Assembly (NCBI GenBank): GCA_030295235.1
Contig: AP026148.1
Coordinates: 496,001-560,000 of the forward strand
Reading direction: 5' to 3'
Source of the DNA: Fistulifera solaris
Taxonomy: Eukaryota
Length of the DNA: 64,000 nt
Each line of letters starts with the position of its first letter. The stretch's first letter is position 1. Of the stretch, positions 1 to 64,000 are shown piece by piece. The translations under genes and the position numbers were made by a program. Under the pieces are notes generated by a model. It saw only the letters and a program-made list of their open reading frames with translations. It ran no database searches and was not told where the DNA came from.

Positions 1-201
1 TTGGAGAATGCTTTGGCGACCTTTCAACAGTATGGATACCGTCTCTCACTGCTGCAATTAAAAGGTGCGAAACACGGATTCACCAATCCTGCTCAAGATT
101 TCAATGACAATCCAGCATTTGCATTCCATACTGAGTCGGCTCGCAAATCATGGCACCAAGCTACCGCCCTTCTGAAACGAAGATGTTCCAACTTGCCATA
201 A
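1..201 (+). CDS. 3' end of a dienelactone hydrolase-family (alpha/beta hydrolase) gene, truncated by the window start
   Basis: GAKHGFTNP followed by A-x-x-SW-x-x-A-x-x-LL matches the catalytic-His and C-terminal helix pattern of the DLH family; stop at 199-201. Confidence 0.7.
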   Translation: MENALATFQQYGYRLSLLQLKGAKHGFTNPAQDFNDNPAFAFHTESARKSWHQATALLKRRCSNLP

Positions 202-280
202 AATACTTCGTCTTGACCAACATAAAGAAATGTACTCTACTGTTTAAATAGTTTATGAAATACCTTTGTTCACTACAAGC

Positions 281-2125
281 TTAAATGAGAGATTCCTTCT
301 GTTCCAAATCGCTTTCATTCAAAACGGTATCTTTCGTATTGATAATTGCACCGTCTTCTGACAATAAACACGAACAGCTCTGCAAATATTTCCGACATCG
401 CTCCATATCTTCTCCAAATCCAAGCTCTTGTGCAACAAAGTCCAGTTCAACGGTCGGCCGATATACCCGACAAATTCTCTGTAAGCCATTGAATCGCATC
501 GTTGGTATTATGTGATCCATTAAAAAGGCCCCCAAGTTGGGGCACGAAAGTCGTAAACGGAAGAACAAATGATAATTCAACTCGGCTACCGCTTCGCGAA
601 CCAGCAGCGCATGATGAATGGCGGGATCTTCCTCGTCCGTAGGACTCAAGGAAAGCATCAAATGAAACAAGTCAGACGAGCCACCCGTATACTTCTTATT
701 CTCCATCAAAAACACATAATACAGCAAACGATAAGCAAGAAACTCGCGGATATTCTGGGTAGCTTCGGTGTCATCGTGTAAAGTACGATAGAGCTCCTTG
801 AGCTGCGTTTGGCATTGATTGTACTCGTTCAAATCATTTTCTTCCAGAGCAATCCTCGCGTGTGTTTCGTACACGTCAATCGTAAAGGAATTCTGAATTC
901 TTTGAACCGTACAATCTTGCCGGATAGCCTTAAGCTGCGAGCAAAACCAAATGTAATCTCTGCGGTTGGGGCGCCGTCGCTCTTGTTTCATGTTCTCCAG
1001 ATGCTCCCGCAGAACAGCTTCTGGTCTCACCAGCTCCGGACGAGGAGGCGCGGTTAATCTCAAGTACTCTTTTTCCAACTCCAGACACGTACCCTTCACT
1101 GTCATCTTTTCAAAATCTTCTTCGGTCAATTTTCCCGTCTTTCCTCCGATTGTTTCTCTTCCCATGAAGCGTCCAAAATCCTCCACTGCACTGCTAGATG
1201 ATGAGGCTTCGCCAATACCACCAGGACCCACAAACCGTTTCTCGCGACTCTTGAGTGCCAACGTAGACTGATCAAACCCATTGTCTTTGTGCTTCTTCGT
1301 TTGGTGTGTTTCAGAGATGTCCCCCGGTCCATAATAAGAAGGCGTGTTGTTTCTCTTCGTCGCGCTTTGGTACTGTATGGCAAAATGAGACATGTTAGCT
1401 GTTTCTGGAGACAAAGTTGGACCATAGTAACTGTGGTTCGACGAATTCTGCGATGCTTGCCAGTATCCAGGACTCGTGTACACGCTTTGCTGTTGTTGAA
1501 ACGACGTGGATCGTGGTCTAACTAATGGCACTTGACTCCAATCTTTGATGTGAAGGTTGTTGGACATGATCGCTTCTTGTATAAGCTTTTGCACTTGTTC
1601 CATGACTTCATCCTTTTCATTCTGAGTTTTACAAGGCAACAAACAACGATGAACAAACACTTTCAGGCTTGCAGGCGAATCCTCTTGGCCACCCGATGCG
1701 GACGGCTGATCACTTGCAAAATTTTGGTTGTGAGATGATGTCAGACTACTGGAATGAATTACTTCTGTGTAATGAGCAGGTGGTGGAGGTAGATCAAAAG
1801 GGGCTATTGTAGCTCCAGGATTCTGATGGAAGAAATGTGCGGCTCGACTCGACTCATCTGCCTGATACTTAGCCCATCGATACTGCTGATCGGCATCACT
1901 TCGCATTTTAGGGTCGGGTGATTGTAAATGGGGTTCCCAACGCTGCGCCTGCTCCGTGTAGGCATGATAATATTCCGTGTAGAGCTGGACCAAATTCTTA
2001 CCGTTCAAGCTTGTTTCGTAAGTTGTGTGTGTTGTGTGCAACGTTGCAGACGGCACCCACGATGTGCCGTTCCATGTCATTTCGGGTTGTTGTGCGGTAG
2101 CGTTTTGCTGGTAATTAGCGTACAT
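281..2125 (-). CDS. SAC3/GANP (PCI) domain protein, LENG8/THP3-like mRNA export/processing factor
   Basis: LEKEYLRLTAPP, QLKAIRQDCTVQRI, VYETHARIALE, EYNQCQTQLKELY and EFLAYRLLY are LENG8/Thp3 motifs. First ATG (MYANYQQ) is at 2125. Confidence 0.9.
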   Translation of the reverse strand: MYANYQQNATAQQPEMTWNGTSWVPSATLHTTHTTYETSLNGKNLVQLYTEYYHAYTEQAQRWEPHLQSPDPKMRSDADQQYRWAKYQADESSRAAHFFHQNPGATIAPFDLPPPPAHYTEVIHSSSLTSSHNQNFASDQPSASGGQEDSPASLKVFVHRCLLPCKTQNEKDEVMEQVQKLIQEAIMSNNLHIKDWSQVPLVRPRSTSFQQQQSVYTSPGYWQASQNSSNHSYYGPTLSPETANMSHFAIQYQSATKRNNTPSYYGPGDISETHQTKKHKDNGFDQSTLALKSREKRFVGPGGIGEASSSSSAVEDFGRFMGRETIGGKTGKLTEEDFEKMTVKGTCLELEKEYLRLTAPPRPELVRPEAVLREHLENMKQERRRPNRRDYIWFCSQLKAIRQDCTVQRIQNSFTIDVYETHARIALEENDLNEYNQCQTQLKELYRTLHDDTEATQNIREFLAYRLLYYVFLMENKKYTGGSSDLFHLMLSLSPTDEEDPAIHHALLVREAVAELNYHLFFRLRLSCPNLGAFLMDHIIPTMRFNGLQRICRVYRPTVELDFVAQELGFGEDMERCRKYLQSCSCLLSEDGAIINTKDTVLNESDLEQKESLI

Positions 2126-2583
2126 GTTTTCGCGACGATTGTAAATTGGGGTCAAGCAAGTGAGTATCACTCGATTTTGATGAGGCACGCGGACAGAACC
2201 TATTAGAAAAATGATATGTTTCGAGAAAAATGGAAGGTGATGTAGCGAAGTGATAATAGTGAAGTTGTAGAATTACACACACGGGGCTGTTTCGTCTTAT
2301 CGCACGGACTCAATGAGTTTAATGTTTTATGTTTCTGTTTCGTTGCAACGCAACAAAAAAAAATACTCCGTAATAATGGAGCGCAAAACCGCGAGGACTA
2401 TTGTCCCCGCTACGACACACCCGAAACTGAAGCAAAGTGTTAAGGTCAGTAAGTCGTGATACGTAGTGCAATATTTTCATTTTTATCCTAATCATCTATC
2501 GCACCAGTACTAACGTATTATTTTGCAAATCATAATAATATCGTACAGAGAGATTTATTCGATCGATGGACCACAACGAAGGG

Positions 2584-2737
2584 TGACGTATCCGTGACGG
2601 TCGACCACGTCACGCGGAGCTTCAAACACCTACGTCACAGTGCCTCGTCCTCCGTACACATTGTCAGACACTGCTGGCGTCGTCAACTTTTCGCTGGCAG
2701 TTAGAATTCAGTCTTCCGAAAGCAATCTTTTTGACGT
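2584..2737 (+). promoter_or_regulatory. Cluster of TGACGT/ACGTCA bZIP elements (CCRE/aureochrome-type) upstream of the bestrophin
   Basis: TGACGT 2584-2589, ACGTCA 2607-2612, ACGTCA 2632-2637, TGACGT 2732-2737, plus TGACGG 2595-2600; all 155-310 bp upstream of ATG 2892. Confidence 0.6.
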
Positions 2738-2891
2738 GACAGTAAAGCAAACTGTACACTCCGTTGTCGCCTACGACCCTTACGTACTTGGATCTTCGGA
2801 TTGATGTAAAAAAAGCACCATGGCATCATCACGCCATAGTTTCTCATTGATTTCGTGCTCTCCCATTTGATTTGGAAACAAAAGAGAAAAC

Positions 2892-4544
2892 ATGGTCCGA
2901 ATGATTTGCATTTTGCCTTTGGTGGCAGCGTTGATTGGTAGCGCGAATGCCCTTGTGGCCCCGGCCAACAACGTAGCAAAACAGGCGATGCCTCGTTTCT
3001 CGAACAACGTGGCAAAAAGCGCGGTGCCTCGTTTACTCACGTCCGAAGGAACTCGTTTATTCTCGTCCGAAGGCACTGGTTGGGATAGTTTCAAGGGTGT
3101 TCGAGACTTTACCAACATTCCTTCGGGAGAAGAGCAGCGGAAATTTCGTCGCACGGTCTACACTCACAAAGACTGGAAAAAGCACCGCTCGCAAGATCGT
3201 TTCATTTATTATCTTCTCGCCATTTTCAAGTCGGGAGTTTACAAAAACATTGGACGTGAAGTGATCACGATTACGGCGGTCGCTGCTCTTGTGTGTGTCT
3301 ACAATTCGTTGGTGGGAGGATATACGGATCTCAACGGAGTTCAGCAAGCGGCTTTGCTCCAGAGTCAGTTTCTTCCCAAGTTGACACTTCCGCTGTCCTT
3401 GTTCACCATCACTTCGTCTTCGCTCGGTCTTCTTCTCGGTAAGTTCGTACTGACAGCTGATTGTAGTTGATTACTGCGATCGGCTTCAACTGACCTACCA
3501 TTTTACAGTGTTCCGCACCAACACGTCTTACCAGCGTTGGGACGAAGCACGTAAAAACTGGGGGTAAGTTTTTCTTTCATCGTTGTCGAGTTCATTGCAA
3601 CCAAGGCCGTCTTCTGACGCAATTATCTTCTACTCAGAATGAACATCAACCACACCCGTGATCTCGTGCGCATGGCGAATGCCTACTATGACAGCACAGG
3701 TGTTCCCCCGGAAGTCCGTGCCGATGACATGAACCACATCGCTCTTTGCACTTGGGCTTTTGTCCGTTGTATGAAGCGCCACTTGTCTCCGGAGGAAGAA
3801 GACGAACTCGATTTCCAAAAAGAAATTCTTGAAAAGCTTCCGAGAAAGCAGGCCGAGATGATCATTGCTGCTGCTCATCGTCCGAACCGTGCTTTGCAAG
3901 ATCTTTCCTACGCCATTGATGACTTGCCGATGCATTTCATGCGAAAGAACGAGATCCACAGGGCTGTGACGATCTTTGAAGATAACCTTGGCAGTTCGGA
4001 ACGTCTTCTCTCGTCCCCAGTCCCAGTGTTCTATTCTCGACACTTGGCTCGCTTCTTGGCTGTTTGGTTGTTGTTTGTCCCCTTTGCTCTGTACGACAGT
4101 TTTAACGCGTCGTGGAACCACATCGCCATGGTACCTGCCACTGCTGTCATGTCCATTTTCCTCGTGGGTATTGAAGAGCTCGGCACACAGCTAGAAGAAC
4201 CTTTCACGATTCTTCCCATGCAGGGTTTCTGTGACAAGATTTACAACTGGTGCATGGAAATCGCATCGTGGCAGCCGGGTGACAATGGTCGATCCATGAG
4301 ACCGGTCAAGCCAGAGCACGCCTATTTCACGTCGACTTCGGAAGGTGTCAACGGTTACTCCAACAACTACTACACGCCGCAGCAATCTTATTACAATGAA
4401 CCCGCGCAGCCCCAACAGTCTTACTACAGTGAACCCACACCGGCTCCTCAGTACTACAACGAGCCTACTCCGGCCCAGCCTGCCGGAAACCAAGGCTGGG
4501 TGGACATGGCGGAGTTTTTGCGGCGACAAGGATCTGGAGTTTAA
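2892..4544 (+). CDS. Plastid (probably thylakoid) bestrophin-like anion/bicarbonate channel, UPF0187/VCCN1/BST type, 3 exons
   Basis: Exons 2892-3438, 3509-3563, 3638-4544 joined at GT-AG introns give LGLLLVFRTNTSYQRWDEARKNWG. Also ERLLSSPVP-YSRH and GIEELG-QLEEPF. Signal peptide ends ANA-LVAP, followed by a transit-like segment. Confidence 0.92.
4365..4480 (+). repeat. Coding tandem repeat: four Tyr-Tyr-initiated units (YYTPQQS, YYNEPAQPQQS, YYSEPTPAPQ, YYNEPTPAQP) in the bestrophin tail
   Basis: Read directly from the exon 3 translation. Confidence 0.8.
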
Positions 4545-5508
4545 GCTTTGGTGATTTATATGGAAACAAGTTGTCGACATTCTAGCAAAATTATAAACAA
4601 ATAACATAACTTGTGGTACCAACCACATGTTTGCGACAGTATGGTGTTGGTCACCTGACTTTTCTATTCAACATAGCTTGCAGCTACACCAGGAATTCAT
4701 GTGGTGTGTAGTACTCCGGAGTAAGGTCTAGCAGTTGAAAAGTTAACCCTGCAATGGCGTTGAGAAATTGAACTATAAAAGCTGGACTAGGGTTCTTCAA
4801 TCGTTGCTTGGCATTGATTCGTGGGCTTCGCTAATTTTAGATCCTGGGATGTAAGTTAGCGTCAGTATCCTTCATAATGGTAATTGATCGACTTTTACCG
4901 TGAACCGTGACCCGTGACGGCTCCAAGACTGAGATGATAGATGCTACTGGTACTGGTAGCCTTCTAACTAGCCGCGACAATCTATGAAAAAAGAAGCGCT
5001 CTGTACCAGATGGGGAGACTAGAGAGACAGAGAGGTCTTGTTAGCATGTTGATCACACAGCGGGATGAAGGCAGCGGACGTTTTAATGCGAAGTGTGAAT
5101 CCTCATCAAAAATACGACGATTATTGCCCCAAGTATCGTATAAAAATTGAGCACTAAAAAACAAAAGTCAAGATAGCGAGAAAAACTGAGACAGGCGAGA
5201 CAAGACCTCACAAGATCATAAATCTCGGGGATCCGGCTCCTAGATGTATTATTTGTCTTAAAAAGACATTTATTAGTACGATGCTAAATGTACATTACTG
5301 GGTTCTTACATTAATAAATTTGAGTAACGGTTACAAATCACATGTACTCAATTCGGTCACTTGCAAAGTCAACGGTCACGCCGAGTTGGCAGAGCAAACA
5401 ATTTCACTTCTGAATCCTCACTGCATCATTTCTTTTTGTTTTGTTTGCTCTTGGAACGCCCATTTCACAATAAACAATTCCAATTAACCTGGAACACAAT
5501 TGAAGACA

Positions 5509-5781
5509 ATGTCAGAAGACACTTCTTACAACCTCTTTCAGGTCGAGACAGCTCCTCGACGATGGAAGAAGCCGACTCCCAATGAGCCCAAAAGCCCTAC
5601 GGTGGGTCACCTCAACACAGATTGGCTCGGCAGTAGCTTCAGTGACTTATCGAGCTCCCCATTACGTCGAATCAGCAAAATCGACAATGCGTGGCTTGGA
5701 GCAGCGAATATACAACGCCCGGAACCTATCAAGATCGATGGGTCCTCCTCCGTCCGATCCAATCCCTTTTTTGGAAAGTAA
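5509..5781 (+). CDS. Possible small orphan protein (about 90 aa)
   Basis: ATG at 5509 in an otherwise AT-richer gap; internal quasi-repeat LNTDWLG / IDNAWLG; no recognised family. Confidence 0.4.
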   Translation: MSEDTSYNLFQVETAPRRWKKPTPNEPKSPTVGHLNTDWLGSSFSDLSSSPLRRISKIDNAWLGAANIQRPEPIKIDGSSSVRSNPFFGK

Positions 5782-6124
5782 AGTGGACTTTACTATTGCA
5801 CAGAACGACAGAATATGAAGCCAATGCATTCTTACATAAAACTACATGATTACTGAAGTAGAATTTGCTTGCTATAGGTCTGTATTTCTCTTGTTCATTT
5901 GATGATTCGAAAATTGTACGGAGTGTATGAGAAAAGCGGGTGCTCCGCGACGTAGTACTCGTGACTGGAGCCATTTTTCGACCCTTCCTTTTTGCGTCTA
6001 TCGTCCACCCAAATTTTCGACGACCTGCATCATTTTGCAAATGAAGGAGAACGGAATCGGATTTTGAAAAAAGGAAAGCTTTATAGTTCATTTTCACAAG
6101 TACACAGAGTCCAGAACTTCTCCA

Positions 6125-9100
6125 ATGGCTTTTAGAAGTAATAGTGGCGATATTCCGCCTCCGAATGGTCAGGTCTTGTCGTTGATTTCGGCCTTTTCGA
6201 GCCCTGAAAATCATGAACTGCACGTACAAGCCATCCGAGCACTCGAAGAGGCGTTTGCCGGAGGTAGTTACGGAGATTTATGCCATCAGCTTGTCCTTTT
6301 TCTACTGTTAAGTGATCACAATCCTCCTGAGGAAATTTTTCATAAAATCGCTCCAGCTGATCTTGAAGGATGGCAAAGAACCGATGCTAGTTCCGTGGCG
6401 AAATTGCAGCAACAACCAGCGCAATGGGTCGTTCTCGGTCAACTGGCAGGATTTGTTATGAAAAATGCCTTGACTCGACCTCCGATAAATCCTCAATCAT
6501 CACGGCCAGCCTTCGTGCCCGCTGGTCCGCTGGCCGAACATCTCAAGGAGTGCCTCTTGGTGGCTCTAGAATGTCAGCATGCCGAATTGAGAGCTGTGGC
6601 CAGTTCGATCATTGCTACATGCGCCGTGTCGGCCGATGGTGTACAGCCGGTCATGCATGTGAGTGGCTGGCCGCAACTCATACCACACCTATTGGCACCT
6701 TTGCAAAACCCAGGACATCACCCTAGGGCATTTCACGGTGCATTAGATACGGTCAAGAAAATGTTGGAAGATGGACCCAGTGATCTCGAACCGCGGGAAT
6801 TGGATGACTTAGTTCTGGCGCTTATGCATTTGCTTCGAAACCAGGTACAGCTATTGGATGAAAGTTCTAAAACGGCTATTCTAGAGTCACTGTTGGCTGC
6901 AACTAGCATGGTGGATCGATCGGGTAGTCTCCAGAGCAGCGCCCTGACGGTACATGTCGAAGGCTACATACAAAGTCTATTAGCGCTCGCGAATGACGCT
7001 AGTGCAGTGATTCGTCAAACGGTCTGCCGAAGTCTCGTTACGTTGCTGGAAGTTCGGCCCGATCTATTTGGTCGGGAACTGAAAGTGTTTCAGACGGTCA
7101 CCCAGGCCATGATCGAAAGATCGTCGGATACGGATCGCAATGTCGCATTGGAAGCCTGTGAATATTGGCTAACATTTTGTAGTCTCGATATTCACGAGAA
7201 TGGAAACGACACTTCGGCGATGAAAGAATTTGTACAGTCGCTGTTTCCGAAATTGCTCATTGCCTTGTTGAACAACATTGTATATGGGCCGGACGAGCAA
7301 TCGGAGTTGCTGCAAAAGAATGCCATGGAATCGGCTGGTACTGCCGTTGATAGTACCAGTGTTAAGCCTGTGTTCCATAAATCTCGGGCGCAGCACGTAG
7401 TGCACGCTCCCGACAAAGGTGATGACTCAGATAATGACGATTGGGACGATGAAGATGACGACGATGATGACGACGGTGATGACACAGATGAAGATGGAGG
7501 CAGCTTTTGGACGTTGCGAAAATGTTCTGCTGCGAGTCTTGACTCATTGGCTATTTTATTTGGAGCCAATGCTATTCTTCCTATATTGTGGCCTGCACTC
7601 GAACAAGGTTTGTCTTCCACCGAAGCAAACAAGGAATGGATTCAAGAGGCTTGCATCTTGGCCCTTGGTGCCGTGGCGGAAGGGTGCCATCTTGAGCTCG
7701 GTGAAGCTCAAATTTTAGGGCGTTTACATCCTTTTCTGCTCAGCCATTTAGATGTGGGTAATCTACCACAGCTACAAAATTCAGCGGCGTGGACACTTGG
7801 CAGATACGTTGCGTGGGCTGTGGAACAAGTCCAAACAGGAATGCAACGGGATTTATTGTGTCACATGACTCAACGTGTATTAGACTTGTTGGTTCGGACA
7901 CCACATGCGTCGGTACAAGTTTCGGCTGTCACTGCTTTTGGGGTACTTGTTGAATCAGCTGGGGATCTTATGGTGCCCTACTTGGAACCAATATTTGAGC
8001 AGCTTGTGGTGGCGCTGCATAAGTTCTTTAGTCGATCTGGGAAAGTTGTGTTCCATCGCAGCTTACTATTACTTTTTGATACGTTTGGCATCATCGCTGA
8101 CTGTTGTGGCCCAGCAATAGCCGAAGGCCACCTTCCCTCAATCTACATGCCTTCTTTGATGCAAACTTGGGATACGCTCGCATCGAATGCATTGCAAGAT
8201 CCAAAAGTGAATACGGTCTTAATGCCCCTAATGGAAGGTCTGGCGAGCATAGCAGTAACATCGGGGTTAAACTATCAGCCTTATGCGCTCCGGTCATTTG
8301 ATAATGCCATGTGCATAATCGAAATGACAACTTTGTCTGTCTCAACGCTTGATGGAGCAAACGAAGGCCAGCTGTTCGACAATGAGGTAGACTACGATCC
8401 CATAGTATGTTCTACTGATCTACTTGACGGGATGGTTGAAGGACTGAGGTCAAATTTTGCTGATCTGGTAAAAAGTAGTCATCGCTATGGTTCACATTTC
8501 CTATCCGTGGTTCATTCCCTGTGTCGGCATGACGTTGGAGGTGTTCGAATGAGTGCCTTGGCTCTTCTTGGCGACTTGGCGCATCATACGCCCGCTATGC
8601 TAGAACCTGCTTGGACACAGCTTCTTCATGAGGCAGTACGAAGCACCGATTCCCTTAGCCAGTCCACATCCGTTGCTGCCAATGCTGTCTGGGCTACAGG
8701 AGAAATAATAATACGCTGCCAGGGGAACGCAAAGTCACTCGAACCTATCGTCGAACCTCTCATCCAGAATTTGCTCGCAATTTTGGGGGATGGGACGGAA
8801 GGTTTGATTGAAAATGCAGCGGCGTGTACTGGTCGCCTGGCTATTGTTGTTCCAGACGTAGTCGCTCCCCATTTAGAACGTTTTCTTTTAGCGGGATGGT
8901 GTGACGCGATGGGAAGGTATCGGATCCCGACGAAAGACGGGATGCTTACGAGGGATTCTTGAGAGCGATCTATTTGAACTCGAACGCCATTCATCGGGTA
9001 CATGGTCAAGATGTAATATCTGTGATTGTCAGCATAGTTCGATGTATCATGACATGGCACCTTCCCCCCGCACCCAATAGGAGACTCTAACGAAGCATAC

Positions 9101-9269
9101 GAAAACCAATTTCGTCCTTTTCCACCGACCGAAGCGAAATTGGGTGACGCTTTATCGCAGCTGCTCATGAATATGAAGTCGTCGGTAGGAGATGAGACTT
9201 GGATGATGGTACACAGGCATTTGCCTGTGAACGCAAGAAAAGCTGCTAAGAGAGGCTTATCAATTATGA
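6125..9269 (+). CDS. TNPO1: Transportin-1 (importin beta-2, karyopherin beta2); apparent 1-bp indels near 8915 and 9240
   Basis: HEAT-repeat protein with VALEACEYW, an acidic loop, WTLRKCSAASLDSLA, LALGAVAEGC and WTLGRY. The shifted frame continues DPDERRDAYEGF...LPVNARKLLREAYQL to TGA 9267-9269. Confidence 0.9.
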
Positions 9270-9413
9270 ACGCAAGGGTTCTCTTGATAGCCATTCCGAG
9301 CGGTGGGAAGGGACGAACTAGGCTATGGAGTCGCTAGGACACGTAAAGTTACAAAACGCAAGTAAAAGAATCAAACTATAGAGCGGACATTTAACAAAAC
9401 GAATGAAAAGAAA

Positions 9414-10598
9414 CTATTTCTTCTCGTTGATCAAAGCCATTTCTTCATCATCTTCCGACAATTGAGAAGTTCCGTTCTCGGACTTTGATACCACAGGTGG
9501 TGATGCAGCAGGAGTCGTATCGAACGTATAATTACAAATCGAAATAACAACTTGTCCCGCGGCGATCATCATAGCGGGTGTTAAGGGTCCTCCCAGCCAC
9601 ACATGATCCAACACGGACGATAAAATGATGGCTCCTGTCGTGGCCAAAGTCTTGAGAATGGAGTCACCATATTTGATCGACAGTGCAACCAAAAGTCCAC
9701 CGGCGGCCCCCAACGAAGCCACACCCCACGCCAGTGGTGTCCAACCCGCTCCTATTTCCGCCGGAGATGTTGTGAACGCCATAAACGCCAAGTACACGGG
9801 TACACTGCCAAATGCCAACTGAAAATTTCGTTCCCAAATAGAGAGTTGCAGAGGATCCGTCTTAATCACTTTTTCAAAGTAAATGGACGAGAAACCCGAC
9901 AACGTGACTTCAATGAGTACAGCCGCCGTTCCCAATAGCACATTGGCGTCGGTATCCAATTCCGTCGATGTATCATTCTTATCCCAAATCGGTTGTGAAA
10001 ATAAGAGCACCCCGAGCGACAAGGCAATCAAGGCCCTCCACTGCGTCCAAGAATACTGACGACGCAATATCAAACTGGAACAGGCGGCGGTCGTCAATAT
10101 TTTACATTGCGCAAAGATGGTAAACATCCCGGCCCCAATATTTTTCAAAGAAATGAGACTCAAGGTATTCATGGCCCCGTAAATCAACGCCAGACCGATC
10201 ATTTTTTGGCTCGTCGAAATGAGATATCCCAGTCGTTGTTGCATTGTTCGGTGTTTCCCTGTCGTCGTAATGGTATCTTCACTTTTCACAATCATGTAGG
10301 CCGAAAAGATCATTTTCATGATTTCACTCACCAGTAACACTTCATATTTGGAGTACTTTTCTTGTCGCGTTCCCAACGAATAACGTCGAATTACTGTAAA
10401 GAGCGAATTTTGTAGACATAGAACCACGAGAACGACCATGCGGATACTGTTCATGCAAGAAAAGATCGACTTGTTGTTGTCGCTCATGATGAGAGAAGAA
10501 GGTTTGGAAGATGCGCGTGGTGGAGTGTCGTCTTTGTAGAATGTTTCTTGAACTCGTTTCGAGGTTTTACGGTGGTGTTGACCCAAATCCATAAACAC
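9414..10598 (-). CDS. Nucleotide-sugar transporter, SLC35A family (UDP-galactose/CMP-sialic acid transporter-like)
   Basis: SEIMKM, AQCKILTTA, LSGFSSIYFEKVIK, SIWERNFQL and GGLLVALSIKYGDSILKTLAT are SLC35A motifs; multiple TM helices. True start may be a downstream ATG. Confidence 0.9.
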   Translation of the reverse strand: MFMDLGQHHRKTSKRVQETFYKDDTPPRASSKPSSLIMSDNNKSIFSCMNSIRMVVLVVLCLQNSLFTVIRRYSLGTRQEKYSKYEVLLVSEIMKMIFSAYMIVKSEDTITTTGKHRTMQQRLGYLISTSQKMIGLALIYGAMNTLSLISLKNIGAGMFTIFAQCKILTTAACSSLILRRQYSWTQWRALIALSLGVLLFSQPIWDKNDTSTELDTDANVLLGTAAVLIEVTLSGFSSIYFEKVIKTDPLQLSIWERNFQLAFGSVPVYLAFMAFTTSPAEIGAGWTPLAWGVASLGAAGGLLVALSIKYGDSILKTLATTGAIILSSVLDHVWLGGPLTPAMMIAAGQVVISICNYTFDTTPAASPPVVSKSENGTSQLSEDDEEMALINEKK

Positions 10599-10992
10599 TC
10601 GAGTTCTTTTTTGAAATACTAATGGAAGTTGTTCGCAGCGCAGGCAAATATTATTCTTCTGCGGAGTAGTTAGTTCGTCCCGTCGAACTATACTAAATAA
10701 AAAAAAAATAATGTCGATGATCCTTTTGGCAATAACAATTTATCGACTCTCGTGACTGCGAAGTGCGAAGACAGACGAGTGGAAAAATTTAAGAACCTGT
10801 ACGACGCGTGGGGAGAAACTAATACTGCAATCCAGTACCAGTACCAGTAGAGAAGACACATGCGCGTCATGTCATCCGCATCATCCGCAATCCGGACATG
10901 ACAATAAATGAACAACCTTCCAACCAATAAAGAACGGCATTTCGTCAATTAAACTGCTAATAACTCTCCTTCTCTTCACCTTGTTGTTCAAA

Positions 10993-11837
10993 ATGACATC
11001 GTGGCTGCAATTGGCTCAAAAGACAGCTATAGTTACAGGAGCCGGATCGGGGATCGGGGCTATGGGTTGCGTATATAGTATCATATGATCCTATTCTTTT
11101 GCCGAAATCGTCATCCATACTCATTATATTTTCCCTTCAATCTCCCCTGCATATAGACAGTCGTTCGTTCTTTACTTAATCAACAATGTCGTGTCATTCT
11201 CGTAGATCGTGATGATGCCTCGTTGCAACACATCACGAAAGACGCGTCGGTGGCCCTGTGTGACGTCTCACAAGAGGATCAAGTACGAGACGTCTTTGCC
11301 CAATATTCGCATCAAAATCCGTCCATCCTCATCAATTGTGCCGGTATTATACGCGATGGATGGATCTCGAATTTGTCCGTCAAGGATGATTGGGACTCGG
11401 TTTTGGATATTAATCTCAAGGGAACCTTTTTGATGTGCCGTGAATTCATCCGTCGGCAGAATCAGAGATTGAAACAAGGAGAAGCCCGTCAGGCCTGTTC
11501 TATTATCAATGTCGGATCAGTTGTTTCGGAATTGGGTAATTTAGGGCAAACCAATTATGCCGCCAGTAAAGGAGGAGTGCTTGGATTGACACGAGCGTTG
11601 GCCAAAGAAGCGGCCCGCAGCGATGTACGCGTCAACGCGGTAGTTCCGGGCTTTATTGATACTCCCATGGCGCAACAGGTGCCGGTCCACGTGCAAGAAC
11701 AAATTGTGAACAAAATTCCGTTGGGTCGGTTCGGGCAACCGGTAGAAGTGGCGGATCTCATTCTGTTCTTGGCATCACCGAGAAGTAGTTACATCACGGG
11801 AGAATGCATCAAAGTGAGTGGAATGATTTCATTATAG
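10993..11837 (+). CDS. Short-chain dehydrogenase/reductase, FabG/HSD17B8-like 3-oxoacyl reductase, 2 exons
   Basis: Exon 1 from ATG 10993 encodes VTGAGSGIG; intron 11066-11160 (GT-AG) restores frame; NCAGI, YAASKGG (YxxxK) and VNAVVPGFIDTPM. Confidence 0.9.
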
Positions 11838-12806
11838 AGTGCGACGTTGCACATTCTACAAACTATTCTTTGGTATAAATTATGCTAAAATGGTTAATCA
11901 TCTAATCTGGGTCAAACAATACAAACGGTGGGTGTGGAAACACTTTCAAATTTCATTTTCAATCGTTACTTCTCTCTCGAGGAGATGATAACAATGTCAT
12001 TCTGCGCCAGTGCGCGAAACTCGATATTGGATTCCACGTGGGGAGCGATTCACTCGGGTGTACATCATCCGATCAAATACACTTCTAGCAATCGCTCCCA
12101 TTACCGTCCTCATCCACCCAGTTTGCAATTAGCATCACCTAATTGACTCACGCCTCGAATATTTGCACCACCACGTCCCAAAGGTTTTCCATTTCCAGTC
12201 GACCGATACGATCGACCTTGATTCCGATTACCGTACGTTCGATTCTTCGTAGACGAAAACACGTGTTCGTATGCAACTATCAGAGAACGTCGCTAGATTT
12301 ATAAAAAAAAATGCGAGTTCGAAGCACTTACCGACGAGGACGAATGATTCTCAAGAGCTTGTGGGTTGAAAATTGTCGTGAAAAACAGTGCCACCAGCGT
12401 ATAAATACCTGCAAAACACTTGAGAGAAAGTAATAGACGGTCATTCGACACAAACGGCCTGCGAAACGTACCTCCGAGAAAGTCCGTGAACGACTTCCAC
12501 AGTGACTTTTGCCGCCTACCGTGCCGTCTGCGGAAACATACACCATACTATTATCTTTTCCAAAGAATAGAGAAGTTAAAGGGTAAAGGTACGAGTGTAA
12601 TGATGACATCGAAGAGTTGTATCTGGTAATATGCATGCCTGCAGGCGATAAAACACGACCGGACAATTCGTTACCGCTATGACGTGAAATCAGCGTCCGT
12701 CCATCCACCCACCGTTCCGAAGCAGCGCAGCAGCAGCAGCACTTTTACGCACAAAAACAACCCCCGTTGACCAAAATCTTTCTTGTTTCATCTATTTTGA
12801 TCCAAA

Positions 12807-13617
12807 ATGCGACTTTCTACCAAACGAGACTATCTTTCAAGCTCCCAGAACGATTTGGCGACAGATGATTGCAAGCGACAGCGCACGGAAAGCCCTATTC
12901 AGTCGTTGTTCGCTTCTCTTCGATCACCTTTCGACTGTCGAGATGATAACAATGATGATGTCCCCTTTCTCTCCGATTGCGATGCAGGTGTTGCGGAATC
13001 GCTCGTTCCTGGTGAATCGATTCCTGATAACGAGATGTCTTTCATTTTATCGTTTGCGGAATCGCGTGAAGAGATGCAGTCGTGGATTTACGAGAACGAG
13101 AACGCCGCTTGGGCACAGAGCACTGTTCAGGCGCTGCTTTCGTTGAATGTCACTTCGTCTCGTGGCTCTTCAAGCAGCTCTTTTCTTGAAAATCATCGTG
13201 CGTCTCGCCGTGTACAATTTGTGCCTGGTTTCTACACTGTCAAGGAGATTCCTCATCATAATTCATTGACCGCCGATGAAAAGCGCTTCGTTGTATCGTA
13301 ACAAGCGTACGTTGCAGGCAGAGAAGGATGAAATTTGCCTGGAGATCAGGTTTGAGCGTCGTTTACGTCTTTGCGGCGCCGCTGATGCGCTGGAAGAAGG
13401 GTGTTTCTTCCGCAACCATCTTGGAGAGTTGGTCCATCCAGCACACTGGCTCGTGTATGTGAATGAAATTCTTCCAAGTCTTCCCCTCGATACTCCCGTC
13501 GTTGGCTTTTCCTCACTGAACGAGTACAAACAAAGTGATGAGTTGTCCAAGTATGAGCAATACTTTGGCAACGCCATGCGGAAAAGAGTCTTCCATCCTC
13601 GATCCCTTGATTTGTAA
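12807..13617 (+). CDS. Orphan family A member A1 (about 269 aa; RRVQF motif), +1 frameshift near 13286
   Basis: ORFs 12807-13301 and 13276-13617 together align to the intact 61295-62065 copy. Shares RRVxF-x5-VKEIPHH, LEE and GELVHPAHW with A2 and A3. Confidence 0.8.
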
Positions 13618-14226
13618 GCGTTTTCTCGACTGGGCGTATTTTGTCTCGTTTTCCTGTATTGTGCTCCCCGTAGTGGCGATTTGAAACGATTCAACCGCTC
13701 TTGTTATATGTCAAGTGTTAAGTAGTGATTATTTTAGATGATTCTTTAAAAAATACTCCGTATTCAGTTTAATAGCTATGAACTGCCTCTCCTTAGTTTT
13801 CTTGGTAACGTTGTCTTTTGTTGTTGTGTATCGTACCGTATGGTATCGTATCGTATTGTATCGTCGTCTTTTGTTGCAGCTTGCAGCGCAAGGTGACTTT
13901 TCACACAGTGCGCGTTGTGCTTTCAAATCAATTCGTAATTATTAGAGATCTTTCGAAAAGAAATCAAGCTCTTCAAAGCTTTATTCCGTTTACTCTCGTC
14001 GAAACTCGTCCTCGCTCCTCGCTCTCGTTTCTTCATGAGTAAACGTTTGTGTACCAGCTCTACGTGAGAGCTGGTTACACGATTTTGTACCAGGGCAGTC
14101 GTAGAAAATTAGTCGTTCCGTCAGCCGTCAGTCAGTCCGCAGCAAGCCTTTTAATGTATTCACTCTCGCGCACAAAACAACCCCGTTTTACCAAATTCCT
14201 CATTGTTTCATCTATTTTGAATCAAA

Positions 14227-14994
14227 ATGCAAGTTTACAGCAAACAAAACCACCTTTCATGCTCCAAGAGTCCCTCGGAGACGATTTTCGACACGCTACA
14301 GCGACTGACAAGCCCTCTGTGGTCGTTGCAAGCCGAAAATGTTGACGATGTTCCCTGTCTCTCTGATTGCGACGCGGGTGCCGCGGAATCGTTGCTTCCA
14401 CGTGATTTCGATGTCGACAATGATGATGAAATCTCTTCTTTCCTTCTGTCCCTTACAGGATCGCGTGAAGAACCGCTGTTGACGGTGAACAAGACTCAAA
14501 AGGGAGTATTAAAGACAAGCACTAGTATTCTTCCGGTGACGATACACTCTTTGCTCAAGATTGCTCCATCCAGTCATCCTGCGCCTCGTCGTGTTCGATT
14601 TGCTTCGGATCTTACGACGGTGAAAGAGATTCCCCATCATTGTTCGTTCACAACCGAGCAAAAGCATTCGTTATATCGTGACCTCGAGACTTTGCAAGCC
14701 GAGAGTGATGTCATTTGTCAGGAGATTGAATTTGAATGCAGTCTGTATGGCGATGAATGCCTCGAGACTGTGTTGGAAGAAGACGCCTATTTCCGGAATC
14801 GTCGTGGCGAATTGGTTCATCCAGCCCACTGGAGTGCTTTCACGGATGAGATCGTTGACAGCCTGGACGTCGACCCAACATCCATACCCTCTGGTTTCTC
14901 GTCGGTAGAAGCTTACAAGAAGTATTTGTTCAAATACGAGCACTTCTATGATCATGTCCTTCCAAATCGTGCGTTTGTATCATCCGGTCGATGA
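14227..14994 (+). CDS. Orphan family A member A2 (255 aa; RRVRF motif)
   Basis: Intact ORF; near-identical paralog at 59935-60696; family motifs present. Confidence 0.85.
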   Translation: MQVYSKQNHLSCSKSPSETIFDTLQRLTSPLWSLQAENVDDVPCLSDCDAGAAESLLPRDFDVDNDDEISSFLLSLTGSREEPLLTVNKTQKGVLKTSTSILPVTIHSLLKIAPSSHPAPRRVRFASDLTTVKEIPHHCSFTTEQKHSLYRDLETLQAESDVICQEIEFECSLYGDECLETVLEEDAYFRNRRGELVHPAHWSAFTDEIVDSLDVDPTSIPSGFSSVEAYKKYLFKYEHFYDHVLPNRAFVSSGR

Positions 14995-15601
14995 AAGAGA
15001 AGTGTTGCTTTGTCGTTGCGTATATTATTACCAGTGTTCGTCGTTCTATGTGTTGTGATGATTTAATTGCTCTTTGTTAGATGTTATGAGAAATAATGAT
15101 GTAATCATAGATGATATTTTGTAAAGAGAGACTTCTTAGCTTGTCTAGTGTGTAGCTGTGCGTGGGCGACGTTGTCTTGAAAACGTAGGCGCACGCTCCT
15201 TATCTAAAAAGTACGTTGAGAACGACGGTAAATGCAAGCTTAAAATTCTTGGTATAACTTCGTGAGAGCAAGCTTAAAAGAGTTATAGCTACAAAGCAAC
15301 ATCTTATTGCAGCTTGTTTCTGTTTCCTATTATTTGCCTAGTAATAGAAGCTGATTGAACTCCGTATTACTGCCTATTTTCTGGTGTGAACATACCAGGT
15401 AGCGCTATTGTACCAGGTAAAGCGTAACCTGTGGCATTCGACTTGGTGTACAACATAATCTCTCAGTATCGTTACCACTAAGACATAGTCCACACTTTGC
15501 AGCCCGCAGCAGCAACGTACCTGGTATGCTTTATTATTCTCACACAAAAAAACACCCCATTTTACCGATATCTTTATTGTTTCATCAATTCTGCACCAAT
15601 C

Positions 15602-16374
15602 ATGAAAGTTTCTTGCCGTTTTAACTACCTTCGACGTCCCAAAAGTCATCAGAAGACAATGGAAAAGCGTCGACAAACGATTCGTCCTTTCCGCAAGCTG
15701 TTGGCTGCATTCCGTTCTCGCCACGACGCCGGAGATGATGTTGTATCGTTTGACCGTGAAGCTGCTGCTCCGGAAAGTGTCCCTCGCAATCCTTATCGTA
15801 TCATTATTTGGGATATTGATAATTCTCGTCCTCGTGGTGGGGAGCTGCTGTCCGAAGCACCGGAATATGACTATCTGGCAGCGGAAGATTGCCCTGGCGT
15901 TGCTGCGGTCCCCGGTCGACAAGCGTTGCGTTTCGCTTGTGATTACGACGCCGCTCTTGACGACTTTTTCAGTCCTCCCACTCGTCGTGTCACCTTCGCA
16001 CAGCATGTGACTGTTGTACCCATTCAAAGCCATCAGTCGTTGACGGAAGACGAGAAGCGTTTTTGTATGGCGTCAAGAGTACCAAGAAGGAGAAGAGCCT
16101 AAAGGAGCAGCAATATGAAGACAGCAAGCACTGCATTGAAAATGCACTAGAGGAAGAGATGTTCTATCCAAATCACGAGGGCAAGTTGGTCCATCCAGCC
16201 CATTTTCGTTCGTTTGTGCGTAAAATCCTTCCAACCCTTCCTCGCGACATCAAGGTACCGGTACCTGGTTTCTTGTCCTTTGAAGAATATTACGGCCTCC
16301 TGGAATGTTACGCGCGTAAGTACAATACATCCATTGCCGAAGAAATGATCCAAGATGATGCCTTCGAAGTGTGA
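15602..16374 (+). CDS. Orphan family A member A3 (about 257 aa; RRVTF motif), -1 frameshift near 16062
   Basis: Two ORFs join to match the intact 62682-63449 copy; GKLVHPAHF motif. Confidence 0.8.
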
Positions 16375-16790
16375 CAAGCTGAAGTCGTTGTGTTTGCTTG
16401 CTGTGTTGTGTTTTGTAATCAATCGTTATCATCGTATTTATTTGCGTTGTCGTTTTCATTGAGCTCCCTTGGGACATGGGAAATCATCCACAGCAGATCG
16501 AGCAATTAAGAATCGATTTAAAAATAATATAGTTTGTTCATGCGTTAAACAGTTTTAATACTTCGTACGATAAATGTTGTTTGTTGGCATTCTGATGAAC
16601 GGTCTACTCAGTTGACTACTCCCTATGTTTGTACTTCGGCAGTATTCGCACCTCTTAGCTGCAGACAATGCAGATGTCCATATCAAATGGCAACTTTGAT
16701 GGAACGTAACGCATCAACTAGACCTAGCTAGGGAGACGAAAGTTTGAATTATTTCGCATTGACGTATTTTCTTTGTTGTGCTCCGTAAGA

Positions 16791-16819
16791 ATCAATCAAT
16801 CAATCAATCTATCAATCAA
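16791..16819. repeat. (ATCA)n microsatellite
   Basis: atcaatcaatcaatcaatctatcaatcaa. Confidence 0.75.
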
Positions 16820-17231
16820 CTCTTTAGCAGACTGTACATCATAAACTCGGAGTGCTGGCAATGATGATTCTTCTTCTTGCACGAGTCTGTTCTACATCTC
16901 GCCATGCTTTTGCTTTAGAACGTGATCAATTTACTTGGTATGCACCTATCTGGTACCGGTACCGGTGACTCTTTTGGTGTAGCTCTATTCCGCTTTGCGC
17001 ATCGTCCAGGTTTCGGCTTTGCTGTAGATGTGAGCTTTTTCCTCTGGTATGCACCTACCAAAGTAGGGACGTTTGGGGATGATTTAACCGCTCTTTGTAT
17101 GAAGAGCTCTTCTCCGGTGGCATGGTTTGCTACTTGTCTAATGTGGAGCTTTTGTATCTGTATTACCGATGACATCTCGTGATCCGCTGTCGTGAAGCAC
17201 CAAATGCATTCAAAAACATGCGGTTGCGATC

Positions 17232-18673
17232 TTATTGTGCGATTTTCTCGCCAGTGGACGTCTGCTGCTGGGACGACTCAGAGGCTGCAAGAAGTACTGC
17301 CCCGCCTATAACTGAACCTCCAACAAAGCCATACATACCCATAGTTTCGCCGAGAAGAAAGTAAGCAAAGATAGCGGTGAATATTGGCTGCAGCGAGTAA
17401 ATCAAATTTGCATCAGCTGGTTTGACACGGCGCTGTCCGAAGCTTTGAGCGAAGGTTGTGTAAGCAGTAGAGATAAGACCAGTCCATAGCACTGCACCCA
17501 CTGCAAGCCGTATAGACGAAGTGGTAAGGGTCCCACTCACAATGCGTTCTTGTAGCGTTTCGAAAAAAGTGCTAATTTCTAGTCCTGTTTCCTGTGCGAA
17601 GGTCAGCAAGCCAGCTTCTGGCACGATCCCACCCGTCGACGACGGAGCCACTGAGGTCAGTAATAGCAAAGCAATAATACTCAAAATCAGCTCAGTCAAA
17701 GCCTTAAAAGCTACCAGTTTCAGGGGTGAAGTTTCATTCGCCCATCTTCCAAGTCGCACAACGTGCAAACTGTACACCACGGCAGCACCTAGAATGAGAA
17801 AGTCCCCATCCTTCAGACTGGGCCACGAAAAAGAACTCATTTGTGTTTTAAGTATTTCTCCATCGTATCCCATGATTGAAATTCCTGCTAATGCCAGCAC
17901 ACAAGCGATCCACGTACGGCTCGATACCGAACTTCTCAATAAAGCAGCTTGTACAATGGGTACAATGATTGTCGTCACTGCCAAAAAATCTCAGGTCAGA
18001 CTACAGACGCATTAGTCCACGTTGATGATACAGTATCTGCTACTCACATTGCACCAAAAAGCCGGCTCGCTCGGAGGTTATCGTTTTTAGACCCAATACC
18101 TGTAAAGAGTTTCCAAGAAATAAATAAAAACCTAGCTCCAAACCAGCTTGCAAAACAACCCAGCCGTCGTCGGAAGACAATGATGATTCATTTGATGGCT
18201 GAAAAGACAACAATCCGAACGCTGATACTGCAGCCACGGCAAAGTATGCGGTCGAAAAAACAAAGCCTGGAATGGGTGGGTCGATTTCATAAAGACCTTT
18301 CACAACGGGGACGTAAGTTCCCCAAACGACTGGGACCTTTAAAATTAAAGTCAGTGTTTTGCATTGAATACAACACTGTACTTTTCGTTAGAACGTACTG
18401 TTGCCAGAACAAAGATTCCGATTTGTTTTTCAGATACTCCGGGTAGAAACTTTGTTGGAGTGCTTCTTGTCGAATCGCTGACCTCGATACTGTCTTTAAA
18501 GACGAGGCTATTATCTTTTTGCTGAGAAATATAGATTGATCATCTTTGACTTGTTGTTGAAAGAGCGGTTGTGCGCGTGGTGCTTTTTTCAAGATGCAAG
18601 ACGAGGTGAAGCCAGCGAAGGTGACTACAGAGGCGATGAGTAAACAGCATGTAGTTCTCCACAATAATGGCAT
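17232..18673 (-). CDS. EamA/DMT-family transporter, probably plastid-targeted; 2 introns and an apparent indel in exon 1
   Basis: Spliced reading KQIGIFVLAT|VPVVWGTYVPVVK (intron about 18338-18397); second intron about 17979-18047; GNSLQVLGLKT-SERAGFLVQ and ANLIYSLQPIFTAIFAYFLLGE; N-terminal signal peptide. Confidence 0.82.
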
Positions 18674-18955
18674 CTCTGATCACCAATGTCGAAATAGAGT
18701 CACAGCGAGCGGTAAGGTTGTATTGAAAGACGCTCACTGGATTAATATATTACGGAGTATCATAAATGTATAGTAAACGCCATGGTCGAGGCGATGATCG
18801 CGACTCGCGACATTGCTGCAAAGTTGCTTTGTGACGTCATCATTGTCTCACCAACAACAACATCTTGTACGGAATACTCCGTATACGTATGCGCCTAGAG
18901 ACCTAGACTAATTGATTCCAATGATAATAGTTTACGTTGTTATGAACTTGAATTC

Positions 18956-19980
18956 TTATGAACACAACACAGATGTATGCTGTTGATCAGATTGCGACGC
19001 AAGAATGAGATCGATGTTTCTCACTAATGCCTGATAAATAGCGTCCATTCCGTGAAATGTTCTTCGTCCCAAGATGACCCCCATCAACTTTGCTTGAAAT
19101 CCCAGATCATGGTTCTGACAACGAATAGTGGCTATTCTCTTGTTCCAAGTGTTTGCTTCGAGCCGCGGAGCTATTTTAGACTTCCAAATATCGCTTTTCA
19201 TTATGCCGGGTTCGGCAATGAGTTGCTCTAGATGCGAGTTATGGGACAGCAGACGCGACAGACGATGCCCACGATCCAAAGATGGGTTCGAACTACAGAA
19301 CTGAAAGGACACAATGCTGGGGTGTTCGGAGATTGCATCAAATACAAGGTCAGCGTCGTCTTCACAAAGGTTGGGACCGAACCAAAGTATGATCGATTGG
19401 GTAGCTCTCGAGTTCTTGCGAAGTGATTGTGCGAGTTGCAAGCAAATTTTGTGACACTGAGCTTCATCTGCTTTGGCGTGGACCATTAATGAAAGTTTGG
19501 CAAGTCCAGTGCTCGAACGAAGAGCGAAACAAAGCTGCTGAGCCACGTCGGTGTTGCTGTCAGCTCGGCGATCGACAAAGCATAGTTCCTTGGGTCCCAT
19601 ACCTTGTTCCATGGCGTATGTAAAAGTATTCGGATGCGTCATGGAACAATTGCTCATTTTCAAGCTTTTTACTTGACAAGAGCCGATCAGTCGACACGCC
19701 TCTTCGCCTGCGATATCGATCGAAGTATACTGAATGAAGAGTTCTGCGGCAGTTTCGTATCGAGCAAGAATAGCCAAAAATTTCAGCCAGCATTCGTCTG
19801 AAAAGGAATGTTTCGACTGATACTGATTCCTCGAAACACAAAGCCGGTCTGTTTACGACATAATTCTTCGAAGCCTTCTACAAAGAGTGCTCCTCCGTCA
19901 TCAAATTTATCGTTCGCAAACCAGAGGGACGAGTTAACTTGGCCCAGTATTTCCTGAGTGCGCTCCCGAGATAAGTGCAT
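18956..19980 (-). CDS. Orphan RNI/LRR-like diatom protein; apparent frameshift near 19780
   Basis: ORFs 19783-19980 and 18956-19777 abut. ALRSSTGLAKLSL, LRKNSR and LSHNSHLEQL resemble degenerate RNI-like repeats; C-terminal AIYQALVRNIDL resembles family B. Confidence 0.6.
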
Positions 19981-20427
19981 GGTCACCGAATAACACGAGA
20001 AACTATATGTAGGCTGACCAGCTCCTTCGTTTTTCTTGGATATGATTGGAAAGATGATACCAGGTAACACAATGAGGATGAGAAATAGAAAGTCATTTTC
20101 ATTCTTTTCCGGCCATGACGCTGGTGGATGTCATCCAAGAAATCGGTACTGATCGGATAGCTACACGTTTCGCAGAACGACAGCTGTGATTTCGTTTTTC
20201 CGCAAAGAGTTCGGCAAAGACAAGCCAACATTCGCTGACGTTCGGTTCTACTTTTCGCACTAGTGTGAGAGTACCGCGAAAAAGTGGAGACGCACGGTGC
20301 AAATAACATAATTGAAATTGTTCTACGAAGTGCGATCTTGCGCAACACAAAGAGTTCTTCTCGTTTTTCTCTGTTACCTTCATTTTTAACACTTGAACCC
20401 TGTTATTGCACTGACAACTAACACATT

Positions 20428-21941
20428 ATGACTTCGGTGGCTGCTTTGACCGACGGTGAGGACCGTGCAGAGTACTTTCGTCCCAACAAGATTCAGCGCA
20501 CGTCGAGAGAAGACGGCACACCGCGGCCTTTCCCTGATCGTTGGGAGATTCAAAAGAAGGGTATGAACTTTCTTACATGGGACTGTTTCAGAACTCGAAA
20601 GGAACTCCAGATGAATCGTGTTGATACAGACAGCGACCAGTTGTGGGAAAAAACTTTGACAAGTTAGTAGAATACAAAGCACTGTCTGGAGATGCGAATG
20701 TACCGGTTTACTTCAAAGACCGTGAGTTAGTTGCGTGGGTAGAGGAACAGCGAAGTGAGTAGCTTGGTTACCTCATTAGCTCGGTTTTTTATCGAAGTCG
20801 CACTCACGTTGTTTGGTCTCCTTTAGAGGCTTTTCATAATGGTTCTCTTCCGCTCTCTCTACTTGTACGGCTTCAAGAGCTGAACTTTGTGTTTCATGCT
20901 ACTGACGACAATAACAAAGAAATCTATGTCACAACGCCTGAAGACTTGAACATTCTAAATGGTCAAAACCAGGTAACGACCAAATCTGTGTCGAGTTCAC
21001 CGGATCCTGCGATTAGTCTTCGAGACTTGAGATTTGGCATGTCTTCGCCGTCGATCAAGAACCCTTACGCAAAACCCCTTCCTCGTTCCACTTTTAGAGA
21101 TCCAGGTGCTCGAGAATGGGATTTTGCGTCGCGCTTGCAAAGTACTTCAAATAGTCAAGTTGAGGTTTCGGACAACTCTTCGAGACGTCCTCCTGTTGCT
21201 GCTTCTTCGTTGGAGGAAGCAAGTGGTTCACCCAAGAACATCCTAGAACGACTCCAGCCCCATCCTCCAACTCCCGAAATGGTCGAACATGATGCAAAGA
21301 ATGCAACAGAAAAGGCATCTGCTAGTCTACGTGACGAACGGGCTACTGATGAGCAAGCCGTGTTGAACATTACGGACGATACGGACAACATCAGTGCTCT
21401 TTCGAAGGATGGAGGCGATGAAGAAGATCCCTTTTTGGAGGAAGCTTCCAGTGGTAACATCCTTACCCACTCTTTTAATAATCTCTGCTGCAGTGGTTCA
21501 GCATTCCTGGTCCGTATTTCCAATATTGGATCGGGTGTCTTTTTCCGCCTGATGTTGATAATGCATGTGTTGCGCAGTTTTATCGCTGCAATGAAGCATG
21601 CTCACGGCAAGGAAGACAAAGGCATGAACACAAAGGATCAAGAAGATAAAAATGATGGACAACTTGCTGGCGAAGAAGAAGAAAATGTCCCTTTCGAACA
21701 GGATATGGCAGCCAAAAACTCGTATTTTACCAACATTCTTCGTCAAGGCGTTATGGTCCTCTGGTTTTGTCTTCACCAAGCTGGTTGGTTGTTGGTGTCT
21801 TGCGTTACATTTATACTTTACGCACTGGGCTTCTCGGCCGGTGTAGGAATCGTTATGGGTTATTTGATACTACTTGGTAAGATCGATGTCCCTGCCGTCA
21901 ATGATGCATTGGGAGTGCATTGTGCCATGAGAATGAATTAA
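20428..21941 (+). CDS. Helicase-associated (HA, PF03457-like) domain protein with hydrophobic C-terminus; 1 intron and one A-run indel
   Basis: Adding one A in the run at 20648-20653 and splicing 20755-20826 gives WEKNFDKLVEYKALSGDANVPVYFKDRELVAWVEEQRKAFHNGSLPLSLLVRLQELNFVF, which fits the HA consensus. The frame then runs into ORF 20889-21941. Confidence 0.72.
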
Positions 21942-22050
21942 ACATATTAACTAAAATAGCATTGTATCTGAATTAGGATCGTTTGTTGTAATCCCTACTG
22001 TCTTTTTATTCGTCAGCCAGTGCGCTCTTCTCATTGGTTCGCTCGTCGGA

Positions 22051-22866
22051 TTAGTTTGCTCCATCCTTACTTTGTGCCAGCCCGGCCTCGGGTTTAAACG
22101 ATTGAAAGTGCACCACTTGTGTCATCATCCCATCCTCATTGTATGTATAATCAATGCAAGTAATACTCGCCGTAGCGACTTTGATCTGTGCCATTTCGTG
22201 TGTGGGGATTCCCAGCGCATCCGACAAGACACACCGCGTCACTTGCAAATGCGACACAACACAGGCGGCTTCTTCCATTTCGAGCAGAGACAAGGCTTTA
22301 TCCCGCGCTTCCAAAACGCGCTGTTTTAACGCCGCATACGATTCACCACCGTCCGGTGTCACATTTTCGTCACCGGCATCGAACCGCGCCAGATTCTCGG
22401 GTCCGATTTCTTCCTTGGTCAAGCCACACCAAGCTCCTCGATCAAGTTCTTTGAATCCTTCCAGTTGAATCACACCCGAGTCCTGTAATGATTGACGTTT
22501 CCACACTTGTTCTCCTCCATAGATAGCCCGTTGCAAAGGACTCGCAAAAACCCGCCGCAGTGCATACTGTTGCAAATAGTCTCCGGCCGCTTGGGCTTCC
22601 AATTCACCTAATTTCGAAAGAGGCACATCGAGTGCACCGTAATATACCGATCGATCCGGACCACCCGGATTGATGACTTCACCGTGTCGGACCCAAAAGA
22701 TGCGTTTGGCGTTGTTGGCGATCCAAGGAACCATGTGCAGTGAGGAGGAGTAGGAGGAGGAGGATGATCGGCGTCGTATCGAAGAAGTAAACCCACGAGT
22801 CGTCGTTGTGCGGGTCAGAAACATGAAGAATAGAGCTACCACACGATTGATCTTTCGGGTAATCAT
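22051..22866 (-). CDS. Histidine phosphatase / phosphoglycerate mutase family protein, plastid-targeted
   Basis: RHGE catalytic motif, SPLQRA, ELDRGAWCG, GGES and VVSH. ATG 22866 gives a signal peptide ending TRG-FTS and a Ser/Arg-rich transit peptide. Confidence 0.88.
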   Translation of the reverse strand: MITRKINRVVALFFMFLTRTTTTRGFTSSIRRRSSSSSYSSSLHMVPWIANNAKRIFWVRHGEVINPGGPDRSVYYGALDVPLSKLGELEAQAAGDYLQQYALRRVFASPLQRAIYGGEQVWKRQSLQDSGVIQLEGFKELDRGAWCGLTKEEIGPENLARFDAGDENVTPDGGESYAALKQRVLEARDKALSLLEMEEAACVVSHLQVTRCVLSDALGIPTHEMAQIKVATASITCIDYTYNEDGMMTQVVHFQSFKPEAGLAQSKDGAN

Positions 22867-23366
22867 AGTAAAGATTCGCTCGACTCCTCTATAGAAAGAA
22901 ATGGATGGAAGAATATATAAAGGCGAAAAAAAAACGACGAATGAGATTCGAAACCGCATCAAACGGAAACCGGCGGTCAATTGGATGCTGCAGGAGTTCG
23001 GTAAGGTGCAGGTTACATGTAGACGTTCTATTAATAACGTCTGCAGTACCATAGTGATGCGATGTTGCGACACTGCACAGCGGTGCCCTTTTCTGCAAGC
23101 GACAGTACAAGTACTGGTAGGCTCGCGATTTCCGTGTGAAAAATGTTTGTCTTGAATGATGGTGATGATATTATTATGATGATTCATTTCTTCATTTTTC
23201 ATTTCCTAAAGTTTGAACTTCATACAGTAAAGGACCAGTACATAGTTGAAGATGAGAAGGAAACAGAGGTGAGGTACACAATAGCAGAGCTTTGTTTCAG
23301 TAGCTTCAGAAACGACTTTTAAACGACGGGTCTTTTCGTCGTTGACGAGAACGTGTTGCATTGAAA

Positions 23367-25015
23367 ATGACGAGTCTCTCCAACGATGTGGTCCAAGAAC
23401 ACAGTTCTTCTTCAACTGGGGACGATGAGACCGCGGCCTTTCACTTGAATCATCATTCTGATCATTCATCCCTTCGCTCAATCGATCAAGTACTCGAGCA
23501 AGCCCTACCCGACAAACCATTACTACAGCAATGGAGATATTGGGTCATTTTCCTCAGTCTCGGTGTTGCCAATTCATCCGATGCGGCCGAAATATTAGGG
23601 ATATCGTACATATTATCCAATGCTACCTTTGACGAACACATCTTGGGTGGCAGTGCCTCGAAGGCCTCTTTGTTGGCAGCTACCGTCTTTGCTGGTATGC
23701 TGTTCGGCGGATTGATTGTTGGTGGAGGCATCAGTGATGTCGTAGGTCGTCGTCCGGTGCTTCTCTTTGGATTAGCGCTCAACAGTGTCGCGGGACTGCT
23801 GTCCGCAGCAGCGTGGAATGTGTATTCTTTGAGTTTCTTACGGTTTGTCGCCGGCATTGGCATTGGGACCACCATACCGCCACTCTTTACCTTGTGCAGT
23901 GAATTGGCGCCACCGCAACATCGGGGATTGTGTGTGACACTCGCGGCGAGTTTTTGGATGGTGGGCAGTATGTATGTGGCGATCCTGGCGTGGTGGGGTC
24001 AGGGCAATTCGTGGCGGGTCTTTGCCATGACGTGTGCGATTCCGAGTGCCGTGGGATGGTGGCTCGTCCAACAAAGTGTACCCGAGAGTCCACGCTTTCT
24101 CTTGCTGCAGGGACGATATGATGAAGCAGTCTTGGTGGTACGGGATTTGACCGAGCGCGCCCAATTTCAAGGTCTTGCTTGGACGCTGGAGGAAGCACAG
24201 GCCCATGGTGCTCCCATCTTGACACAAAGAGCACTGACCTGGGGTCTTCTGAGGACCTCATTGTGGAATTTTGGCTCCAGTGCGCAGCAACTGTATTTAC
24301 CGGAAACACGACAAGTGACACTCGCTTTGCAATTGGTTTGGTTCGGGCTTTCGTTCGGAACCTATGGACTGTATACGTGGATCAACAAGTTGTTTTTGGA
24401 AGTACATTTGCAAAACGTGTATTTCAACGCTCTATTATTTTCCGCAAGCAATCTACCAGGAAATCTGCTATCCGCATTTCTCATGGATCGAATAGGACGA
24501 TCGAAAATGTTGGTGGGGAGTACGTTGGCATCGGTTCTATCGTTGATGGTATTTGCCTACGTCGTGTTTCGTGATGAGTCAGCCGTTGGGTTGAGTGATT
24601 CTCCCCATTACCCGTAGAGTGGATTGTTTTGGCCTCGTGCGCCTTTCAGATGTGTACCATCGTGTCTTGGAACACGATTGACGTACTCACGTCTGAGCTC
24701 TTTCCAACATTTGTCAGAGCTACAGGAATGGGAGTTTGCGCCGGTTGTGGAAGGATAGGAGCCATGTTGGCGCAGTTTATCAACGGAGCGCTCGTTGTGC
24801 GCCCCGTATCTTTGTTGCTAGTTGCCGCTTTCACTTTACTCATAGCGGCGATCATGCCAATCTTTCTTCCGGCAGATCAAACAGGTCATCCCGTACGTGA
24901 CACTGTGTCCGAGAAAAGGCATAGAAAAGAAGACCGCTCGTCGGAGCTAACCGTTCGGGCCCCGCATCGAAACTACTCATACCAACACCTGGATTTGAAT
25001 GGTCAGCTAGACTAA
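23367..25015 (+). CDS. MFS transporter, SV2/SVOP-like; short intron near 24570-24617
   Basis: SDVVGRRP, ELAPPQHRG, PESPRFLL, MDRIGR and SELFPTFVRATGMG-CGRIGA; AG acceptor at 24616-24617. Confidence 0.88.
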
Positions 25016-25113
25016 AAAAGAGAGGGACGTTTAATGGCAGACGACCTCCTCGATACGTTTATAACTGAAACTAAACAAGATCAAAATGTGACTCTTTACC
25101 TCTTCGATAATTT

Positions 25114-25297
25114 TTAACTCATGATAAAATAAATTACAGTGTTCGCTAGCAAACTGCGATGCATCGGACATATTGGATCTCTTCATGGATAAATAGCTAC
25201 GAAAGAACTAAGCATTAAAGCGATAATTCTTAACTCATGTTAAAATAACACTGTGTTCGCTAAGAAGACGAACATTTTCGTTAGCAAACTGCGATGC
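25114..25297. repeat. Imperfect local duplication in the convergent MFS/cyclin 3' gap
   Basis: ttaactcatg-taaaataa...gtgttcgcta and tagcaaactgcgatgc each occur twice (about 25114-25162 and 25230-25297). Confidence 0.7.
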
Positions 25298-25390
25298 GTA
25301 AGTAGGTTGCAATGATGAAGACGAGCAACACGGACAACGGATTACTGGCTTCCGAAATTTCGCGGTTCGCTTTCAAAAAGTGTGGGGCGT

Positions 25391-26782
25391 TTAAAAGTCG
25401 GCGCTTAACTCGTAGGCAGCAACGCCTCCATAGCGGCTGCTGGAGTACTTTTGTTGACGGCTTTAAGCTCTTCACTGGCGGTACTCTTTTCACGGAGAAT
25501 AGCTCGGGCGACAGGGATCACCTCTTCTTCACAGTAGTTGGCGTATTTTAACAGAGTAGGGCTCCAAGGATTGCGACCAACAACTCGTCGCGCGATGAAA
25601 ACTGCGGCTGCGGCAAGTTGGCTGGGCAAATAGTGCAACAAATTGTAAGATTGAAGAGTTCCGTCTAAGATGTAACATGACAGCTGAACAATCTTCTTGT
25701 CGGCATGTCCGGCTTTCAAGAAGCGAACAAGGAAAGCATGTGCACTCGGAATGGTAACGTTGTACTCCAACGTCTTTAAGATGAGTTCCTCCATTTGAAG
25801 AATCTAAAGAAAAGAATGATCGTGAGCAAAATGTATTAGGCGGGCACATGCTCCTTGTGAAAGTCGATAACTTACATCTTGCTTCGTGTACGCTTTGTCG
25901 CAAATATAGACTAAGTCGCGGAGCTCAGGAGGAAAAATCTCTTCATACTTCGAAGCGATCAAGAGACTTGTGACTCCGACAAGCTGCAGGCGAGGACGAG
26001 AAACGCGCTCCTTTTCAAGAAAGCGATCAATCATATTGATAGTCAGATACAAAGTCTCCGGCACCAATTTGAACTTCAAGTGGACCTCAACCAACCAGTC
26101 AACCAAGATAGATCGCATACGTTCATTGATGTGAGTTTGGTTTTCCATGTAAATCGGTCGAACTGAAGAGAAAACTTCCTTTTCACGGAAATGAACATAC
26201 ATATCGTTGACGTATGAAGTTGTGCATAATGGGTCGTCACTATCGCGATCGTCAATGTTGTCGACCGTTCCCGTCATCTGATACGAACTAGGATCTGCCT
26301 GCAAGGCTGCCCGTAGCTGCATCGCATTATCACGATCGTCTGCCATAGGATTTCGCTGCTCCATGCGATTGACGAAAGCCCCGGACGCGCAACAACGACG
26401 TCGTTTCCAACAGCTGGTGCATCAGCCGCCATAGATCGTGTCTTCACGCCGTTCATGCGTTTCGCCATCTTTGCTCCCTTACTACTTCCATTTCGACTGG
26501 CATTGGTAACATCCTGTATTAGAGAAGGAAGACAAGGAGAGAGACGTCAGCAATGAGTGAGATGCAAACCAAGGTTGACGCAAAGTCAAAATACGCCAGC
26601 TCACAGGTGCATATTTCGTTGCTGGCATTGCTCATGCACTGCACAATGCTTGAAGAATGCAAAGAACTCATACGATCCTTTTAGAGACGATTAGAACTTA
26701 CCCGAAAGGCACGACGCCCGTTCGTTGGATTCGGAGCTGCGTTCGACGCGTTGGGTTGGTTGACTACGGATCGTGCAAACAT
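25391..26782 (-). CDS. CYCB: Mitotic B-type cyclin, 3 exons; apparent indels near 26370 and 25452
   Basis: ATG 26782; introns 26514-26701 and 25804-25875; destruction-box-like RRAFRDVTN across intron 1; cyclin box MRSILVDWLVEVHLKFKL and LIASKYEEIFPP; corrected end KKYSSSRYGGVA...ADF-stop. Confidence 0.93.
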
Positions 26783-27148
26783 GATTGTATTCCTGACAAA
26801 TAAGCTGACAGTCCTTTTCTACTTGTCTCTAGCTGATAAGATCAATGCAATGAATCTGAAATGCTGAATTCTTTTTCGACAAAGGAAAAGTGAGCGTCTT
26901 CCTTGCCAATACTGTGAGAGTTTCCTTTGCGCTGATCCGAGGTTGGCGATGAGTAGCGATGAAAGTATGGCGATGATTTGTCAATCGCTAATTAACGAAC
27001 AAAACGTGAACTTTTAAAATTGCTAAATGAAATCTGATTTCACCTATCTATCATGTCGTACAAGACAAAACTTTGTTTTTATGATAGGTTTTCGCCGGAA
27101 ACAATAGGGCGGTTGGTTATATTAGTCTGTGTAGATGTGAACTCGATT

Positions 27149-27488
27149 CCGTTCTTAAATAGGAAACGTACGTTGTGCAAAGTCAAAAGCGCCGTTTGTC
27201 GCACCCTCAGTTCAATTCAGTTTCATTAAACTTTGGACGCTACTCTAAATAACCACCTTACTCTATAAATCAGTGTTTACTCATCAGCGGTCATTTCAAA
27301 CTTCAAACGGAACATAACGGAATTGTTTCCTCTGTCGCAGCAATTTTTAAATTAAGTTTTAAATGCCGGTATGCTACATGACAGGTTACACTGCTTTTAA
27401 GCAATTTGGGTGCTCCTTATGAGTTTTTTGGTTGTGACAAAAACATTACGACCCATCCCTACATCATTGTTGCGCCAAACGCAAACGG
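27149..27488 (-). promoter_or_regulatory. Candidate G2/M promoter of cyclin B with MSA-like AACGG cores and CHR-like TTTGAA
   Basis: CCGTT 27149 and 27192; AACGG 27306, 27316 and 27484; TTCAAA 27295 and 27302. Confidence 0.45.
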
Positions 27489-28565
27489 CAAAACGACGAA
27501 GTGAAAAAAAGAATAGACAAACAAAATAAAAGTAGCGATGATCAAACGACATACGGCCATGAACAAATAACAGCAAAGTGATGCGCTTTCAAGAGCGACG
27601 ACAGAAGAAATTGACCATTCATGTCACGAATGCTCCGGGTATGGAGAGATCTCGTCTTCTTTCTCTTTTTTCTGCGTGACGAATAGCAGCTGCGATGGAA
27701 CCTGCAAAAAAATGGTCTCGTGCCTTGTGACTGGCGTCGCGGCTCGAATAAGTCTAAGCGAATTGAAAAGAACTGAATTCAGACGACTCGTTGCCGCACT
27801 GTTCTGAGTTACAATGTGTCGTGCTTCAAAGTGTGCAATGTCAAGCGGCGTTGGTTATCGGTTTTTCGTGCGCCCGTTGACAAGAATGTAACACAGAAGA
27901 AACAAAGTAGATGATTCAAAAGAACGTGAGCGATCGCTCAGTTGTCGTAAATCCGGTCTTTTCTACGTTTCACGCTCTCAACAAAGCACGCAATACAGTT
28001 TGTATAATCGAGAACGGAGGTCGTCGAGATTTCGGAAAAAGAAGACAGGCGGTGAAGTAAAAGTCGAGCATAAAAAGGCATAACAATCTATCCTTTCCTT
28101 CTTCAACTCAAGACCGAAACTTACCGGTAGAACTAAGATCTGTTTGGCTGTAAGACCGGTTCAATGGTTCAAAGAAGTCATTTGTCTGTTACAAAATAAC
28201 CAGCAAAGTGCAAGCTCCGAGAAAAATTTTTGAATTTTGTAGGTCTTGCTATTAGATAATATAGAAATCAGGATTATGTGATTTTCTATTCATTCCTTTG
28301 TTCATGATTGCCTGAAAAATGGTGTGGTCTTGCTTGGAACGCGAAACGGAAATGGCTTAATTCTTCATGCTCTAACCGCAAACCACGCTCCAGTAGATCG
28401 AAGTTTTATGTTTCATGAAGAATGTTTATGGTCTACATTTGCGTTACGATTTACAAGGACTTTGTGGTAAAGGCACCATTGAAGCAAAATTTAAGCGCCG
28501 TTTCTCGCGACTATCTCACACTTTCGACAGAAAAGTGTCTTCAAGATAATAAAGAACAAGCAACG

Positions 28566-31500
28566 ATGAAAGTTTACCAAGCAAGCATTAGCATTATTCT
28601 TCTTACCTTCATTCGACTCGGAGCATTAGAAGCATCGCAGGAGGGCCGCACGAGTCGCTTCGCAAACGGCGATTGGTTCGCAGAGTCCGGCGAGAAGGAC
28701 CCTGTTTACGCTGATAAGGAGATTACATTCTTTTCGAACTTTGGTACTACGTTGAAGCGCAACAAAGAGAAAGGTCGTTTGGATTGCGATTGGGATCATC
28801 CCGAAAAGGTCAAGCATTGTCCTCCGGTTGCGGCGTCCCCATTTTTCGGAGGCGGTGGACCGCCTGGAGCACCTCCCAACGATGATGTGAACTGCCTCCG
28901 TACTCCAAATCATTCGCTTTGTCGAGATTTACAGTCTGGCACAGAAAATGTTACGAAAACGGAGACTAGCAGTGTTGTCAATGGCAACACCACTGATGGA
29001 ACCGTGAAAATATCTATTAACGCGACACATAACGTTTCGGAGACCGAGGATGCCCCGAACTCTTTTGTTGCAGTATTTCCGGTTGCTTTCGTTGCAACGG
29101 AAGCTCCGACTCGAGATGATTGTTACGGTAATATGTTTGACGGCCGTTTCTGCGCGTCCTCCATGCCTTCTGTAACGGAGGAGCCGACGAAGGAACACAA
29201 CGTGATTCCTTCGCGCGGAAAACTCAAAAAACCAACACCCTCGGAATCCGGTACTGATAGCGGTGGAGCGGAAATCCCGTCGCAAGGTGATTCAAATGCC
29301 GACCACGGAGAAGCATTAGTCCCTCCAGGTCACCTTGATAAAGACAACTCCAAGGTCCCTTCGCTTTCCAACAAACCAACTGCTAGCCCTTCTGATTCAT
29401 TTAAGTACAACAGAGGCGGTGCAAAGTTGCCGACGTTTGCGTTACCCGAGCCAAGTGCTAGTCCTAGCACTATTCCAACGAACAATCCCACTCCTTTTCC
29501 TAGTCCAACTCCTTCATCTGCCCCCACAGGATGTGAAGATCGTGTTGCGGGTACCTTGGAGCGTCAACCTGGAAGCGAAGTTTGTGTTGAGGCATCGCTA
29601 GCAGTGACAACAGTGTCTCGTACGCACAAAACTGTTTCGTTCTCTGTCAAGCAAGATTTCACTCAGAGTTCGTTAACATGGATCGCAACGCAGTATGTTG
29701 GTGTCAATAAAATTGCTTCTTGTGACACTCAAAAGATCTACCCGCTGGACAGTCATTGACCTACACAGTCGCTTGCGACGAAAATTCCTGGGCTTTCATC
29801 AACATTTATGTCCACGACGAAGCGGCCAAGTCGGCCGCGTATGTTCCTGGCGAATGTTCAGTGGACTTGATAGATGGTGGTGCGTGCGCCTACACAATTC
29901 AACTTCCGTGTGATTGCTCGGGCCTTCCATTGTCACCACAATTGCCTCTTTCATCGCCCTACCTCAAAGCCGTTTGGGGGTTATACTGAAATCTTGAGTC
30001 TTCATCCTACTGCAGCACGGAGCTGACGAGCCAACTATAAATTTATCTGACATTCCTCACGGCAGAAATGACAGCTTTTCCGAGTTCAACGCCTATTATA
30101 GCACCTTCTAGTGGGCCCAGTGAAACACCAGCCACTTTCCCGGCAAGATCACGGCTTCTTCTCCCACCTCTAATCCATCTACTGCCAGCAACCAGCCGAG
30201 TTCAGAGCCCACGGAAGATCGTGTCGGTAGAGGATCTTCTTCCCCGACCAGCAGGCTTACAATATCTGGTGCTCCAATAAAACCCACCCTCGCAGCCCAG
30301 CTCCTTTCCAAGCATCTTTTCTTTTGATGCTTCTGACTCTGCCAACCAGCAGTCCCTCTTACGAATTTGTGGAATTGACATCTGGAAAGCCATTGCACGA
30401 TCCTAGCGCTTTCCTATCTGCGTTCCCTTCAATTGGACCCCAACCAGCTCTTACACCTTCTGATAGCCCCTCGTCAACTCCAACTTTACTCCCCTCTATC
30501 GATCCTTCGGTAAAACCATCTAAAAATGACATTCCCAAAATTATAACACTACCACCATTGCCGGTACCCACCGGAACCCCTACCAACTTGCCCTCCAGCA
30601 ACCCATCGAGCGAACCAACAGTTCTTTCCAGCGCCAGTCCGAGTGGATATCCATCAAATGCTTTTTCCAAAATACCTTCTGTGGCCCCCAGCAGAGAGCA
30701 AACAGAAATACCATCAATTAGACCAAGTAGCGGGTTGTCGACTGAACCAAGTTTCAATCCATCAAAAACTCCAGTTGATTTATCTTTGGTGCAGCCAACG
30801 AGCAGACCATCAGATATTCCTAGCTCCTATTTTAGTGACAACCCAACAAGTGCAATTACGCAGCAGCCAAGTAGTAATCCAAGACTCCCACTTTCGGCGG
30901 AACCTTTGGCTTTCAATCCTAGGAGTCCCATGGAACAAAAAAGTCCACAGACACCTGAAGAAGCAACTGCGGGTTCATCGGAGAAGCCTTTCAGTGGTCC
31001 AAGTCCTCACGAGAAGCCATCATTTTTGCCTTCGGAGTCCATCATCGAGCAACCCGGTCACACTTTCATTGGATACTCCTATGATTGGTGTGTCCAACGA
31101 AACCTAGTCCTATCAAGTCCGATGAGCCTTCGGACTTTCCAAGCAGTCTACCTACCGGTAAACTCAGCTTAGAGCCAAGATCTGAATCAACACCAAGCCC
31201 ATCTGCATCGCCCTAGCAGCTCTTCCGCTTACCAGCCAACAGACCCGCCATATGAGAATTTGAGTGATAATCCCAGTGATGCTCCTAGCTTGTTATCATC
31301 CGAGCCAACTAGTAGTCCGCAAGCACCAACAAGTTCAGTGCCAATGGTCATAAATGACTCGCCAAGCAATTCTCCCACTTTTATTGCCAATGGACATCCA
31401 ACTCCTGATTATAGTGATGAATCTTCGGTGGGACCAAGTTCACAACCAAGTGATATCCCTACTTTTCAACCAACTTTTCAGGGAGAGATTGCTCCAAGTG

Positions 31501-34500
31501 AAGTTCCGAGCTCTTCTTTTACTCAAACGATTCCACCAAGTGGAGAACCTTCTTCGTTTCCCTCCATCAACGTATGCAAGGAGTATGAACGAATCACTTT
31601 CAATAAAGATGGATTTGGCAATCCTATTGAAGCAGGATCTTTTGTGTCTTTGCAATGGATAAATTATGGCTTCAAGCTTAAAGCATCAGCGCAATCCGAC
31701 AGTTCGGGGTGGATACATGGAGAACGGTTGGCCGAGAATATTTGATACAGTAAATCCAGGTTCAGAGATCACTGGTACACCTTCCTTGGTAGGTGATTTT
31801 GGTAATGTTCTGATTCTGCAACAGCAAAGAGACAAGGGTCAAGTGAAATGGCAAGCAAATGAGAACGGTGGAGTAATAGCTTTTGATTTTGAAACCGCAC
31901 CACGAGGCAAAATTTTTGATATCGGACTCCATAATGTTGTAAAGAACGCTCAAATACAGCGTTGAAAACTTCGGACGGCCGTAGTAAACAAGTTTGACGT
32001 GGCTGCGCCAAGGAGAAAATGTTCCTGTCGTCCTACTGCTGAACGTTTTCAGTGTCAAAAGGTTGAAGTAATTATGCATGGACCCAGCGCCGTAACTTTC
32101 CTCGGTATTTGTTACCACAACAAAGGCCGTCTGTCGACAACAAGACCTGGAAACTTGTGGCCAACCGAACAGCCGAGTGTACCGCCAAGTCTAAGCCCAG
32201 TTCCCAGCCATTTGCCGACAACGACTCAGGTTCCAAGTATGATTCCAAGTTCAGTTCCGACTGCTGAGGGGGAAAGAGCACCCAGCAAGATTTCAAGCAC
32301 CTTTCCAACCTCCACTTTTGTTCCAACATCCGTGTCTTCTCAACTACCAAGCATGTCACCCACAACTAGCCCAAGCTCCATGGAATCAGATGCACCGAGT
32401 GCGCAGCCAAGCAAGTCCCCAACCGCATTGCCATCTAGCCAACCGAGTACCAATCCGAGCTATGAGCCTTATGCAGCGCCTAGCATTTTGCCGTCTCAGA
32501 GCGCCATCGCTTTCTCCAACTTCCCTCCCAAGCCTCGCACCCGTGACTTCACCTTCTGGGGTGCCTAGCAGTTTCCGTTCTGTAATCCCCACATTGCCAA
32601 GTTTCACGCCCACATCTGAGCCAACTAGCACTCCAAGCTCTTCACCTGTCAGCGAACCGAGCAGCAACCCGGGCATCAGTCCCTCATGGTCACCATCAAG
32701 TACTCTGAGTTTAAGCCCTTCGGAAGAACCAAGCTCATTTCCATCAATAGATCCAAGCAGTGTTCCGTCTTCTCGACCTAGCAATGAGCCTAGCAGCCTA
32801 CCGAGCATTGCACCTATTCTTATTCCAAGTACTGTACCGTCAGTATTACCCACGATCGAACCTAGCATGTTTCCAAGTACCATACCAACGCAGAGGGTGA
32901 GAAAGCACCAAGCGAGGTACCAAGTTTGACACCCACGGAGTCTACTGAACCCAGCAGCACTCCTACCCAGACCACGAGTGCTAGTCCAAGCTTTGAACCA
33001 ACTGCAGAGTTGTCAAGCACCAAGCACTAGTCCGAGTGCGTCTCCTTCTTCTTGCCAAGTAGTTCGCCAATTGTTACATTGTCTGAACCTCCGAGTGAGA
33101 CACCTGCTGAAAGACCAAGCACTCAACCGAGTACAGAGCCTTCTTTGACACCCACGATGGTACTTAGTCTTTTTCCTAGCACAGCCCCTAGCTCGACACC
33201 CACTAGTGAACAAAGCACCGACCCGACCATGGAGTTGTTGGCGAATCCTTCTACAAAGCCAAGTGTTGCTTCTTCTCTTACGCCAAGCACTTCATCGAGC
33301 GGAGAACCAAGTTCCTTTCCCAGCAGCAAACCAACTAGTCAATTGAGCTTGTCTCCAAGTGCCGAACTGACACAGGAAGGCGAGAAAGCGCCAAGCGAGC
33401 TACCGAGCGATGTACCGACAGAATTGTTGGCACCCAGTAGTGCTCCTACTCAGCCACAAAGCGAGGAACCGAGCGTAACTCCAACCGGATTGGCAAGCTG
33501 TACCGAGTCAACGGCCAACCTTTACTCCAACCAACCCAGAAGGTGAGTTATAATATGAGTGCAGACCAAGACGTTCCTTTTATCTGACCCACATATCACA
33601 CCGCATCCAGACCAATCATTGGCACCTTCAGAGAGACCGACTTCTCTTCCCAGTGGCCTCTTGGCTCTTCCTAGTTCCGGTCCTTCATCTTTGCCATCGA
33701 TCACACCATCTATCATTCTCAGTTTGGATCCCATAATGGTTGTTTCTACCAAGCCTTCTATTCCTCCGACTTCCTTTAATTCACTTTCACCGACAACCAT
33801 CCCTACAACGTCTCCACTGTCGTCCATCCCTTCAATCAAGCCAACTAATGAAGTATTGAGTTTAAATGACCGGATATGCGTCCAAATAGCTCGTTTAGAA
33901 GACACTTCAGTTGCACTGGATGGAAGCGGCCTATACAGTGAGAACCCGATTAGTGTATCCAAGCAAACAGGTTCAACAGTATCTTTTGTCGTTAAACAGA
34001 CCTGGAAAGATGTTGGCTCTATTCGGGCTATTAGCGTTGCATATGAGGACATGGATGAGCGTATGCAATGTCCTCAGAATGTAAATGTCACTGAGCAATC
34101 CCCGGTGTACACTGCTCATTGTATCGGCGGTGTTGCGAAAGTAGCAGTTTTGTCAGCGATGATTCCTTCAGCGGACTTACCGACGTATCTGACAGAATCC
34201 CTGCTTCATGCACTGATTCTAAGCCAGGCTTTGCTATGTTCATGTTCAGTGTTCCTTGCGATCCTAACGACAAAGATTTTTGTGTGGGTGACACACTGTG
34301 CCCTGAAACTTCACCGTTGGAGCTACCATCCTCAGTACCTAACAAGGCTCCAAGTGGAATCAAAAGTACAAAGAGAAGTGAATCTCTGAGCAAAGTTCTA
34401 AGTAGTGTTCCGTCTGTGAAACCATCAATTTCTCCAAGTTTGGATACGGTTCGGACCATCAAAAATCCCATCTGCTTGCAAAAGGCTCAACTGCAAGGAA

Positions 34501-36186
34501 CATCAGTCAAGCAAGACGGACCGTACATGTACTCCTCAATGCCTGTTCGAATTGGATCCCAAACAAGTACAACTGTCACCTTTACGATTGAGAATACATG
34601 GACTGCCGATGACAATGGAAGTCTGGAAAACATTAATGCTGTATTCGAAGGGACTGGCAAAGCCATGGTGTGCTCTCAGAATGCAGCTGTTGTTGACTCC
34701 ACACAAGAGCTTACTGCTGTGTGTGTCAACGGGCGTAGCCGACGTCATTTTGTTTATCACCGATTTGTCTTTTCATGGTGCAGAGAAGATCACCGACAAC
34801 ATCCCGTCCTTCTGTGAGAACTCAAATGATGAAGACACGGTCATGTTTGTGTTTGAATTCCCTGTGACCCAGCTGACGAGTCCTTTTGTGACAAAAAGTC
34901 CCTATGCCCGAAACTGAAGCACTAGAGACAGTCAGTGGGTCTTTGGTCTTGTGCCAACAAGAGGCTCGCTTGGATAGTGATTCCACTGACAAGGGCAAGC
35001 GTGGCATGTATGAGTCAAATCCTATCATTATTGCTGATCAGCAGCCAACAAGCATCTCTTTTAAGGTGAAGCAGTCGTGGAGCACTCCTGATGGAACTTT
35101 GGATGGTATGAGGCGTATACTATGAAGGTTCCAATGATGAAAAGATGATCTGCGATGAAATCACAAACATCAGGCAAGAAAGTCCATTCTATACTGCCAA
35201 ATGCATGGATGGCGTCACGGAGATCGCTATCTTTGTTCATGACGGTTCCTTTCAAGGGCTCATGGATGTGTCAACCACGATTCCACCAACGTGCTCAAAT
35301 GCTCGTGAATCTCCTGTTGGAAAACTAGCCGTTTTCTTCTTTACTATTCCATGCAATCCTTCCGATGAGAGCTATTGTATCAGCAGTGACAACGGGGTCA
35401 ACAGTAGCAAACCTCTCAGCCGGCAAATGCGTGACGACCAAGAAGACCACATTGTCATTACATCCAATGAAATCCGCGGGGTAATTCACAAGGAAACGTT
35501 TGAAACACCCGGCGATGCCTTGTCATGGGAAGGAGGCATTTGACAACCCTGTTGTTCACAAAACGTTTCAAATGCCCGTCAAAGCCAACTCTGTTACCAT
35601 CCAATTCAAGCTCTATGTGATCAACACAGCATCCAAACGAAGACACGCTGCAGTTCCATATTCAGAATTCTTGGGTGGACCTCCCTTTGACCTCAAAACG
35701 AAACAAATTACCATCAAGATGAAACCATCACCCTTCGTGATCGCGTCACGACAGATTGAGCTTCACGAGCACTTTTCAGGATGATTCTCACGTATGACAT
35801 TGAAATCATCATTCCCAGACGATGGTGGGTGAACCACAACAAAATCTTGTCCTTTGGATTTCAGGTGCTTACAACAAATGCCATTCACCAAGACGGCTAC
35901 GGAATTGACGATTTTACCATTGAAGTGGATTGCGGAACCCAGCGCCCGGCCGAAAAGTCTTTTGCAGGATCCTCAGAATGAACCAAGCAAAGAAGATGGC
36001 GTTTACTATTGTCAGTCAGCAGATTACCCGTGCGGCAAAGACATGGTGAATGTTTGTCACTATTCATCACGACAAGGATATCAAACATTTTGCATCCCTG
36101 AACAGGATTCGGAAGTCCTTCGTTTTTACAAAAATGATTACTGCGGACCGTGCGTGAACTACTTTCACGGAGACCCTCTTAATTAA
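28566..36186 (+). CDS. Giant secreted mucin-like Pro/Ser/Thr (PSxxPS) protein with repeated Cys-containing globular domains; broken by many apparent indels
   Basis: Signal peptide MKVYQASISIILLTFIRLGALEA; consecutive plus-strand ORFs all carry PSxxPT/PS repeats; four related domains with V(S/T)F-x-(V/I)-x-x-x-(W/F), TA-x-C and F-x-x-PC; Cys-rich end CHYSSRQGYQTFC...DYCGPC. Could be more than one gene. Confidence 0.7.
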
Positions 36187-36579
36187 TTGATTTTGTTTTT
36201 AAATTAAACGTAAAACAAAGCACTTTCTCATCAATCATAACAGCAATAATGGGCCTTGTTTGACTTCAATGCTGTCATTTTCACAACAATGATGTCTTGG
36301 GTTACATGCACAAATAATGACGGTATGGTGCCGATAAGATTCTTAGAGTATACAAGTACCAAAGTAAATACTACTCTAGAGACGACGACTCCCCATACAA
36401 TACAAAAACTTTGGCTAAACCGTCCGTCAGTCGTCCACAATGATGCTTTGTCTCGAAAAAAAACTGACGTCTTTCGAGATTCAACTTGTCATAACAACGC
36501 GGAAGTTGTGGTGGGAGATTCATTCTTTCGTCCCTTTGATGAAAAGATAGTCGTTTTGGTCTTTCGTATTATCATCATC

Positions 36580-38144
36580 ATGGAGCTTCCGGCTGCTTTA
36601 ACCTCGGTCCTTGATCAAGGACTCGAGTCGATCTATGGTCTCCGAGAAGTGTTCGAGCCGACCGTCGTCCTCGGTAAGACATCCCATTTGCTTTCTCATG
36701 CTCATTTCTGCTTTTTTTTTCTTTCTCACTCTTTCTACAATAGTCCCTTCCTTTGTCACAACATACGTTCAAAACCTCGCTGACAGTATCGGATTCGATG
36801 TCGAAACACTCAATTACACCCTCGGACTCTTCCTTTGCTACCCGCTGGGAATGATCATGAACACGCTCCCGTACGGCACGATGCGTCATTTATTTTCCTT
36901 CTTTTCGGGGCCTTTTTGTTGCAGTTCACTATCGGTGTCCAGTGGATTCATCAGCTCATCAATTGCGTCATTGCGTACGCCATGTTCGTCACGCTGCCCC
37001 GCCGTCTGTCGTGCAAACTCGTCCCGACCTTTGTCTTGTTGTACTTGGTCTTTGGGCATTTGCACCGCCAGTATATTAACTACTTGGGCTGGGATTTAGA
37101 CTTTACGGGGGCACAAATGATTTTGACGCAAAAACTTTACATGATGGCCTTTAATCTGTACGATGGTGAGCTCTTGGCCCAAAACAAACCGTCCCGTGCG
37201 GCACAAAAGTGTGCGCCGTTTGCACTGAAAGAAATGCCTTCGTTTTTGGAATTTCTTGGTTACAACTTTTGCTTTGCCAATATTTTGGCCGGACCAGCCT
37301 ACGAGTTTATCAGCTACAAACACGCGTGCGACGGAACACTTCTTTATTCGCCCGATGGCCAGCCGAAAGGAAAGATTCCCAGCAATGTATGGCCTTCGCT
37401 GAAACCATTTCTGATTAGTTTGTATTGCATGGGTGCGTTTGTCGTGATCGGTTCTAAGTTTCCCTTACAGGATCCGACGGACCCGCAGAAGAATTTGCCG
37501 GTCGTTGTGTCCGCCGATTTCTTGCAACAGCCGTGGTTCAAGCGCATGATATACCTTGTGGTGGGACTCTTCTTTCATCGTCACAAGTACTACTTTGCCT
37601 GGAAGAATGCGGAAGGCGCAAACAATATCTGGTATGTTGGATTTGAAGGATTTGATGACAAGGGTGAGCCCAAGGGATGGGACATTTCCAACAATGTCGA
37701 CATTTTCGAATTTGAAACGGCCCCGAGTCTCAGTGTTCTGTCCCGGTCGTGGAACAAAAAGACATCTCTTTGGCTCAATCGTTACGTTTACATTCGAACC
37801 AACGGAAGTCTCTTGGCGGTGTACAGTCTTTCCGCGTTCTGGCATGGATTCTATCCCGGTTACTACCTCTTCTTCTTGTCCATCCCGTTGTTGACCGTGT
37901 GCGAGCGATTGGGACGCAAAAGATTTCACCCCTCTTTTCCACGAGCCGCTTCAGCCTGTACGGTATTATCTGCACACTGGTCACGGCAGCCTCGGCCAGT
38001 TACATGGTCTCGGCCTTTGTTCTGTTGGCCCTGGATCGATCGTGGGCCATTTGGAAGTCGTTCTACTTTGCCGGACACGTGCTCTGTGTCATCTTTTACT
38101 TGTTGGTCTCCAACCTACCCACGCCGAAAGCGAAAGAAAGCTAA
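36580..38144 (+). CDS. MBOAT lysophospholipid acyltransferase (LPCAT/LPLAT-like); 1 intron and apparent indels near 36905 and 37922
   Basis: Intron 36674-36743; DFTGAQMILTQKL, AGPAYEF, KYYFAW, WNKKTSLWLNRYVY and SAFWHGFYPGYY (catalytic His); corrected end PKAKES. Confidence 0.92.
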
Positions 38145-38463
38145 GCAATTATAACAATCAGAAGCATTTCTTGTCAGTTATTTCGATATTGATTAGGAAA
38201 CGATTTACTGTGTTGGGTCTGGTGACTCAATTTTTGTGTGGAAAAAACAGGGTACAGTCAACAAGTATACCCAACTATGACGTCGACTTCGTGACAGGTT
38301 TCACGTTTGAAAAACACGCACAACACCACCCATTTTTTCCACCGTTTGTATTTTCTACTGTGTTCAGAAGAAAGACATCAACAAGCATAATAGTCCCAAA
38401 TATCGGCAAAAGCAGCCCCAAGAACATCCATTTTCTACCTTCTCTTTGCTGAATTCAACATAG

Positions 38464-40957
38464 ATGATCATCATGGCGTGGAAACACACATATTTAATGA
38501 GCGTGATCGCTCAACTAATATTCCTACCGCCAACGGCATCCTTCACAACAGCACCGAGCGTTTCGGTTAAAACACCGACCTGGGCTCTCCCAAGCTCTCC
38601 TATCGACAACAACAGCCGTAAGAAGAAAACCAAATCAATTACTATCAAAGAATTGAGTCAAAAATAAAGAACAATCCGACGGTAGAAACTACGAAAAAGG
38701 CAAAATACCGTCGCTCGCGGAAACGAGTTGAGAATCCGAAACAGACGTACTTGTACAAAAGTCAACGGGAGCGATTGGAACGAACGGGGGAGTTGCCCGA
38801 AGAACTGAAAGAGTCATCACTACCGGATGTATTGGCGCAAGCAAAGGAGTTTGGAATGGTTCCTTCCGCTCAACATTGTGATCCGGACGGTACGGAACCA
38901 CAAATTGTGGGGAGAATCAAGGTCAGTGATGAAGAAAATAGTGGTTCTTATGCTTATTTGATTGAAAAGCCAGCAGGTTGGGCTATTTTGGGAGGCGGTG
39001 GTGGATCGTCCAGTAAAAAGGTAGAGATCCATCGCAAAAGGATACGAAAAGCCAAAAGCATCGGGTCATAATTCAAGAGAAAGATGGAACAAAAGATGTC
39101 TTGGAGTACGACGAAAGCGATATTCTGGCATGGATGACCCCCGAGGAGATCGAGGAGTATAATGCTTCTCAGGAAGCCGAAGAAGAAACGAAACAGACAT
39201 CGATCACCATTGTGGATCAAGACGACGACTCTGTCGACACAGTTTTAGACGACGACAGCGACGTCGTAGAAGTAATGGTAGATGATCGCGACGAAGAAGA
39301 GGATTTTGTTGAGATTTTCGAGTCCGGCCCCTCCTCATTTGAAACAGATGGGGCGCCTGACTTGAACGAAGAAGATATCGACCCGAAAACTCTGGAAAAT
39401 CTTCGCCGTATCACCGCTCGCCGTCAAATGCAATCCCGAACTGCGTCGTTTGCTCCTTATTCTCGTCCATCCGTTGTTTCATGGCTCAAAGATATTAAGG
39501 CCAAGGAGGGGATGCCCGTTCGTGGCGGGAACTTTTGGACGGCTTTGGCTGGGGCCGCGGATGTCGACGACTCTGGTTTGGTTTTATTATGCCCAAAAGC
39601 AAATGCTGCGAACGTATTTGTTGAGCTGACAGAGTATGTCGCTGTACTTGGAACAGGCGGCTATGTTGCTCCAAAGTCTAAGCTGAAAGCGTCCAAAGGA
39701 CTGGAAGAATCGATCGTCATTGAGGAGCTGTCGAGGATGCGGAAAGGACGTCTCGAAGATACGGTCCATATAGTGAAAGTGACTATTCCGGATCATGGTT
39801 CTACATGTGGCCACATCATCGATACTCTTCAGTCAAAGTACAAGGATGGTATAAGAGGCGATCCGTCCGCAAATCCCCTCGACCGTCGAGCACAGCGGCG
39901 TCTTGTGCATTGTGGCGCAATGACTGTTTCCAGTTTGATATGTGATGAGACTATCACGTACACCGTGCCTGCATTCCCTGACGATATCGCAATCTTAGTA
40001 GAACGAAGTACTGATCTGTTCAAAGCAGGCCGTTTCCGGGGGAGATCCGGTTTGATGGATAATCCGTTGACAACGTGCTATCGGGAAGTAAATGGGATTG
40101 CCGACGGTATTCCTGGCTGGACTGTCGATCGGTACGACAAGTGGCTATTTGTACAACATGACCCGCAACATCAAAGGGGCCCTCTCCCGTCCATCCATGA
40201 CGGAAAAACCGCTGGGGTCTATTACTTGGAGGCTCGACAAGATCGAAGTGTGATGGGGTCTCAGGAGGGCATTAAGCCAAGGCTGCTCGAGGGACAGCCG
40301 CTAAAGGGTAATTTGACTGTTCTTGAGAATGGCATCAAGTATGTCGTAAGCCTTGATAAAGATTTTTCTACTGGCATTTTCCTTGACCAGCGTCCGCAGC
40401 GAGCCTGGCTGTCCCAGAACTGTGACGAAAACACACACGTTCTAAACTGCTTCGCCCACACAGGTGCATTTTCTGTTGCCGCTGCTTCTGCTGGCGCTTC
40501 CACTGTGAGCCTTGATCTTTCTCAAAAATGGCTAGGTCGACTCCCTGAACATTTCAAGGCCAACAACATACCATTTGATGAACGGCATGATTGCATTTAC
40601 GGAGACTGCTTTGATTGGCTTGAGCGCTTGGCCAAGCGAGGAGAAAAGTATGATATAGTTATCCTCGATCCTCCAAGCTCAAGTGTCGGGGGTCGCAAAA
40701 AGAAACGATGGAGTATAAAAAGCGATCTGGACGAGCTTGTGTCACTCGCAGCAAAGCTAGTAAAAGATGGAGGATTACTTTGGACCACAACTAATAGTGC
40801 GACTTTGACTTCCGTAAAAATGGCAAAGATGTGCCTAAAAGGTTTAGAAGAAGCCGGAATTGAATCAGCACGGCTCGAGCGGATACAGCCGATGCCTTAC
40901 GATTTCCCATCAACAGGCAGTCAACCTGTAAAAAACTTGATTTGGCGGATACGGTAA
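38464..40957 (+). CDS. Plastid-targeted fusion of a degenerate RluA-like pseudouridine synthase domain and an RlmI/RlmK-type SAM methyltransferase; apparent indels near 38660 and 39030
   Basis: Leader ending TAS-FTT. Methyltransferase motifs YREVNGIADG-PGWTVDRY, STGIFLDQR, VLNCFAHTGAFSV and YDIVILDPPS. RluA-like remnants EKPAGW, DVDDSGLVLL, YVAVL, IRGDP and RRLVHC. Confidence 0.8.
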
Positions 40958-41087
40958 AGCCTACTTGTACCAACCCACCAACAAAGATTACATTCTGCGT
41001 CGGTTTATCTTCTAAATACTTCTGTCGACGTTCAGCTTTTGTAATGATAAGTACCTGTGAAAAGGCTTCTTTTTATGACACTCTAAG

Positions 41088-42949
41088 TCACAAGAAAGAG
41101 AAAGAAAACGACGACGAGGGTCCCGCTTCTTTCGCTTGTTCAATAACACTTTTCTTCGGCGCCTCGGCATCCTTCCAAGCTCTACATGTCCAAGTTGGTA
41201 CTTTCAGAGCCTTGTTGAGAAATTCGGGGACCTGTTGTTTCAAAGCCTTTTAAATTCCTCCGATAAATGCTCCGGCTTTATACTTTCTTCTCTATCACGG
41301 CATCCACTAATTTGGTCAAGTTTCGTTTCCAAAAATTTGAGTGTATTCGAAAGGTTGCTATCACTGACATAATTGTGCGTGATAGCTATGTTCATTTTAT
41401 CGAGATTCACCACCAGGTGCCACCACCCGTGTGGTACAAAGATAACATCGCCCGGCATCGCGGTACATTCCAGTGGTCGTTCGTGCCGAGGCGCCGATTG
41501 TTTGCGCTGTATGTGCTCGTCCCAAAACTGGAAAATCCATTCCCCCACCGATAAAGGCAATGTCACTTCATCTCCGTCCGCACTGGGATGGACTCCCGGT
41601 GGCGTTACCCCAGGCGGATAAAAAATCCATCGTTTTCTACCGCAAATAGCCGCATTCCACGCATGAGTACAATTGGGATCAATATGGAACACCGAGCCAC
41701 TCCTCTTGGGACCAGCGATCAGCCATGTATGGTCCGGTCGTCGCCCTTCTCCCAATACTTGAAACAGATCGTGTCCGTTCGATTTCATGAGTTCTGGATC
41801 CCAGTACGGACACGATCTTTGTAAATCGTCCATATAATCATTCCACAAGTGTGATCCAGGCTCCAAAGCGGTTCGGTCGAACAGATACAACGGCGCTTCT
41901 TCCAGTATTGTCGACTCACAATAATCCAAATAAGCGTCAAGAGAAAAGTTACCGGGAAGGGGAGCTACACCACTGGTGGTTCGAAAGGTACGACCAGCTG
42001 CATGCTGCAGTAGATACTCGGGTTGATTCCACCGTTCAAACGCCTTCCAACCTTTCGCGGCCTCTTCGATGAGAAGGGGAATGTTGGGGTTTTCATAGCG
42101 AGACTTGAATCGTGATACGGTGAGATCTTTCACGGAAACTCGTTCCAAAGTATCCGTCGGGGATCGATCCAGCCAGACTAGAGGTGCACGTGAGAGATTG
42201 ATATTTGCGAGACCGCCAATCACCTAGTCGCCTGACATACCTTTGGGAATACAAAAGATCGACACGAATGCAATCGATACATAGTATCCGAGTAAATTCC
42301 CGGAATGCTCATGGGTTGGTGCGGAGGAATCTCCGAATAAAAGAGTTTGACGTAGGTATCTTTCCACGTGGGACCGACGCTTCGAATGGGTCTCTTTTCC
42401 GTATGACATCGTCGCAACACCAGATCTCTCCACAGTTCGGGTGAATGACCGGCTTTCCGAGAAAGGTCAGTTGGGTCAATATAATTGCTGTAGTCTAGAC
42501 CTGATTGCAGATAACTTACCTACGTAAAAATATCGACACACGCGAACCAACTGTTACGAGTCGTCGAATAATGAGATGAAAGCATCCTTTTGAGAAAATA
42601 CTTGTCATACTACCACAACTTCTTTTACTTACAAACGCCAGATCACGTCCATTGCAATAACCTAGAATATGAAGCCAAGCATCATCATCGGGAAGAAGAT
42701 CGGAAGGACGGATGGCTTGGCGGGCTTGTTCCGAGAAAAATACATTTCCACCGGGCAGGGCACCGTACGCTAATAGTGGGTCAGTCAAGTGTTGTTAGTT
42801 GTTTGATTCTTCCAGACAAAGGTGTACTTACGATGATGGTCTTCGAGCTCGGCAAAGTCGGAAGCTGTGACATCCAATCGAATCCGTTTCGATGGGCTCG
42901 TCCGTCTTTCACAAGGTTCTTCCGCCACTTCACTCTTTGATTTTCCCAT
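41088..42949 (-). CDS. JmjC-domain protein (JMJD6-like) with an N-terminal F-box-like segment; intron about 42445-42519 and several apparent indels
   Basis: RPDHTWLIAGPKRSGSVFHIDPN, WNAAICGRKRW, PGDVIFVPHGWWHLVVN and IAITHNYV (H-x-D...H metal triad); LLPDDDAWLHILGY is F-box-like; corrected end SFSFSFL-stop at 41088. Confidence 0.88.
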
Positions 42950-43407
42950 CTCCTTTTGATTTGTAGGAGTCCTTCTCTCGTTTCGATAATTCAAAAAGTT
43001 GGTTGCTTCTCGTTTTGGTCCTTTGTAGAAAAACTAGAATAATTTCGTCGTTTTTGTTCTCCATGTTTTGCGGCCGTATTTGCTCTGCGTACGAAAGCAG
43101 ACGACACAGTTGATAGAAGATGACGATTGACTTTAACTAAAAAACAAGAATCTGACTTACCGTTACTGATGCGTCTTTCACGCTTTTGAAGCAACTGGCA
43201 AAATTTTCATTGCTCAATCAAAATCGACTTCATTGACCTTTCGGAACTCTTGCATCGTTTCCTCATAATGTAACAATGTACAATGCAGCTTACAGAATTC
43301 AGCAGCGAATCATTCATGTTACGAGCGGAGAGCTGCTTCGCACGTTGCGAACTTGCAGATCTCACAATACTTGAGGTTGGCTGCTATTCTTGCTTCATCA
43401 AAGGAAA

Positions 43408-46281
43408 ATGACAGGAATTGGTGGTTTCGTTTTGGATCCCCCAACGGTGCATCGGCAACGCTGGACGCGATGGTTGCGACGCGTCCGTCGTATTGTCTGG
43501 GGTCGAGACGATGCGGCCGTTCCCTTTGTGGTATTGTGTTATCCACGCACGGGCAGTAACTGGTTGTGTGGGATGCTCTATCAACATCCCGAAATTCTCA
43601 TGCACAATGAAGTCTTTAATGAAAATTGTGTGCATACGTATTTTAAAGAAGACTTTCAAAGGAACCATTGGGACTACGAGAATCGCGATGTCGATCCCGA
43701 AGGCTTTGTTGATTTTATTTTTGACAGTCGATACTTCTCGAAAAAGCCGAAAGCCATCGGATACAAGAGTTTCCCGAATCATTATCAACAGAGATCGATT
43801 CCTCTCGCTACCTTGGAGGAAGTTTATAAACGACGCATTTTGGAAGATCCCGATGTCTTGAAAATCATTTTCCGTCGTGAGAATGTGCTCCGGGCGTATG
43901 TGAGTTTGTGTCGATCGTTTGAAACCGGAATGTACACGACCGCATCGTATCAAGATTGTCGAATTCATATCAATGTGGCTGAGATGCAGCGTTTCGTGGA
44001 TCGCTACTCTGCTGCTTATGAGACTTATTGGAAACAAACACGGTGGCACCCGCGGTGTATAGTGACTTACGAAGACTTAATCCGAGACAACGAGTCGTTG
44101 AGAACTGCAATGGCCAAGATTTGGAAGTTGTTGGGCGTTCACGATATGGAACCGAAAGCATTGTCCGAGTGTCAACCGCAGAGTATCATCGAGGCGCCCT
44201 TGTGGGATGCCATCCGGAACTACGACGAGGTGGAATTTGCCTGCCGACACGATCCGAAGTTACGCCAGTGCTTCGCGTCCGGTCGTGTATCCAATGCAGG
44301 AAGAAGTCCTACAGTCGACCACTTTTCTCACACTATCCATCGAGACTTGAAAGTCACACCCGAAACCTATAAATGGGCACTCCTTATCCCTGTACGTTCG
44401 GGACGCAATGAATCCATTCACGAATGTGCGGGTCGTTTGAAGCGAATGTACATGTCGATCCTGACCACATCGAGGCCTGCATTACATGCTCCTCTCTTGT
44501 TATTCGGAGTGGATGACGATGATGACGCCTTGTTTAATGGGGATTTGATTCGATCAATTTTCAAAGACTTGCCTGTACAAGTTGAGGTGTTCAGCGGGCT
44601 TCAAGGGAAAATTTGTAAAATCTGGGGATTGTTGGCGGCGCTGGCATACGAAAAGCACGGCGCGCATTTTACTTGCCTCCTCGGCGATGATGTGGTGATA
44701 CAAACAAGCCGCTGGCAAGAAAAGATTGAAAGCGAATTTAACGCCATTGCACGCGACGAAAGTCTTCCGTTGGGTGCGGCGTGCGTTGCATTCGTCGACG
44801 AATCATTCCGAGGCTTCCCGTCATTTCCAGTCATACATAAGTGGCATTTTGAGACATTTGGATCAGTGCTTCCTCCCAGCTTTACAAACCAAGGCGGTGA
44901 CCCATTCCTTTTCGAGCTCTACAAGCGCCTCGGGGCCTCAAGATTCGCGTTGGACTGTTCCTTGGTAAATACTATAGGCGGAAAACATACAGCGCGATAC
45001 ACTAAGCAGAGCCTTCGTTTCGAAGGAGATATGTTGTCTTCAGCTATTTCCTCTCTCCTCAAAGCCATCGATAATTCCGTGGAGAATGGAACTAAAATTC
45101 AGCGACCCCTTTCATTGAAGCCTCGCATGTGTCTTGATGTTGTAGTGCCAACCTACCGATGTGATATTCAGAAACTAAGAACAATCACGTCATTACGGGC
45201 CTCGTGGCCAGCGCAAGTGAGCTTTTGGCTAGTTCTTGACAATCCAACCCACAGCAATGCACCAACAGTACGAGACATGCAGAACGTAGGACAAAACTAC
45301 CAAGTGAATGTTCTGGAACAGTTTACCGCGACCGGGGTACCACGGAACGTCGGAGCTTCAGCTGCAAGAAATTTCGGAATGGCGTTAAGTATGGCAGACA
45401 ATGTTGTACTCCTGGACGATGATGTCGAACCCGACGGGAATTTACTAGACGCCTATCTTGGCGCGATCATGCGTTGGCCAGATGCTAGTGTGTACGTTGG
45501 TTCGACCAAGATGCCCTATCCAACGAATTGGTTGACCCACGCTCTCGTAGCCGGGGACATGGTAGGAACTTATACGGTTGCCGAACGCATGCGCAATCCT
45601 CCATGGGGGGTTACAGCGAATCTCTGTGTCAAAGCCCGAACGAGTCGTATTCGGTTTGATTTGAGTTATCCAAAGACTGGTGGAGGCGAGGACCTCGACT
45701 ATTGTGCAAGAGCCGCTAGACATGGTCCGATACATGCAGTACCTGGAGCAAAAGCCTTTCATCCATGGTGGCATGATGGCGAAATCTCTGCAATTCGGCA
45801 TATTCTTGGTTGGGCGAAAGGTGAAATGCAGTGCGTTACCAAGCCATGGTTTCGCCAGCACACCTTCTTTTCAATGCCAAATGGCGCAGAGATACTCTTC
45901 ATGATCGTTTTATTCGGAATCCCTTTGACATTGTTGTTGTGTCGCTTCAGGATGACTCTAAGGTTGCTATTATCCTGTTTTGCTATTCTTTGCTTTGAAA
46001 TGTTTTGGCACGCGTCTCGAATAGGTGGTCATCGAATTCGAAGCCCCATGAAAGAATCGTTGGTGCGCTCCACCATGGTGCGACTCTTAGCTGCGTCAAT
46101 CATGATGCTTCAAGAAGGGACACGATTTTGGCACGTTCTCCACTCCCCTTCTTGTATTCTTTGGAGGATCGACTGGCACTTTGGACAAAGTCCCGATTGG
46201 GTAGTCTACAGTAAGCGAAACAACTTCTTGCGAACTCTTCTTTTTATTGCATTGATCTATAAGATCGGAATGGCCAGCTAA
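43408..46281 (+). CDS. Multidomain sulfotransferase (Stf0-like) + GT-A domain + GT2 domain + C-terminal membrane region, single uninterrupted ORF of about 957 aa
   Basis: YPRTGSNWL (PAPS-binding loop), HNEVFN, RRENVLRAYVS and TYEDL; LLIPVRS...GVDDDD...LLGDDV; DVVVPTYR...GASAARNFG...LLDDDV...GGGEDLDY; several hydrophobic helices after about 45890. Confidence 0.85.
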   Translation: MTGIGGFVLDPPTVHRQRWTRWLRRVRRIVWGRDDAAVPFVVLCYPRTGSNWLCGMLYQHPEILMHNEVFNENCVHTYFKEDFQRNHWDYENRDVDPEGFVDFIFDSRYFSKKPKAIGYKSFPNHYQQRSIPLATLEEVYKRRILEDPDVLKIIFRRENVLRAYVSLCRSFETGMYTTASYQDCRIHINVAEMQRFVDRYSAAYETYWKQTRWHPRCIVTYEDLIRDNESLRTAMAKIWKLLGVHDMEPKALSECQPQSIIEAPLWDAIRNYDEVEFACRHDPKLRQCFASGRVSNAGRSPTVDHFSHTIHRDLKVTPETYKWALLIPVRSGRNESIHECAGRLKRMYMSILTTSRPALHAPLLLFGVDDDDDALFNGDLIRSIFKDLPVQVEVFSGLQGKICKIWGLLAALAYEKHGAHFTCLLGDDVVIQTSRWQEKIESEFNAIARDESLPLGAACVAFVDESFRGFPSFPVIHKWHFETFGSVLPPSFTNQGGDPFLFELYKRLGASRFALDCSLVNTIGGKHTARYTKQSLRFEGDMLSSAISSLLKAIDNSVENGTKIQRPLSLKPRMCLDVVVPTYRCDIQKLRTITSLRASWPAQVSFWLVLDNPTHSNAPTVRDMQNVGQNYQVNVLEQFTATGVPRNVGASAARNFGMALSMADNVVLLDDDVEPDGNLLDAYLGAIMRWPDASVYVGSTKMPYPTNWLTHALVAGDMVGTYTVAERMRNPPWGVTANLCVKARTSRIRFDLSYPKTGGGEDLDYCARAARHGPIHAVPGAKAFHPWWHDGEISAIRHILGWAKGEMQCVTKPWFRQHTFFSMPNGAEILFMIVLFGIPLTLLLCRFRMTLRLLLSCFAILCFEMFWHASRIGGHRIRSPMKESLVRSTMVRLLAASIMMLQEGTRFWHVLHSPSCILWRIDWHFGQSPDWVVYSKRNNFLRTLLFIALIYKIGMAS

Positions 46282-46373
46282 GAACCACGATTGGTAAAAC
46301 TGGCTTTTACATCTTATTTTTTCTCTATTATTATGTACGAATAAGTCAGAAAAAATCTCAATCTGAGTATCCA

Positions 46374-49027
46374 CTAGCTAACTATTATCGTTTGGATCGA
46401 ACGAGAGGGTATCGAAGACGTTAACAAAACAGCATCACCGTCCTTTAGCGCGAAGTTGGCAGGATCGTTGGCCTCATTGAGGACAACAATCGTATTATCA
46501 CCAGTCGGAGTCTGAAAAGCACCCATCTGTTGGTATTGGAAGTAGAGTCTGTGTGAGATCACGGGAATTTAATCAACACTTAACTATATTTCATTGCCTT
46601 ACCTGTAAAAACGGCCAACCGGTTGTCAGACAAACATCATCACCAAAATATCTCGATGACGCCTCTCCGCTGTTGAGATCAAGTGACCATTTTGCAGCCT
46701 CGCTCTCGCAGTCTCCTAAACTTATTTGTGCTCCACCGCGTGGACCATACGCCCCGCCTCCATTGCGCAGCTCTAAAATTACAAGGCACTCATCTCTCTT
46801 CTTCGCTTTCACGGGGTTCAACAGCTTCACAATGTACCGACCATCCGGATCGTCTGTCAATAAAAGCACATCGAAATTGCCAGCATGATTATCGTCACAT
46901 TCATCCAATCGTAAGCCAAGCAAGTCAACGTCAGGTTCACGCCCAATACAGGAAGTGGTCGGTGTCCCTAACCAGTCATGTCCGTACACTTGAATGTGCT
47001 TCCTATCATCAATATTCCACTTGAACTGCTGCCTCGTAGAACCTTCACAGGGCCAAACAGTAAGTTCAATTCCATTACGAGACAAATCATTTTGACCACC
47101 ACCCATCACAACGCTATCGGCGTGTCGAAAGATTTTACTCGAATTACCGAGACTTTCTTGAACTAAAGCGGACACAGCGTAAGATCCCGGGCGCACATGT
47201 CGCGAGATGTGTCCCATATAGAAATAGATTGGCTGAACCACAACGCCTACATCCAAAAATTTGGCTGGAAAGCCTAACGCATTCAATTCTTCACGAGTAC
47301 GACCATCTCCCAAACTGACATTCCCGAACGGTTTTTGTTTTTCGAAAGATGGAAGGGGAGGATAATCTGGTGCCATGCCAACCGCGCGGTGAGGAACAGC
47401 GAGTATTGTTGCCTCACAGAGATTGTTCAAATGATTTGGACCGCCGATCCCATCCAGAATGAGATTCCACTCCACCCAGCCATGACTCCCGGCAGCCAAA
47501 TCTGCCAAGATGGCGTGAGCATATCGTTCCGCTCGCGACCAATAGATTTCTGGGCTACCACCAGCATAACCTGTGGTTGGACAATGACACGACTCTGAAC
47601 CCAGAACAATGTGTTCGGACAAGAGTCCATATTCTCGCAGCTGATCCTGCAAGCGATGCATATTCGGAATGCCCAAGGCGCCGTCGAGTAATCGGTCCAT
47701 ACCTTTTGTCGAATGTTTAGACTACAGTGACAATTCACGACCCAATAACTCACAAGACTTTTGGGCTTACATACCTCCCGCATACCAATGATACGCCGTT
47801 CCCGAAATATACGGTTTTGCTTGACTACTTTCATTCAGCATTGTATTCGCCCATTGATTGATGTGATCCTTGTTGTGATCAAAGGCCAGAATCTTGACAT
47901 CCGGGTGGTCTTGTCGCAACCGAGGTCCCAGATGATTTGCTACAAAATCGTGTTGGGATTCCGGATCATACGCACACGCTTCCCATGGCGCCGGAAATTC
48001 GGGCTCGTTTTGAACTGTCACGGCTGACAAAGATAATCCAAGGTTTTTGTACGCGGTCAAGAACTTGGAAAAGTACAAAGCCCACGATTTTGCGTATTCC
48101 GAGTCGGGACCCACACCATCTTTCAAACAAACCGGCAATGCACTTCCCGTCATACTCGAGAACGTTTTGTTCTGTTCCCAGTGATAGGTTGGTGTCTTCA
48201 TCCACGCGGGTGGAGACCACGGACTCGCATAGAGGAACATTTCACCATCATCAGCACCATCACTCCACGCTTGACGCAACGTCGAAACCGCACGCAACGC
48301 CATATCGACCATACCCGATTCCACATCATGATGTACGCCGGTATCAAAGTCTCTCAACTCGAAATCATCGGCCGTTTCATCAAACGTATACGATTTTACC
48401 GAAAAATCGCCTAGAAATTCGTGCTTGGAATGAGTAACCAACAAGCCACGTACAAAACAAAACCACGCGCCCACACTTACACGAATTGATCGGAAATCGT
48501 CCCAAAGTATATCCCAATCCACTTTTCCCAAACAAGAGTTCCATGACGGTTTCTTTGCCTTTGATGGACAATTGCCCAAAATTGAGTGCGGCCGCTTCGG
48601 TAAAGGCTCCACCAAAGCCTTTGATTTTACTGTGCTCAAAGACTGTATGTGACAAATTCGTCTGTAAGATGGCATCGGGCAATCCAAACGAATTGAGTTC
48701 GACGACAGTGTTTTGTGGGGCCTTGTCGCACGGCACCGCCGCCCAAGGATGATCGGGCGTTTGCATGGAGGTTTGTATTACCGAAACAGTCCGACCGTAC
48801 GAGACACAATTCGGACGAATCAGCACTGCATCTTGTTCTTCGGGAAGCAATACAATAACTTTGGGTACAAGGACATGAGGAGAATGATTCTGACGCGTCA
48901 AGACGATTCCTGAAGCGATCAGTAATACTACAGCGACAACGGCTGTCGCGATCTTCTTGTCGATCGAACGTGGTGGTGGCTCGGTATCATTTTCGGTTAC
49001 AGGGATGAATTCGTATCCCTCTCTCAT
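46374..49027 (-). CDS. GH30 glucosylceramidase-like glycoside hydrolase with an N-terminal membrane anchor and a ricin-B-like lectin insert, 4 exons
   Basis: GFGGAFTEAA, ASPWSPPAWMK, QNEP (acid/base), FDHNKD, HWY, GSESC (nucleophile), WVEWNL and GHISRHVRPG; introns about 48413-48478, 47704-47772 and 46529-46602; Cys-paired segments with QQFKW and AKWSL. Confidence 0.9.
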
Positions 49028-49406
49028 GCTACTATACAGGATAACGTATATGAAGATGGGTCAATTATTTGTGTTTGATGTCCTTTTCACGATATCAAAT
49101 TCATTTTTTCTATGTTCGATGCGATTTTTCTTCGGGTTGAGCCGACAAAGAAGATGCGGGTCGGCCATCTGTTGTTGCTGTTGCGGGACGGAACACCATC
49201 TGTACAAGGACAATCTAGTACCGGTAAGTCAGAAAGAGACTTTTGCTTACTCTAGCGGATAATGTACTGACGCTGCTTTGGTGGCGCTCTGCTCGAAAGC
49301 CACAACAAACGATTTCCTCATCGACCGCAACACCTTAACACAAAAGTCCTTGCTGTCCTCATTCCTCATTCTCCTCATTCTGCACGAACTGAACTTGGGA
49401 AAGAAA

Positions 49407-50851
49407 ATGACTTAAACGATCAAACGCCTTCGAGAGGAAGGGCATTCTCGCCTCAGCAACTTGGACGGCGTCGAAAGTCTTGACGTCTTCTGGGCGGAAG
49501 TCAACAAAGTTGAGCGTCTTTATATTGAAGATACGGGTGTTTACGTTGCACCCACAAAACCAAAACGTCCAAAGGAGAGTTTGTTGGCTTGACTTGTCGA
49601 CGCAATGGAGACTTTTTAACGAGTTTGGCATTTGTCGGAAATCTTGATGATGATATCGCCTTGCTGCGCTCTGTGGCAGTCCGAGTCCTTTGTCTTTCAG
49701 AAACAAACCCCCAAAGCATGGAACTACGAGGAAACATTACCTATTTAAGTAGACCCGGGGACAACTATGATCACTTGCTTTTAACGACAGAGCAATTGCG
49801 ACATATCATATGCGCCTTTCCATCGCGGCAATACACTTTCCGTTTTCTGTGCTTCACACCAAAACAATCTGTGGAACTGGTTTCGCATCGAAAGTTTGCC
49901 ATTGAAGTACACTCGTGTCAGTTCGAGGATAAAGGTCAAGCGATGGTAGATTGGCTCGAGAAGAGAGACGGGGCGGAAATTATCGATTCTTGCTATTTTC
50001 CTGACTGCGACTGCGTCGAAAAGATCCTCAAGTTTCTGAGCCGTTCCAGGTATCCCGTGTTTTATAAGCTTTACGTTCTTACCGGTGGAGCGCTTCTTAA
50101 ACCTGAACTATCTCAATTGATCTCGGCAGCAAACGTTAGAACGGTAATGGCGGATATTCGTTTCTTTGCTTGTTGCGATGGCTGGCGAGCACCCTTACTG
50201 AAAGCTCTCCGTGAGGGAACATTCCGACCACAAACTCTCGAAATATGTTTCAGCTCCAACTTTCGTCTTTTTGATGAAGGTGATATTCCTATTTTCGGTA
50301 AGGTCGTCCGCAAGTTGTTTAAAGCAATATCATCTCCCGACTGCACTTTGAAAGAACGTCATTTGAAACATTTCGAATGCACCGAAATCGCCCATGACTT
50401 TGAAAGGTACTTGCTGAGTATGCTGCAGACGAATGAAAGGCTTGAAGTACTGGGTGTTTATAGCACTGTTGCGTTGTTGGAATTTCCACAGATGAGAATT
50501 ATGGATGCCGCAACCAAACATCCGCGTCTTCGGAAAATGTGTTTCTATCCTCCGTCTTCTCATGACCCACCAGAAGTAGGATACGCCGAACCGTTTCAAA
50601 TATGGGCGCAGAAAAACCGTTGCCACATCATACAGTTCAACGACTTCACTCACTCCGATAAGAAACCCTATCTCTCCAAGTGGCAAAATGCAGTCTTTGC
50701 TGTCTTCACGTCCAAGTTCGACGCTCTCCAACAAGTGGAGGACGACAAAGCCCGTTCCTATTTACTGGCAACGGCTATTGCGACGTTCCAACACATGCCT
50801 GATCGGATCTACAACCTTTTGACCGGAAATCTCGATGTTTTTGCGAGTTAA
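49407..50851 (+). pseudogene. Orphan family B copy 1 (RNI/LRR-like), disrupted
   Basis: Aligns with the intact 53031-54473 gene, but codon 3 is TAA (49413-49415, TAT in paralogs) and there is a frameshift near 49590. Confidence 0.7.
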
Positions 50852-51329
50852 TTTAAGAGTCACTCGCTTTCGCTTTTTCGTCTCGTTGAATGTTAATTGC
50901 CAGCGCACCTAGTACGACTATGTCGCAGCGATTCAATAGCAATAATGCAGTGAAAGGTGTGTACCTTTAGCTAAAAATGAAACCCACTTGGCACCTGTAA
51001 CCGTGACTCTAATGTTGTGAGCCCGCGTATTATCTTTATTTTAGTCCCTTTTACTCGTGATTGCTGTGCTTAACGAAAAGAGCACTATCTGTAGATCGAC
51101 GCTTGAGTACCGGTACGTCGAGTCACGGTGCGTGCTTACGCAATTGTCATTGCTCTGCTTGGAAGCTGCAGCCGTGAGCGTGTGCAAACTACTACGTACT
51201 TTGTTTTGGTGCGAAGTGCGAACAAGAACAAAATCATTTTTCCCATCGACCGCAACACGGGAGCCAACGAAAGCTTTTGCTCTTCCAGTATCCTCATACT
51301 CTTCATTCTTTACATACGATAAAGTAAAG

Positions 51330-52804
51330 ATGCCTTATTCAATTAAGCGCCTTCGTGACGAAGGGCACTTCCGCTTGAGGAACTTGGACGGCGTCGAAAG
51401 TAGTGACGTCTTTTGGGCGGAAGCCATGAAGGTGAAGCGTCTTTATATCGAAGACACGGGTGTTTACGTCGCTCGTGCCAAAGACCGAATGCCAGGAGAA
51501 TATGTTGGCTTGAAATATCATCGTAACGGTGACTACTCAACGCGATTAGCATTCGTGGGTAAACCTGATGATATTACGTCGTTGCGATCCGTGACATTTC
51601 GTATCCTTTGTCTACCCGAAACAGATGATCCCCAAAGCATGCATCTCGCCAGAAACTCATACACCCCCGGAAGACCCGTGAACGAACGCGATCAGCTGAT
51701 TCTCACAGCTGCACAGTTGCGGTATGTCATTTGTGCCTATCCGTCGCGATGGTTTGGATTCAGTTATATGGCATTCAATGGGGACCAATCGGTGGAGCTT
51801 GTATCTCATCGCAAGTTTGAAATTGATCTTTTCAACTGTCGATTTCTTGATAAGGATTGAGAAATTGTCTAATGGCTGGAGAACAGAAACACAGCAGAGG
51901 TTTTTGATTACTTCGATTTTTACTTTGTGACTGTATCGAGGAAATCCTAACGTTCTTGAGCCGCTTCACGCACCCCGTGTTCAAGAAACTCTATGCAAAA
52001 GAAAGTGATGTACCTTGTTGACTATCTCCTTTGGTTGCTTTACAGCATTGGTAGTGAATATTCGCTTCTTCATTTATGACGAACATTGGAGAGCACCAAT
52101 CGTAGAGGCTATCCGCGATGGAACTTTTCGACCACAAAGCCTTGAAATAGATTTCAGATCCCCGCTAATTCGCGTCGATTTCGAACGAAAAGAATGTCAG
52201 GCTATCGGCAGATTTCTATCCAACTTGTTCAAAATCATGTCGTCTCCCCAGTGCTCGTTGAAAGAATTTCAATTGAATCATTTCAATGTGTACGGCATCA
52301 TGCAAAACTTCAAAAAGGACTTGGATTATATGCTGGAGAACAATCAAAGCCTTGTTGCACTGGGGAGTTTATAGTACTGCGCGTCCGCTGAAATTCCCAC
52401 ACATGAATTTCATCCTGCACGCTGCCGAGAACCATCCGCGTCTCCGGAAAATCTGTTTCTACCCCCCTACCGACGACCCACCCCAATTGGCGCAAATCGA
52501 TATCTATCAGATGTGATTGCATCGAAACCTCTCGCGCGACTTTCAGTTTAGAGACTTTGGTTACTCGGATCTGAAAGCACATCTCTCAACTTGGCAGATG
52601 ATAGTCTTCTCTGCGTTTACAAATTATTACGATTACCACGCTCTCCACCGGTTTCAGGACGAAAGCATCCGCTCTCATTTACTTGTGAAGGCACTTGCCA
52701 CGTCTCGTCATATGCCAGATCGGATCTATTATTTGCTTTCCAAAAATCAGGATCTTATTGCGAATAAAAGTCTTTATTTTCGTCCCTTTTACTTGTACTC
52801 ATGA
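51330..52804 (+). pseudogene. Orphan family B copy 2, disrupted
   Basis: Nonsense substitutions relative to copy 3 (GAA to TAA 51870-51872; TGG to TGA 52514-52516) plus several frameshifts. Confidence 0.8.
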
Positions 52805-53030
52805 TTGCTTTTGCCTAGAATAACAGTCGAGTACCGGTAAGACGTAAAAACGATGCAATGCGCTCTAAAAGAGATTGTACTTGGTACTGTACTTTCCTAC
52901 TACGTAGACTACAGTACCGGTACCTTACTTGTATGCTCGGAAAGCGGACGAAATCATTTTTCATCGACCGCAATACTGGTAAACACACGAAAGTCTTTGC
53001 TTTCCTCATTCTCTACAAACGAAAGTAAAG

Positions 53031-54473
53031 ATGACTTATTCAATTAAGCGCCTTCGAGAGGAAGGGCACTTCCGCTTGAGGAATATGGATGGCGTCGACA
53101 GTCTCGACGTCTTTTGGGCGGAAGCCCTGAAGGTGAAGCGTCTTTATATCGAAGACACGGGTGTTTACGTTGCACCCAGAAACACCAAAAAATCCGAAGG
53201 AGAATTTGCTGGGTTGAAGTGTCACCACAACGAGGACTATTCCACGGAACTACAATTTGTTGGAAAACCCGATGATATTCCGTCTTTGCGATTCGTGACA
53301 TTCCGTGTCCTTTGTCTGCCCGAGACAGATAACCTTAAAACCATGAGTTTCTCTAAGAACTCATACGCTCCGGGGAGACCCCTGAACGAGCGTGATCAGC
53401 TGATTCTCACGCCTGTGCAGATGCGCCACATCATTTGTGCTTATCCGTCGCGAACATTCAAGTTCAGTTATCTGTCATTCAATGGTGACCAATCGGTGGA
53501 GCTTGTATCTCATCGGAAGTTTCAAATCGAGCTTTTCGACTGTCGATTCCTTGATAAGGGCCGCGAAATCGTTGAATGGCTGGAAAACAGAAACATGGTA
53601 GAAATTTTCGATTATTTCGATTTCTACTATTGTGACTGCTTCGAGAAAATCCTGACCTTCTTGAGTCGCTCCACGCACCCCGTGTTCAAAAGGCTGTATG
53701 CGAACGAAGTTGATGTACCTTCTCGACTATCTCACTTGGTCGCTGGAGCAAATGTTACAGCATTGATAGTGAATATACGTTTCTTCATTTATGATGAGGG
53801 TTGGAGAGCACCAATCTTACAGGCCATCTGTGATGGAACATTTCGTCCACAAAGCCTCGAAATTCAATTCAGATGTGCTCCGATTCACGGGGATTACAGC
53901 CGAGAGGAACGTCAGGCAATCGGCAGATTTCTGTCCAAATTGTTCAAAATAATGTCTTTTGGCAACTGCTCGTTGAAAGAATTGCACCTTCATGACTTCA
54001 ATGTGAGAGGCATCATGCAGGACTTCAAAGCGGACTTGGCTGACATGCTGCAGGACAATCGAAGCCTTCACGTGTTAGGAATTTATAGCACTGCACGTCC
54101 GTTGAAACTTCCACAGATAACTATCCTGCACGCTGCTGCGAAACATCCCCGTCTTCGGAAAATTTGTTTCTACCCCCCTATGAACGACGCACCGCGATCT
54201 GTGGATATTGATTTTATCCAGTTTTGGTTAAAGGAAAATCTCTCGCGCAACATTCAGTTCAAGGACTTTGGCTACTCGGACCTGAGAGCCCATCTCCCAA
54301 TTTGGCAGAAGATAGTCTTGTCTGCGTTTACAGAAGATTTCGACGCTCTCAGGCAGGTTGAGAACGAAAGGTTCCGCTCTCATTTACTTGTTATGGCACT
54401 TGCCACGTTTCGTCATATGCCGGATCGAATCTATTATTTGCTTACCGGGAATCAGGATCTTATTGCGAAGTAG
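53031..54473 (+). CDS. Orphan family B copy 3, intact 480-aa RNI/LRR-like protein
   Basis: Uninterrupted ORF; CSLKELHL, NRSLHVLGI and HPRLRKICF resemble degenerate RNI-type repeats; three tandem paralogs. Confidence 0.82.
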   Translation: MTYSIKRLREEGHFRLRNMDGVDSLDVFWAEALKVKRLYIEDTGVYVAPRNTKKSEGEFAGLKCHHNEDYSTELQFVGKPDDIPSLRFVTFRVLCLPETDNLKTMSFSKNSYAPGRPLNERDQLILTPVQMRHIICAYPSRTFKFSYLSFNGDQSVELVSHRKFQIELFDCRFLDKGREIVEWLENRNMVEIFDYFDFYYCDCFEKILTFLSRSTHPVFKRLYANEVDVPSRLSHLVAGANVTALIVNIRFFIYDEGWRAPILQAICDGTFRPQSLEIQFRCAPIHGDYSREERQAIGRFLSKLFKIMSFGNCSLKELHLHDFNVRGIMQDFKADLADMLQDNRSLHVLGIYSTARPLKLPQITILHAAAKHPRLRKICFYPPMNDAPRSVDIDFIQFWLKENLSRNIQFKDFGYSDLRAHLPIWQKIVLSAFTEDFDALRQVENERFRSHLLVMALATFRHMPDRIYYLLTGNQDLIAK

Positions 54474-54919
54474 CACTGAAAAGGAGCAATTATAGCTCTG
54501 CTCGAACAGAAGTAAAGAGGGATATTGTACACCAACAAGGCCTTTATAATTAGCTCGAGTATATTCGTGTTGTGAATTAGATTCTCGTCTTTTCTTTTAA
54601 AAACGGTCAAGCCAATAGTATGTCAAGCCGACCTACTCTAGCTACATGATCAACTCGGCCCCCTTACCTCTTCAAAGACTCTAGACGACACCAATTTGAG
54701 CTCTAAAGACTATACCTGGTAGGACTACTAAATACCACTTGACTCTAGAGAGAAAATCGAAAATTGGTCTCTTTTCTCGTAAATACCATTTACCGTTGCG
54801 ACAGATGCATGTACCGGGTAAAAAGGCAAGGAATAATAAAATGCAAAACCGCTCATTATTTATTTTCATTGCTTCGCTTGAGTCGTCCAATTTAGTTAGT
54901 GCAATCGACTTACTGAAAA

Positions 54920-56353
54920 ATGAATTATTCTATCAAAAGACTCCGAGAGGAAGGGGCACTTCTGTTTGCGTAGCCTGGATAGCGTCGAAAGACTCGACAT
55001 TTTTTGGACGGAAGCGAACAAAGTCGAGCGCCTTTAAATCGAGGATACGGGTGTATATGTTGCACCTTCTAACAAAACATCTCAAGAGGACTTTGTCGTT
55101 TTGAAATGTCATCGCGACGGTGACTACTCAACGCAAATAGCATTCGTGGGTAAACCTGATGATATTGCGTCATTGCGATCCGTAACATATCGTATTCTTT
55201 AGCTTCCCGAGGCAAATAGGCCCCAAAGCTTAACATTTTCAGGAAGCTCATACAGACCTGGTAGACTTATAGGGACACGTGATAACATACTAATCACAGC
55301 TGAACAATTGCGGCATATTTTACGCGCCTATCCGTCGCGGTGGTTCAAGTTCAATGGTTTATCGTTCAATGCCGAGCAATCTGTTGAGATTGTCTCTCAT
55401 CGAAAGTTCAAAATTGAATCCTTCGACTGTCGATTTGATGACAAAGGTCGTGCGATTGTGGCTTGGTTGGAAAACAGAAACGAAACAGACATAATGGAAT
55501 TTTGTGATCTTTTCCGTTGCGATTGTTATCTGGCAATGCTCAGGTTCTTGAGCCGTTCAATGTACCCCGTTTTCAAAAGGCTCTATTTGGACTCAATTGA
55601 CATACCTTCTCAACTAACTCCCTATGTTGCTGCAGCAAATGTTAAGTCTTTAATTGTGGATATTCGGTTTTTGTCTGTGACAAAGGTTGGAGGACACCAC
55701 TACTGCAAGCGCTTCGAGATGGAACATTTCGTCCAGAGATTCTCGACATCAGTTTCATTTGCGCGCCATGTCACGGAAAAATGAATAAGAAGGAAATTGT
55801 TATTGTGGTGGGTCAATTCTTACAAAAATTGCTTGCAGCTTTATCCTCACGAGAGTGCTCTTTGAAAGAATTGCACTTGTGGGATTTTTAATTTAAGAGG
55901 CATCGGACAAGAATTCAAAGATGATTTGATTGTCATGCTCCAAAAAAATAAAAGCCTTCGATCGCTCGGTGTTTATAGCACCATAGGTCTGTTTCGTTTT
56001 CCACAAATGAGCATTCTGAAGGTAGCAGCCATGCATCCACATCTTCGGCAACTCTGTTTCTATCCCCCGACTTCTGATCCACCCGAATCCAGGCCTTTCC
56101 AAATATGGGCGAGGAAAAATCGTTTTCATGATATCCAATTCGAAACCGCACGCGACCCAGAGATGAGGTTCAACGCGATAAGTGGCAGAGTGCTGTCTTT
56201 TCTATTTTCACGGGGGAGTATGCGGCTCTCAAGAAAGTCCAAGACCAGAATGCCCGATCTTATTTGCTCGTAACAGCTCTTGCTGCATGTCGCCAGATGC
56301 CTAAACGAATCTATTACTTGTTGTCCGACAATCAGGATGTTTTTGCGAAGTAA
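54920..56353 (+). pseudogene. Orphan family B copy 4, heavily disrupted
   Basis: Homologous from ATG 54920 to TAA 56351-56353; TGT to TAG at 55200-55202 and many indels. Confidence 0.8.
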
Positions 56354-56434
56354 TTACGTCAATAAATTAGAACACTGGTAGTCTAGTAAATGCGTTCACC
56401 TAGCAAAGTAATTAATGATTAGCTATGGATATGT

Positions 56435-57712
56435 TTATGTCGCAATCGACGACTCTGTTAGCTCTCTCAGTTTCTCCTCCTGATCTTTCGCAATCATGGC
56501 ACTAATCATGCCATCGATATCACCGCTCAAAAATTGTTGTAGGGGAAAGTTTTGTCCGAGTCGATGATCACTACAGCGGGAGTCTTTCCAGTTGTAGGTA
56601 CGGATCTTCTCACTACGACTACCCGTCCCTACCTGTGAACCGCGCCTTGCTCGCTCTTCTATCTCTCTTTTTCGTTTTCTAAGTCGTACAATTTCGACAT
56701 GAGCATCTTCATAGCCAATTCTTTGTTCTTGAGCTGCGAGCGCTCTTGAGTGCACTTAATTCGAATACCTTTGATTTACAAAAAAAGTCAGGCACGAGTA
56801 ACAATTAGCAGAGCAACAATCGGATCATCGATCAATACAATACACACCTGTTGGTTTGTGGAGCAAGTCAACTGCTGTCTCGACCTTGTTCACATTTTGT
56901 CCTCCAGCACCACCGGAGCGCATGGTCGACATTTCAATGTCTTTGGGATCAATTTTGACATCGACTTCATCGCATTCCGGCATGATGGCTACGGTGGCAG
57001 TGGAAGTGTGAACACGTCCCTGTGATTCGGTGGCCGGGACTCGTTGCACCCGATGCACACCGGCTTCCCATTTCAATTTGGAGTAGACGCGATCGCCCTT
57101 AATGTCGAGGACCGCGTTTTTGTAGCCCCCATCATCACCAGGAGCCGCATCGATCAAGGTACTCTGCCACCCCTGTGACGTAATATATTTGCGATACACA
57201 TCTAACAAGTCACCGGCAAAAATATTGGCCTCAGAACCTCCCGTTCCGGCACGAATTTCGAGCAACACATTGCGATCGTCGTTGGGGTCACGAGGCAGCA
57301 ACAAAACTTTGATTCTCTTCTCCAATTCCTCCATTTTCGGTTCAATTTCTTTCATTTCCTCCCGAGCCATTTCTTTCATGTCCGGATCGGCCAACAATTC
57401 TTTGGCGCCAGCGTAATCTTCCCCCAGAGACTTGTATTCTTCGTAGGCTGCTACCACATCTTCCGACTGTGCCCGATCACTCATTACTTGTCGTAATAAG
57501 GAGGAATCGGCAATGACGTCCGGATCACCCAATCGCTCTGTCAATGCTTGATACGAACGGCGAATATTCTCTAACCTGTCCATCATGGAATCATCCAGGA
57601 CCATTTTTAAGGTCGACGACGACCGAACAAGAATCGAGGGAGGACCATTGTTTGAAAGGTGAACGAACGCCGCCGTTTGCCAGGCAGCGGAAGCGAAAAG
57701 TAGCAATTTCAT
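56435..57712 (-). CDS. prfA: Plastid peptide chain release factor 1, 2 exons; apparent homopolymer indel near 56670
   Basis: [23 protein letters not shown] (PxT), [10 protein letters not shown] and RSEKIRTYN; intron 56769-56847; leader ending TAA-FVH. Confidence 0.95.
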
Positions 57713-58129
57713 ACTTTCGAAGCGTTTTGTAAAGCGATGAATTGCTGTTTCGAGTATTATTGATTGAAGGAACCTGATATAACTTTATCGGCTCATTTGT
57801 TGTTTTTTATTGTTGACAGGTAAAACGTCGAGACGAAAAGTTTTGTGGCCGCGTCGTGAATGCGTCAGCGTCCGTCAGTCTGATCTTAGTACCGGTATGA
57901 TACGTGAAATGTAGGAGCAAACCAGCGGACTTCATCGCTTCGCGCACTTTGAAAAAAATGACACGAGACACGAGACGCATTTTGCTCATTACAAAGTATT
58001 TATCTTTCTTGAGCTTGCTGCTAAAACAAATACGGAGTAACAAAAGCTCATTCTTGCATTACTCCTTTCCCTTGCCTTCTTTGTCAGTTAATTAGCTTCA
58101 AAGATCCTTCCCTTATTGATTGCGCAAGC

Positions 58130-59628
58130 ATGCCTTTGGACGAATATGAAGACCGTGGCTATTTACTAGAAGTCATTCCGCCGTGCCTTTGTAATGCCGA
58201 GCAAGTGCCACGTTGGAACCACGGAAGAATTTCTCCCGTGTACCGGCTCAAAACGAAAACCTATCAATTTTCGAGAACTCAATCGATACGGGTACGGGAT
58301 TGCTATCTGGCGGGAGAATGGGACTTTGTCTTATATCACGCCGTGTGATAGTAACGATTTTCCGTTGCACGATCTCCGTCGCCTGACAATCAGTTACAAC
58401 GGCAATCATCCTATCCTGAACATTGTCGGTAGAAACAACGAAGTGGTAGCATAAACAGACGAATTCTTCATGAAATTGGAAACACCGATGAGTGACAGTT
58501 CTTCTGTCGTAATTGATAATACTCACTTTTACGGGTACGACTTTCGCCATGCTGGAGTTTCCTGTTTCCGGCATATGTTTGAAACTTGCCCGTCACGTGC
58601 GGTGTACTTTCGGAACATGACGGTTGTTCTAGCGACTCGCGCAAGACAGTTAAATTTGAGCGATTGTTCCTTTGAAGACGTCGGTAATTCGTTCATCAAC
58701 GCTCTTGCGGGCCGTACTTCTTCCGTGGAATTGCTAACGTTTGAGGGCGAAAACGCACCAGAGGAGGAGAATGTGCGACTTTTGCTACGAAGTGGAAACG
58801 TGCAGAAGTTGACTCTACCGCAGTTGGATGGAGATATCGTAATGCTTCCTTTTTCTGCCAAAGTGGATTGTCTCGACTATGAAATAAGGTCGTCGTCAAT
58901 ACTGGATGGCGATGTTCAATCATTGAATATTGTGGCTAACAAACTCGCTTTCACAATATTTGAGGAGGGCGACGCTTTCCCAGTTGAAGCTACGCTGGCT
59001 TTTCTCCGGCGCTTGGTGACTTTAGGCCACTTTATAGAGTTGAAAGTCCGCTTCACTTTTGACGACGACGAAATGGAAGTAGAGATACCAGATTGCATGG
59101 TACAAGAAGTGATTTGCACCGCAATAGCCAACCCCAAATTACAAGTTTTAGATTTGACGCTTTTGAATTGGAAACAGCATGCAGAAACACTTTTGCAAGG
59201 CCTCGAAGTCCATAAAGGACTGCGTATTTTGAAGTTCAATGTGGACGAAGACGCTTTCGGTTCCAATTACGCCCTCCTTCGACAGTTCCTATCGGACAAC
59301 AGAAACGTAACAGTGATGAATGAAGACGATGAAATATATACAGATGAAGCAGATATCAATCAACTCTATTCACTCAACCGCATTTACCTGGGCTCGGCAG
59401 ATCTCGTAGTAATACCACTTAGAGAGATCATCGTTGATAGCGACCGCCTTGAGAAAAACGGCTTTAAGTGATTTCCGGCATTCCTCTCTTTTCCTCCCTG
59501 ATCACGCGGATGCACTGTATGATCTCCTTCATCACGTCAGTGTCGAGGTAGAGGAACATAATAAGAATGATCCACTCAGCGCGATGCTCCGAAGCGAAAT
59601 CAACTTTACAGCTTCAGTTCCTGGCTGA
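58130..59628 (+). pseudogene. Orphan RNI/LRR-like diatom-family gene, probably disrupted
   Basis: ORFs 58130, 58194, 58470 and 59434 chain on one strand; in-frame TAA at 58452-58454; ANPKLQVLDL, HKGLRILKF and DNRNVTV are RNI-like segments. Confidence 0.6.
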
Positions 59629-59639
59629 TTGATAGACGA
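59592..59639 (+). repeat. Left copy of a flank duplicated at 63953-64000
   Basis: 48 of 48 nt identical (aagcgaaatc...gatagacga); the right copy runs off the window end. Confidence 0.92.
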
Positions 59640-59934
59640 GCAGAAAGAAGCTGCATTTCAGTGCTTTGCGGCTATAAATGTCTCAAAGCTTGCATTTACC
59701 GTCGTCCTCAACGTACTTTTTAGATAAGGAGCGTGCGCCTACGTTTTCAAGACAACGTCGCCCACGCACAGCTACACACTAGACAAGCTAAGAAGTCTCT
59801 CTTTACAAAATATCATCTACGATTACATCATTATTTCTCATAACATCTAAAAAAGAGCAATTGAATCATCACAACACATAGAACGACGAACACTAGAGTA
59901 ATACTATATGCAACAACAAAGCAACGCTTCTCTT

Positions 59935-60696
59935 TCATCGACCGGATGATACAAACGCACGATTTGGAAGGACATGATCATAGAAACGCTCGTATTTGAA
60001 CAAATACTTCTTGTAAGCTTCTACCGACGAGAAACCAGGTGGTATGGATGTCGGGTCGACGTCAAGGCTGTCAACGATCTCATCCGTGAAAGCACTCCAG
60101 TGGGCTGGATGAACCAATTCGCCACAACGATTCCAAAAATAGGCGTCTTCTTCCAACACAGTCTCGAGGCATTCATCGCCATACAGACTGCGTTCAAATT
60201 CAATCTCCTGACAAATGACATCGCACTCCGCTTGCAAGGTCTCGAGGTCACGATATAACGAACGCTTTTGCTCGGCTGTAAACAAACAATGATGGGGAAT
60301 CTCTTTCACCGTCGTAAGATCCGAAGCAAATCGAACACGACGAGGCACAGGATGACTGGATGGAGCAATCTTGAGCGAAGAGTGTAACGTCACCGAAGGA
60401 GTGCTCGTCTTTAATACTCCCTTTTGAGTCTTGTTCACCGTCAACAGCGGTTCTTCACGCAATACGGTAAGGGACAGAAGGAAAGAAGAGATTTCATCAT
60501 CATTGTCGACATCGAAATCACGTGGAAGCAACGATTCCGCGACACCCGCGTCGCAATCAGAGAGACAGGGAACATCGTCAACATTTTCGGCTTGCAACGA
60601 CCACAGAGGGCTTGTCAGTCGCTGTAGCGTGTCGAAAATCGTCTCTGAGGGACTCTTGGAGCATGAAAGGTGGTTTTGTTTGCTGTAAACTTGCAT
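59935..60696 (-). CDS. Orphan family A member A2' (253 aa)
   Basis: Intact ORF nearly identical to 14227-14994, with one in-frame 6-bp indel. Confidence 0.85.
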   Translation of the reverse strand: MQVYSKQNHLSCSKSPSETIFDTLQRLTSPLWSLQAENVDDVPCLSDCDAGVAESLLPRDFDVDNDDEISSFLLSLTVLREEPLLTVNKTQKGVLKTSTPSVTLHSSLKIAPSSHPVPRRVRFASDLTTVKEIPHHCLFTAEQKRSLYRDLETLQAECDVICQEIEFERSLYGDECLETVLEEDAYFWNRCGELVHPAHWSAFTDEIVDSLDVDPTSIPPGFSSVEAYKKYLFKYERFYDHVLPNRAFVSSGR

Positions 60697-61294
60697 TTTG
60701 ATTCAAAATAGATGAAACAATGAGGAATTTGGTAAAACGGGGTTGTTTTGTGCGCTAGAGTGAATACAGTAAAAGGCTTGCTGCGGACTGATCGACGGCT
60801 GACGGACCGACTAATTTTCTACGACTGCCCTGGTACAAAATCGTGTAAGTAGCTCTCACGTAGAGCTTGTAGACTAACGTTTACTCACGAAGAAACGAGA
60901 GCGAGGAGCGAGGACGGATTAAAGCTTTGAAGAGCCTGATTTCTTTTGAAAGATCTCTGATAATTACGAAGTGATTTGAAAGCACAACGCGTATTGTGTG
61001 AAAAGTCACCTTGCGCTGCAAGCTTCAACAAAAGACGACGATACAATACGATACAATACGGTACGATACACAACAACAAAGACGACGTTACCAAAAAAAA
61101 CCAAGGGGAGGCAGTTCATAGCTATAAAACTGAATACGGAGTATTTTTTTTAAGAATCATCTACAATAATCACTACTTAACACTTGACATATAACAAGAG
61201 CGGTTGAATCATTTCAAATCGCCACTACGGGGAGCACAATACAGGGAAAACGAGACAAAATACGCAGTCGAGAAAACGCTTACGAATCAAGGGA

Positions 61295-62065
61295 TCAAGG
61301 ATGGAAGACTCTTTTCCGCATGGCGTTGTCAAAGTATTGCTCATACTTGGACAACTCATCACTTTGCTTGTACTCGTTCAGTGAGGAAAAGCCAACGACG
61401 GGAGTATCGAGGGGAAGACTTGGAAGAATTTCATTCACATACACGAGCCAGTGTGCTGGATGGACTAACTCTCCAAGATGGTTGCGGAAGAAACACCCTT
61501 CTTCCAGCGCATCAGCGGCGCCGCAAAGACGTAAACGACGCTCAAACCTGATCTCCAGGCAGATCTCATCCTTCTCTGCCTGCAACGCACGCTTGTCGCG
61601 ATACAACGAACGCTTTTCCTCGGCCGTCAACGAATTATGATGGGGAATCTCCTTGACAGTGTAGAAACCGGGCACAAATTGTACACGGCGAGACGCACGA
61701 TGATTTTCAAGAAAAGAACTGCTTGAAGAGCCACGAGACGAAGTGACATTCAACGAAAGCAGCGCCTGAACAGTGCTCTGTGCCCACGCGGCGTTCTCGT
61801 TCTCGCAAATCCACGACTGCATCTCTTCACGCGATTCCGCAAACGAAAGAATGAACGACATCTCGTTATCAGGAATCAATTCACAAGGAACGGAATCGGA
61901 GAGGAAGGGGACATCATCATCATTGTCGTCTCGAAAGTCGACAGGTGATCGAAGAGAAGCGAACAACGACTGAACAGGGCCTTCCGTGCGCTGCCGCTTG
62001 CAATCACTTGTCACCAAGTCGCTCTGGGAGCATGAAAGATAGTCTCGTTTGGTAGAAAGTCGCAT
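61295..62065 (-). CDS. Orphan family A member A1' (256 aa)
   Basis: Intact ORF; differs from A1 by an in-frame 24-bp deletion and a CGA to TGA change that trims 5 C-terminal residues. Confidence 0.85.
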   Translation of the reverse strand: MRLSTKRDYLSCSQSDLVTSDCKRQRTEGPVQSLFASLRSPVDFRDDNDDDVPFLSDSVPCELIPDNEMSFILSFAESREEMQSWICENENAAWAQSTVQALLSLNVTSSRGSSSSSFLENHRASRRVQFVPGFYTVKEIPHHNSLTAEEKRSLYRDKRALQAEKDEICLEIRFERRLRLCGAADALEEGCFFRNHLGELVHPAHWLVYVNEILPSLPLDTPVVGFSSLNEYKQSDELSKYEQYFDNAMRKRVFHP

Positions 62066-62681
62066 TTTGATTCAAAATAGATGAAACAACAAGGATTTTG
62101 GTAATTGGGGTTGTTTTTGTGCGCTTTGCTGCTGCGCTGCTGCGGACCGATGGGCGGATGGACGGACGTATACGTGTACCACTAAGATATTGTAGTGGGA
62201 TGCACGTCATTTGTTGGGTAGCGCTCCGATTTATTATGTACACTGTCTTGCAGAGTTAGTTAGTTAAAAGGAAGAAAAAAATACGCCGCACCGCAAATAA
62301 TAATACACTCCCCAGCTAGACTAGGTCTAGACTAGTTGATGGGTACCTGTTAACGTTCCATTAAGAATGTCAATCTTGATATCGACATTTGCATTGTCAG
62401 CAGCTTCGAAGTGCGAATGAATAGTTTCTAGCTTCTAAGGTAGTTTGTAGTCGAATGAATAGTCCGTTCACCGGAATGCCACTTGACCAATCCTATAGAG
62501 TAAACGCAATGAATATACTATAGACTAATATTTTCAAAACAATTTCTAATTACTTGATATGATGTGGATGAAATTTAATGTCTTAAATGGATCGCAATGA
62601 AAACGACAACGCAAATAACTACGACGATAACGATTGATTACAAAACACAACGCAGAGAGCAAACACAACGACTCCAGCTCG

Positions 62682-63449
62682 TCACACTTCAACAGGATCA
62701 TCTTGGATCAGTTCTTCGGCAATGGATGTATTGTATTTACGCGCATAAAATTCCAGGACGCCGTAATATTCTTCAAAGGACACGAAACCAGGTACCTTCA
62801 TGTCGCGAGGAAGGGTTGGAAGGATTTCACGCACAAACGAACGAAAATGGGCTGGATGGACCAACTTGCCCTCGTGATTTGGATAGAACATCTCTTCCTC
62901 TAGTGCATTTTCAATGCAGTGCTTGCTGTCTTCATACTGCTGCTCCTTTAGGCTCTTCTCCTTCTTGGTACTCTTGACGCCATACAAGGAACGCTTCTCG
63001 TCTTCCGTCAACGACTGATGGCTTTGAATGGGTACAACAGTCACATGCTGTGCGAAAGTGACACGACGAGTGGGAGGACTGAAAAAGTCGTCAAGAGCGG
63101 CGTCATAATCACAAGCGAAACACAACGCTTGTCGACCGGGGACCGCAGCAACGCCAGGGCAACCTTCCGCTGCCAGATAGTCATATTCCGGTGCTTCGGA
63201 CAGCAGCTCCTCACCACAAGGACGAGAATTATCAATATCCCAGACAATGATACGATTAGGATTGCGAGGGACACTTTCCGGAGCAGCAGCTTCACGGTCA
63301 AACGCTACGACATCATCTCCGGCGTCGTGGCGAGAACGGAATGCAGCCAACAGCTTGCGGAAAGGACGAATCGTTTGTCGACGCTTTTCCATTGTCTTCT
63401 GATGACTTTTGTTACGTCGAAGGTAGTTAAAACGGCAAGAAACTTTCAT
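62682..63449 (-). CDS. Orphan family A member A3' (255 aa)
   Basis: Intact ORF; differs from A3 by an in-frame 6-bp indel (KVPGF vs KVPVPGF). Confidence 0.85.
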   Translation of the reverse strand: MKVSCRFNYLRRNKSHQKTMEKRRQTIRPFRKLLAAFRSRHDAGDDVVAFDREAAAPESVPRNPNRIIVWDIDNSRPCGEELLSEAPEYDYLAAEGCPGVAAVPGRQALCFACDYDAALDDFFSPPTRRVTFAQHVTVVPIQSHQSLTEDEKRSLYGVKSTKKEKSLKEQQYEDSKHCIENALEEEMFYPNHEGKLVHPAHFRSFVREILPTLPRDMKVPGFVSFEEYYGVLEFYARKYNTSIAEELIQDDPVEV

Positions 63450-63952
63450 GTTTAGTTCAGAATTGATAAATCAATAAAGATATCGGTAAAATGGGGTGTT
63501 TTTTTTTTTGTGTGATTGAGAATAATAAGCATACGTTGCTGCTGCGGGCTGCGGAGTGTGGACTATGTCTTAGCGGTAACGATACTGAGAGATTATGTAT
63601 ACCAAGTCGAATGCAACAGGTTACGCTTTACCTGGTACAATAGCGCTACCTGGTATGTTCACACCAGAAAATAGGCAGTAATACGGAGTTCAATCAGCTT
63701 CTATTACTAGGCAAATAATAGGAAACAGAAACAAGCTGCAATAAGATGTCGCTTTGTAGCTATAACTGTTTTTAAGCTTGCTCTCACCAAGTTATACCAA
63801 GAATTTTTAAGCTTGCATTACCGTCGTTCTCAACGTACTTTTTAGATAAGGAGCGTGCGCCTACGTTTTCAAGACAACGTCGCCCACGCACAGCTACACA
63901 CTAGACAAGCTAAGAAGTCTCTCTTTACAAAATATCATCTACGATTACATCA

Positions 63953-64000
63953 AAGCGAAATCAACTTTACAGCTTCAGTTCCTGGCTGATTGATAGACGA
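63953..64000 (+). repeat. Right copy of the 59592-59639 flank
   Basis: Begins exactly where cassette homology stops (gattacatca|aagcgaaatc). Confidence 0.92.

Follow-up and report, generated by a model that had tools for sequence, protein, structure and literature searches.

A unit of three genes, A1, A2, and A3, occurs twice in the 64,000 nucleotides (nts) analyzed here (the window), which are part of a 755,706-bp scaffold of the allopolyploid diatom Fistulifera solaris. The gene order of the second copy is a permutation of the first, which raises the question of whether the duplicate was inserted by way of a circular DNA molecule, as originally predicted, or arose by tandem duplication. We favor tandem duplication: locus 2 is probably the edge of a head-to-tail cluster of the three-gene unit, and copy 1 a dispersed, inverted single unit. 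Most likely, the duplicate came about by ordinary tandem duplication rather than representing a novel type of mobile cassette. The two copies and their genes are as follows.

12694 to about 16857, plus strand: copy 1, A1-A2-A3; a single unit covering about 99% of an array period; flanks unrelated
12807 to 13617, plus strand: copy-1 A1 (FisN_9Lu170); 1 extra nt breaks the frame at 13286/13287
14227 to 14994, plus strand: copy-1 A2; intact, 255 amino acids (aa); P0001 in the protein collection
15602 to 16374, plus strand: copy-1 A3 (FisN_9Lu168); 1 nt missing from a T run breaks the frame near 16061
59686 to 63952, minus strand: copy 2, A3-A1-A2
59935 to 60696, minus strand: copy-2 A2; intact, 253 aa; 93% identity to copy-1 A2; dN/dS, 0.43
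61295 to 62065, minus strand: copy-2 A1; intact, 256 aa; dN/dS, 0.16 to 0.29
62682 to 63449, minus strand: copy-2 A3; intact, 255 aa; dN/dS, 0.39 to 0.69

The two gene orders and the opposite strands, which had been predicted, were confirmed by gene calls and by a blastn search of positions 59000 to 64000 against the window. Positions 59686 to 62168 aligned with 15241 to 12694 at 92.5% identity over 2553 columns, and 62353 to 63952 aligned with 16707 to 15097 at 89.7% over 1635 columns. On the minus strand, the order in copy 2 is copy-1 15097 to 16707, a joint, and copy-1 12694 to 15241, which is a circular permutation of copy 1 with an overlap corresponding to copy-1 15097 to 15241. Homology to copy 1 continues into the joint: 62220 to 62352 is a diverged homologue of 16708 to 16857 (score of 25; shuffle maximum, 18; reached by 0 of 200 shuffles). 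Copy-1 homology reaches about 16857 (about 62220 in copy 2), beyond the extent first given for it, and the approximately 51 nts from 62169 to 62219 are the sole part of the joint with no copy-1 counterpart. No remnants of neighboring units were detected on either side of copy 1 (scores of 10 and 12, reached by 172 and 134 of 200 shuffles, respectively). Copy 1 spans almost exactly one 4123-bp period, a length not expected from plain segmental duplication.

The ends of copy 2 and its joint comprise the following features, to which no strand is assigned.

59592 to 59685: F; 17 nts without cassette homology, then an approximately 70% diverged copy of the A2-A3 spacer (59609 to 59681)
59686 to 59830: R; first occurrence of a 145-bp piece of the A2-A3 spacer, beginning AAGCTTGC
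62169 to 62352: A3-to-A1 joint; the A3 3' flank meets the A1 5' region, head to tail
63694 to 63808: spacer piece; 63694 to 63770 is the counterpart of F and is followed by 35 nts between the AAGCTTGC sites at 63774 and 63809
63809 to 63952: R'; the 145-bp spacer piece again, 98.6% identical to R
63953 to 64000: F'; exact restart of 59592 to 59639

In the joint, the end of one unit meets the start of another, head to tail, in continuous sequence, and the window contains 1.03 units of the array plus F'. Both of the repeats that had been noticed at the ends of copy 2 are far beyond chance. R and R' align over 145 columns with 1 mismatch and 1 gap (blastn, E = 1.6e-67), and the sequence from 59592 restarts after copy 2 with 48 of 48 nts identical (59592 to 59639 versus 63953 to 64000; blastn, E = 1e-18); there is no microhomology at the 63952/63953 breakpoint. 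R, R', and copy 1 differ by just 2 changes between any pair, R being 98 to 99% identical.

F had been taken for host DNA and, with its second occurrence, for a duplicated target of at most 94 bp (59592 to 59685). From 59609, however, F is a diverged cassette spacer: 59609 to 59681 matched both copy-2 63694 to 63770 and copy 1 with a score of 24, which none of 300 shuffles reached (maximum, 18 to 18.5), and the homology is in register with R. To the left of 59609, the cassette homology was not significant (score reached by 257 of 300 shuffles). F-R lacks the 35-nt piece that separates the two AAGCTTGC 8-mers. Because F is a diverged spacer in register with R, 59685/59686 is not the end of an insertion, and cassette-derived sequence was here before the present, 98 to 99% identical R. 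An insert bounded by unrelated host DNA at both ends does not describe the locus; the left flank is cassette-derived, and the right end runs into the repeat of F.

Identity between copies 1 and 2 is a mosaic, ranging from 63% to 99% across 150-column windows (index of dispersion, 11.1). Two stretches of noncoding spacer, 134 and 124 nts long, are the longest identical runs; 2000 uniform scatterings gave a maximum of 120. Values of dS between the copies were 0.04 to 0.16. This mosaic fits old paralogues plus gene conversion better than a single recent copying event, and it is, together with the contrast between the edge copy F (about 70%) and R (98 to 99%), a sign of homogenization. Tandem multigene families undergo concerted evolution by unequal crossing-over and gene conversion. 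The locus shares with such families its near-identical inner units, diverged edge, mosaic dispersed copies, and long identical noncoding tracts; it differs in nothing essential, although concerted evolution does not predict that copy 1 should be exactly one period long.

We propose that locus 2, which starts at 59592 and continues past the end of the window, represents the proximal edge of a cluster of approximately 4.1-kb units, each with three old paralogous genes (A2, A1, and A3) encoded on the minus strand. The cluster would have been built, and its units kept alike, by ordinary tandem duplication, unequal crossing-over, and gene conversion; copy 1, inverted and 45 kb away, would be a lone, dispersed member of this family of units. 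The circular permutation would then come from setting one unit against an array whose reading starts in a different phase. R', which appeared to be a 145-bp terminal redundancy, would be the start of the next unit, and F would be a degenerate spacer copy, the outermost one of the array. F' would mean that the 4361-bp segment from 59592 to 63952 has been tandemly duplicated at least once, if the 63952/63953 junction is real, and additional copies would directly follow 64000. A circular intermediate is not required.

Judged from their sequences, A1, A2, and A3 are old paralogues under purifying selection. In a tree they formed separate, well-supported clades, each of which included relatives from other sources. 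The family is also clustered: A3-type and A1-type proteins are encoded together on one 18,398-bp contig of a relative, and A1-type loci occur at least twice on the homeologous scaffold (9Hu098 and 9Hu125). The most distant relative examined (L001) has one family member among other open reading frames (ORFs). The deposited proteins FisN_9Lu170 and FisN_9Lu168 match copy-1 A1 and A3, respectively, at 100% on each side of the frame breaks, and read through both breaks. All three copy-2 ORFs were absent from the protein collection, as was any copy-2-type A1 or A2 protein. Searching Pfam with 12 family members up to an E value of 10 gave no match except one to DUF3574 at 0.049. The A proteins were considered as members of the PP1-binding family (PF10488, PP1c_bdg), but its profile was not matched significantly; PP1c_bdg is the nearest named cluster in the atlas (0.86), which is a lead only. 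An R-V-x-F pattern (R120, V121, and F123) is invariant or almost so in the A proteins, and may be a PP1 docking motif.

Sequencing depth was obtained from run X1. This run carries the label "RNA? (a guess)," but it looks like genomic DNA, as inferred from its contig total (51.6 Mb), its contig size (longest, 24,327 nts), and its even depth across flank genes and intergenic DNA. Summed word depth in X1 is not copy number, and the values are compared here only as depths. Error-free contigs in the flank had depths of 16.4 (58400 to 59076) and 16.0 (59060 to 59725); five error-free contigs in copy 2, among those listed, had depths of 65.3, 73.2, 74.3, 58.3, and 59.4, which is 3.6 to 4.6 times the flank. 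The prediction that the cassette is amplifying is upheld insofar as exact copy-2 contigs exceed the flank in depth to this degree. One of the contigs (62094 to 62813; 0 other letters; depth, 58.3) covers the whole A3-to-A1 joint, which copy 1 lacks. On 5.6 kb of the window, 234 X1 contigs matched with a likeness of at least 88% (77 at ≥99%, 86 at 95 to 99%, 59 at 90 to 95%, and 12 at <90%), and because of this spread of likeness we conclude that the genome contains many sequence variants of the unit. F, in contrast, is not amplified (depth, 16.0), and therefore a regular array of at least four units of 4361 bp, a form of the tandem array suggested in the original prediction, is excluded. The depth leaves room for about one additional F at most, and one additional 4361-bp segment is allowed.

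Further copies are encoded elsewhere on the same 755,706-bp scaffold, outside the window. The protein 9Lu139 is identical to copy-2 A3 at 235 of 236 aa and 9Lu127 at 232 of 236 aa, and 9Lu112 is an A2-type protein. Because 9Lu170 and 9Lu168 are copy-1 A1 and A3, the locus numbers fall along the plus strand, and we infer that 9Lu139, 9Lu127, and 9Lu112 lie beyond 64000, with locus numbers taken as positional from three genes only. The difference between 139 and 127 is 12, four times three genes; 9Lu112 does not fit the phase of a strict three-gene period. Since the protein collection lacks the copy-2 ORFs and copy-2-type A1 and A2 proteins, the annotation gives no count of the extra units.

Arrays of this general kind have been described in F. 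solaris. According to the available portion of the report, nanopore resequencing of the same strain revealed tandem gene arrays that were unseen in the pyrosequencing assembly, among them five LPAAT genes on chromosome 9_h and pairs of EAR genes (bioRxiv 10.1101/2021.11.10.468027). As far as that portion describes them, the LPAAT and EAR arrays are like the present one in being near-identical head-to-tail units of the same strain that pyrosequencing did not display, and one of them is subgenome specific. They are unlike it in that the present unit consists of three paralogues of uncharacterized function, has an inverted single unit 45 kb away, and ends at the array edge in a degenerate spacer copy, which in turn occurs twice (F and F'). 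The three-gene locus is not among the arrays described in that portion of the report.

A circle could have produced the locus in either of two ways: a one-unit circle formed from copy 1 entered locus 2 as a multimer or as the product of rolling-circle replication, or a one-unit circle, released from the array when units recombined with each other, opened at a random point and reintegrated in inverted orientation 45 kb away as copy 1. We consider this unlikely. Copy 1 amounts to about 99% of one 4123-bp period, with only 62169 to 62219 unmatched and no neighboring-unit remnants in its flanks, the copy-2 joint unites both ends of copy 1, and a circle needs no mobility gene; but tandem duplication plus one dispersed copy gives the same pattern. 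F, being cassette-derived, is not a duplicated target, and the 63 to 99% mosaic and the dS values do not fit one recent copying event. Of the proposal that a circle or a head-to-tail array had been copied and inserted, the head-to-tail joining stands, on the evidence of blastn and the joint contig, and the single insertion with a target duplication is not supported; the raised depth of exact copy-2 contigs, the further copy-2-type genes on the scaffold, and the mosaic argue against insertion of slightly more than one unit. A permuted duplicate that ends in a short repeat is what any window boundary or array edge yields, and therefore permutation alone is no evidence for a circular intermediate.

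Two known cases were compared. The cattle KIT region reportedly underwent serial translocation via circular intermediates, giving color sidedness; a large segment is said to have moved between chromosomes, with both fusion points shown experimentally. In both cases a chromosomal segment has a permuted duplicate; in cattle this is explained by a circle that opened elsewhere, whereas here a simple array explains the permutation. Region B of wine yeasts, a 17-kb segment from Zygosaccharomyces bailii, was amplified via an extrachromosomal circle, and its authors, in the accessible part of their article, proposed tandem integration followed by regeneration of the circle by homologous recombination and read permuted gene order as evidence for circular intermediates (PMC3053389). 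As described there, region B shares with the present case permuted gene order between copies, the absence of a mobility gene, and little or no breakpoint homology. However, the yeast case comprises eight forms with different sites and opening points and a tested ARS, whereas here there is one permuted site beside further copies, with a "flank" that is cassette-derived.

It is improbable, in our judgment, that part of the structure is an assembly artifact, in which the cassette would be a near-identical, multicopy repeat in a pyrosequencing assembly and the order R'-then-F' would be a wrong join or a repeat that was collapsed or looped. X1 contigs pass 59592 and 59830 without branching, one of them (59060 to 59725; depth, 16.0) crossing both 59592 and the left junction 59685/59686 unbroken, but among the contigs listed (20 of 248 contig pieces and 13 of 22 loose ends) none bridges 63952/63953 or extends past 64000. 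Depth was just 14 in the bin from 63823 to 64000; at 60646 and 61367 all of the depth (73.3 of 73.3 and 131.9 of 131.9) gave a letter differing from the window; the copy-1 frame breaks are read through in the deposited proteins; and the assembly's authors report unresolved repeat regions (bioRxiv 10.1101/2021.11.10.468027, available portion). Against this, a collapsed repeat alone would not put F after R', and the missing bridge is weak evidence, as contigs drop rare links and pieces with several placements are placed once. Because error-free contigs span the left junction and the whole A3-to-A1 joint, the permutation itself is real.

A nonautonomous transposable element, Helitron-like or other, that captured three genes is very improbable: the unit is multicopy and dispersed on the scaffold (170-168, copy 2 of the window, 139, 127, and 112), but, as had been predicted, no transposase or reverse transcriptase, nor any Rep/helicase domain, was found in the nine copy-2 ORFs (the three genes and six antisense ORFs; zero Pfam families), the longest inverted repeat within 59400 to 64000 was 16 nts and internal, with no terminal inverted or long terminal repeats and no short fixed target duplication, no tRNA or Rfam matches were obtained, and the genes are apparently old paralogues under purifying selection that are also found in relatives.

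If the locus did arise through a circle, it would be a diatom gene cassette spreading via eccDNA without a mobility gene, and, if this were shown, the first documented eccDNA-mediated gene movement in a diatom. If it is, as we favor, the edge of a tandem cluster, the pyrosequencing scaffold may misrepresent the number and order of its units. The relevance of the finding is foremost to annotation: the protein collection lacks copy 2's three ORFs, all of them intact. The A proteins are an uncharacterized, apparently diatom-restricted family, and in F. solaris a three-gene unit of this family has been amplified on chromosome 9 in the L subgenome.

The window holds two copies of a unit, or cassette, of ~4.1 kb, each with three paralogous genes (A1, A2, and A3) of ~255 codons. 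The permuted second copy, the 145-bp end repeat, and the 48-nt restart after it, as described in the original prediction, are all present in the sequence, far beyond chance.

Copies of the unit in the window and their genes
12694 to ~16857, + strand, copy 1, gene order A1-A2-A3
12807-13617, + strand, copy-1 A1
14227-14994, + strand, copy-1 A2
15602-16374, + strand, copy-1 A3
59686-63952, - strand, copy 2, gene order A3-A1-A2
63449-62682, - strand, copy-2 A3
62065-61295, - strand, copy-2 A1
60696-59935, - strand, copy-2 A2

By blastn, 59686-62168 corresponds to copy-1 15241-12694 (92.5%, 2553 columns) and 62353-63952 to copy-1 16707-15097 (89.7%, 1635 columns). A more sensitive alignment extended the second block to copy-1 ~16857, which is copy-2 ~62220 (score 25; shuffle maximum, 18), and at the A3-to-A1 joint only 62169-62219 has no copy-1 counterpart. 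R (59686-59830), a piece of the A2-A3 spacer, and its second occurrence, R' (63809-63952), differ by 1 mismatch and 1 gap over 145 bp, and the window's final 48 nt (63953-64000, called F') repeat 59592-59639 exactly (blastn). An 8-mer, ATGACGTG, noticed by eye in both the 51-nt joint piece and the left flank of copy 1, was rejected, its score of 9 being reached by 197 of 200 shuffles.

Two genes of copy 1 have frame breaks, A1 by +1 nt at 13286 and A3 by -1 nt at 16061 (in a T run), both directly 3' of codons for a conserved EKR, the same one in each gene. Neither deposited protein, 9Lu170 or 9Lu168, is interrupted at its break. The breaks are either errors of the pyrosequencing assembly or true pseudogenes.

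F (59592-59685), which lies ahead of R, had been read as the insertion target, beginning anew beyond the insert through a duplication of up to ~94 bp. That part of the prediction did not hold up: 59609-59681 is cassette A2-A3 spacer at ~70% identity. It aligns with copy-2 63694-63770, and likewise with copy 1, in the correct order ahead of R, with a score (24) that none of 300 shuffles reached. The 35 nt between two AAGCTTGC sites of the normal spacer (63774 and 63809) are missing from F-R, and at this 8-mer the identity to the spacer rises abruptly, from ~70% to 98 to 99%. Cassette homology is absent from the initial 17 nt of F and from all sequence to their left; the alignment of the unique left flank (59400-59608) with the cassette spacer had a score that 257 of 300 shuffles reached. 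The outer margin of locus 2, the site of copy 2, therefore consists of a degenerate unit fragment. Such a margin is typical of an array that is old and has been homogenised in part, and is unlike an insertion target.

Locus 2 is probably where a cluster of tandem units begins, one that would have arisen by tandem duplication, unequal crossing-over, and conversion, with the same processes keeping its units similar. R' would be the beginning of the next unit, F a degenerate edge copy, and F' a sign that 59592-63952 was duplicated in tandem at least once more; the junction at 63952/63953 has no microhomology. Copy 1 would be a dispersed, inverted single unit, with frame breaks in two of its genes in the present assembly.

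Deposited proteins of the same scaffold bear on what lies beyond the window. 9Lu170 and 9Lu168 are copy-1 A1 and A3 (100% matches on either side of the frame breaks), which means that locus numbers decrease along the + strand. Three others are encoded nowhere in the window: 9Lu139 and 9Lu127, identical to copy-2 A3 at 235 and 232 of 236 residues, respectively, and 9Lu112, which is A2-type (best match, 87%). Their numbers would place them to the right of copy 1 and hence beyond 64000. Since there are 28 ORFs of ≥120 aa between copies 1 and 2 (a rough count) and 9Lu168 is separated from 9Lu139 by 18 protein accessions, the names also suggest that 9Lu139 is near the window end. The difference between 139 and 127 is 12, or 4 × 3 genes; 9Lu112 is off that phase. 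All three copy-2 ORFs are missing from the protein collection, as is any A1 or A2 of copy-2 type, so units cannot be counted from the annotation.

Sequencing run X1 carries the label "RNA? (a guess)," but we treated it as DNA from the genome of this strain, and possibly as the assembly's own data, because its contigs total 51.6 Mb, the longest is 24,327 nt, and flank genes and intergenic DNA are evenly covered.

Error-free X1 contigs and their depths
58400-59076, unique flank, 16.4
59060-59725, unique flank into R, 16.0
59707-59995, copy 2, 65.3
60362-60613, copy 2, 73.2
60697-61054, copy 2, 74.3
62094-62813, copy 2 across the A3-to-A1 joint, 58.3
62905-63118, copy 2, 59.4

These depths put sequence of copy-2 type at ~3.6 to 4.6 per unique flank, and this holds for the head-to-tail joint, absent from copy 1, as well. 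At ≥88% likeness, 234 X1 contigs were found across 5.6 kb, with summed depths in gene bins of up to 184 to 429; the genome therefore has many further unit variants, although by the tool's own warning summed depth is no copy number. The contig at 59060-59725 crosses both 59592 and the F/R junction at a depth of 16.0, so that F does not share the amplification of the cassette. We estimated that its mean depth would be ~24 with four copies of F and ~18.6 with two, and two copies may be compatible with the depth observed. From runs X2, X4, and X5 came nothing but short pieces internal to genes.

Other features of the X1 contigs concern individual positions. At 62905-63118, the exact copy-2 contig (depth 59.4) is exceeded by a variant, different at 15 of 214 nt, with a depth of 85.5; this is a third A3 sequence type in the genome, commoner than the window's type. 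At 60646 and 61367 the entire depth (73.3 of 73.3 and 131.9 of 131.9) reads a letter other than the window's, either because the scaffold has base errors or because coverage there comes only from contigs of other copies. In one contig (depth, 16.4), 61846 is followed by 61196 again ("goes back 651"). The homeologous scaffold has a deposited 436-aa protein, 9Hu125, with the matching structure (an A1 gene, then a second partial A1); the joint is thus an internal tandem duplication of 651 bp belonging to the other subgenome. In the A1-A2 spacer, 61038-61069 is a decamer repeat (unit ACGATACAAT, 3.2 copies), and contigs from X2, a freshwater metagenome run, match precisely this piece.

It is unlikely that the R'/F' junction is a misjoin in this pyrosequencing scaffold with its many repeats. 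The junction is unbridged among the X1 contigs shown (20 of 248 pieces), and X1 contigs run past both places where the link ought to branch off; it may be a single-copy link lost by the contig builder. Movement through a one-unit circle, put at ~4.1 kb in the original prediction and modelled on yeast region B (as described in the part of PMC3053389 available), would link copy 1 and locus 2 in either direction; we regard it as improbable. Copy 1 spans ~99% of exactly one period, and alignments with shuffles gave no trace of adjoining units in its flanks. A one-unit circle accounts neatly for this, and dispersal after the unit had been duplicated in tandem does so equally. A transposable element is very unlikely: none of 9 copy-2 ORFs encodes a transposase, Rep, or reverse transcriptase, terminal repeats are absent, and scans of the whole window for tRNAs and Rfam families gave 0 matches. 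Inspection of the unit boundaries, by eye only, found nothing suggestive of Helitron-like ends.

The divergence of the copies also bears on the preferred reading, a tandem cluster at locus 2. In a tree of 31 rows (9Hu125 split in two, the shifted tail of 9Lu112 trimmed, and XX at the copy-1 A3 break), A1, A2, and A3 formed distinct, well-supported clades, each including relatives from other sources; within A1, the two copies and the homeologous 9Hu098 fell into an unresolved polytomy. Between copies 1 and 2, dS was 0.04 to 0.16 and dN/dS 0.16 to 0.69, so the genes are under some constraint. Identity in 150-column windows ranged from 63% (A3 3' flank) to 99% (parts of the noncoding A2-A3 spacer), with an index of dispersion of divergence of 11.1. 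The two longest stretches of unbroken identity (134 and 124 nt) are both in spacer; the maximum in 2000 uniform scatterings was 120. A single recent copying event would give even divergence, unlike the pattern observed. Such mosaic divergence fits old paralogues that would have exchanged sequence by gene conversion.

A metagenome scan with the family alignment confirmed 1 locus from 216 pattern matches, a lone member (L001, 454-1269, 40% identical) with other ORFs alongside on a 6710-bp contig. Because it is single and outside any three-gene unit, it gives no cassette synteny. Closer homologues are on relatives' contigs of 18,398 and 30,667 bp.

The A family has no Pfam match and no significant match among solved structures (best E, 0.59), and the AlphaFold model is poor (mean pLDDT, 50.5; pTM, 0.24). 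The nearest atlas clusters are unnamed diatom clusters. Conserved are the patterns LT.EEKR.LY and GELVHPAHW and an R-V-x-F pattern (copy-2 A2 residues 120-123), in which V and F are invariant and the preceding R nearly so among 12 family members. We take R-V-x-F to be a putative PP1 docking motif. The nearest named atlas cluster is a PP1-binding family (0.86; a lead only, according to the tool), which together with the motif is a possible lead to function.

Homologues of the window proteins bear Fistulifera solaris names, and the window proteins are on a 755,706-bp scaffold. Both copies are adjoined by ordinary genes: copy 1 by those for a short-chain dehydrogenase and an EamA transporter, and copy 2, on its left, by that for a peptide-chain release factor (56825-57712) and by an ORF of 333 aa that belongs to no family. 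The window also has a second tandem family at 49398-56349 (families D1-D7), with four head-to-tail units of ~1.7 to 1.9 kb each that are 62 to 92% identical. Its only remaining long ORFs, 53031-54473 (480 aa) and 49589-50851 (420 aa), have no Pfam family.

According to the available part of one report, this strain of F. solaris is allopolyploid with two subgenomes, its first assembly, by pyrosequencing, left repeat regions unresolved, and nanopore reads later showed previously unseen tandem gene arrays (bioRxiv 10.1101/2021.11.10.468027). A circular intermediate is not needed for the arrangement described here. The structure is real and its explanation is ordinary: a tandemly amplified gene cluster and a dispersed copy.
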